Positions 1-32,000 of a stretch of 32,000 nucleotides of DNA are shown piece by piece. The DNA is taken from contig CP023991.1 in the NCBI GenBank assembly GCA_003516025.1, forward strand, positions 781,374 through 813,373, given 5' to 3'. The notes below the pieces were generated by a model. It had not been told where the DNA came from. It searched no databases and worked only from the letters and a program-made list of their open reading frames with translations. This stretch comes from Candidatus Saccharimonadota bacterium. Its GTDB lineage: Bacteria; Patescibacteriota; Saccharimonadia; Saccharimonadales; UBA4665. Position 1 is the stretch's first letter. Each line of letters opens with the position of its first letter. The position numbers were made by a program, and so were the translations under genes.

Positions 1-38
1 CATTACTCGAGGTATGACTACTATTAACTCCTAGGGAT

Positions 39-67
39 TTGACATGATGTCTAACGTACGATACTGT
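39..67 (+). promoter_or_regulatory. Candidate sigma70-type promoter upstream of the rpf-like gene (TTGACA-N17-TACTGT)
   Basis: TTGACA at 39-44, a 17-nt spacer, then TACTGT at 62-67. This would leave a ~100-nt leader before ATG 173. Motif match only. Confidence 0.3.
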
Positions 68-172
68 GGCCTCTGTGTTTTTTCACTGGAGATGGAGACA
101 CAACATATGCATCCCCAGTATCCACTTTTTTGGAGGGTACATAAAACCGGGGTGTATAGGGAGGAATAATAT

Positions 173-922
173 ATGCGATATGTCGCTTTAACTGCGGCTA
201 CTCTTAGTAGTGCCTTTTTATTGACACTGGGTAGTCCTGCGTTACCTACAGCATCATCAACCGATGCGGATGGCAATAGCGCGAACAAAACCACAAATAT
301 TACAAAACTCACGACTTCGAAAGTTCTGCTTGCCAGCCAGGCAAAAACTCCAAAAACGGCAGCCACTAATGATGCGGCACCCGTACAGCAGCCTGAAGCG
401 CCACAACCAAATATGATTACTGTGGCTCCTGGTGATACGCTCAGCAGCATCGCCGAAGCGAATGGCACGACATTCAAACGATTGTTCGACGCCAATGAAA
501 CTGTCAAAGACCCCAATGTTATCTACCCCGCCGATCAATTGCGGATTCCAACCGCCGACGAGCAACTCGCTGACCGCCCTCTGCCTGCCGCGGCACCAGC
601 CGTCGTAGCACCCGCACCTGTTGTCGCAGCGGCACCAGCCCCAGTTCGAATCCCAGCCACGTCAAATGCCCCAGCAGTCGCTGATGGCAGCGTCTGGGAC
701 CGCTTAGCCCAGTGTGAAGCTGGCGGTAACTGGGCCATCAATACCGGCAACGGTTTTTACGGCGGCCTCCAGTTTACCCAAAGTAGCTGGCAAGCCGTAG
801 GCGGCTCTGGCATGCCCAACCAGGCCAGCCGCGAAGAACAGGTTTTACGCGGCCAAATGCTTCAAGCCCGCCAGGGTTGGGGCGCATGGCCCGCCTGTAG
901 CGCCAAGCTCGGCTTATATTAA
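173..922 (+). CDS. Secreted LysM + Rpf-like (resuscitation-promoting-factor / transglycosylase-like) cell-wall hydrolase
   Basis: 249-aa ORF with GGGAGG 9 nt upstream of the ATG. It has a hydrophobic signal-like N-terminus, a LysM-like segment (ITVAPGDTLSSIAEANG...ADQLRIP) and an Ala/Pro linker. The C-terminus carries the Rpf signature WDRLAQCEAGGNWAINTGNGFYGGLQFTQSSWQAVGG...GWGAWPACSAKLG. Confidence 0.85.
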   Translation: MRYVALTAATLSSAFLLTLGSPALPTASSTDADGNSANKTTNITKLTTSKVLLASQAKTPKTAATNDAAPVQQPEAPQPNMITVAPGDTLSSIAEANGTTFKRLFDANETVKDPNVIYPADQLRIPTADEQLADRPLPAAAPAVVAPAPVVAAAPAPVRIPATSNAPAVADGSVWDRLAQCEAGGNWAINTGNGFYGGLQFTQSSWQAVGGSGMPNQASREEQVLRGQMLQARQGWGAWPACSAKLGLY

Positions 923-944
923 ACGTCATACATATATGTATGGA

Positions 945-983
945 CATCCCAGGCAGCTCTCCAGGCCGCCTGGGATGTTTTTG
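945..983 (+). terminator. Rho-independent terminator after the rpf-like gene
   Basis: CATCCCAGGC (945-954) pairs with GCCTGGGATG (968-977), followed by TTTTT (978-982). Confidence 0.8.
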
Positions 984-1011
984 ATTCCGTAATATTTGAT
1001 ACCATAGATAG

Positions 1012-2040
1012 ATGCAACTGTCTGATTTCCACTACAACGTACCCGACGAGCTAATTGCCGACCAACCGCCGGAAGTGCGCGGCGATGCCCGCCTTCTGGC
1101 GCTCAACCGCGAAACAGGTGAAATCCAAGATAAGAATTACGGCGACATAGTTGAATTCTTAAACCCTGGCGACGTTTTAATAATTAATGATACAAAAGTA
1201 ATCAAAGCCCGCTTGATGGCCCGCAAATCTTCCGGCGGCGAACGCGAGCTGGTACTGGTGGAAAAACATGGTTCCACCGACGACTGGCACCTGCATAAGG
1301 TTATCTACCGGCGGCGGCTGAAGCCCGGCGACGAACTGTTTGTCGGACCGTACGCGCTGACTGTCGAAGAAATTATCGGCGATGGCATAGCGGTAGTTCG
1401 CAGTGGAAAAGATTTATTAGAGATAGCCGGTGAATACGGTTCGGTTCCCCTGCCGCCCTATATGCGCCGCGAAGCCACTGAAGCCGACACCGAGCGTTAC
1501 CAAACCGTCTTTGCCCGAGAGCAGGGTTCGGTGGCAGCGCCCACTGCCAGCTTGAACATGACCGAAGAAACACTGTCTAAACTTCGTAAAAAAGGCGTGA
1601 GCGTACAGTACGCCACACTGCATGTCGGACTTGGCACTTTCCTGCCTATCAGGGTTGATGATGTTGCCGAGCACAAAATGCACAAAGAATACTTTGAGGT
1701 TCCCGAAGAAACCGTCCGGGTCATGCAAACCGCGAAGCAGAACGGTAAGCGCGTCGTGGCTCTCGGTACTACTATCACCCGGACCCTGGAATACTGCCAC
1801 CAGCAGATTCTGTACGAAACCCCGCAGCAGCTGACCGGTGAAGCCGATATATTCATGTATCCCGGCTACGAGTTCAAAGTTATAGACGCCCTGCTGACCA
1901 ACTTTCATGCTCCGGAATCAACGGTCCTCATGCTAACCGCCGCCTTTGCCGGCTGGAACAAGCTCAAACCTGCCTACGAACACGCGGTCGCGGAACAGTA
2001 CCACTTTTTCAGTTACGGCGACTCGATGTTTATCTACTGA
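1012..2040 (+). CDS. queA: S-adenosylmethionine:tRNA ribosyltransferase-isomerase
   Basis: 342-aa ORF. The N-terminus MQLSDFHYNVPDELIADQPPEVRGDARLL and the length are typical of QueA. Confidence 0.93.
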   Translation: MQLSDFHYNVPDELIADQPPEVRGDARLLALNRETGEIQDKNYGDIVEFLNPGDVLIINDTKVIKARLMARKSSGGERELVLVEKHGSTDDWHLHKVIYRRRLKPGDELFVGPYALTVEEIIGDGIAVVRSGKDLLEIAGEYGSVPLPPYMRREATEADTERYQTVFAREQGSVAAPTASLNMTEETLSKLRKKGVSVQYATLHVGLGTFLPIRVDDVAEHKMHKEYFEVPEETVRVMQTAKQNGKRVVALGTTITRTLEYCHQQILYETPQQLTGEADIFMYPGYEFKVIDALLTNFHAPESTVLMLTAAFAGWNKLKPAYEHAVAEQYHFFSYGDSMFIY

Positions 2041-2092
2041 TACTTTCCAAAACCTGGTATCGACCATCTGTCATGGTTTGCAATTTATATCA

Positions 2093-2752
2093 TTATTTGA
2101 CGAAATACTCCAGGAGTTTACCGTACTCAGCATCCGACAGAGCCGCGTCAGCTACCGACGCGATTGCCGATTCGTCATTAAAAGCGACTGCGAAACCTGC
2201 GGCGGTCGCCAGCAAACGGTCACTGGCACCATCGCCTACAATCGCCACGTCCTGTGAACGGATATTCATTTCACTGCACCACTCGGCTAGTTTGGCAACC
2301 TTGAATTCCGCGTCGTTCATACGTGTCGTGATATATTTCAGCACCCCATGTTCATTAAAATTTAATGAATTATTAGAAGCATAACGTGTAATACCCAACT
2401 CTTCGGCCATGTGACGTACCAGCAAATCCATTGAGCCCGACAGCAAGGCGACTTCAAAGCCGCGGTTTTGTAACTCCGTAACGGTTTCACGGGCACCTTC
2501 AAAGTAAGTGTAGTTATAAATGAGACTTTCAATCGCCTCACGGGTCGGCTCGGAGCGCTCGTTATATAGGGCGCATAGTATTTCCTGCCCCTGCTGGTCG
2601 GTTATGATTCCCTCGCGGCCCCAGCGCATTAACACTTCGTCCTCTTCATCAGTCACACCCATGGATTTGTTGAGCTCCTGCCATGAATTATCACGGATAA
2701 GCGTCTTGTTTACATCAAATATGATTAACTTCGGCGTGAATGTATCTGCCAT
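2093..2752 (-). CDS. HAD-superfamily hydrolase (SerB/PSPase-like subfamily IB)
   Basis: 219 aa with a GGAGGG SD. Motif I is IIFDVNKTLI and the C-terminal motif is GDGASD. The second acidic residue of motif I is Asn (DVN rather than DxD). Confidence 0.75.
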   Translation of the reverse strand: MADTFTPKLIIFDVNKTLIRDNSWQELNKSMGVTDEEDEVLMRWGREGIITDQQGQEILCALYNERSEPTREAIESLIYNYTYFEGARETVTELQNRGFEVALLSGSMDLLVRHMAEELGITRYASNNSLNFNEHGVLKYITTRMNDAEFKVAKLAEWCSEMNIRSQDVAIVGDGASDRLLATAAGFAVAFNDESAIASVADAALSDAEYGKLLEYFVK

Positions 2753-2860
2753 AAGGTTCCCTCCGGTATTGCTTTATGGTAATCAGTATAGGCGGCCCTC
2801 GGGTGAGGCGGAAGTATATATTTCACAGCGTATACTATTAGCTATAACCAGGAGGTAGCC

Positions 2861-3253
2861 ATGGAAGGTTTTGTATCATCATTCAGTGGATTTTCCGTTA
2901 ACGACATTGCGGCGGCTCATACGTTTTATATTAATACGCTCGGTCTGACGCTGCAGGATGAGAATATGGGCCTGCATATAGTATTGCCTGGCGGTCAAAC
3001 CGTATTCATATATGAAAAGCCGGATCACCAGCCTGCCAGCTTTACCATACTCAATTTTGTGGTTACTAATATTGATGCGGTTGTCGACGAGTTAAAAACT
3101 CGTGGCGTCCGTTTTGAACGCTACGATTTGGGCAACGGCGCCGCGCAAGACGAAAATGACATACTACGGGGACTTAGCGCCGGTATGGGCCCGGATATCG
3201 CCTGGTTCAAAGATCCTGCCGGTAATGTCCTGTCTGTACTCCAAAGCGAGTAA
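2861..3253 (+). CDS. VOC / glyoxalase-bleomycin resistance family protein
   Basis: 130 aa with an AGGAGG SD. The pattern FSVNDIAAAHTFYINTLGL...FKDPAGNVLSV is typical of the VOC fold. Confidence 0.75.
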   Translation: MEGFVSSFSGFSVNDIAAAHTFYINTLGLTLQDENMGLHIVLPGGQTVFIYEKPDHQPASFTILNFVVTNIDAVVDELKTRGVRFERYDLGNGAAQDENDILRGLSAGMGPDIAWFKDPAGNVLSVLQSE

Positions 3254-3267
3254 ATACGCTATAATAA

Positions 3268-5171
<1,904 letters not shown>

Positions 5172-5229
5172 CTAGGTTATTGTACGCAGCCAGCGTCGTA
5201 TTGGCAACCGTAACCAACTAAGCGAAACC

Positions 5230-5676
5230 CTAAGGAACATACTCTACTGGCGAGCTGTCCGGAAAATTGACTTCATCAAACAGCGAAAACCGTTCCGGCG
5301 TAAAGCAGTACATGCGGTGATCGTTAGTACCCCGTACGAAGTTATTATAAAAATCTTTACCGGCGTTATACTTGGCGGTATATTTTTCCATAACGCCCTG
5401 CACCGTACCGGCATGCGTGACCACTTCAACTGTTCCCTCGCCCTGCAAGCCTATAACCGGCTTGTCAGTTTTAATCACGATGGCAATAGCCACGCGTTTG
5501 TCTTCCATTATCTCCATGCTATGCCGCCGGGTCGGCAGGCTGAGCCAATACAGGTTCAGCGATGTATCCGCGACAAAGTAAACGGTGGCTACCCAGGGAC
5601 GACCGTTATGAACGGTGGCGAGCTGTATGAGCTGTCCATCGGCAAGGTACTGGCGTATACGTGTTTCGGCGTCCAT
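5230..5676 (-). CDS. Pyridoxamine 5'-phosphate oxidase-like FMN-binding family protein
   Basis: I chose the start MDAETRIRQY (ATG 5676) because the longer ORF would overlap the upstream gene. The segment LIQLATVHNGRPWVATVYFV resembles the PNPOx-like split-barrel fold. Confidence 0.65.
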   Translation of the reverse strand: MDAETRIRQYLADGQLIQLATVHNGRPWVATVYFVADTSLNLYWLSLPTRRHSMEIMEDKRVAIAIVIKTDKPVIGLQGEGTVEVVTHAGTVQGVMEKYTAKYNAGKDFYNNFVRGTNDHRMYCFTPERFSLFDEVNFPDSSPVEYVP

Positions 5677-5683
5677 GATTTTG

Positions 5684-6298
5684 CTAAGAATTATGCTGCG
5701 GCACTCGAATGAGCCGGGCGTCATCGCGTGGCGTTAATTCTATCAGTTCACCGTTACCAAAATGGAAATCGACTAATACATCACGCCAGTTTTTACCCGT
5801 GGCGGCAGCGTACATCATTTTACCGAAGTCACCATGGCAAACTACGAGCACCCTACCCTCGGTATGTAATTGCCTGATCGTTTGCAGAGCCGTACCGCCC
5901 CGCTCGACTAACTGCGGGAATGTTTCCGCGCCTTCCGGACTGAGGAAATACGTGATAGCCTCGGCCTGTATGATGTCCGGGGCGCATAATCTGGCGATAT
6001 CGGTTTGAGGCTTGCCGGTCATTACGCCAAAATCGCGCTCGATGAGATCTTCAATGACAGTCGGCAGCTCGCTCATTCCAAGGATCTGACTGACAATTTC
6101 AGCGGTTTCTTTTGCCCGTGACAGCGGCGAACAATATATAACGTCGAAAGTCAGCCCCAGTTCAACGAGCCCTTCACCCAGTTGCCGTGCTTGGAACCTG
6201 CCCAGGTCAGTTAAAGGCAGATCTCGATGACCGTTCAGAATGCCGTTAGCATTATCTTCGTTCTGGCCATGCCTGGCAATGAATACATCTGCTGCCAT
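5684..6298 (-). CDS. Histidine phosphatase family protein (phosphoglycerate-mutase-like)
   Basis: 204 aa with the catalytic RHGQ motif near the N-terminus (FIARHGQNEDN) and a later CHGD histidine. Confidence 0.8.
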   Translation of the reverse strand: MAADVFIARHGQNEDNANGILNGHRDLPLTDLGRFQARQLGEGLVELGLTFDVIYCSPLSRAKETAEIVSQILGMSELPTVIEDLIERDFGVMTGKPQTDIARLCAPDIIQAEAITYFLSPEGAETFPQLVERGGTALQTIRQLHTEGRVLVVCHGDFGKMMYAAATGKNWRDVLVDFHFGNGELIELTPRDDARLIRVPQHNS

Positions 6299-6319
6299 AT
6301 GTTATGTACCTTTACTTTT

Positions 6320-7702
6320 TTACTGAAGAGTTCGAACAAGCTCCGCTATAGATACCCTGGTCTGCTCGGTCGTATCCCGGTCTCGCACCGTAACCGTGCC
6401 AGTAGTGTCACCCTCTACTGTGTCGAAATCGATTACCACGCAGTACGGCGTACCGATTTCGTCCTGGCGGCGGTAGCGCTTACCAACATTGCCATTGTCA
6501 TCCCACATTACGGCGCCGAACTCTTTTTTGAGCATAACGTAGACTTCGCGGGCTTTTTCAACCAGTTCAGGCTTGTTCTTAAGCAGCGGCGAAACGGCGA
6601 CTTTCACCGGCGCTAGGTGCTTCGGCAGTTTTAATACAGTACGCTTGTCGCCGTTTACTTGGTCTTCGGTATACGCAGCCGAGAGGACAGCCATGATCGC
6701 CCGCTCTAAACCGAACGATGGCTCGATAACGTGCGGAACATAGGCCGGTGAACCGTCTTTCGGACGATACTCCATGCTTTTACCGCTGACGCGCTGGATG
6801 TTGCCGAGGTCGAAGTCGGTACGGTAAGCAAGGCCGAGCAGCTCTTCGCGGCCGATCGGGAAATCGAATTCGAAGTCAACGGTGCGCTTGCTGTAGTGCG
6901 CGCGGTCGTCACCCGAAACTTCGAGTTCATGCACGCTGCTCTCTGGCAGGCCGAGCGCGTCGGTCCAGGCGTGTACGCGGGCTATCCAGTTCTCGAATTC
7001 CGCTTCCCATTGGTCAGGATGTACGAAGTACTCGATTTCCATCTGTTCAAATTCGCGGGAACGGAAAATGAAATCGCGGGGACTGATTTCGTTACGGAAT
7101 GCCTTGCCCTGCTGCGCCAGACCGAATGGCACATCCGGGTAAAATGAATCAACGACGTTTTTGAAGTTGGTAAATATACCTTGGGCGGTTTCAGGACGGA
7201 GGTAACTGACAGCATTGGAATTATAGTCCATCTTTTCATCAAAGTCGGAGCCTTCGGCGGCCTCTTGCCGGGTCTTTGCAAAATTCGGACCAACGACGGT
7301 CTGGAACATCATATTGAATTGTTTCGCTTCACCAAAAGTACTTGTCTTGCCGCATACCGGGCATTTATTAGGATCGGCCAGCTTATCAGCGCGCTGGCGG
7401 CTATGGCAGTTAGAGCACTCGACCATCGGATCACTAAACGTATCAACATGGCCGCTGGCCTGCCAAACCTTCTGATTCATCAGAATAGCCGCATCAACGC
7501 CGTACATGTTGTCAGCATCATCGACGAACATTTTCCACCACAGTTGCATAATATTGCGCTTAAGCGCCACGCCCAAGGGGCCATAGTCCCAAGTACCACT
7601 CAGGCCGCCATATACTTCGGAGCCCGGGTAGATGAATCCGCGGCGCTTACATAAACTGACAATATCTTCGAGGGATGGTGTGGGGGCTGTATTTTCGCTC
7701 AT
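6320..7702 (-). CDS. glyQS: Glycine--tRNA ligase (homodimeric alpha2 type)
   Basis: 460 aa. The N-terminus CKRRGFIYPGSEVYGGLSGTWDYGPLG is diagnostic of class II GlyRS. Confidence 0.95.
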   Translation of the reverse strand: MSENTAPTPSLEDIVSLCKRRGFIYPGSEVYGGLSGTWDYGPLGVALKRNIMQLWWKMFVDDADNMYGVDAAILMNQKVWQASGHVDTFSDPMVECSNCHSRQRADKLADPNKCPVCGKTSTFGEAKQFNMMFQTVVGPNFAKTRQEAAEGSDFDEKMDYNSNAVSYLRPETAQGIFTNFKNVVDSFYPDVPFGLAQQGKAFRNEISPRDFIFRSREFEQMEIEYFVHPDQWEAEFENWIARVHAWTDALGLPESSVHELEVSGDDRAHYSKRTVDFEFDFPIGREELLGLAYRTDFDLGNIQRVSGKSMEYRPKDGSPAYVPHVIEPSFGLERAIMAVLSAAYTEDQVNGDKRTVLKLPKHLAPVKVAVSPLLKNKPELVEKAREVYVMLKKEFGAVMWDDNGNVGKRYRRQDEIGTPYCVVIDFDTVEGDTTGTVTVRDRDTTEQTRVSIAELVRTLQ

Positions 7703-7744
7703 AATAGCTCAAATTATAGCCTAAACAGCGGTAAAGGTCTAAGA

Positions 7745-7942
7745 CTAACTGGTCAGGGCGTGGCTTAAATATGTCTGGTCACCCGTTTCAAGTTCTGGAA
7801 AACGGAACTCCACGACAGTTTTAGGGTTTTGGGTGTGCGCAAAGGTGTTTACCACAGCAAGCTGCCCTGCGCCGACGGCAATAACGTTCGGGGCTTCATA
7901 AATAAAATTTCGGCCTGTTTCGCCGACTTCGATTAAACTCAT
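7745..7942 (-). CDS. Hypothetical small protein (65 aa)
   Basis: ORF with TATAAT (reverse complement of 7953-7958) 10 nt upstream of the ATG. I recognise no family. Confidence 0.4.
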   Translation of the reverse strand: MSLIEVGETGRNFIYEAPNVIAVGAGQLAVVNTFAHTQNPKTVVEFRFPELETGDQTYLSHALTS

Positions 7943-7953
7943 GTTGATTATGA

Positions 7954-8637
7954 TTATACCATAAATGTCAGGACTTCACGCTGTAAAACAGTACGAGCCA
8001 TAATAATTTCCTTGCCGTTATCACGTAGGGCCGCAAATATCGGGTTTTCTGACGCGGCCGTCAACTGCACCGCTTGCGTTACTGAACTCGGCTGCCGCTC
8101 TGAGTCATGAGCCGGCAAATATATACAAGGTTGCGGCATATCACCCGTCAGATCGATGGTAACGCGGCCAATCCCGCTTCCTGGAATTTCGGCGGCCTGC
8201 GGCGGCCGTACGTCCAAGTGTTCCGCGTCTTCAGATGCTCCGGCAGTAAATAGGAAGGTCGCCACTCGCTCGAGCCGCTGCCAGCGCAGTCCATCATCGT
8301 GATAGTCATTAAAACAGGTCTTGAGCAGACCTATTCCTAAAATCTGATTCCGGTCACGCGGCATAAAACAGTCCTGTACGCGGCGAATATTCCAGACATC
8401 TTCATCAAGCTCCATCGGGTACGACCCCAGGGGCACCTCTACCGATCGAATCCCCGTTAAAGCGTCAGTTGGCCGGTACTGCGGCTGCTTCAGGAATACC
8501 ACTGCCGCATACTTCGCCCGGCCATTCTGGCAGGGGTCATTCGAAGCAAGCTGCCGGTTAATCTCATTCATTCCGTTAACGCTTATCCTTAAATGTGAGT
8601 GTAGCATAATCGCCCCGTGAATACACAACTTATACAT
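7954..8637 (-). CDS. Hypothetical protein (up to 227 aa, start uncertain)
   Basis: Long ORF in the same orientation as its neighbours. An AT-rich upstream region (8638-8700) carries several TATAAT/TATAAA boxes on the minus strand. I recognise no family. Confidence 0.45.
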   Translation of the reverse strand: MYKLCIHGAIMLHSHLRISVNGMNEINRQLASNDPCQNGRAKYAAVVFLKQPQYRPTDALTGIRSVEVPLGSYPMELDEDVWNIRRVQDCFMPRDRNQILGIGLLKTCFNDYHDDGLRWQRLERVATFLFTAGASEDAEHLDVRPPQAAEIPGSGIGRVTIDLTGDMPQPCIYLPAHDSERQPSSVTQAVQLTAASENPIFAALRDNGKEIIMARTVLQREVLTFMV

Positions 8638-8740
8638 AATTTACTTTTTATAGTACTTATGTTATAATTAGTTGATTATAATAGTACCCCTGGCGTACAG
8701 CCGTTTAGCAGCCCGGCACGTGACCCGGCACACCGTATAA

Positions 8741-9433
8741 TCAGGCGCGTATAAACGTCGATGCCATTGTCTGCACCAGTGGCATGAGGTCAGCAAGCAA
8801 GCCATCGAGGCCTGATATCCGTTGCATTATCTGGGGCTGGTTGCCGCTAAAGCCAACTCTAAGAAATTTAATATGGTCAGCGCTAAAATGCCCGTCGGGC
8901 CGCTGCAAAAACGCCATGTCGTCAAAACTAAACTCATAGTTCCGGTCAACCGTCAGCTTGTCACCGCTGAGTTCAGTATGGAGGTTAGGCGTATGGCCGC
9001 CAATACTGAGCAGCTGCATCAAAAACCATGCCCGGACGAGCTGTGCGTTTACTTTAGAATCATCCAGGGCGGCGAATGCCTGCTCAAGCAGATAAAAATA
9101 CTCTGGTTCAGGTTCATCTTCGGTAACTTTATTAAGGAGTTTTATCAGGTCGTAGCCTAACATGGTCCGCGTTACGTCGCCGACAATCCGGCCGTAGTGC
9201 TTAATGAGCCGTGTCGATACCAGCGTACCGATATCTCCCCTGCCCTTAATAAACGCGATGTCGCTGACACTAAACAGTTCAATGCCGCCCGCCAGCTTGC
9301 TCTTAACCCGCCGCACACCTTTTGCTATCAACCGCAACTTTCCATGGTCCGGCGTGAGCAGGGTCAATATGCGGTCAGCCTCTCCAAAATCGGTCCGGCT
9401 GAGGACAATGGCGGTAGTGTTTACTTGTTTCAT
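8741..9433 (-). CDS. recO: DNA repair protein RecO
   Basis: 230 aa. The N-terminus AIVLSRTDFGEADRILTLLTPDHGKLRLIAKGVRR is typical of the RecO OB-fold. Confidence 0.9.
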   Translation of the reverse strand: MKQVNTTAIVLSRTDFGEADRILTLLTPDHGKLRLIAKGVRRVKSKLAGGIELFSVSDIAFIKGRGDIGTLVSTRLIKHYGRIVGDVTRTMLGYDLIKLLNKVTEDEPEPEYFYLLEQAFAALDDSKVNAQLVRAWFLMQLLSIGGHTPNLHTELSGDKLTVDRNYEFSFDDMAFLQRPDGHFSADHIKFLRVGFSGNQPQIMQRISGLDGLLADLMPLVQTMASTFIRA

Positions 9434-9437
9434 GCTA

Positions 9438-9905
9438 TTAGATTGTCTGGCTGCGGAGGTTGGCTGATACAGCGTTCAGCATAGCGTCTTCGTCCTCATG
9501 ATCATGCAACGCGTCTTCGAGATGCCCCTGCTCGACCACACCACGGACTTCACGCAGTAAAGCCTTGAGCGTAGTTTGAGGTTTGTATAGATAAGTACGC
9601 ACGTGAAGCAGCTCCCGTAGCAACTGCGCGCTGTCCTCGAACTCAGTCGGTGGAATACAACTATGAACGATCACCGGAATGGTTTGCCAGTCGCCGTAAG
9701 AACGCAGCTCGTACAGAAACTCAATACCGCTGTGGGCAACCAGCTGCAGTTCGACCAGAATTAAGTCGGGGCGCAGTTCGTCGACCTTAAACACGCCGTC
9801 CTGGGCGGTTACCGTGCGGCGTACGACGTGCCCGTCTAAAGCAAGCGCCTGGCTGTAAACATCTGCCAAGACGGCATCGGGTTCGAGCATTAGTATGTTC
9901 GCCAT
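9438..9905 (-). CDS. Atypical single-domain response-regulator receiver (phospho-acceptor Asp replaced by Glu)
   Basis: 155 aa with a CheY-like pattern. The beta3 strand reads PDLILVELQL where canonical receivers have D-L-I-L-L-D. The conserved Lys is retained in YLYKP. The stop lies 4 nt from the recO start. Confidence 0.7.
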   Translation of the reverse strand: MANILMLEPDAVLADVYSQALALDGHVVRRTVTAQDGVFKVDELRPDLILVELQLVAHSGIEFLYELRSYGDWQTIPVIVHSCIPPTEFEDSAQLLRELLHVRTYLYKPQTTLKALLREVRGVVEQGHLEDALHDHEDEDAMLNAVSANLRSQTI

Positions 9906-9918
9906 AAGTATATGTCTC

Positions 9919-10656
9919 TCATTGTATAAGTTGCAGCTGCGGGTTAGGTTGCAGGACGGCCCCCAAACCGGAACGGTTATGGTGGTGCGATACTTTCAAA
10001 CGCGCGCCGATAGCGCTCAGTATGGCATCAGCCACAAAGACGCCGGCACCGCCACAATGGCTGAGGGCCGGTAACGGCTGGCGGGCCATTCCCTGCAGTC
10101 GCCGGCCCTGACGCAGGGCTTCTGTAGTAAGTTTATCAACATCAGCGTAGAGACCGGCTACAATCCCGTAGCGGCAGCGGTGCGCGGCCAACTGCAGTTT
10201 CATCTGCGGAGCATTGGTTGCCGGCAGGGCTTCTATAAGCGCGTAGCCGAGGGTGACCAAAGCGTTCTGCAAGCCCTCGCGGTGGGTCGTTACCGGCCCG
10301 TACTTGCCATCCATAGACAGCTCCAGCTCCACACCATACATTTGGGCGATTGGATGCAACTGATGCGCCGTGTCGTACAGCACCGAGGAAATTGAAACAG
10401 ATTCTTGTTCGGTTTCATAGCCTTCTTCGGCTGCCAGGCGCATGCTCAGGAGGTAGCCATCAACCAGTTTCAAGGCTACGTCGGCATTGGCGCGGACTTG
10501 CTCCAATGACTCCGCGGGATTGCCGCTTAAGGCCCCCAGTTCGGCCTTGCGAAGAATTTGTAACAGGGGTAGCTTCATCTGCTCTGCCAATGATAAAAAC
10601 AAACGTTCCGATTGGACTAATGCTTGCTTCTGCTCAAGCAGAGTTAGACGAACCAC
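9919..10656 (-). CDS. Histidine-kinase-like protein with degenerate H-box (His replaced by Glu), no membrane or sensor domain
   Basis: 245 aa with a GTG start after a GAGGGGG SD. FLSLAEQMKLPLLQI aligns to the HisKA consensus FLanvSHELRTPL. The ATPase-like tail (LQNALVTLGYALIEA ... GGAGVFVADAILSAIGARL) is weakly conserved. Confidence 0.5.
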   Translation of the reverse strand: MVRLTLLEQKQALVQSERLFLSLAEQMKLPLLQILRKAELGALSGNPAESLEQVRANADVALKLVDGYLLSMRLAAEEGYETEQESVSISSVLYDTAHQLHPIAQMYGVELELSMDGKYGPVTTHREGLQNALVTLGYALIEALPATNAPQMKLQLAAHRCRYGIVAGLYADVDKLTTEALRQGRRLQGMARQPLPALSHCGGAGVFVADAILSAIGARLKVSHHHNRSGLGAVLQPNPQLQLIQ

Positions 10657-10754
10657 TCGTTACCCCCTCAGGTTACTGACTTAAAATTAGTATACACCAA
10701 AGCGGGCTCCATAAAGGCTGTAGATTTTATGTAAAACTGTGGATATCTATCGTA

Positions 10755-11429
10755 TTATGGCGCGAAAGTGACGTTCGGCAGAATAATAGTATTGAAGTCA
10801 CCGACCGACTGAGCGTTCTCTGTCCATATCTGAATGGTCTTATCGCGTAACGGCTGAATAATCATGCTGCCGGTATTCTTTTTGCCAGGAACAATTAATC
10901 CGTCAACCCGTACGCCAACTACGGTCTGTACTTTTGGTAACGAATACGGGGTTACCGTTACATCACCTTTTTTGACTGCCGCGGCGTAGGAATTAACGAT
11001 GCTGGCATAGGTCTTCTCTACTACCTGTGCGCGCAAGGCGAATACCGACGTCTGGTCGCTGGTGCTCGGAACATACTTAGGGTTAAGGTAGGCGCTGAAC
11101 GGCTGAGTTCCGGAAGCGTTAGAACCCACATAGACGCTCCAGGTCTTAGGATATTCCAAATGGATGCTGCCATAAGCGCTTGGACCATCATATGCCGTCA
11201 GGGGTAGCTTTTCAGCCTCGACAAAGGCCTTATCTTTAGCGATGCCTTCGGCTTTCCGGGCCGATTCAGCCGCTACGGCAGCTTTTTGATCGCTATTGTT
11301 TTTGTAGTCCTGGCGTTCCATATAAGCCCACCCGCCAAAGCTGGCCGCGGCTACAAAGAACACTACCATCAGGATCAACGGTATGAGAAGTACGTTTATC
11401 TCCCCCGTTTGCGTCGCTCGGATATTCAT
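10755..11429 (-). CDS. Membrane-anchored exported hypothetical protein
   Basis: I chose the start MNIRATQ (ATG 11429) to avoid overlapping the upstream gene. It has a single N-terminal TM segment (VLLIPLILMVVFFVAAASFGGWAY) followed by a soluble domain of unknown family. Confidence 0.5.
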   Translation of the reverse strand: MNIRATQTGEINVLLIPLILMVVFFVAAASFGGWAYMERQDYKNNSDQKAAVAAESARKAEGIAKDKAFVEAEKLPLTAYDGPSAYGSIHLEYPKTWSVYVGSNASGTQPFSAYLNPKYVPSTSDQTSVFALRAQVVEKTYASIVNSYAAAVKKGDVTVTPYSLPKVQTVVGVRVDGLIVPGKKNTGSMIIQPLRDKTIQIWTENAQSVGDFNTIILPNVTFAP

Positions 11430-11475
11430 ACTGCTAATGGTAACTGAGTTACCACGGTTGCGCAAGTAGGAGCTG

Positions 11476-11961
11476 TTAGTACTGGTATAAATACACACCG
11501 TCACGTTCTGCGACGGCTTTCTTACCGGGCACTTTGAATGCGAAACTAACCAATTTGACTTTTTTACCATTATATTGAACAATTTTAGTGTTCAATTTTT
11601 CCATAAACGGATCGAGCAGGAAAACGAATATTGCGTTTGCCTGCGGCCATTTGGCCAGCCAAAAGTCAGCGCAGCGTACCTGTACCCGACTACCATACCG
11701 GCGGGTACGCAGCCAGGCTATTATGGCGAGTAACGGGTTTAGCTCATAACCCACGGCGTTGTATCCACGCCGGGCAGCAGCGATTAACACTTTGCCATCA
11801 CCGCAGCCAAGCTCAAGCAAGGTCTGTCCGGGCTTAAGGCCCGCGAGATCAAGCGCTGCTTCAATTTGCTTGGACATAGTCGGCAGGTACGGAGCGCCGC
11901 GTAGTAGCACCAGTCCAAAACACAGTACGATAATAACGATAACCAGAATAAGCCACGCCAC
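11476..11961 (-). CDS. Class I SAM-dependent methyltransferase with N-terminal membrane anchor
   Basis: 161 aa with a GTG start. SAM motif I is LLELGCGDGKVLIAAARRG. The N-terminus has a hydrophobic helix. Confidence 0.7.
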   Translation of the reverse strand: MAWLILVIVIIVLCFGLVLLRGAPYLPTMSKQIEAALDLAGLKPGQTLLELGCGDGKVLIAAARRGYNAVGYELNPLLAIIAWLRTRRYGSRVQVRCADFWLAKWPQANAIFVFLLDPFMEKLNTKIVQYNGKKVKLVSFAFKVPGKKAVAERDGVYLYQY

Positions 11962-11969
11962 GGACTTCC

Positions 11970-12182
11970 CTATTCCTCGTCGTCCTGGCCAAGCACCGAT
12001 GCTTTCAACTCAGTCACTTTATTTTCAGCCGTCTGCAAATAGTCTTCAAGCTGCTTTACGATAGCCAGGCCACGCTCGTAACATCGAACGGCTTCGTCGA
12101 TATCGAGTTCGCCCTGCTCTAATTTCGCCATAACCTGCTGGAGTTCACCGCTCAGTTCCGTGTAAGTTTGTTTTATCGCCAT
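11970..12182 (-). CDS. xseB: Exodeoxyribonuclease VII small subunit
   Basis: 70 aa. LEQGELDIDEAVRCYERGLAIVKQLEDYLQTAENKV matches the XseB pattern. It lies directly downstream of xseA. Confidence 0.9.
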   Translation of the reverse strand: MAIKQTYTELSGELQQVMAKLEQGELDIDEAVRCYERGLAIVKQLEDYLQTAENKVTELKASVLGQDDEE

Positions 12183-12184
12183 TA

Positions 12185-13324
12185 CTATCCTTTCTTGTTG
12201 CTGGCCGTAACTTCGGCCGTTATGTGACCACTGTCAACTTCTATCCGTACTATAGCACCCACCGGGGCGTCTGCCGCCGAACGTACCACCCGGCCATTTT
12301 CCTGGCGTACAATCGCGTACCCGCGCTTAAGGGCGGCCTGTGGACTGAGAACCGCTAAAAGCTGCCTGGTGGACTGTAACTGCGTGTGCTGTTGCTTGAG
12401 CAACCGCTCAACCGATTCTGTAGCGTCAACAACGAAATCCTGCAAGCGCTCACGTCGTGACTCAAATATATCCTGCAGATAATCGTACATATCTATGGTC
12501 GCCTGCCGTACGGCGCGCAGTTCGGTCTGCTTATCAGGAACCAGCAGCTCAGCGGCATTACTGGGGGTGCTGGCGTGTTTGTCGGCGGCCAGCTCCACCA
12601 GGCTGACGTCAATTTCATGGCCAATAGCCGCCAGTACCGGCACCCGGCTCGCCGCTACGGCCCTGGTGACCGTTTCGGCGCTGAAAGCGGCCAGATCATC
12701 AGCGCTACCCCCACCGCGGATAATTACCAACACTTCAGGCGGTTTCGCCCGTTCATTAAAGCGCTCTATGGCGGATACGATTTGCTCGGGGGCGGCTTCG
12801 CCCTGAACCTGCACGTCGATCAGGTCAATGCGCACACCTCCCCAGCGGGCGGCGAGAATTTTCGTGAAGTCAGCGTAAGCGGCGGATTGCCGGGAAGTTA
12901 TCAGGCCAATTCGTTGCGGCGGATACGGTAACGGACGTTTGCGGGCCGGATCAAACAGGCCTTCAGCCCGCAACTTAGCGGTCAGCAGTTCAGCTGCCCG
13001 GCGGATTGAGCCCTCGCCAGCCGGCTGCATGGTTTGTACGTTAACACTGAAACCGAATCGTTCATGCATATGCGGCGTGCCGCGAACATGCATCAGCATG
13101 CCATCCTCCAGTGGCCCGGGTAGCATATATACCGTACCGAAAAAGCGGACGCTGGCTTCATCGTCCTTAAGATCAAAATAAACCCATTTGCCTCGGCTGA
13201 CCTTAAAGTTCGCTAGTTCTCCAGTTATAACGATACCGGGAAAAGCGAATTCATACGTCTGGTTGAGTAGCGCCACCAATTCACTAACACTGACAGTAAC
13301 TTCCGGCATTTCGGCCATATTCAA
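12185..13324 (-). CDS. xseA: Exodeoxyribonuclease VII large subunit
   Basis: 379 aa. It has an N-terminal OB-fold pattern (VSELVALLNQT...ITGELANFKVSRGKWVYFDLKD) and a GGGSADDL motif. Confidence 0.9.
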   Translation of the reverse strand: MNMAEMPEVTVSVSELVALLNQTYEFAFPGIVITGELANFKVSRGKWVYFDLKDDEASVRFFGTVYMLPGPLEDGMLMHVRGTPHMHERFGFSVNVQTMQPAGEGSIRRAAELLTAKLRAEGLFDPARKRPLPYPPQRIGLITSRQSAAYADFTKILAARWGGVRIDLIDVQVQGEAAPEQIVSAIERFNERAKPPEVLVIIRGGGSADDLAAFSAETVTRAVAASRVPVLAAIGHEIDVSLVELAADKHASTPSNAAELLVPDKQTELRAVRQATIDMYDYLQDIFESRRERLQDFVVDATESVERLLKQQHTQLQSTRQLLAVLSPQAALKRGYAIVRQENGRVVRSAADAPVGAIVRIEVDSGHITAEVTASNKKG

Positions 13325-14367
13325 GAGCCCTTGCCCTTCAGGGCCTTATGGTAGAGATAGTATCCTGGCGGGATCTGAATAGCGGTACTCAGCACCCGGT
13401 ACATAACGGTGACCGGTAAGCTGATGCCGGCTGGCACGCCGCCAGCCGATAGTACGGCCGTCATTAATGCCTCGTAAATACCAACGCCGCCCGGTAACAC
13501 GGAGACAAGGCCGGCAAAGTTAGCGACGGCATAGGCTAGAATTACCGCACCCACGTTGACCCATTCGTTAAAAGCTATATAAACCACATATAATGTCAGA
13601 ACTTCGGCGATATTTGCTACCAGCGCCCACCAGAACGGGGCACGCAGCTCGCGCCAGTGATTTTTGAACTCGACATAGTTGTTATGCAGGTCCTCAAAGG
13701 TCTCATGAGCCTTTTGGAGGTTTATGGTTTCCGGATGCTTCGGCCGCACTACCTGGATCAAACGGTTTATGAACTTGGTTACCGTTAAGAAAAAACTATT
13801 AATGCGGCGCTTACTGCCAATAATATAAGTAATCGCCAAAGTGCCGAGCACCAGCAGCGTGCTCAGTGAACCCGCCACGAAAAGTACAAAGCCGTTCGCT
13901 TTGCCGACTACGGCTAAGAAAAACAGTCCGGCGACAAGGACAATTTCAAATGACAAAAACAGCAGTGCCAGCTTCATAGCCTGCACCAGCGCCGCCTTGG
14001 CGCCGGAAATATTTTCGCCGTCTTTCATGCGGACCCCGAAATACGACACGCCGGTAACGCCGCCGCTTGGAAAGACATGATTAACAAAGTTAAGTTCTAC
14101 TGATGTGCGGAACAGGAACCAATAGCGTAATTTATTACCGACTACTTTGAACATACCCTGATACATCTTGGTCTGCGCGTGATAGTTCAAAAACTGTACC
14201 GGAATGATGAGTAACAGTATCCAGGCATTGACGCGGAACAGGTTCTCGAATGTTTGTAGCAACTGGTCGCGAATGGCATAAATGAGCACACCGAGAGCTA
14301 TGAGCGTGATAATATTGACTATCAGTTTCCACCGCCTTTTCAAGAAGCCGTCAGTTTGCTCGCTCAT
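13321..14367 (-). CDS. Polytopic membrane protein, lysylphosphatidylglycerol-synthase-TM / flippase-like (UPF0104) family
   Basis: 348 aa with about 8 hydrophobic segments. Family assignment is by overall pattern only. TATAAT (reverse complement of 14374-14379) lies 6 nt upstream of the ATG. The 3' end overlaps the xseA start by 4 nt. Confidence 0.55.
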   Translation of the reverse strand: MSEQTDGFLKRRWKLIVNIITLIALGVLIYAIRDQLLQTFENLFRVNAWILLLIIPVQFLNYHAQTKMYQGMFKVVGNKLRYWFLFRTSVELNFVNHVFPSGGVTGVSYFGVRMKDGENISGAKAALVQAMKLALLFLSFEIVLVAGLFFLAVVGKANGFVLFVAGSLSTLLVLGTLAITYIIGSKRRINSFFLTVTKFINRLIQVVRPKHPETINLQKAHETFEDLHNNYVEFKNHWRELRAPFWWALVANIAEVLTLYVVYIAFNEWVNVGAVILAYAVANFAGLVSVLPGGVGIYEALMTAVLSAGGVPAGISLPVTVMYRVLSTAIQIPPGYYLYHKALKGKGS

Positions 14368-14432
14368 ACGCGCATTATAGCAAACTCACGGATTAGCAGT
14401 TACCCGGCTAAACATCTATAATAAATGCAATT

Positions 14433-15647
14433 ATGCAAAATGTTTCTACGTCACTGTTTATTCTTGGCCGCCAACCAGCGCTTGGTCTCGCTGAACTGGA
14501 AAGCCTGTACGGCGCCGCAGGCTTACGCCCCGTTGGCCGTGAAGCCGCCCTTTTAGACACTGATCCTGCTGCCGTAGACTTTGATCGCCTAGGTGGCGCC
14601 ATTAAGTTTGGCCGCGTATTAACGACCCTGCCGTCTGTCGACTGGCGCGATATAGAGAAGTACTTGACCGGCTCGCTCCCTAAACTGGCCGAAGACCTGC
14701 CCGAGGGAAAGTTGACGCTGGGAATGAGCGTCTACAACCTGCGCGTTAGCCCGGCCGCGATCCAGGCGCTCGGCCTGACACTCAAAAAAAGTATTCGTAA
14801 GTCCGGCCGCAGCGTACGTTTAGTACCCAATAAGGAGCTCGAACTCAACACCGCGCAGGTACTGCACAACAACCTAGACCGCGATAACGGTTGGGAACTG
14901 CTACTGGTCCGCGACGGCTCACAGACAATTATCGGCCAGACACTGCGCGTCCAGGATATTGAAAGCTATACGATCCGCGACCGGGAGCGCCCGAAGCGCG
15001 ACGCGCGGGTTGGCATGTTGCCGCCGAAGCTGGCGCAGATCATCATCAACCTAGCCGTAAGTGACCAGGATAAATCACAAGCGGCTATACTTGATCCATT
15101 TTGCGGTACTGGTGTTGTTCTCCAGGAAGCGGGCCTAATGGGTCTAAGCACCTACGGTACCGATCTTGATGAACGAATGGTCCGCTACACGCGTGATAAC
15201 ATCAACTGGGTGAACGACTATCTGCGCGTAAGCTTCCAGTGGAAAGCCGATGTAGGTGATGCCACGACATTCGTATGGGACCCAATCTTCAATGCCGTAG
15301 CTTGCGAAACATATCTCGGCCGGCCGTTCACCGCCCTGCCAAATCCGGAAGTTTTACATCAGACAGTTTCCGAAGTTAACCTCATAATCAAAAAGTTTTT
15401 GAAGAACATCGGTTCGCAGGTATCAAGCGGTACGAGAATGTGCGTCGCGGTGCCTGCCTGGCAGGTCCGGCCGGGCCAGTTCAAGCACCTTCCATTACTC
15501 GCCGGACCTTCGGCCACGAACCTTGACTCTCTCGGTGAACTAGGGTACAATCGTACTATATTTGAGCACGTCAGTAGTCGGGATTTACTCTACTACCGCG
15601 CAGACCAAGTGGTCGCCCGTGAACTGCTCGTATTAATTAAGAAATAA
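14433..15647 (+). CDS. Putative RNA (guanine-N2-type, UPF0020/Trm11-like) SAM-dependent methyltransferase
   Basis: 404 aa with motif I ILDPFCGTGVVLQEAGLMG after an N-terminal non-catalytic domain. TATAAT (14417-14422) lies 10 nt upstream of the ATG. Confidence 0.6.
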   Translation: MQNVSTSLFILGRQPALGLAELESLYGAAGLRPVGREAALLDTDPAAVDFDRLGGAIKFGRVLTTLPSVDWRDIEKYLTGSLPKLAEDLPEGKLTLGMSVYNLRVSPAAIQALGLTLKKSIRKSGRSVRLVPNKELELNTAQVLHNNLDRDNGWELLLVRDGSQTIIGQTLRVQDIESYTIRDRERPKRDARVGMLPPKLAQIIINLAVSDQDKSQAAILDPFCGTGVVLQEAGLMGLSTYGTDLDERMVRYTRDNINWVNDYLRVSFQWKADVGDATTFVWDPIFNAVACETYLGRPFTALPNPEVLHQTVSEVNLIIKKFLKNIGSQVSSGTRMCVAVPAWQVRPGQFKHLPLLAGPSATNLDSLGELGYNRTIFEHVSSRDLLYYRADQVVARELLVLIKK

Positions 15648-15660
15648 GAGGTAATTTTAT

Positions 15661-15933
15661 ATGTCACATGTGAAAGCAGGCGGTACCGCCAAAAATACCC
15701 GCGACAGCCAAGGCCAGCGCCTCGGTGTTAAGTTGTTCGGTGGCCAGAAAGTAACTGTTGGCCAGGTTATAGTTCGCCAAGTTGGCCTTACGAAGCGCGC
15801 CGGCGAAGGTACTTCTCTCAGCCGCAACTATACTATCCACGCTGCCCGCGATGGCGTCGTCACCTTTACGACCCGCAAGTTCCGCAGCTTTGCCGGCAAG
15901 AGCATCCGCCGTACTGAAGTTACTGTTCAGTAA
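15661..15933 (+). CDS. rpmA: 50S ribosomal protein L27
   Basis: 90 aa. MSHVKAGGTAKNTRDSQGQRLGVKLFGGQ is the L27 signature. An AGAGG SD precedes the start. Confidence 0.95.
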   Translation: MSHVKAGGTAKNTRDSQGQRLGVKLFGGQKVTVGQVIVRQVGLTKRAGEGTSLSRNYTIHAARDGVVTFTTRKFRSFAGKSIRRTEVTVQ

Positions 15934-15953
15934 CACTTTCCGCGTAAATAAAA

Positions 15954-15983
15954 AGTTCCTCCACTGGGAGGAGCTTTTTATTT
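15954..15983. terminator. Bidirectional Rho-independent terminator between rpmA (+) and the response regulator gene (-)
   Basis: AGTTCCTCC (15954-15962) pairs with GGAGGAGCT (15967-15975), including one G-T wobble, around an ACTG loop. An A-run lies upstream and a T-run downstream. Confidence 0.8.
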
Positions 15984-15993
15984 GTAGTCGTAA

Positions 15994-16413
15994 TTATTCG
16001 GTATCGAGGTGGTGTTTTACGCGGTCGACGACATCCGCGATTACTACCTGGGACTTTACCAGATAGTCATCAACGCCGAGGCTTTCGGCGCGCTCTTTAT
16101 CACTATCCTGGCTGAGAGCGGTCAACATAATTACTTTCAGCCCAGCAGTTTCCGGAGTGTTGCGTAAAATGTCCAGCACATCAAAGCCGCTGACTTTAGG
16201 CATCATTACGTCAAGCAGTACCAGATCCGGCTTGAAGCTCATGGCGCTAGCCAGAGCCTCTTCCCCATTGGCCACGCGGCGCAGGTCGAAACCTTCAGCC
16301 TGGAGACGGGTTAAATAAACGTTTGCGAGCGCGTCATCGTCCTCTACCAGGAGAATGCGTTTAGGGTGTAATGGGCCGAGGTAGTCGGCAGATGGTGATT
16401 GTGATGTATCCAT
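15994..16413 (-). CDS. Single-domain CheY-like response regulator (canonical)
   Basis: 139 aa with LLVEDDD, DLVLLDVMMP, IMLTA and DYLVKS all conserved. TATAGT (reverse complement of 16422-16427) lies 8 nt upstream of the ATG. Confidence 0.88.
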   Translation of the reverse strand: MDTSQSPSADYLGPLHPKRILLVEDDDALANVYLTRLQAEGFDLRRVANGEEALASAMSFKPDLVLLDVMMPKVSGFDVLDILRNTPETAGLKVIMLTALSQDSDKERAESLGVDDYLVKSQVVIADVVDRVKHHLDTE

Positions 16414-16458
16414 AATGGTTAACTATAACCCCTCGGGCTGTTTTTGCAAACCTTACCG

Positions 16459-18060
16459 CTAACGCTTAAGAAGGCTCCGGACAAATCCATCAAACATTGG
16501 ATGCGGACGGTTCGGCCGCGATTTATATTCAGGATGGAACTGGCTGGCAACGAAGAATGGATGGTCCAGACCCTCTATAACTTCTACCAGGTTGTTATCC
16601 GGGTTAACGCCGCTGGCACGGATGCCCCACGACTCATATTGGTCTTTATACGCATTGGAGCACTCGTAGCGGTGGCGGTGCCGCTCTACGATTTCAGTCT
16701 GGCCATATAATGTAGCAGCCAGGCTGTCTTTGGCCAAATCGCAGTTGTAATTACCCAGGCGCATTGTACCGCCGGTATTCTCAAGCCCTTTTTGGCCGTC
16801 CATAGTCGTGATAACCGGGTTGGTTGTGCCGGGATCAACTTCCGTGGTATTTGCGTCGGTTAGTCCGGCGCTGCGGGCGGCGGCAATAACGGCCATCTGT
16901 AAACCGTAGCACAGGCCAAGGTATGGCAGCTTGTTTGCCAGCGCGTACTGCGCCGCCTTGATCTTACCCTCTACGCCGCGCGAACCAAAGCCGCCAGGCA
17001 CGACAATGCCATCGTACTGTTCAAGCGTAGCGGCAACGTCAGCGGCCTGGCCTAATTCCTCGGCGTCGATCCAGTCGATTGATACGTGAGCATCATTATT
17101 CCAACCGGCAGCCTTTAAAGCTTCAAACACCGACATATAGGTATCCTGATTGTCCAAGTACTTAGCGACGACGCCGACTTTAACCGCGTATTTTTGCTCG
17201 CCGATTGCCCGGGCGACTACCTTGCGCCATTCAGCGAGATCCGCCTTATGCGTGCTGAAGCCCAACCGTTCAACGATAACGTCGGCGACACCGGTATCTT
17301 CCAGCGTCAGGGGAACTTCATAAATAGTTCGAGCATTCGGTAACAGCGCGATCGCCTGTTCGCTCACACCGCAGTACAGGCTCAGTTTTTTCTTGATTAA
17401 TTCCGGCGCGGGCTCTTCGCTGCGGGCTACCAGTATATTTGGACTAATGCCAAGCCCACGAATATCACGTACTGAATTCTGGCCGGGCTTGCTCTTGAAT
17501 TCTTTGCTGGTATTCAGGTACGGCATATAAACCACGTGCACGTAGACGCAGTTCTCTAGGCCGACCCTCATGCCCAGTTCGCGGATAGCCTCGATAAAAC
17601 TCAACGACTCGTAATCACCTACCGTACCACCTATCTCAACGATATGGACGTCGAAGTCCCTGCCCGCTTCCTGTATACCCTCCTGGATGGCGTTTGTAAC
17701 ATGCGGGATGATCTGGACGGTGCCGCCCTGGTATTTCCCGGCGCGCTCGTCTTCGATAACTTTCAACATCACCCGTCCACTCATCAGACTGCTGGCCTGG
17801 GTCAGTTCTTCGTCGAGAAAACGCTCGTAATGGCCAAGGTCAAGGTCGGTCTCGGCACCATCCTGTGTAACGTAGCATTCGCCGTGTTCACGCGGATTAA
17901 GCGTGCCGGCATCAACATTGAGATACGGGTCACATTTTTGAATGTTTACGCTCAGGCCGCGGGCCTTTAAAAGGTTTCCAATGGAGGCGGCAGTGATGCC
18001 CTTTCCTAATCCGGAAAGCACACCACCAGTTACAAAGATATACTTTGTGGGGTTCGCCAC
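16459..18060 (-). CDS. pyrG: CTP synthase
   Basis: 533 aa. It has the N-terminus YIFVTGGVLSGLGKGI and a C-terminal glutamine amidotransferase domain (GLCYGLQ). GTG start after a GAGAGGTG SD. Confidence 0.97.
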   Translation of the reverse strand: MANPTKYIFVTGGVLSGLGKGITAASIGNLLKARGLSVNIQKCDPYLNVDAGTLNPREHGECYVTQDGAETDLDLGHYERFLDEELTQASSLMSGRVMLKVIEDERAGKYQGGTVQIIPHVTNAIQEGIQEAGRDFDVHIVEIGGTVGDYESLSFIEAIRELGMRVGLENCVYVHVVYMPYLNTSKEFKSKPGQNSVRDIRGLGISPNILVARSEEPAPELIKKKLSLYCGVSEQAIALLPNARTIYEVPLTLEDTGVADVIVERLGFSTHKADLAEWRKVVARAIGEQKYAVKVGVVAKYLDNQDTYMSVFEALKAAGWNNDAHVSIDWIDAEELGQAADVAATLEQYDGIVVPGGFGSRGVEGKIKAAQYALANKLPYLGLCYGLQMAVIAAARSAGLTDANTTEVDPGTTNPVITTMDGQKGLENTGGTMRLGNYNCDLAKDSLAATLYGQTEIVERHRHRYECSNAYKDQYESWGIRASGVNPDNNLVEVIEGLDHPFFVASQFHPEYKSRPNRPHPMFDGFVRSLLKR

Positions 18061-18134
18061 GTAACACCTCTCATTAATTCTCTTACAGAATACAGGATGG
18101 ACAAGGCTCAGGCAAGCAGTTCATCATTAGTTAA

Positions 18135-19376
18135 TTACTGTTTGGCTTTGAGATAATCGATGGCGGCGGTTTTCTGCGTGTCGTTCTTGGCGGCCACATC
18201 CTCGTCGCTAATAGTTACTTTCTGGTCCGGCTCAATACCCTTTTTATTGATATTCTGGCCGTTCGGACGGTACCAACTGGCTACGGTCACTTTGAGCATC
18301 GCGTCACTACAGTTACCATCAGACTGGCGGCCGCCGCCGATACAAATCGGCTGCTGGACCACGCCCTTGCCATAACTCTTTTCGCCTATCAGGCGGGCGG
18401 CATTATTGTCCTTTAGCGCTCCGGCAGTAATTTCCGAAGCCGAAGCACTTCCCTGATCAATCAGGACTACGGTCGGAATACCCGCCAGCAATGCCGAGCC
18501 GGTTGATTTGTAGGTATCAAGCACTACGGAGCCGCGTTTCTCCTGGAGCACCGTCTTATCTTGCGGCAACCACTCGCTGGAGACCGCTACGGCAGAATCA
18601 AGGATACCACCAGGGTTGCCACGAAGGTCCAGTACTACTCCCTTAACGTTTTTATCTTTCAGTTCGGTAGCCGCCTGGTGAATGAGATCCGGCGTATCAG
18701 AACCAAAAGTACTGATGGTTATATAACCGATGTCGTCGTCCTGGACTTCCCACTTCACGCTTTTAATCTGGATACTGTCACGAGTAATCGTGAGGTCCAA
18801 GGCCTGCGATTTATCACGGATAAGGCTCAACTTAACGGTCGTGCCCTTTTCGCCGCGAATCTTGCTTACGGCGTCATCAATTGACATGCCAGTAGTCGAT
18901 TCACCATTAATACGCGCGATAATATCCTGAGCCTGTACGCCGGCTTTCTCGGCCGGATTGCCGGCAATCGGGGCCACGATAATAATGTTACCATCGCTGT
19001 CTTCGCCAAGTTCCGCTCCAATACCGGTAAAGGTGCCATTAACCTGGCCTTCAAAATCAGCAGCTTCCTTAGCGGTAAAATATTCGGTATAGGGGTCACC
19101 AGTCGCTTCGGCCAAGCCCTTCTTAAGACCCGTTTCCAGCTGTTCGGCGGTTAACTTACCGTCATAATTAGTTCGCAGCTCATCGTACACGTCTTCGACG
19201 CCGCTATAATCCAGGTCTTTAGGCAAACCGCTTACCGAGGCATAGCCGCGATTAGCGAATGGCAGTTTCAGCCGTCCCGTTCCTATAACATTACCGAGCA
19301 CGAAAAACGTGACCGCGACCAGTACAAGTACTAGAGGCTTCGCGGCAAACCTCTTTTGTTTTCCCTCATTGTTCAT
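18135..19376 (-). CDS. ctpA: S41 family C-terminal processing peptidase (PDZ domain, Ser/Lys dyad)
   Basis: It has a PDZ-like GIGAELG...APIAGNPAEKAGV segment, the catalytic motif DQGSASASE, and KSYGKG. I prefer the start at ATG 19376 (MNNEGKQ...) because TATAAT (reverse complement of 19384-19389) sits 7 nt upstream. The longer ORF runs to 19436. Confidence 0.88.
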   Translation of the reverse strand: MNNEGKQKRFAAKPLVLVLVAVTFFVLGNVIGTGRLKLPFANRGYASVSGLPKDLDYSGVEDVYDELRTNYDGKLTAEQLETGLKKGLAEATGDPYTEYFTAKEAADFEGQVNGTFTGIGAELGEDSDGNIIIVAPIAGNPAEKAGVQAQDIIARINGESTTGMSIDDAVSKIRGEKGTTVKLSLIRDKSQALDLTITRDSIQIKSVKWEVQDDDIGYITISTFGSDTPDLIHQAATELKDKNVKGVVLDLRGNPGGILDSAVAVSSEWLPQDKTVLQEKRGSVVLDTYKSTGSALLAGIPTVVLIDQGSASASEITAGALKDNNAARLIGEKSYGKGVVQQPICIGGGRQSDGNCSDAMLKVTVASWYRPNGQNINKKGIEPDQKVTISDEDVAAKNDTQKTAAIDYLKAKQ

Positions 19377-19454
19377 TCTTTCAATTATAGCAGCCGTGAC
19401 TGGCGCAAAGCTGAAAAGCCGTTGTCTTTTATGCACAAACAGGCAGGCGTACTA

Positions 19455-19482
19455 TTGCTTTTTTTAAGTTTTTTGGTATAAT
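19455..19482 (+). promoter_or_regulatory. Strong sigma70-type promoter with extended -10 (TTGCTT-N16-TGgTATAAT) reading into the island
   Basis: TTGCTT at 19455-19460, TG at 19474-19475 and TATAAT at 19477-19482. It is divergent from ctpA. It predicts a ~190-nt leader before GTG 19683. Confidence 0.6.
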
Positions 19483-19519
19483 ATGCGTCATTGCTCGGAG
19501 TTTTAACTTCTTGCAATGT

Positions 19520-19553
19520 CATTTGACAAGCAGATACTTTAGAATTGAGACAA
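19520..19553. repeat. Left inverted arm of the island (CATTTGACAAGCAGATACTTTAGAATTGAGACAA)
   Basis: 19524-19553 can pair with 20423-20448 as 13 + 4 + 7 = 24 bp, with one internal loop and one 2-nt bulge. The core TGACAAGCAGATA is present three times in the island. Confidence 0.7.
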
Positions 19554-19682
19554 TCTCATACGGGCTGAGCTCTAAGACCATTACTTACATAAGTGGTTTT
19601 ATAGTTCAGTCTGTGTGTTCAGATAACACGCGCTCGCAGCTTGCGGGAGGCATACCGCCTACTGAATAGAGGGGAAACTACC

Positions 19683-20285
19683 GTGTCCAACGGAACCAAC
19701 GCCCGGCAGTCGGTCATGTCGTTCTTCAACAGCACGGTCTACCTGACGCTCAAGGCGCCGGTGGAGGGCCCGCAGTTCGACTTCGTGATGAGCGAGGCGT
19801 CCCGCATGGTGAACACCCTCTTCGCGCCGGTCATCGGCCAGCTCCCCACATCGGCGGACAAGACGACCGAGTCGTCGGAGACCCGTTCCGAGCCGGTGAA
19901 GCTCACCAAGACCTACCGCACCGCCAAGGGCAACCTGACCATCGAGGTCAAGGTCACCCTGCGGCAGCCGATCGATCGGAACCAGGTCTACTCGGCGCTC
20001 GAGCACTCCCTGTCGGAGACGCACTCGCTCGTGCAGTTCGTCGAGATGGAGATGCCCACCAAGGAGCAGGTCATCGACAACATGGTCGGCGACCTGGTCG
20101 ACTCCATCTTCCCCGGCGGCGCGAGCTTCCTCAAGGACGTGATCGGCGAGGACGCCCTCAGCGACCTCCTGGCCGGCGGCAGTTCCCAGTCCGGTTCGGA
20201 CTTCTTCGGCGAGAGCTTCACCAGCCTCCTCGGCAGGACCGCTACCCGTTCCTCCGGCATGCCCGGCTTCCCGCCCAGCCGCTGA
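19683..20285 (+). CDS. Orphan 200-aa protein with foreign, GC3-saturated (actinobacterial-type) codon usage
   Basis: GTG 19683 with GAGGGG (19669-19674) 8 nt upstream; an alternative ATG lies at 19716. By my count only about 8 of ~200 codons end in A/T. The ORF tool's TTG 19641 start is less likely. I recognise no family motif. The C-terminal third is acidic and Gly/Ser-rich. Confidence 0.65.
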   Translation: MSNGTNARQSVMSFFNSTVYLTLKAPVEGPQFDFVMSEASRMVNTLFAPVIGQLPTSADKTTESSETRSEPVKLTKTYRTAKGNLTIEVKVTLRQPIDRNQVYSALEHSLSETHSLVQFVEMEMPTKEQVIDNMVGDLVDSIFPGGASFLKDVIGEDALSDLLAGGSSQSGSDFFGESFTSLLGRTATRSSGMPGFPPSR

Positions 20286-20324
20286 CCCCCCTTCCTCTGA
20301 CCTGACAGGAGAAAACGGTGCCGC

Positions 20325-20408
20325 TTATTCGTGGACCCCCGCAGTATTCGTGGACATGACAAGCAGATAAGCGAATAGCCTTAAGGTTGTCATGGGTACT
20401 TTTACCAT
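20325..20408 (-). CDS. Candidate small ORF (27 aa, MVKVPMTTLRLFAYLLVMSTNTAGVHE) with strong SD
   Basis: On the minus strand GGGAG (reverse complement of 20416-20420) lies 7 nt upstream of the ATG (20408). The ORF has a hydrophobic core. Its start codon lies in a local hairpin (20391-20409). It is too short to validate statistically. Confidence 0.3.
   Translation of the reverse strand: MVKVPMTTLRLFAYLLVMSTNTAGVHE
20326..20355 (+). repeat. Two direct copies of TATTCGTGGAC spaced 19 bp apart
   Basis: Copies at 20326-20336 and 20345-20355. The second copy runs into the 19-bp hairpin arm. Confidence 0.6.
20352..20370. repeat. Internal arm GGACATGACAAGCAGATAA, perfect 19-bp inverted repeat partner of 20435-20453
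   Basis: The exact reverse complement lies at 20435-20453, leaving a 64-nt loop that contains the small-ORF start region. Confidence 0.85.
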
Positions 20409-20422
20409 GTGTTTTCTCCCTT

Positions 20423-20453
20423 TTGTCTCTTCTTTTATCTGCTTGTCATGTCC
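20423..20453. repeat. Right inverted arm of the island (TTGTCTCTTCTTTTATCTGCTTGTCATGTCC)
   Basis: It pairs either with the local arm at 20352-20370 (19 bp) or with the distal left arm at 19524-19553 (24 bp). Confidence 0.8.
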
Positions 20454-20503
20454 GCTTCTACGATTACATCATCGTACTGATGAGTCCCTCAGGACGAAAA
20501 GCG
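20453..20503 (+). ncRNA. Type III hammerhead self-cleaving ribozyme motif
   Basis: Helix III pairs CGCUU (20453-57) with AAGCG (20499-503). C17 is at 20458. Helix I pairs UACGAU (20459-64) with AUCGUA (20471-76) around the loop UACAUC. The core CUGAUGA is at 20477-83. Helix II pairs GUCC with GGAC around the loop CUCA (20484-95). GAA is at 20496-98. All invariant core positions, the G10.1-C11.1 pair and the A15.1-U16.1 pair are present. Confidence 0.8.
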
Positions 20504-20510
20504 TTTGCAT

Positions 20511-20543
20511 TACAATAACCGCCATATACTGGCGGTTATTGTA
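20511..20543. terminator. 13-bp perfect hairpin, probable terminator/insulator between the island (+) and the pcsB-like gene (-)
   Basis: TACAATAACCGCC (20511-23) pairs with GGCGGTTATTGTA (20531-43) around a 7-nt loop. The flanks are only moderately U-rich on either strand. Confidence 0.5.
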
Positions 20544-20556
20544 ATCTGTTATTAGC

Positions 20557-21714
20557 TTAGAAGTGGATGAATACCAGGCCGGTGGTATAGCGCCAACCTT
20601 CGGAGTAGCGGCCATCATAGCTGGCATTATACTGGCTGACGTACACAGCCTGCTGGCCATTGATAGTACCAACCTGCTCTACATACATGGCATGACCCCA
20701 CGTACCAGCGTTGCTGATGGCGATTGAACCGGGCGTCGGGCTTGAGTCAACCGGGATACCGGCGCGCATGGCGTTTTCATCCCATTGGTTAGCATTTCCA
20801 ACACCGCCCCAATACGGCATATCATGGCTGTTCTGGCCGGCTAGAAAGTCCTGGTGAACCTTGAAAGCGGTGTACGAAACACACTCTCGGTTATACATGC
20901 CCCAGCTGTCAATTACGGAATCCTGACCGATATTACACCACTTGGCCGGGTAACCACCGCCGCAGTTGACGCCTGTACCGGCAGGCCCGATGTTATAACG
21001 GGTGTTGGCGATAATCTGCTGCCTACGTAGTTCTGCGATCTTAGAGCTGTTAGAAGCAATTTGTGAATTATATGAATCCTTTTGCGCCTGAGTATAGGCC
21101 AGCATGTCGGCCTGTTGCTGCCGGTCGGCTGCCAGCTGGGCCTGCTGGGTCTTCTGGCTTTCAATCAAACCGTCAACCTGGGTCTTCTTCTGCTTGAGCT
21201 GGTTCTGTAGTTTGGCGATCTTAGTCAGTGAAGCCTGGATGTTCTTTTGTACGGCATTGCGGTACTCTTCTTTATCTACGAATTCACTAAGGTTCTTGCT
21301 GGTAGCGAGCATTTCGACGGTTGAGATATCGCCGTCAACATACATAGCTTTAATATCAGCTCCGAGCAGGGCGCGCTCGCTGTCAATTCGCGTTTGCATA
21401 GTAGTGATTTCGACCTGCAAAGCGGCCTGCTCTGCCTGGTTGGCGCTAATCTGGGCCTGTACGGCATCAATCTGCCCCTGCAACTTACTGATGGCATCCT
21501 GATAACTGTTAGCCTGTGACTGCAGCGCGTCGACACTTGTCTGCGCCTGGGCGTTTTGTTCGCGGAGCGCGTTCATCTGGTCATCATACTGATCAGCCAA
21601 GGCTACCCGGGTGATAGTGCCGCCAACGACTAAAACACTGACCACTAACACCGCGGCCAGGTGGCTGGCGCGGCCAAAAATAAACGATTTTTTACTGTTT
21701 TTTGGTTGTTTCAT
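20557..21714 (-). CDS. PcsB-like secreted peptidoglycan hydrolase: signal anchor + long coiled coil + C-terminal CHAP domain
   Basis: I chose the start MKQPKNSKK (ATG 21714). A TM/signal segment is followed by Gln/Ala-rich heptad-like repeats. The CHAP Cys lies in NRECVSYTAFKV and the His in WGHAMYVEQV. The gene is directly downstream of ftsEX. Confidence 0.8.
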   Translation of the reverse strand: MKQPKNSKKSFIFGRASHLAAVLVVSVLVVGGTITRVALADQYDDQMNALREQNAQAQTSVDALQSQANSYQDAISKLQGQIDAVQAQISANQAEQAALQVEITTMQTRIDSERALLGADIKAMYVDGDISTVEMLATSKNLSEFVDKEEYRNAVQKNIQASLTKIAKLQNQLKQKKTQVDGLIESQKTQQAQLAADRQQQADMLAYTQAQKDSYNSQIASNSSKIAELRRQQIIANTRYNIGPAGTGVNCGGGYPAKWCNIGQDSVIDSWGMYNRECVSYTAFKVHQDFLAGQNSHDMPYWGGVGNANQWDENAMRAGIPVDSSPTPGSIAISNAGTWGHAMYVEQVGTINGQQAVYVSQYNASYDGRYSEGWRYTTGLVFIHF

Positions 21715-21902
21715 TGTTTTTGTATTAAAACGTGATGTTTTTATGTTTTGAGAATACACCCTAAATATACCACACTTCATCAGCAATGTAAATAACCCTC
21801 TTATGCTTAGCGACAAGCGTTTCCTGCCTCGATTTACAGCCGGAGACACTCACCGTTCCACCGTGAGGAAATGGACGTGTAATAAATGTTGACGTTTCTG
21901 TC

Positions 21903-22847
21903 TTATTTCGTTTTGAATTTGAGATACCGCTGGGTAGCAATCACGGAAGAAGCGGCTCCTATCAGCATACCAACGAAAATCTGCATCAGCAAGAGCACCC
22001 AGAAGTGCTGGTCGAAGTAGCGGTTGGCATAGGAGATGTCCAGCAAACCGAGACTGCTGGCCTGCAGCGCGGAGCTTGCCGCCACGAATACCGAGTTAAT
22101 CAGCAACAGCGACAGAATCGCCGACAACACACCATACAGGATGCTTTCCACTACGAATGGACCCCGAATAAACCACGTGCCTGCCCCGAGCAGCCGCTCG
22201 ATTTGGATTTCATCACGGCGGTTAAAGATTGCCATCTGGATGGTATTGAAGATAATCAGAGCCGAAATGACCGCGAAGACAACTACCGCGATGACACCAA
22301 CGCGGCGCAGAATATTGGTGGCGTGCGTGATGTTATCGATCGCCTTCTTTCGCTCACCGGAGTAGGACGGCGAACCTTCAGTCTGCAAGGCGGCGTTTTC
22401 TTTGGTCGTCAGAAAAGTCCGGACATCCTCGATTTTATTGAGATCCTTAGGTTTAACGCGGATGGTAGCCGGTATGGGATTACCGGAAACTGTGGCAGCG
22501 GTAAGCAGGCTTTGGTTGCCGGCATTCTGCTTGGCATAGGCAGCCAGAGCATCTTCTTTGTCCAGATAGGTTACCGAGGCTATATTGGGCTGCTTTTTCA
22601 ATTCGGAGACCAGTTTTTGAGCCTGGGCTTCGTTAACTTCGTCTTTCAGGAAGACCGAGACGTCGATTTTATCCGTAATCTGAGCGATGGTATTACTAAA
22701 GGTGGCGTTAGCGATAATTGAAAACAGTACGATAGTAAGCGTCACTACCATTACCGCCATAGCAGCGATCGCCAAACTGGCGTTACGGATAAAGCTAAGG
22801 AAACCGGCATGGATGATGCGGCCGAGGGTTATAAACTTACGTTTCAT
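21903..22847 (-). CDS. ftsX: Cell division permease-like protein FtsX
   Basis: 314 aa with one N-terminal TM, a periplasmic domain and three C-terminal TMs. The start overlaps the ftsE stop by 4 nt. Confidence 0.9.
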   Translation of the reverse strand: MKRKFITLGRIIHAGFLSFIRNASLAIAAMAVMVVTLTIVLFSIIANATFSNTIAQITDKIDVSVFLKDEVNEAQAQKLVSELKKQPNIASVTYLDKEDALAAYAKQNAGNQSLLTAATVSGNPIPATIRVKPKDLNKIEDVRTFLTTKENAALQTEGSPSYSGERKKAIDNITHATNILRRVGVIAVVVFAVISALIIFNTIQMAIFNRRDEIQIERLLGAGTWFIRGPFVVESILYGVLSAILSLLLINSVFVAASSALQASSLGLLDISYANRYFDQHFWVLLLMQIFVGMLIGAASSVIATQRYLKFKTK

Positions 22848-23578
22848 GACGACCGCCGGTAAACCTGATTATTGTGCGCGGACGAATTAATCGCGCCGGT
22901 CGGACGGGTGGCGTTAGCCCGGTCACTGGCGATACGTCCATGCTCTATGGTTACCACGCGCCGCTTCAGACGCTGCACGATTTCCATGTTATGAGTCGTC
23001 AGTAGCACGGTGGTGCCGTAACGGTTGATCTTTTCCAATATTTTGATGACGTCCCAGGCGTGCTTGGGGTCGAGGTTACCGGTTGGCTCATCGGCAATCA
23101 AAATCTTTGGCTGGCGCACAATAGCCCGGGCAATGGCGACGCGCTGACGCTCGCCACCGGATAACTGCATCGGCATAGCCCGCTCTTTACCCTTGAGGTT
23201 CACGATATCCAGTACCCGTGGCACCGTATGTTGGATTTCACGCTTGCCCATACCAACGATCTCCAGGGCAAAAGCCACATTTTCGAAGACAGTCTTATTG
23301 GGCAGCAGTTTAAAATCCTGGAAAACAGTGCCGATCTTTCGGCGCAGGAGCGGAATATCCTTATCACGTAATTTGTCGTAGTCGACACCACCAATAATAA
23401 TCTTGCCGCTGCTCGGCCGTTCTTCACGAGTCAGCAAGCGTAGCAACGTTGTTTTTCCGGCACCACTCTGCCCTACCACAATCACGAATTCGCGCGGTTC
23501 AACGTGGAGTGATATACGGTCAAGCGACGGCGTGCCGCCCTTGAGATACGTCTTGGTTACCCTGTCCAACAAAATCAT
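22844..23578 (-). CDS. ftsE: Cell division ATP-binding protein FtsE
   Basis: 244 aa with Walker A GQSGAGKTTLL, ABC signature LSGGERQRVAIARA and Walker B ILIADEPTGNLD. TATAAT (reverse complement of 23586-23591) lies 7 nt upstream of the ATG. Confidence 0.93.
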   Translation of the reverse strand: MILLDRVTKTYLKGGTPSLDRISLHVEPREFVIVVGQSGAGKTTLLRLLTREERPSSGKIIIGGVDYDKLRDKDIPLLRRKIGTVFQDFKLLPNKTVFENVAFALEIVGMGKREIQHTVPRVLDIVNLKGKERAMPMQLSGGERQRVAIARAIVRQPKILIADEPTGNLDPKHAWDVIKILEKINRYGTTVLLTTHNMEIVQRLKRRVVTIEHGRIASDRANATRPTGAINSSAHNNQVYRRSS

Positions 23579-23629
23579 TAGCTTTATTATAGCAAACTGA
23601 CTTGAGCCTTTGCTGAATTTTGCAAGAAG

Positions 23630-24718
23630 TTACTTATTTCCGAGGGAGTATTCGAGATACGCGTTCACTAAAGCATCCAGGTTGCCGTCCAATACGCCGT
23701 CAACATCACTGGTCTCATAGCGGCTGCGCACGTCTTTCACCTGTTTATACGGATGCAGCACGTAACTGCGGATCTGATTGCCCCAGGCGGCCTGTTCGTT
23801 CGGACCTTTCAGTTCGGAGACAGCTTCGGTATGTTGTTCCATCTGGAGTTGCGCCAGGCGTGAGCGCAGGATAGTCATGGCGGTTTCCCTATTTTGCAGT
23901 TGGCTGCGCTCATTTTGAATGGCCACCACGATGCCCGTTGGCAGGTGTGTAATCCGTACCGCGCTGTCGGTAGTGTTTACGCTTTGGCCGCCATGGCCAC
24001 CGCTGCGGTAGACATCTATCTTAAGGTCCTTATCATCAATGGCAACTTCGTCCGGTTGGTCGATTTTTGGCATAACCTCTACTTTGGCGAAACTGGTCTG
24101 GCGCAGATTATCAGAGTTAAACGGGCTTAAGCGAACCAAACGATGTACGCCATGCTCCCCTTTTAATTTACCGAAGGCAAATGAACCGCCAACCTCAATC
24201 GTCACGCTTTTAATGCCTGCCTCATCGCCACTTGACTCTTCGACGGTCGCCACTGTGAAATGTGACTTTTCACAGAACCGGACGTACATGCGTAACAGCA
24301 TGCCAGCCCAGTCCTGGGCATCCGTGCCACCGGCGCCGGCATGAAGACTCAGCAGGCAGTCATAATTATCATAAGGGCCGTTCAGCTTGAGTTCTTCTTT
24401 CAACGCGTCAAAAGCAGCCTGTAATTGCTCAGTTTGAGCCGTTAGGTCTGCCAGCAGCGTATCGTCTCCCAACTGCGCCAGTTCCGCGACATCGGCAATA
24501 CCCTGGCGTAATTGAATCCATGGGGTAACCCTGGCCTCAAGCTTGGAAATGTCTTTCATGACCGACTGGGCGCGGCTGTTATCCTGCCAAAAGTCAGCCG
24601 TCTGGCTTTCTTGCCGCATACCTGTAAGACGGTAAGATAACTGCGCTATACCGAGACGCTCAACCGCTTCAGCAACTTGTTTTTGAAGAGCTAAAATGTC
24701 TGTTTCGATATCATGCAC
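23630..24718 (-). CDS. prfB: Peptide chain release factor 2 (single uninterrupted frame)
   Basis: 362 aa with the SPF tripeptide (RLSPFNSD) and the GGQ motif (GGHGGQSVN). GTG start 6 nt downstream of TATAAT (reverse complement of 24725-24730). Confidence 0.93.
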   Translation of the reverse strand: MHDIETDILALQKQVAEAVERLGIAQLSYRLTGMRQESQTADFWQDNSRAQSVMKDISKLEARVTPWIQLRQGIADVAELAQLGDDTLLADLTAQTEQLQAAFDALKEELKLNGPYDNYDCLLSLHAGAGGTDAQDWAGMLLRMYVRFCEKSHFTVATVEESSGDEAGIKSVTIEVGGSFAFGKLKGEHGVHRLVRLSPFNSDNLRQTSFAKVEVMPKIDQPDEVAIDDKDLKIDVYRSGGHGGQSVNTTDSAVRITHLPTGIVVAIQNERSQLQNRETAMTILRSRLAQLQMEQHTEAVSELKGPNEQAAWGNQIRSYVLHPYKQVKDVRSRYETSDVDGVLDGNLDALVNAYLEYSLGNK

Positions 24719-24761
24719 TCTAGCATTATATCAGCCGGCTGGCAGAGACGGCTCAGTCAGG

Positions 24762-25469
24762 CTAATTGCCGCCGAGGAATGGCAAGTCCTGCAAAGAGGT
24801 TGGGCCGCCAATGGAAAGCCAGTAAAGAATGATACCGGCTACAATTAATCCGGCAGCTATGAGAGCCACGATATACCACAGCTTGTTAGAGCGCCGGGCA
24901 CCCCATACCTGCCGGGTATTAGCACTATATATCGTCTGAGGGCTGTTTTCTGATTCTGCTTGAGCCACGAAGGTATTTTCTGTGACCGTGCCGGTATCTG
25001 CGGCGTTAGCCGCCGGCTCCACGGGCTGGATTGGCGCAGCCGTCAGCATGACGGGCGGCGCCAAAGGCTGGGCAGCGGGTGCCGGCGCAGGCGTAGGTGA
25101 TGGCACGAACTGCGCAGGTGCCGGTGGTTGGGATGCCTGGTACGGGGCAGCAGGCTGGGCCGGCGGTTGCGGGGCGGCCACTGGTACCTGGGGCGCGTAA
25201 TTTGGCACGATTGCCGGAGCAGCCTGTACCTGTTGTACCGGCACAGGCTGAGGTGGTTGTGGTGTTTGAGATACCGGCGGAGTCATCCGCACGGGAGCGC
25301 CCGGCTGCTGAATTACGAGCGGCTGTGGCGCCGGAACCGGCGCTTCAATAGGAATCGGCTGGGCATACTCAGGCGCCTGCGGCTGGCCTGGCAAATGAGG
25401 CACAGAACCCGGCGGCGCCACAGGAGTGCCGGAAGGTATATTAATTGGATTAGTCGGATTTTCCGGCAT
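24762..25469 (-). CDS. Proline-rich low-complexity protein with single C-terminal transmembrane helix
   Basis: 235 aa. About 170 residues are Pro/Ala/Gln/Val-rich, followed by the TM segment LWYIVALIAAGLIVAGIILYWL. TATAAT (reverse complement of 25479-25484) lies 9 nt upstream of the ATG. Confidence 0.55.
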   Translation of the reverse strand: MPENPTNPINIPSGTPVAPPGSVPHLPGQPQAPEYAQPIPIEAPVPAPQPLVIQQPGAPVRMTPPVSQTPQPPQPVPVQQVQAAPAIVPNYAPQVPVAAPQPPAQPAAPYQASQPPAPAQFVPSPTPAPAPAAQPLAPPVMLTAAPIQPVEPAANAADTGTVTENTFVAQAESENSPQTIYSANTRQVWGARRSNKLWYIVALIAAGLIVAGIILYWLSIGGPTSLQDLPFLGGN

Positions 25470-25524
25470 GATAAGCCTATTATAAACCGCTTATAGTAAA
25501 AAGCGCCACTATGAACTTAAATCA

Positions 25525-26817
25525 CTAGCGGTATGACCAGAGTGATTCAATGTGTTTTTGCAGATCGGCCGTGTACTCTTCCCCGCAGCTACCCAGTGAT
25601 CCGAAGCCCCAAAGCTGCTCTTTAAACAGTTCGCGGGCTACTTCGATAATCGATTCTTTGGTAATCGCTTTAATGCGTTTCGGTACCTGGTAATAATCAT
25701 CGATTGATTCGTCAAAGAAGTAACGGCCGCTATAACCGTTGGCCGTACCTCCAACAGTTTGGGCACCGCGCTGGAAACGTCCCAGAGCATACTGCTGGGC
25801 CGACTCAATATCCTGCTTAGCGAGATCACCGGAAAAGATCTTTTCCAGTTCACACACGATAATTTCAAATAACGCGGCGGCGTTCTTGGGCGATACCTGA
25901 GCCCCGAACCACCAGTTGCTGTTAAGCTTGGCCTGTCCGACGCCGGAACTCATACCATATACCAGGCCGCGCTCGCGGGCCGTGCCTAAAATTTTAGAGT
26001 GTAAAGTTTCGGTTAGCATGGTATTCGACAGATTGAGCGCGTCAAGCTCCGCGTCGTCAAGCCGGCGGCGCATAAAAGTATCGATATAGAAGTAAATGTT
26101 TTTAACGGTTGGGTTATGGATGTACAACGGCCGTTCCAGGCGCTGCGGCCGTTCGTCAGGCAGTTCAATCCGGCCTTCCCCTTTCGGCAGCCCCACACTG
26201 GACAACAGCGCGATCATCAGCTCACGGCGCTTAGGCGTGATGTTTCCGCCGATGATAAAACGCATGTTCGACGTCGTATGGGTCGCCTCGTAATGAGCCT
26301 TGATGTCCTTCAGTTTGACATTTTTCATTAATCGCAGCCGTTCCTGGTCGGTTTTTGCCAAAAAACCGTAGCTTTCACGAAGCGCCAGGCTTAAGTGGCG
26401 GAAATGATTGTTGGCCCGGGCGGTCAGTTCCTCGCGGACGTTGCCAAATTCTGCTTGGTATTCTTCCTTGAGAAACAATGGCTCAGTGACCGATACGAGT
26501 AAAAGTTCAAGGATACGTTCCCACTCAAAGTCAGCGCATTCAGCTTCATACGTAATGTCGTAGACACTGGTTGAGGCGTTACTGTAGGCACCATTTTTCT
26601 CGATTTCAGCCTGAAAATCGCGGGCCCGAGGGTAACGGTTATTGGCTCCAAGTAGGATATGTTCCATCAAATGGGGCACTTCCCACTTTTTCTCTTCAAC
26701 CAGGTATTCCCCTGCCCGGAAATTAATATCAAAAGTCATTACCTGGGCATCAGGTACATGAACCAGCAGACCTTTCAAACCATTAGCAAACGTAACCTCG
26801 GAAACTGTATGCTTCAT
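25525..26817 (-). CDS. M16 (pitrilysin/insulinase) family zinc peptidase
   Basis: 430 aa with an intact inverted zinc motif HxxEH (HLMEH). It is tightly coupled to the secA stop (26821). Confidence 0.85.
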   Translation of the reverse strand: MKHTVSEVTFANGLKGLLVHVPDAQVMTFDINFRAGEYLVEEKKWEVPHLMEHILLGANNRYPRARDFQAEIEKNGAYSNASTSVYDITYEAECADFEWERILELLLVSVTEPLFLKEEYQAEFGNVREELTARANNHFRHLSLALRESYGFLAKTDQERLRLMKNVKLKDIKAHYEATHTTSNMRFIIGGNITPKRRELMIALLSSVGLPKGEGRIELPDERPQRLERPLYIHNPTVKNIYFYIDTFMRRRLDDAELDALNLSNTMLTETLHSKILGTARERGLVYGMSSGVGQAKLNSNWWFGAQVSPKNAAALFEIIVCELEKIFSGDLAKQDIESAQQYALGRFQRGAQTVGGTANGYSGRYFFDESIDDYYQVPKRIKAITKESIIEVARELFKEQLWGFGSLGSCGEEYTADLQKHIESLWSYR

Positions 26818-26820
26818 AGG

Positions 26821-29427
26821 TTATTTACGCTTGCGGGCCTTGGTTTTGCGCTGGCGCTCCGCCTTACGAGCCTTCTTACGCTTTTCAGCGGCGACCTTCT
26901 GCTCTTCCTGGTCGACTTTCTTGGTCTTAAAGTCTGCTTCTTCGAATTCAGCGCTGGTTTCAGTAATCTGATTAGCGTTATTTATTGAACCGCGGGCGGC
27001 ACGGGTAAGCTCGGTTTCGACTGGACGGTCAAGATCTTCCTCGCGGACTGGTTCGGCATGGAACAGCGCCCGCATAACCTCATGGCGCAGTTGCAGTTGC
27101 ATATCTTCGAACAGCAGCTGTCCGCGGCGACGGTACTCAACCAGCGGATCCTGCTGGCCAACGCTCATCCAGTGAATACCTTCACGCAAGTGGTCCATGT
27201 TTTCGAGGTGTTGCATCCATAGGTTATCAAGGATTTGCAAGTAAACATCACGCTCGACTTTACGCATAATCTCCGGCGTAAAGGCGCTTTCCCGGCCGGC
27301 ATAAAGTTCTTTTGCCTCAGTTAGCAGCACTTGCTGGAATTTAGCGGTGTCGGTATCAAACAGACGGTCGAGTGTTTCATTGTCGAATGGAAAAACTTCA
27401 CGAACAACGTCCTCGAAGTCATCCGTCGTGAGCAGCGGTGAGGCGGCCAGCATACGGACTTCATCTTCCAAAAATACATTAATCCGCTTCGTGATATCCG
27501 GCTGGTTTAGAATTTCGCGGCGCATGGCATAGGTGGCCTTGCGGTGGCGGTTCATAACATCGTCGTACTGGACAACGTTCTTACGCTGGTCAAAGTGGAA
27601 ACCCTCCACCTTTTTCTGGGCGCCCTCCAGACTCTTACTGATCAAACGGTTTTCGATCGGCGTGTCGTCCTCGACGTTGAGACGTTCCATAATGCGGCCG
27701 ATGCGGTCGCCGCCAAAGATACGCATAAGGTCGTCTTCGGTACTCACGAAGAACTGGGTAATACCAGGATCACCCTGACGGCCGGAGCGGCCGCGCAGCT
27801 GGTTATCGATGCGGCGCGACTCATGACGCTCAGAACCAAGCACGAAGAGGCCACCAAGTTCCTTAACGCCTTCACCTAGCACAATGTCGGTACCACGGCC
27901 AGCGATGTTGGTGGCCAGCGTAACAGCGCCCTGTTCACCGGCTTTTGCCACAATCGAAGCTTCACGTTCGTTATTCTTAGCGTTCAGTAACTGATGGGGA
28001 ATTTTAGCCTTGGTAAGCTCTCTGGACAGCAGTTCGTTCTTTTCAATCGATACTGTACCTACCAGCACTGGCTGGCCTTTGGTATGCAGCATTTGGATTT
28101 CCTGGGCGATAGCCTTGAACTTGCCCTGTTCGCTGCGGTAAATGCGGTCCGGACGATCGATACGGGCCAGTCCGCGGTTGCTTGGCACTTCCACGACGTC
28201 CAACTTATAAATCTGGTGGAATTCTTCGGCTTCGGTCATTGCCGTACCGGTCATGCCGGCCAGCTTTTCATACAGGCGGAAGTAGTTCTGAAAACTAATG
28301 GTCGCCAGCGTCATGCTCTCCTGCTGGACCTCAACGCCTTCTTTTGCCTCAATTGCCTGGTGTAACCCTTCGTTATAACGGCGTCCGGGCAGCATACGGC
28401 CGGTAAATTCGTCGACAATGACAACTTCGCCGTCATTTGATACGACGTAGTCTTTGTCACGCTTGAACAGCGCCTGGGCACGCATCGCCTGTTGCAAGTG
28501 ATAGATGGTACGGATATTTTCCGCGCCGTACAGGTTATCCAGTCCAAGGACTTTTTCAACCTTTTCAACGCCCTCATCGGTCAAAATAACGGTTTTACGC
28601 TTTTCATCGGTCTCGTAATCGGTATCTTTCTTGAGCTGGCGCACGACCTTACTGAATTGGGCGTAGGCATTACCGCTGGTAACACTTGGAGCTGAAATAA
28701 TTAAAGGCGTCCGGGCTTCATCGATCAGGATGGAGTCAACTTCATCGACGATGGCGAAGTGCAGCTCGCGCTGGCGCAGCTGGTCAACTTCGCGGACCAT
28801 GTTGTCGCGCAGGTAATCAAAGCCGAATTCATTATTGGTTCCATAGGTAATATCGGCGGCGTAAGCCTCGCGGCGCGTGCAGGGACGCAAATGATGGAAC
28901 CGGACATCTTCGTGGTCGGTATTAGTATACTCGGGATCAACGATATACGATTGGTCAGCAATAATAACAGCGGCCGTTAGACCGAGGAAGTTATAGACCT
29001 GAGCCATCCAGCCAGCGTCACGCTGCACCAGGTAGTCGTTAACTGAAATAACATGGACACCTTTGCCTGTAAGCGCGTTCAGATAGACTGGCGCGGTAGC
29101 TACCAGTGTCTTGCCTTCACCGGTCTTCATTTCGGCTACGTTGCCTTCGTGCAGAACCATACCACCCATCAGCTGGACATCGTAGTGGCGCTGCCCGAGC
29201 GTACGGGTAGCGGCTTCACGGACAACCGCGAAAGCGTCAGGCAAAATTTTATCAAGCGATTCTTTTTTGAGGCGCTTTTTTAGCTCGGCAGTCTGGCCCT
29301 GAAGTTGCTTATCGCTCATCTTCTGGTATTTTTCAGCTAGGGCGTTAACGTCTTTGACTCGGCGGCGCAACCGTTTAACAGTGCGGGCCTGCGGATCACC
29401 TAATACTTTTTTGAATACGGTATTCAC
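26821..29427 (-). CDS. secA: Preprotein translocase ATPase SecA
   Basis: 868 aa with a canonical N-terminus and DEAD-like motor motifs (MKTGEGKTLV, VDEVDSILIDEARTPLI). GTG start after a GGAGGAGAGGG SD. The C-terminus is a Lys/Arg-rich tail without Cys/His zinc ligands. Confidence 0.97.
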   Translation of the reverse strand: MNTVFKKVLGDPQARTVKRLRRRVKDVNALAEKYQKMSDKQLQGQTAELKKRLKKESLDKILPDAFAVVREAATRTLGQRHYDVQLMGGMVLHEGNVAEMKTGEGKTLVATAPVYLNALTGKGVHVISVNDYLVQRDAGWMAQVYNFLGLTAAVIIADQSYIVDPEYTNTDHEDVRFHHLRPCTRREAYAADITYGTNNEFGFDYLRDNMVREVDQLRQRELHFAIVDEVDSILIDEARTPLIISAPSVTSGNAYAQFSKVVRQLKKDTDYETDEKRKTVILTDEGVEKVEKVLGLDNLYGAENIRTIYHLQQAMRAQALFKRDKDYVVSNDGEVVIVDEFTGRMLPGRRYNEGLHQAIEAKEGVEVQQESMTLATISFQNYFRLYEKLAGMTGTAMTEAEEFHQIYKLDVVEVPSNRGLARIDRPDRIYRSEQGKFKAIAQEIQMLHTKGQPVLVGTVSIEKNELLSRELTKAKIPHQLLNAKNNEREASIVAKAGEQGAVTLATNIAGRGTDIVLGEGVKELGGLFVLGSERHESRRIDNQLRGRSGRQGDPGITQFFVSTEDDLMRIFGGDRIGRIMERLNVEDDTPIENRLISKSLEGAQKKVEGFHFDQRKNVVQYDDVMNRHRKATYAMRREILNQPDITKRINVFLEDEVRMLAASPLLTTDDFEDVVREVFPFDNETLDRLFDTDTAKFQQVLLTEAKELYAGRESAFTPEIMRKVERDVYLQILDNLWMQHLENMDHLREGIHWMSVGQQDPLVEYRRRGQLLFEDMQLQLRHEVMRALFHAEPVREEDLDRPVETELTRAARGSINNANQITETSAEFEEADFKTKKVDQEEQKVAAEKRKKARKAERQRKTKARKRK

Positions 29428-29573
29428 TACTGTTTCCCTCTCCTCCGGTTGGTTGTGGTCTATGCATGACTTTAGGGCTTTTATATGCTGGAATTCATTG
29501 TACCCCGTTATGGCCGATAAATCGACGTAATTTTGACTGCAATACCAGCTTAGGATGAGGTGAGATCTTGCTA

Positions 29574-29942
29574 TCAGGCGGCGCCGCGGGCAAACCGGGC
29601 TACCAGCCGGCGCCTGAAAGTACCGGAATGAAGCTCCTTGTACTTTTTGATCTGGTGCTTCAGTTTAAGTTCGGCGATGTCTATGGCCGTGAACATATTA
29701 ATGCTTGTTTCAGATATATTGATCGTGTCATGTGGCAAATGCAGCGTTACTTCGGCACAGCAGTTGCGGGCATCATTAGTTTTACCCGCCTTGCCCTCCT
29801 TAAGCAGCACTTCGGCATGAGCGCTGGCGGCCGCGCTACGGGGAATATAGCGGTCAAGGCTACCAATTTTTTTAGTGACGTACTTGCGCAGATTCTCATC
29901 GACTGGCGCGTGAACGAAATTGATTTCTAATCTGTTAATCAT
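29574..29942 (-). CDS. hpf: Ribosome hibernation promoting factor / RaiA family (short form)
   Basis: 122 aa with an AAGGAGG SD. Segments such as VDENLRKYVTKKIGSLDRY and MFTAIDIAELKLKHQIKKYKE resemble the S30AE family. Confidence 0.8.
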   Translation of the reverse strand: MINRLEINFVHAPVDENLRKYVTKKIGSLDRYIPRSAAASAHAEVLLKEGKAGKTNDARNCCAEVTLHLPHDTINISETSINMFTAIDIAELKLKHQIKKYKELHSGTFRRRLVARFARGAA

Positions 29943-30065
29943 CGGTCGTAACCTCCTTAGAGAAGCACGTTTGTTTGGATGTTAAGGGATGTGCCCTGTA
30001 TGTATATTGTACAGCTATCCCTTACTTGGACTGTATGAATTCAGGCCTAAAATAGCTTAAACCGG

Positions 30066-31376
30066 CTAAATCTGGCTGCGGTTCTGCATGAACGGCCGAA
30101 GCACTTCAGGAATTACCACGTGGCCGTCCTCGGTCTGGAAGTTTTCTACGATCGAGGCAATCACGCGGTTGGTCGCGAAGGCGGTGGCATCGTTGGTATG
30201 TACCAGCTCTACCTGCCCATCCTTCAGTCCGCCGCTGCGCCGGATACGGGTCTTCAGATCGCGGGCCTGGTAATCAGTCATATAATCGGCCGTATGGGTT
30301 TCACGGTATTTATTCTGGCCCGGGAACCAGCATTCAATGTCAATGCCGCGGGCGTTGGGCTTACCGATGTCAAAAGTACACTTTTGCAACACCTGGTACG
30401 GCAGACCAAGTTGCTGAACTAGATATTCCTGAATCGCCACAAGCAGTTTGTGCTCATCAAGGCCGGTTTCCGGCGTACTGAAGACTTCCATCTCAAGCTT
30501 GTCGAACTGATGCCAGCGAATCATACCTTCGGTGTCCTTGCCATAAGTACCAGCCTCACGGCGGAAGCTGGTCAAGCGCCCGATATAACGGATTGGGAAC
30601 ATATCTTCCGGCAAAATTTCGTTCCAGTACATTGTACACAAAGTGTGTTCAGCTGAGGCGTTAAGCCACAGGTCGTCTTGCTCAAGCTTATAAGTGACTT
30701 CTTCCGCGTTTAACCTGGCCGAAGCTTTGTAAGGTTCGGTACGCAGTACGGCTGGCGGCAATACCGGCGTAAATGGCTTGGCAGATATAGTGAGACCGTT
30801 TTCTTCGATTAGTTTTTGTAATACGCGCTCATCGCCCAGTGTCTGCATCACGAACTGCTCGATTGCCATTTGCAAAAGTACAAGGTCTCCCTTGATATAA
30901 CCGAAGCGGCTGCCGGCAATTTTAGCGGCCCGCTCCTTGTCGAGCATATCGCGCGGTTCAACAATCTCCCAGTGATTTTTTGGTTCGAAATTCCAGACCG
31001 GCAAATCACCGGCCACTTTGGCGACAACATTTTCATCCTCAGTGGCGCCGACCGGTACGTCTTCCAAGGGCATATTCGGCACCTGCTTCAGTAAAACTTC
31101 GTATTCTTCCTCGAGCGGCCCGATTTCCGCCTCCAGTTTACCGATTTCTTCTTTGAGCTGCTTGCCCTGCTCCAATTGCTCTGGGGTCGGTTTGCTACCC
31201 TTCATGTGCGATGATAATGTATTTCGCCTGGAGCGGAGTTCTTCGACTGAGGTTAAACGCGTGCGGCGCTCCGCGTCGAGTTCCAACAGGTGGCGCACAT
31301 CGACTGTATAGCCCTTTTGCTTGGACTTTTCCTCTACCAGTTCAGGATTGTCTCGGATAAATTGGATGTCTAACAT
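30066..31376 (-). CDS. serS: Serine--tRNA ligase
   Basis: 436 aa with the N-terminal coiled-coil arm (MLDIQFIRDNPELV...) and a class II core. TATAAT (reverse complement of 31384-31389) lies 7 nt upstream of the ATG. Confidence 0.96.
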   Translation of the reverse strand: MLDIQFIRDNPELVEEKSKQKGYTVDVRHLLELDAERRTRLTSVEELRSRRNTLSSHMKGSKPTPEQLEQGKQLKEEIGKLEAEIGPLEEEYEVLLKQVPNMPLEDVPVGATEDENVVAKVAGDLPVWNFEPKNHWEIVEPRDMLDKERAAKIAGSRFGYIKGDLVLLQMAIEQFVMQTLGDERVLQKLIEENGLTISAKPFTPVLPPAVLRTEPYKASARLNAEEVTYKLEQDDLWLNASAEHTLCTMYWNEILPEDMFPIRYIGRLTSFRREAGTYGKDTEGMIRWHQFDKLEMEVFSTPETGLDEHKLLVAIQEYLVQQLGLPYQVLQKCTFDIGKPNARGIDIECWFPGQNKYRETHTADYMTDYQARDLKTRIRRSGGLKDGQVELVHTNDATAFATNRVIASIVENFQTEDGHVVIPEVLRPFMQNRSQI

Positions 31377-31475
31377 GCAAGTTATTATAGCTCAAGTAAT
31401 AGTTTCACGGTGATAATTATCCTATTACAGGTTCCCGCGCATTTATAGCGGAGTTTTAATGTGACAGATAAGACA

Positions 31476-32000
31476 CTAGATTGGACGCGCTACTACCTGT
31501 GCCGGCAGATTACGGTAGAACGACGGGATTTTAAGCGTATCCACGGCATCCACGGCGGGATCATGCCCGACTTCCATGCCGTTTAGATAAGCGCGGCCGC
31601 TTAATTCCGGAGAGACACTTAAAGAGTCATACGTGTCGGCTGGCGGCAACATATAGGTCATGGCCGCAGTCATAGGCAGATAGCCATCGTGTTCCGGTAC
31701 GGCCGCGATAGTCCCGCCTACGCCATACGATCGCCGGGAACCGAAACCATGATGATTGCCGCTGATGATCTGATGATTCGGTCCAAGACCGCGCTGTTGG
31801 TACACGCGGACCGTTTCTTCCGGATGGTCACAGATGGCATCATACAGTTCCGGATGGTCCGCTACGCTCAGATCGGACTTGATCGCTTCCTGGATAGCGG
31901 GCGTGCGCTTACCGACATCATGAGTGATCGCTGCCTGGGTGCCAATCACGGCGTCACGCCGCGGCAAGCCGATGCGTACCGCTTGGGCCGCGAACAGCCA
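31476..32000 (-). CDS. HD-domain phosphohydrolase-like protein (5' end outside the window)
   Basis: The frame stays open to position 32000 (..WLFAAQAVRIGLPRRDAVIGTQAAITHDVGK..) and contains an HD motif. The ORF tool's TTG start at 31967 is probably internal. Confidence 0.55.
   Translation of the reverse strand, partial: WLFAAQAVRIGLPRRDAVIGTQAAITHDVGKRTPAIQEAIKSDLSVADHPELYDAICDHPEETVRVYQQRGLGPNHQIISGNHHGFGSRRSYGVGGTIAAVPEHDGYLPMTAAMTYMLPPADTYDSLSVSPELSGRAYLNGMEVGHDPAVDAVDTLKIPSFYRNLPAQVVARPI

Follow-up and report, generated by a model that had tools for sequence, protein, structure and literature searches.

A GC3-rich orphan gene of a Saccharibacteria genome and a candidate family of small expression cassettes with exchangeable cargo

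Between ctpA and the ftsE-ftsX-pcsB-like operon of a Candidatus Saccharimonadota bacterium, all on the minus strand, lies an orphan ORF on the plus strand whose codons end almost exclusively in G or C. The locus belongs to a stretch of 32,000 nucleotides that was analysed as a whole, and that is referred to here as the window. How did such a gene come to be there, and what is the DNA that surrounds it? Saccharibacteria live as obligate epibionts and have genomes of about 1 Mb; to our knowledge, almost nothing is known about their accessory genes and RNA biology. An earlier note on this DNA had offered three explanations, i.e., a very recent acquisition from a high-GC donor, the cargo of a small non-autonomous mobile or addiction cassette, and an assembly chimera. 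On balance, we lean towards the view that the island belongs to a hitherto undescribed family of expression cassettes that are self-contained, with exchangeable cargo and a shell that stabilises or processes RNA.

Counted from the GTG at 19683, the ORF has GC1, GC2, and GC3 values of 0.56, 0.45, and 0.96, respectively (GC3 is 0.935 if it begins at the upstream TTG at 19641), compared with a GC3 of 0.532–0.629 for the 24 native ORFs of the window (mean 0.585, s.d. 0.028), which places the orphan ORF at z = 13.2. The earlier note was thus accurate in describing a GC3 outlier in which all but about eight codons end in G or C; exactly 8 of the 200 codons end in A or T (GGA, GGT, GCT, ACA, AGT, CGT twice, and GAT). 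The same applies to its GC-rich block within AT-rich DNA, where GC content in 40-nt windows is at least 0.55 inside the block and 0.33–0.45 on either side, with sharp boundaries, and to its only plus-strand unit in about 16 kb, the orphan ORF being the sole plus-strand gene from approximately 15934 to at least 31376. The anomaly is confined to the third codon position. GC1 and GC2 are native-like, and so is the amino-acid composition: Gly, Ala, Arg, and Pro (GARP) sum to 0.23–0.28, compared with 0.26 in the native genes of the window, and Phe, Tyr, Met, Ile, Asn, and Lys (FYMINK) sum to 0.22, compared with 0.24. According to what is said of the work of Muto and Osawa in 1987, genes in a genome with a GC3 of 0.95 would be expected to have a GC1 of about 0.7, and to be rich in Gly, Ala, Arg, and Pro; our own control for the relation between GC1 and GC3 comprised just three high-GC3 ORFs (n = 3), which is too few for use. 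The mRNA of the orphan ORF is structured like shuffled controls (z = −1.3, no extra structure detected), and there is thus no direct sign of selection on structure.

As noted earlier, the 200-aa protein is assignable to no family. Pfam, PHROG, and NCBIfam gave no family for it, and no homologue outside a Saccharibacteria context was found by single-sequence and profile searches in 5.8 billion clusters or in 1.8 billion representatives. The only relative, P0002 (29% identity), comes from a Saccharibacteria context. AlphaFold2, run on the single sequence (pLDDT 66.6), predicts two copies of a β-hairpin/helix unit, then helices, and finally a disordered tail that contains Arg; a fold comparison gave no match. 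The phage (50,697) and plasmid (72,556) records contained no match for 12 cargo proteins of the cassettes described below.

The same non-coding shell is found around unrelated, GC3-rich small ORFs in at least nine complete cassettes on eight other contigs, counted among the matches listed by a metagenome pattern scan and a homologue look-up (L026 and L039, with two cassettes each, and L063/L072, L076, L137, L085, L069, and L128). The shell begins with TGGTATAAT and a 5′ hairpin, continues with TTGACAAGCAGA, a long cassette-specific hairpin (P2), and a ribosome-binding site ahead of the ORF, and ends with an inverted motif in a long hairpin, followed by a hammerhead or a hairpin (Table 1). Each cassette holds one to three small orphan ORFs with overwhelmingly G/C-ending codons, and the GC3 of this cargo is 0.69–0.96, compared with about 0.5–0.75 in the flanking genes. 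Approximately 70 loci were discarded, as an unrelated eukaryote-like repeat with (GACA/GACG)n microsatellites dominated the pattern scan, and the resulting sample of at least 11 cassettes is small. Pattern scans of viral contigs revealed no cassette-like context. All members known to date come from a subset of Saccharimonadales. For most of the related metagenome contigs, this placement is based on the shell that they share; independent support comes from only one flanking gene, which is 82% identical between L076 and the window.

Table 1. Features of the orphan gene and its surroundings (positions in the window)
Feature	Position	Strand	Evidence or remark
Predicted promoter: −35-like TTGCTT (19455–19460), 16-nt spacer containing TG, extended −10 TGGTATAAT (19474–19482)	19455–19482	+	Read from the sequence
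P1 hairpin at the predicted transcript 5′ end (CAUUGC-UC-GGAGU...ACUUC-U-GCAAUG)	19486–19519	+	Fold −13.9 kcal/mol, z = −2.0
5′ motif TTGACAAGCAGATA, exact complement of the 3′ arm	19523–19536	+	Sequence comparison
P2, long AT-rich hairpin of the 5′ UTR	19549–19621	+	Folding; sequence cassette-specific, position conserved
GC-rich block (0.55–0.75 GC) with the ORF and short UTR flanks	19637–20356	+	GC in 40-nt windows
Shine-Dalgarno sequence GAGGGG	19669–19674	+	8 nt upstream of the GTG start; read from the sequence
Orphan ORF, 200 aa	19683–20285	+	GTG start; GC3 0.96
Direct repeat TATTCGTGGAC, two copies 19 nt apart, the second forming the base of the long hairpin	20326–20355	+	Repeat search
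Imperfect palindrome, ~105 nt (arms 20352–20386 and 20419–20453)	20350–20455	+	Fold −49.6 kcal/mol, z = −8.5
Predicted type III hammerhead ribozyme	20451–20505	+	43.9 bits, E = 5.7e-8 in a 1.4 kb search
Hammerhead helix III, open, 5 bp	20453–20457 with 20499–20503
Predicted hammerhead cleavage site	after C20458		Triplet U-U-C fits N-U-H (H = not G)
Hammerhead helix I, 6 bp	20459–20464 with 20471–20476
Hammerhead helix II, 4 bp	20484–20487 with 20492–20495
Hammerhead catalytic core, intact	CUGAUGA 20477–20483, GAAA 20496–20499
Perfect 16-bp hairpin	20509–20545	.	Between the convergent cassette and the pcsB-like gene

The extended −10 promoter and the inverted arms that the earlier note had seen in the flanking AT-rich DNA are both present. 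In nine other cassettes, TGGTATAAT or TGCTATAAT is located at an equal distance from the motif; a consensus promoter scanner did not list the extended −10 promoter of the window cassette. Most cassette leaders contain an equivalent of P1, for which an RNAalifold consensus of seven leaders has compensatory changes in 5 of 10 pairs. The 5′ motif of the shell is the 12-nt UUGACAAGCAGA, and the T-rich 3′ arm, UCUGCUUGUCAUG, is its exact complement, and usually makes up the 3′ half of an imperfect palindrome of ~100 nt. The motif core, GACAAGCAGA, is either invariant or co-varies with the 3′ copy in nine cassettes, and in every cassette the complementarity extends over 12–20 nt, with cassette-specific changes mirrored at both ends. 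Within the 32 kb, the 13-nt motif TGACAAGCAGATA occurs three times, at 19524, at 20357, and as an inverted copy at 20436–20448, every time inside the island, compared with a chance expectation of 0.24 matches per window. Hairpins similar to P2 can be read after the motif from the sequences of L039, L072, L076, L085, and L128.

On the 3′ side of the ORF, the long palindrome carries a direct copy of the motif in its 5′ arm (20356–20369) and the inverted copy in its T-rich 3′ arm (20436–20449). The z-scores of the 3′ palindromes range from −5.8 to −8.5 across cassettes, with values of −5.8 and −7.7 for the homologous hairpins in L076 and L072, respectively. In the window, the 3′ arm pairs far more strongly with the local 5′ arm (−40.8 kcal/mol) than with the 5′ motif (−22.1 kcal/mol), which makes it doubtful that the mRNA is closed end to end by these two motifs; the triple motif may just as well act as a signal in the DNA. 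The hammerhead and the hairpin of the earlier note are both there as well, behind this palindrome. The three-way junction is the minimum-energy fold of the predicted hammerhead, and agrees with the cmscan alignment. Since its score of 43.9 bits is below the gathering score of Rfam family RF00008 (48.5), the hammerhead is missing from a gathering-threshold scan of the window, which gave zero families; in permissive mode, it was the only credible hit. A second, sequence-divergent hammerhead occupies the same position in L076 and L137, with a GUC triplet, the same core, and helices that differ in sequence from those of the window but retain the pairing; in L076 it scores 17.7 bits only, and to the type I model. 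A hammerhead is present in just 3 of about 10 cassettes.

How shell and cargo relate to each other can be seen from two contig pairs, each from related strains with a common genomic context. L039 and L128 are 98.9% identical through the end of TTGACAAGCAGA, and unrelated beyond. Between L076 and L137, identity is 92.5% as far as the sixth nucleotide of the ORF and 88.9% from 6 nt past the stop codon onwards, while the ORFs themselves have no detectable nucleotide similarity, and encode proteins that are 35% identical. In both pairs the shell is kept and the ORF is different, which shows that cargo is exchanged by recombination within the shell. Identical codons at conserved residues number 21, compared with 21.5 expected from codon usage, and 32, compared with 29.4, i.e., codon identity is no higher than codon usage predicts, which indicates that the alleles are old. 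Rapid diversification of the ORF in place, with high dN and low dS, was considered, and rejected because of the saturation of synonymous sites.

The closest relative found, L026, does carry a homologous ORF at the ctpA site. In both the window and L026, the cargo is oriented divergently from the adjoining ctpA, and the upstream intergenic DNA is homologous as well. CtpA is 65% identical between the two, whereas the cargo proteins are 29% identical, with saturated synonymous sites and GC3 values of 0.96 and 0.91. The alignments show that the window ORF has either been resident at the ctpA site or been repeatedly replaced there from the same gene pool, in two lineages as far apart as this CtpA identity implies. 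The earlier note had also considered that the gene might prove to be a conserved core gene of the lineage; it is syntenic in this one relative, but all 24 other Saccharimonadales species-representative loci that cover the site lack the cassette in their pcsB-ctpA gap.

In the light of these comparisons, horizontal import from a high-GC donor, e.g., an actinobacterial host or a phage or plasmid of it, either recent or repeated into a preferred site, appears distinctly unlikely. Such an import would explain the GC3 as that of the donor, and the codon choices (GGC, GAG, AAG, CAG, and NNC) are like those of high-GC bacteria, but GC1, GC2, and amino acids fit the recipient and not a genome of ~70% GC. 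The GC-rich short UTR flanks within the block and the absence of the cassette from the 24 other loci would also be in line with an import, and the Saccharibacteria in cultivation have Actinobacteria as their hosts. A prophage of the host can bind TM7x and infect it to a limited extent (PMC13578794), so that, given this lifestyle, a route for host DNA exists. The searches gave no donor homologue, however, and none of the 12 cargo proteins has a match among the phage and plasmid records. Furthermore, the GC-rich cargo invariably sits, with a precise fit, in one and the same native AT-rich shell, and in the 29% identical syntenic homologue, synonymous sites are saturated and yet GC3 exceeds 0.9 in both copies, which means that amelioration has been absent over a long time. 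A classical genomic island from a high-GC donor would likewise stand out locally in GC and GC3, switch strand, and be missing from most relatives; the cassette differs from such islands by having no donor homologues and no mobility genes, by an anomaly in GC3 alone and not in GC1, GC2, or amino-acid usage, and by the persistence of this anomaly between anciently diverged syntenic copies. It is thus improbable that the orphan gene was freshly imported from a high-GC bacterium, and the very recent acquisition envisaged in the earlier note is not supported. The sharp composition boundaries near 19630 and 20360 might also suggest an assembly chimera, in which high-GC DNA was joined to a Saccharibacteria contig. 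This can be dismissed for all practical purposes, and the corresponding suggestion of the earlier note is refuted by three independent assemblies (ENA ERZ27293403, Logan SRR6241621, and, from a different sample, JGI 3300004213) that are 100% identical to the window over 9.6–20.6 kb, across both boundaries. The protein cluster also includes a protein from an NCBI contig of 1,005,782 bp, and the design of AT-rich shell and GC-rich cargo recurs on the eight other contigs, from other organisms.

The shell can also be interpreted at the level of DNA, as a mobile cassette like integron cassettes or pdif modules, where the 12-nt motif would serve as recombination core, the 3′ palindrome would be attC-like, and the recombinase would be encoded elsewhere. 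The junction between L039 and L128 is located exactly at the end of the motif, but the junctions between L076 and L137 coincide with the ORF ends and not with the motif, as would fit homologous recombination within conserved UTRs. The window ORF is flanked by two direct copies of the motif, in addition to the inverted one, and the imperfect palindrome is of attC-like length (~100 nt); conservation nevertheless reaches past the motif in both directions (GCAC-N-TTGACA... and ...TGTCATGTTCGTC), and target-site duplications are absent. The core of attC is GTTRRRY, from which the conserved palindrome core TGACAAGCAGA differs. Tandem pairs of cassettes exist on two contigs, and, as in chromosomal integrons, the cargo consists of small orphan genes of distinct composition; yet every cassette has its own predicted promoter, at most two units stand in tandem, and integrase, recombinase, and transposase genes are absent from the 32 kb window. 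Neither an empty site nor a circular junction was seen when looked for. Integron cassettes and CALINs resemble the Saccharibacteria cassettes in their small, mostly orphan ORFs with a composition unlike that of the host genome, the 3′ imperfect palindrome (~60–140 nt), strain-variable cargo at a fixed site, and occasional tandems. The Saccharibacteria cassettes differ by a predicted strong promoter of their own, a structured 5′ leader, a 5′ repeat that is inverted relative to the 3′ arm, a ribozyme after the palindrome, the lack of a nearby integrase and of a GTTRRRY core, and an arrangement in single or paired units scattered between housekeeping genes. We consider a mobile DNA cassette of this kind unlikely. 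From the earlier proposal of cargo of a small non-autonomous cassette, the cassette survives, since the shell recurs and the cargo is swapped, while there is no evidence for an addiction module. A type I toxin-antitoxin system of the hok/sok kind, where a hydrophobic peptide encoded across the 3′ arm would be a toxin that is silenced by 5′/3′ pairing and activated by 3′ processing, is extremely improbable. A 43-codon hydrophobic ORF (20387–20518) does overlap the T-rich arm, and similar peptides are readable in L076 and L137, but the frame lacks a start codon in two of nine cassettes (L026b and L039a), its length varies from 34 to 207 codons, and the main product is predicted to be the soluble 200-aa protein. 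The hydrophobic reading follows from the pyrimidine-rich arm, and the nucleotide conservation of the arm from its complementarity to the 5′ motif. The mRNA of hok is inhibited by fold-back, of which the 5′/3′ complementarity together with a 3′ processing element may be reminiscent; the small hydrophobic ORF, which is not conserved, was dropped as a toxin candidate. A transposon or miniature inverted-repeat element was rejected as well, as the conserved sequence extends beyond the repeats (to the promoter and P1 on the upstream side, and to TGTTCGTC or the hammerhead on the downstream side), and a search for flanking direct repeats (target-site duplications) around the cassettes found none. For an Obelisk or other viroid-like RNA (~1 kb, with an ORF of ~200 aa and a type III hammerhead), rejection is based on the minimum-energy fold of the whole unit, which is not a rod, and on its location as chromosomal DNA between housekeeping genes in four assemblies.

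For the expression cassette that we favour, a possible mechanism can be outlined. The cassette would be transcribed from its own promoter, P1 would cap the 5′ end of the mRNA, and the hammerhead would cut after C20458 to leave an mRNA end just behind the long hairpin, so that the shell would define and protect both ends. The extreme GC3 would be actively maintained in the cassette gene pool, and would not be the fading signature of a recent import; either selection acting on the mRNA or on how it is decoded, or a GC-biased process linked to recombination, may keep it high. As for the cargo proteins, fast-turnover factors for interaction with the host or with phage are the most plausible class. 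From the decoupling of GC3 and protein composition, the RNA-protecting shell, and the epibiotic lifestyle, it might even be supposed that the cassettes are directed at the host, although we judge this very improbable. The G/C-ending codons would then suit a high-GC actinobacterial host, where mRNA or DNA would be delivered and decoded, even as the amino-acid usage stayed like that of Saccharibacteria, and the hairpin-capped, ribozyme-trimmed shell would make the message durable for transfer. Many Patescibacteria possess a relaxase-less type IV secretion system (PMC12102498), which is a conceivable route for such a transfer.

Individual elements of the proposed expression cassettes have counterparts in other systems. 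As for the hammerheads in the 3′ UTRs of rodent Clec2 mRNAs and the type III hammerheads of bacteria and phages (RF00008), the hammerhead in the window has a CUGAUGA...GAAA core and three helices, and is located downstream of an ORF on the same strand, a position in which self-cleavage would set or regulate the mRNA 3′ end. Unlike these, it belongs to a conserved shell of several parts that is common to unrelated ORFs, most cassettes have a plain hairpin in its place, and a strand of its helix III overlaps the base of the long hairpin. The hammerheads of the window and of L076 and L137 share the same place and core, and differ in helix sequences. Correia elements of Neisseria and REP/BIME sequences are also short inverted repeats that flank genes, supply promoters, form transcript hairpins, and influence mRNA processing or stability. 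They are present in high copy number throughout the genome, independent of cargo composition, whereas the cassette motif is tied to GC3-rich orphan ORFs, with its three copies in 32 kb confined to the island. A parallel to the exchange of cargo is offered by expression-site or allele-replacement loci such as pilE/pilS of Neisseria and by strain-variable effector or immunity islands, where conserved flanks also enclose a sharply bounded, highly divergent ORF in close strains, and replacement takes place via recombination in the flanks. In the cassettes, no silent donor copies were seen, the cargo is unrelated and does not represent variants of one protein, and GC3 is decoupled from the remaining composition.

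The proposed cassette family would give a new handle on strain-level variation, and hence on candidate factors for interaction with host or phage, and it would be a natural example of a hammerhead placed to set a bacterial mRNA 3′ end. It would also be a clean natural case of GC3 near saturation independent of genome and protein composition, which bears on the debate whether selection, biased gene conversion, or transfer causes GC3 heterogeneity in bacteria. In practical terms, the shell is an apparently portable expression context for bacteria whose genetic tools are only now emerging. At its 3′ end, the cassette in the window converges with the pcsB-like gene, and the perfect hairpin located between them is probably a bidirectional terminator shared by both.

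The anomalous composition of the 200-codon ORF and the features described around it were confirmed and proved robust. The island belongs to an undescribed cassette family, in which a conserved RNA shell with a hammerhead among its parts surrounds exchangeable orphan cargo, and the known kind under which it falls is the strain-variable gene cassette. Everything that the earlier note described was found in the sequence: the GC3-saturated ORF begins with GTG at 19683 and contains exactly eight A/T-ending codons, its GC3 of 0.96 is a clear outlier relative to 24 native window ORFs (0.53–0.63, z = 13.2), and the GC-rich block, with GC of at least 0.55 from ~19637 to 20356, is embedded in DNA of 0.33–0.45 on either side.

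Features of the window cassette
Feature	Position	Strand	Score or description
Extended −10 element TGGTATAAT	19474–19482	+	sequence
Motif TGACAAGCAGATA	cassette flanks		three copies, two direct and one inverted; 0.24 expected by chance
200-codon ORF	19683–20285 (GTG start 19683, stop 20283–20285)	+	GC1/GC2/GC3 = 0.56/0.45/0.96
Direct repeat TATTCGTGGAC	20326–20355		two copies separated by 19 nt, directly 5' of the palindrome
Imperfect palindrome, ~105 nt	3' of ORF		folding z = −8.5
Type III hammerhead	20451–20505	+	43.9 bits, E = 5.7e-8
Perfect 16-bp hairpin	20509–20545

The foreign composition of the ORF is confined to the third codon position. Its GC1 and GC2 resemble those of native window genes (~0.58 and ~0.40), and the summed frequencies of Gly, Ala, Arg and Pro (GARP) and of Phe, Tyr, Met, Ile, Asn and Lys (FYMINK) are 0.23 and 0.22 in the 200-aa protein, 0.28 and 0.22 over all 12 cargo proteins, and 0.26 and 0.24 in native window proteins; GC3 in the cassette family is decoupled from protein composition. 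From the work of Muto and Osawa in 1987 and later GARP/FYMINK studies, genomes with GC3 of ~0.95 reportedly have genes with GC1 of ~0.7, GC2 of ~0.5 and GARP well above 0.35; our own control contained three high-GC3 ORFs, too few for an independent check of this expectation. The window's other compositional outlier (GC1 0.71, GC2 0.56) is a Pro/Ala/Gln-rich low-complexity protein of 235 aa with a C-terminal membrane anchor (24762–25469, minus strand), for which Pfam returned no family. NAC accounts for 21 of the 22 Asn, Asp, His and Tyr codons of the cassette ORF. Queuosine at tRNA position 34 alters the decoding of NAC and NAU codons, and window 1012–5171 contains, in close proximity, queA (PF02547), tgt (PF01702) and the gene for a queuosine-precursor transporter of the Vut_1/YhhQ type.

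A word-indexed search of 5.8 billion clusters returned nothing beyond the 200-aa protein itself. Exhaustive phmmer comparison with 1.84 billion representatives yielded one credible relative, P0002 (177 aa, identity 29–31%), which shares the block HSLSETH-x-LV, and a profile built from the two proteins found no further relatives. P0002 is encoded on a 3.7-kb contig (L026), divergent from the adjoining ctpA as in the window; the CtpA of this contig is 65% identical to window CtpA, above any species representative, and the upstream intergenic DNA of the two loci is recognisably homologous. The same non-coding design is present in L026, with two units in tandem, and the GC3 of its ORF is 0.91 versus 0.71–0.76 in the neighbours. 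Since identical codons at conserved residues (32) are no commoner than expected from codon usage (29.4), synonymous sites are saturated between the window and L026.

Metagenomes were scanned with the pattern TGGTATAAT-N25-55-TTGACARRCAGA, which matched at least 120 loci, and the majority of those listed belong to an unrelated repeat of eukaryote-like character that carries (GACA)n microsatellites. This high-copy repeat (~42% GC) happens to contain TGGTATAAT, a conserved 43-nt spacer, TTGACAGACAGAC and then (GACA/GACG)n; within L027–L146 it accounts for ~70 loci among the matches listed (Ga0049105, Ga0209255, Ga0066192, Ga0209562), and was set aside as unrelated to the cassette. True cassettes were found on at least eight contigs of 53–60% GC (L039, with two cassettes, L128, L063/L072, L076, L137, L085 and L069). 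The LysM/transglycosylase gene flanking the L076 cassette is 82% identical to the window copy, which ties L076 to the lineage of the window. The window copy (173–922, plus strand) encodes 249 aa that comprise a LysM domain and a transglycosylase-like domain of the Rpf type (PF06737), which is known chiefly from Actinobacteria. The product could serve against the cell wall of the host, or the gene could have come from a host long ago.

The family combines a conserved shell and variable GC3-rich cargo with recombinational exchange, its hairpins are conserved with covariation, and a canonical hammerhead core occupies a fixed position. The order of parts is constant: an extended −10 promoter, a 5'-terminal hairpin (P1) with compensatory changes in 5 of 10 pairs of the RNAalifold consensus, the motif TTGACAAGCAGA, a long cassette-specific hairpin with the ribosome-binding site, one to three small ORFs of 86–200 aa (GC3 0.69–0.96 versus ~0.5–0.75 in neighbours), a T-rich arm ending in TCTGCTTGTCATG that in most cases makes up the 3' half of a long imperfect palindrome (z = −5.8 in L076 and −7.7 in L072), and finally either a hammerhead, as in the window, L076 and L137, or a plain stable hairpin, as in L072 and twice in L039. 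The three hammerheads differ in helix sequence and are identical in the core. Every cassette has 12–20 nt of complementarity between 5' motif and 3' arm, with cassette-specific variants mirrored at both ends (AGAC for AAGC, AAAC, differing extensions after CAGA). All three motif copies in the window lie within the island, and the motif was absent in cassette context from 25 other Saccharimonadales loci; it is not genome-wide. The cargo proteins are mutually unrelated apart from two pairs, some are membrane proteins, and Pfam gave no family for any of them.

A 5' hairpin is also present in the flank of the window cassette. The hammerhead has an intact core, its minimum-energy fold is the expected three-way junction, and cleavage is predicted after C20458; its score lies under the Rfam gathering score of 48.5, so that it is missed in a gathering-threshold scan. 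The transcript would be monocistronic and start a few bases after the −10 element, placing P1 at its very 5' end, and hammerhead cleavage would leave an mRNA end 3–5 nt beyond the long hairpin. The hairpin at 20509–20545 would then stop both residual read-through and the convergent pcsB-like gene. Taken together, these elements suggest that the shell fixes and protects both ends of the mRNA. On the calculated energies the local palindrome of the window (−40.8 kcal/mol) would form at the expense of a duplex between the 5' motif and the 3' arm (−22.1 kcal/mol), and the 5' motif copy may offer a second pairing option, be bound by a protein or act as a signal in the DNA. The second copy of TATTCGTGGAC forms the base of the palindrome, and the first could therefore allow GTCCGC, with which hammerhead helix III also begins, to pair in a different register. 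The palindrome base shares 3–4 nt with helix III in the window, with a larger overlap in L076, and this overlap could slow or gate cleavage. Most related metagenome cassettes (L039, L076, L085, L128 (ATTGACAATTGTGGTATAAT); two copies in L069) carry a partial extra motif copy, TTGACAAT, within the spacer of the promoter, immediately 5' of the extended −10; the window promoter has none. These extra copies hint that TTGACAA, in promoter and leader alike, is the target of a DNA-binding regulator.

Two pairs of loci bear on how cargo changes. L039 and L128 lie in the same genomic context and are 98.9% identical to the last base of the motif, and unrelated beyond. L076 and L137 show 92.5% identity as far as the sixth nucleotide of the ORF, and 88.9% starting 6 nt past the stop; their ORFs have no detectable nucleotide similarity, while the proteins are 35% identical with saturated synonymous sites. 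The cargo thus represents old alleles set into young flanks, and the ORF was replaced through recombination in the conserved UTRs rather than diversified in place. Because the junctions differ between the pairs, homologous recombination fits better than a single site-specific crossover point, and no recombinase or transposase was found in the window. Integron cassettes are alike in their small orphan ORFs, 3' palindrome and strain-variable content, but no integrase was found in the window, the palindrome lacks the attC core and there is no promoterless array, so that the defining tests speak against membership. A transposon bounded by terminal inverted repeats was rejected because conservation extends past the repeats and target-site duplications are absent; an Obelisk-like RNA was ruled out. 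In the full-text literature, no paper was found that links Saccharibacteria or Patescibacteria to hammerheads or GC3 anomalies.

Of the origins proposed in the earlier note, a small non-autonomous cassette was right in outline. A hok-like toxin module is rejected since the small ORF is not conserved. An assembly chimera is excluded by independent assemblies that are 100% identical to the window across both composition boundaries (ENA metagenome contig, 20.6 kb; Logan run, 9.7 kb; a different JGI sample, 15.4 kb). Recent import from a high-GC donor is not supported: synteny with L026 at ctpA is incompatible with a very recent event, and only GC3 is foreign. A single old import, on the other side, should have ameliorated over the time in which synonymous sites became saturated. 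The native-like GC1, GC2 and amino-acid usage, together with the lack of matches of the cargo proteins to 50,697 phage and 72,556 plasmid records, argue against an actinobacterial donor.

The sequence comparisons point instead to one of two situations: GC3 is upheld in situ, or the two lineages draw repeatedly on a gene pool that stays GC3-rich. High GC3 might be kept by selection on the message, for durability or decoding; the fold of the ORF mRNA is 40% more stable than that of an equally long stretch of a native gene (−252 versus −182 kcal/mol), but no more stable than those of its shuffled versions (z = −1.3). Other candidates are a process with GC bias that accompanies frequent recombination, and repeated import out of an unsampled GC-rich pool. 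Most speculatively, high GC3 could match the codon usage of high-GC hosts.

Short Arg-rich C-terminal tails that look disordered (...GRTATRSSGMPGFPPSR, ...NRRS, ...DRIRAPRVAPA) occur in 7 of the 12 cargo proteins, as read in the window (20230–20282), L026, L039, L072 and L069. Residues 165–200 of the window protein have pLDDT below 50. The tails are weakly reminiscent of C-terminal secretion signals.

The window has a GC content of 52% and derives from a member of Saccharimonadales (Saccharibacteria/TM7) with a genome of ~1.005 Mb, the 200-aa protein being on record from a 1,005,352-bp JGI contig and a 1,005,782-bp NCBI contig. Among 185,579 species genomes searched, the top CtpA matches are all Saccharibacteria (identity 52–60%); these relatives keep the order ftsE-ftsX-pcsB-like / ctpA-pyrG, with a pcsB-ctpA gap of mostly 100–400 bp. 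This gap may be a recurrent insertion spot, as a different insert is found there in one other Saccharimonadales genome (L003, 4779–5894), with an unrelated ORF of 371 aa that shares the strand of the adjacent genes and without the cassette shell. The cassette is the sole plus-strand gene across ~15 kb of the window. Cumulative GC skew of the plus strand is negative throughout, which probably makes the minus-strand genes co-directional with replication and sets the cassette head-on to it. The upstream gene is divergent from the cassette in every context seen, and the downstream gene is usually convergent.

Follow-up and report, generated by a model that had tools for sequence, protein, structure and literature searches.

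What does a complete hammerhead ribozyme motif do at the end of a small, apparently foreign gene in a bacterial chromosome? The purpose of the hammerheads that are encoded in bacterial and phage genomes is a long-standing problem, to which the locus described here adds one more well-formed case. The lineage, Saccharibacteria, belongs to the candidate phyla radiation. In the searchable literature no paper was found that connects it with hammerheads, and the two mentioning Patescibacteria seem, from their titles, to be unrelated. The window (i.e. the whole stretch of 32,000 nucleotides that was analysed) belongs to the chromosome of a Candidatus Saccharibacteria (TM7) bacterium. On balance, the motif is probably a genuine type III hammerhead that closes a foreign-gene cassette of ~1.07 kb at its 3' end and releases an mRNA of ~970 nt. 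The layout is easy to interpret, with one promoter, a small gene, a terminal hairpin, the ribozyme and then a convergent host gene, so that a simple cleavage and RNA-stability experiment could test the idea of a 3'-end maker.

The hammerhead closes a ~1.07-kb island that has a CHAP-domain gene on one side and an S41 peptidase gene on the other. These two genes are direct neighbours in >20 relatives, and relatives have an unbroken ftsE-ftsX-CHAP-S41 gene row, which the island interrupts; the island is thus an insertion. Its contents are an AT-rich promoter, a 200-aa orphan ORF and 13-nt inverted boxes. The site is empty in the closest relatives as judged by the S41 peptidase (72–74% identity), which carry unrelated hairpins at the same position past the stop of the CHAP gene. 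No integrase or transposase was present among the 19 larger ORFs scanned in the window, which were either housekeeping genes or matchless, and no reverse transcriptase was found in the window. The convergent CHAP-domain gene lies 54 nt past the ribozyme, and the interval before its stop codon contains a perfect 16-bp stem where the sequence-only reading had placed a 13-bp hairpin. The plus-strand T tail of this hairpin is weak; the hairpin is probably a host-backbone element, serving as the CHAP-domain gene's terminator.

The locus was 100% identical over 6–12 kb in four assemblies, and covariation support for the hammerhead is consequently lacking. It was recovered from JGI, ENA, NCBI and Logan assemblies, within a ~1.0-Mb Saccharibacteria contig, which ruled out a synthetic construct of the RiboJ type. 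The source samples are JGI 3300004213, SRR6241621 and ERZ27293403. Megablast against 5,426 E. coli genomes and PLSDB gave no match, and an origin from E. coli or a plasmid was accordingly rejected. RiboJ is a synthetic hammerhead insulator derived from sTRSV; it is placed upstream of a gene to make the 5' UTR uniform. Both are cis-cleaving hammerheads (cleavage being predicted in the present case) that would fix an RNA end regardless of the neighbouring sequence. RiboJ is, however, synthetic and located 5' of the gene, whereas the present motif is natural and 3' of the gene.

Table 1. Features of the cassette and its surroundings. Positions are those of the window; the promoter-like element and the parts of the hammerhead were read from the sequence, and the left box came from an inverted-repeat search.
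Feature	Position	Strand	Details
Promoter-like element	19455-19482	+	TTGCTT, 16-nt spacer, TGgTATAAT (extended -10)
Predicted 5'-terminal hairpin of cassette RNA	19489-19518	+	CAUUGC / GCAAUG closing inner stem
Left inverted box with extension	19524-19553	+	box TGACAAGCAGATA at 19524-19536; extension GAGACA
Cargo ORF, 200 aa	19683-20285	+	GTG start; AGGGG Shine-Dalgarno-like sequence
Long local hairpin	20352-20453	+	35-nt imperfect arms 20352-20386 / 20419-20453; 19 bp perfect at base
Type III hammerhead motif	20453-20503	+	predicted self-cleavage between C20458 and U20459
Helix III, 5' strand	20453-20457	+	CGCUU
H17	20458	+	C
Helix I strands	20459-20464 / 20471-20476	+	UACGAU / AUCGUA
Loop 1	20465-20470	+	UACAUC
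Core	20477-20483	+	CUGAUGA
Helix II strands	20484-20487 / 20492-20495	+	GUCC / GGAC
Loop 2	20488-20491	+	CUCA
Core	20496-20498	+	GAA
Helix III, 3' strand	20499-20503	+	AAGCG
Perfect 16-bp hairpin	20509-20524 / 20530-20545		between hammerhead and CHAP-domain gene stop codon
CHAP-domain gene	20557-21849	minus	convergent to cassette

The motif contains the sequence and structural features that define the class, which is also characterised by site-specific, Mg2+-dependent self-cleavage to a 2',3'-cyclic phosphate and a 5'-OH. All core positions (C3 U4 G5 A6 N7 G8 A9, G12 A13 A14 and an H17 other than G) have the expected identities, and both closing pairs (i.e. A15.1-U16.1 and G10.1-C11.1) are formed. 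Helices I, II and III comprise 6, 4 and 5 bp, with closing pairs G20484-C20495 in helix II and U20457-A20499 in helix III. Helix III is open whilst helices I and II are closed by loops, giving the type III topology on which the alignment to the Rfam model RF00008 and a descriptor scan agree. Natural hammerheads have the loop consensus UNmYN for loop 1 and RNnA for loop 2, of which the 5' U and the 3' A, respectively, form a conserved reverse-Hoogsteen tertiary pair (Dufour et al. 2009, PMC2632901). Loop 1 agrees with this consensus; loop 2 has the 3' A but carries a 5' C where RNnA has a purine. Both residues of the key U/A pair are hence present. The cleavage triplet is UUC, the usual one being GUC.

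Statistical support was assessed with covariance models, descriptors and shuffled sequences. RF00008 matched over model positions 1–54 of 54 with 43.9 bits (Infernal, Rfam 15; E=5.7e-8 on 1.4 kb). Searched against all 4227 families, the window gave no other Rfam match at E<=0.05, and the whole-window E-value of the hammerhead was 1.3e-6. A second model, R1, was built from 38 phage type III hammerheads and aligned end to end without gaps at 45.8 bits (E about 1e-10 over 281 kb), with all 15 base pairs standard; the score stands at the bottom of the phage range (49–75 bits in 30 family hits). The descriptor scan returned one site only on both strands of the window, and the type III descriptor matched none of 300 dinucleotide-preserving shuffles, relaxed helix lengths included. 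The Rfam gathering threshold for RF00008 is 48.5 bits, 4.6 bits above the present score, so a default Rfam scan reports nothing. A score below threshold had been named beforehand by the sequence-only reading as a result that would refute the motif. The score did fall below, but so did 10 of 11 type III hammerheads from phage contigs used as controls (about 34–48 bits; 34.3–48.3) and the hammerhead of a 366-nt viroid-like record (44.2 bits). The shortfall is therefore argued not to be decisive, and the threshold appears conservative for the compact form, given that most phage controls score under it.

A chance resemblance with no RNA function is scarcely credible on these figures. The motif occurs once, has no covariation support and lies below the gathering threshold, as such a resemblance might; against this stand the whole-window E-value, the shuffles, the gap-free alignment to an independently derived phage model and a position exactly where the architecture would place a ribozyme, abutting a hairpin. 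The motif is not a product of chance, and the earlier claims of a complete type III motif with helices of 5, 6 and 4 bp, intact invariant positions and a cleavage site at 20458/20459, very unlikely to arise in 32 kb, were borne out by the sequence, the descriptor scan and both models.

The closest likeness is to hammerheads on phage contigs. IMG/VR contained 76 descriptor matches at 51 loci that share the architecture; 56 of 67 unique sequences were exactly 51 nt long, with a helix I of 6 bp and 6-nt loop and a helix II of 4 bp and 4-nt loop, and in 48 of 58 cases an upstream hairpin abutted the ribozyme with zero gap. The present motif agrees with this compact form in overall length, in the dimensions of its helices and loops (6 bp/6 nt, 4 bp/4 nt and 4–6 bp), in helix II and in the core; it likewise has a hairpin that ends at the first ribozyme nucleotide and both loop positions that are invariant in the family (i.e. 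the loop 1 5' U and the loop 2 3' A). It differs in its loops (UACAUC/CUCA as against UGNGUG/RAAA) and its triplet (UUC as against GUC), and helix I is much stronger in the phage ribozymes, whose R1 scores are also higher. The setting also differs: phage hammerheads lie a median of 34 nt past a same-strand ORF and are mostly followed by same-strand genes, whereas the stop of the cassette ORF is 167 nt ahead of the present motif, with no gene on the same strand after it. Judged from its sequence, the motif shares the phage architecture but is not a close member of that family. The exact ribozyme core with the CUCA loop was absent from IMG/VR.

Comparison with the viroid, satellite-RNA and genomic hammerheads of RF00008 showed an identical core, the same closing pairs, H17=C and an open helix III. 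Helix II equals both the Rfam consensus and that of sTRSV; loop 2 is 4 nt shorter than in the consensus and loop 1 is longer. Unlike the rolling-circle replicons, the present motif is a DNA-encoded single copy in a bacterial chromosome. The sequence-only reading knew of no described role for a hammerhead beside a protein-coding cassette, but the literature describes such cases. In prophages and bacteria, hammerheads are found flanking single genes or small orphan ORFs; they cleave both in vitro and in vivo, and it has been proposed that they cut long transcripts into gene-length mRNAs (Perreault 2011, PMC3088659; de la Peña 2017, PMC6155905). As in those cases, the motif is intergenic and lies beside a small non-conserved ORF in horizontally acquired DNA, and the role proposed for it is the processing of a transcript to gene length. 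The published cases usually involve several ribozymes with integrases or prophage genes nearby; the present locus, in a Saccharibacteria host, has a single ribozyme and no integrase. By sequence and setting, the motif would add a further member to the hammerheads already known beside small genes in phages and bacteria.

The other elements of the cassette surround its single gene. The promoter-like element predicts transcription from about 19489; it was missed by a simple promoter scan because its -35 hexamer matches at only 3/6 positions. AT-rich counterparts (TTGATTTTTT ... TATAAT / TATACT) are located upstream of both cassettes of the one homologous island found (i.e. L123), and the element is thus conserved across three homologous cassettes. 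The predicted 5'-terminal hairpin appears in the minimum free energy (MFE) structure of the predicted 970-nt transcript. Reading by eye suggests a comparable 5' hairpin at the corresponding position of L123 cassette 1. The left box is a 13-nt perfect inverted repeat of the right box at 20436-20448, and the box variants covary between left and right in the three cassettes. In the processed transcript the two boxes have a predicted pairing probability of 0.87, and the pairing comprises 24 bp in the MFE structure. The right box is contained in the 3' arm of the long local hairpin, whose final base (20453) is the first base of hammerhead helix III; the segment 20352-20500 has a folding energy of -55 kcal/mol (z=-6.8). 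A perfect 19-bp arm had been described at this place and does exist, but it lies within the longer imperfect arms listed in Table 1. A 27-aa minus-strand ORF at 20325-20408 was dropped as it showed no conservation in L123.

The cargo is, by composition, a foreign orphan protein. The ORF has a GC content of 0.66 and a GC3 of 0.96, as compared to a GC3 of 0.56–0.62 (about 0.58) in the flanking host genes. The protein had no match in Pfam, PHROGs or NCBIfam, and its only relative among 1.8 billion representatives (P0004) shares 29–31% identity and a common HSLSETH motif; a weak match to a 1352-aa repeat protein (P0005) was taken as spurious. An AF2 model was of low confidence, with a pLDDT of 60, and Foldseek returned nothing at E<=0.001 against PDB and BFVD. 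A 47-nt stretch matched Gordonia phages at 85%, a similarity that is probably compositional since tblastn of the cargo protein finds nothing.

The cassette has few relatives. Two distantly related Saccharibacteria carry an island at the same chromosomal site; in the second of these, which has the L123 island, no hammerhead was found in either cassette. No further hammerheads were found in 250 kb of Saccharibacteria loci. The pattern of the 3' module gave three chance matches only across metagenome contigs and none in IMG/VR; a degenerate box pattern gave 120 matches in IMG/VR, none with a corresponding inverted box, and a 21-nt conserved word of the ORF was absent there. A second hammerhead or other self-cleaving ribozyme was found neither in 19300-20700 (E<=10) nor in the window (E<=0.05).

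Predicted folding bears on whether the ribozyme could act. For the 51-mer alone, the MFE structure is the hammerhead fold (-11.4 kcal/mol). Helix I is AU-rich and has an in-context pair probability of 0.31 versus a phage median of 0.98. A rival hairpin between UCAUC (20469-20473) and GAUGA (20479-20483) buries core nucleotides G5-A9, and the upstream hairpin, when extended to G20350-C20455, covers the first three nucleotides of helix III. The predicted thermodynamics are thus weaker than in the phage family. The long local hairpin and the 5'-3' panhandle are competing folds (-390.3 vs -393.7 kcal/mol). Forcing the hammerhead fold in the full 1062-nt transcript cost only 2.5 kcal/mol, and the resulting optimum retained the panhandle. 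On these predictions the panhandle conformer would favour cleavage and the long local hairpin would inhibit it.

Most likely, the ribozyme trims the 3' end of the cassette mRNA and leaves a structured 970-nt RNA. The AT-rich promoter would drive plus-strand RNA across the high-GC ORF, and the ribozyme, once transcribed, would cut after C20458. This would free an mRNA with a 2',3'-cyclic phosphate 5–10 nt past a strong terminal structure, i.e. either the local hairpin with 35-nt arms or a 24-bp panhandle with the 5' box. The cut would separate the mRNA from downstream RNA that would otherwise continue across the 16-bp hairpin and become antisense to the CHAP gene. The outcome would be a defined 3' end, protected by structure and made without need of a terminator, which may stabilise the RNA. 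This would match the task that has been proposed for hammerheads next to small genes in phage and prophage transcripts. The trimming of a plus-strand transcript after the hairpin had already been proposed from the sequence, and the predicted length of roughly 970 nt is arithmetically right (19489 to 20458). Trimming remains the most economical reading. It is strengthened by the conservation of promoter-like elements in three homologous cassettes, and also by a large family of phage sequences with hairpins directly ahead of type III hammerheads of equal dimensions. Against it count the weaker thermodynamics relative to that family, the low RF00008 and R1 scores, the lack of a hammerhead in L123, the UUC triplet, the 5' C of loop 2 and a setting that differs from the phage norm.

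Alternatively, the motif could be a structurally intact but idle relic, which came with phage-derived DNA as an intercistronic module of hairpin and hammerhead and now cleaves poorly or not at all. We regard this as unlikely, although several features would suit it: the homologous L123 cassette works without a hammerhead, the R1 score is at the low end for the phage family, helix I is weak and the core can be masked by the alternative hairpin, the triplet is UUC, the 5' end of loop 2 is not a purine and there is no downstream same-strand gene that needs separating. However, a neutral 51-nt stretch would not be expected to keep all invariant positions and all 15 base pairs intact for long; the U/A residues of the key tertiary pair are also present, and the abutting terminal hairpin is the functional arrangement of the phage cases. 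Insulation in place of mRNA maturation is quite unlikely. Under such a scheme the ribozyme would cut read-through RNA before it becomes antisense to the CHAP-domain gene, or would free a ~90-nt 3' small RNA composed of the ribozyme and the 16-bp hairpin. The close convergent gene and the position of the island inside a row that is contiguous in relatives fit such a role, and read-through past the 16-bp hairpin is plausible because its plus-strand T tail is weak. Cleavage does not halt RNA polymerase, however, and the antisense RNA would hence still be made and merely detached; moreover, nothing was seen that supports a function for the 3' fragment, and the genes that come after the phage family members are mostly on the same strand.

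An RNA-intermediate life cycle of the cassette (e.g. circularisation, retro-mobility or export) is highly improbable. Retrozymes, viroid-like RNAs and Obelisks are hammerhead-processed circular RNAs of about 0.3–1.2 kb, and circular RNA elements need cleavage at both ends, either by two ribozymes or through rolling-circle multimers. The cassette resembles these elements in its type III hammerhead, in a unit of ~970 nt that is close to viroid-like and Obelisk sizes and in the predicted pairing of 5' and 3' boxes that would join its ends; the same site is also filled in two distantly related Saccharibacteria. Those elements are cleaved at both ends, whereas the cassette has one site only, in chromosomal DNA, and without a second self-cleaving motif on the 5' side there would be no 5'-OH end for ligation. 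The absence of reverse transcriptase and integrase from the window and the L123 cassettes, which lack any ribozyme, also weigh against such a cycle.

The proposed trimming of the mRNA by the hammerhead leaves aside the cassette itself, whose architecture is more unusual than the ribozyme and which may be of more interest. Its foreign high-GC cargo, covarying terminal boxes and shared insertion site could bear on how Saccharibacteria epibionts acquire and express foreign genes. It is distinctly unlikely, as we see it, that the hammerhead is one module of an undescribed Saccharibacteria gene-cassette platform that packages genes with high-GC codon usage. The parts of such a platform may be an AT-rich promoter with leader, covarying 5' and 3' boxes that form an mRNA panhandle and an optional ribozyme-trimmed 3' end, and Actinobacteria and their phages may be candidate donors. 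Actinobacteria are known hosts of Saccharibacteria epibionts. If the platform were real, the retained GC3 of 0.76–0.96 and the reused site would point to a dedicated system for the capture and expression of host- or phage-derived genes; a more radical option would be RNAs or proteins made for use in the actinobacterial host.

The window comes from the chromosome of a member of Candidatus Saccharibacteria (TM7, Patescibacteria), and the contigs carrying the locus measure about 1.005 Mb. The S41 peptidase next to the ribozyme motif is 52–60% identical to proteins of Saccharimonadales genomes, and the neighbouring genes are housekeeping genes (i.e. prfB, ftsE, ftsX, a CHAP-domain protein, the S41 peptidase, pyrG, secA, tRNA synthetases, tgt and queA). 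The CHAP and S41 genes are direct neighbours, in that order, in more than 20 related genomes, where 50–300 nt separate them. In the window, approximately 1.07 kb of DNA is inserted between these two genes and is oriented for transcription in the opposite direction. No integrase or transposase was found among the window ORFs. Two Saccharibacteria with just 63% identity between their S41 proteins have the site upstream of the S41 gene occupied by cassettes, and closer relatives (72–74% S41 identity) keep CHAP and S41 adjacent (empty sites L124, L152, L153 and L156).

The insertion carries a type III hammerhead ribozyme motif. All hammerhead-defining positions are present (i.e. C3-A9, G12-A14, the A15.1-U16.1 and G10.1-C11.1 pairs, and H17 = C20458). 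Helices I (6 bp) and II (4 bp) are loop-closed and helix III (5 bp) is open, indicating a type III topology with predicted cleavage between 20458 and 20459. The coordinates, core, pairs, topology and predicted cut described by the sequence-only reading all agree with the sequence. Its account of the adjoining hairpins required minor revision in two points: the 19-bp upstream arms are perfect at the base of longer, imperfect 35-nt arms (20352-20386 / 20419-20453), and the downstream stem is a perfect 16 bp rather than 13 bp. At the position of this 16-bp hairpin, past the CHAP stop codon, relatives carry unrelated hairpins of their own; the 16-bp stem is probably part of the host backbone. Loop 1 (UACAUC) agrees with the motif UNmYN, and loop 2 (CUCA) with the RNnA motif, save for its 5' C. 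Both loop positions that do not vary in the phage hammerheads among the matches listed are present, namely loop 1's 5' U and loop 2's 3' A; most natural hammerheads conserve a tertiary pair of reverse-Hoogsteen type formed by these residues (PMC2632901).

Coordinates of the cassette features in the window and on L123, the contig with the only homologous island found
Feature	Position	Strand	Sequence or pairing
Insertion	roughly 19441-20505		
Insertion, left junction	19437-19441		
Insertion, right junction	~20505		
Promoter-like element, AT-rich	19455-19482	+	TTGCTT-16 nt-TGgTATAAT
Left box in leader	19524-19536		TGACAAGCAGATA
Cargo ORF, 200 aa	19683-20285	+	
Inverted box in 3' region	20436-20448		
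Type III hammerhead motif	20453-20503	+	CGCUU-C-UACGAU(UACAUC)AUCGUA-CUGAUGA-GUCC(CUCA)GGAC-GAA-AAGCG
Perfect 16-bp hairpin beyond ribozyme	20509-20545		
L123 cassette 1	1113-2065		
L123 cassette 1, box	1187-1198 with 2047-2058		TGACAGACAGAT
L123 cassette 2	2068-3110		
L123 cassette 2, box	2161-2174 with 3091-3104		GACAAGCAGACAGA
L123 cargo ORFs	1353-1886, 2293-2628, 2642-3001		

The significance of the motif was assessed using a custom descriptor (core, G10.1-C11.1, A15.1-U16.1, H17 and at least 4 bp in each helix) and Rfam 15. The descriptor found the motif as the sole site on both strands of the window and had no match in 300 dinucleotide-preserving shuffles of the window. RF00008 (Hammerhead_3) was matched along the full model at 43.9 bits (E = 5.7e-8 on 1.4 kb and 1.3e-6 on the whole window), the sole match of any Rfam family at E ≤ 0.05 in the whole window. 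These values bear out the earlier claim that a chance occurrence is very unlikely. In the RF00008 covariance-model search proposed by the same reading, the match is significant but its score lies under the curated gathering score of 48.5, an outcome which that reading had named as counting against the motif, and a default Rfam scan is empty. This shortfall is not decisive, because most control hammerheads score below the threshold too: 10 of 11 type III hammerheads on IMG/VR phage contigs scored 34.3–48.3 bits and one reached it. The hammerhead of a 366-nt viroid-like record (44.2 bits) is likewise under the gathering score. In the RF00008 alignment, bits were lost in the peripheral loop lengths and not in the core.

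The cargo ORF has 66% GC and a GC3 of 0.96, as compared to 0.56–0.62 in the flanking host genes, which points clearly to coding in this frame and to a foreign source of high GC content. Searches of Pfam, PHROG and NCBIfam gave no match for the ORF, and one credible relative was detected among 1.8 billion representative proteins (i.e. P0004, 177 aa, 29–31% identity, with a common HSLSETH motif). The P0004 gene lies on L123, also immediately upstream of a Saccharibacterium S41 gene, whose product is 63% identical to that of the window. L123 contains two tandem cassettes, and all three cassettes have a common build of AT-rich promoter, 5' box, leader, high-GC ORF(s), pyrimidine-rich 3' module and inverted box. 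The boxes (12–14 nt) differ among cassettes and match exactly, left to right, within each of the three. Cargo GC3 is 0.76–0.96 for the window and L123 ORFs (0.76 for the L123 S41 gene) and is high despite just ~30% identity between the two homologous cargos. An L123 cargo ORF has matches to phrog_18585 (E = 1.7e-7) and, weakly, to gp59 of Mycobacterium phage JustASigh, which fits the association of Saccharibacteria with actinobacterial hosts. These compositions and matches suggest repeated cargo capture from high-GC donors (e.g. Actinobacteria or their phages). Over 47 nt (20034-20080), the window ORF matches a hypothetical gene found in Gordonia phages Pupper, SCentae and CherryTomatoes at 85% identity (E = 2e-4); this match may be compositional, as tblastn of the cargo protein against phages found nothing. 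No hammerhead was found in L123, indicating that cassettes of this type can do without the ribozyme, which is an optional extra and not a constant part.

Phage hammerheads were collected by scanning IMG/VR for CTGATGAGTCC-N4-GGACGAAA, giving at least 120 stretches (L003-L122), with at least 76 matches to the type III descriptor in at least 51 loci, often several per contig. Among the matches listed, 56 of 67 unique sequences are exactly 51 nt and have the same frame as the window motif (helix I of 6 bp with a 6-nt loop, helix II of 4 bp with a 4-nt loop, helix III of 4–6 bp). The phage hammerheads listed are intergenic, at a median of 34 nt past a same-strand ORF stop and 38 nt ahead of the next ORF, and a stable hairpin ends precisely where the ribozyme begins in 48 of 58 distinct cases. 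The 3' arm of the upstream hairpin in the window likewise ends at C20453, the first base of helix III. A covariance model, R1, was built from 38 phage sequences; its strong covariation is partly circular, as the sequences were chosen with a pairing descriptor. The window motif aligned to R1 end-to-end without gaps and with 15 of 15 pairs standard; it scored 45.8 bits (E about 1e-10 over 281 kb). Family members score 49–75 bits, so the window ribozyme, though built like the phage family, stands apart from it in sequence. It differs from the 51-nt family in its triplet (UUC versus GUC) and its loops (UACAUC/CUCA versus UGNGUG/RAAA). Phage loci (e.g. L010 3318-3368, L014, L064 and L114) often contain 2–4 hammerheads per contig, each with a hairpin directly 5' that is near-identical in many cases (GGUGUCUUCAAAGACACC). 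Most of the family hammerheads listed score below the RF00008 gathering threshold. Hatchet (L057) and twister (L025) ribozymes were seen on contigs of the same scan.

In predicted transcripts, the 5' and 3' boxes pair with probabilities of 0.87 in the window and of 0.97 and 0.99 in the L123 cassettes, which would close the mRNA into a panhandle. The window helix is predicted to extend to 24 bp (19524-19553 with 20423-20448). Panhandle and local 35-nt-arm hairpin are nearly isoenergetic (−393.7 versus −390.3 kcal/mol), so a conformational switch between them is possible; a DNA-level role of the inverted boxes, in inversion or transposition, is also possible. Enforcing the hammerhead fold in the unprocessed 1062-nt transcript costs a calculated 2.5 kcal/mol at most a small penalty, and the resulting optimum keeps the panhandle and loses the local hairpin, which, when extended to G20350-C20455, takes three helix III nucleotides.

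We propose that the cassette promoter would drive a plus-strand RNA and that the ribozyme would cut it after C20458, leaving an mRNA of ~970 nt whose 3' end, a 2',3'-cyclic phosphate, would lie a few nucleotides past a strong terminal structure. The cut would detach this mRNA from RNA otherwise running on into the convergent CHAP gene; it could stabilise the message and might be coupled to the panhandle. The same role has been proposed for prophage and bacterial hammerheads that flank a single gene or a small orphan ORF, and several of these hammerheads cleave both in vitro and in vivo (PMC3088659, PMC6155905).

Alternatively, the motif could be left over from phage-derived DNA, intact but idle. 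The window ribozyme is, by folding prediction, thermodynamically weaker than the phage family, with a helix I pair probability in context of 0.31 versus a phage median of 0.98. The sequence can instead form a 5-bp hairpin, UCAUC (20469-20473) / GAUGA (20479-20483), which can sequester core G5-A9 and competes with helix I, cutting its probability to about 0.3; this hairpin could be an off-state or a plain weakness. Helix III pair probability is near zero in context, as for 21 of 33 phage examples. The hammerhead has no comparative support, because the four assemblies with the locus are identical over 6–12 kb and no variant copy was found in the metagenome contigs, IMG/VR or Saccharibacteria loci searched. 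Its context also departs from the phage norm, with the ORF stop 167 nt upstream (~34 nt in phages) and no same-strand gene after it. For these reasons an idle relic, though improbable, is a serious alternative to processing of the cargo mRNA. A role in circular RNA formation or retro-mobility is unlikely given a single cleavage site and no other ribozyme in the window at E ≤ 0.05.

The motif is real but is no new kind: bacterial hammerheads typically occur beside small orphan genes in DNA gained by horizontal transfer, as this type III hammerhead does. New are Saccharibacteria as host lineage and the clean one-gene context; the literature searched contained no report on hammerheads in Saccharibacteria, and two papers naming Patescibacteria seemed unrelated, judging by their titles. 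The cassette is also new, with its foreign high-GC cargo, its terminal boxes that covary and by prediction would close the mRNA, and its use of the same chromosomal site in two relatives that are distant from each other.

Two further elements were observed in the 3' region of the cassette. A 27-codon ORF (MVKVPMTTLRLFAYLLVMSTNTAGVHE) lies antisense on the minus strand (20325-20408), its ATG preceded at 8 nt by GGGAG. The equivalent L123 region has just a 5-codon ORF, so this ORF is unlikely to be a gene. The GC-rich 3' UTR contains two direct copies of TATTCGTGGAC at 19-nt spacing (20326-20355), just ahead of the local box copy.
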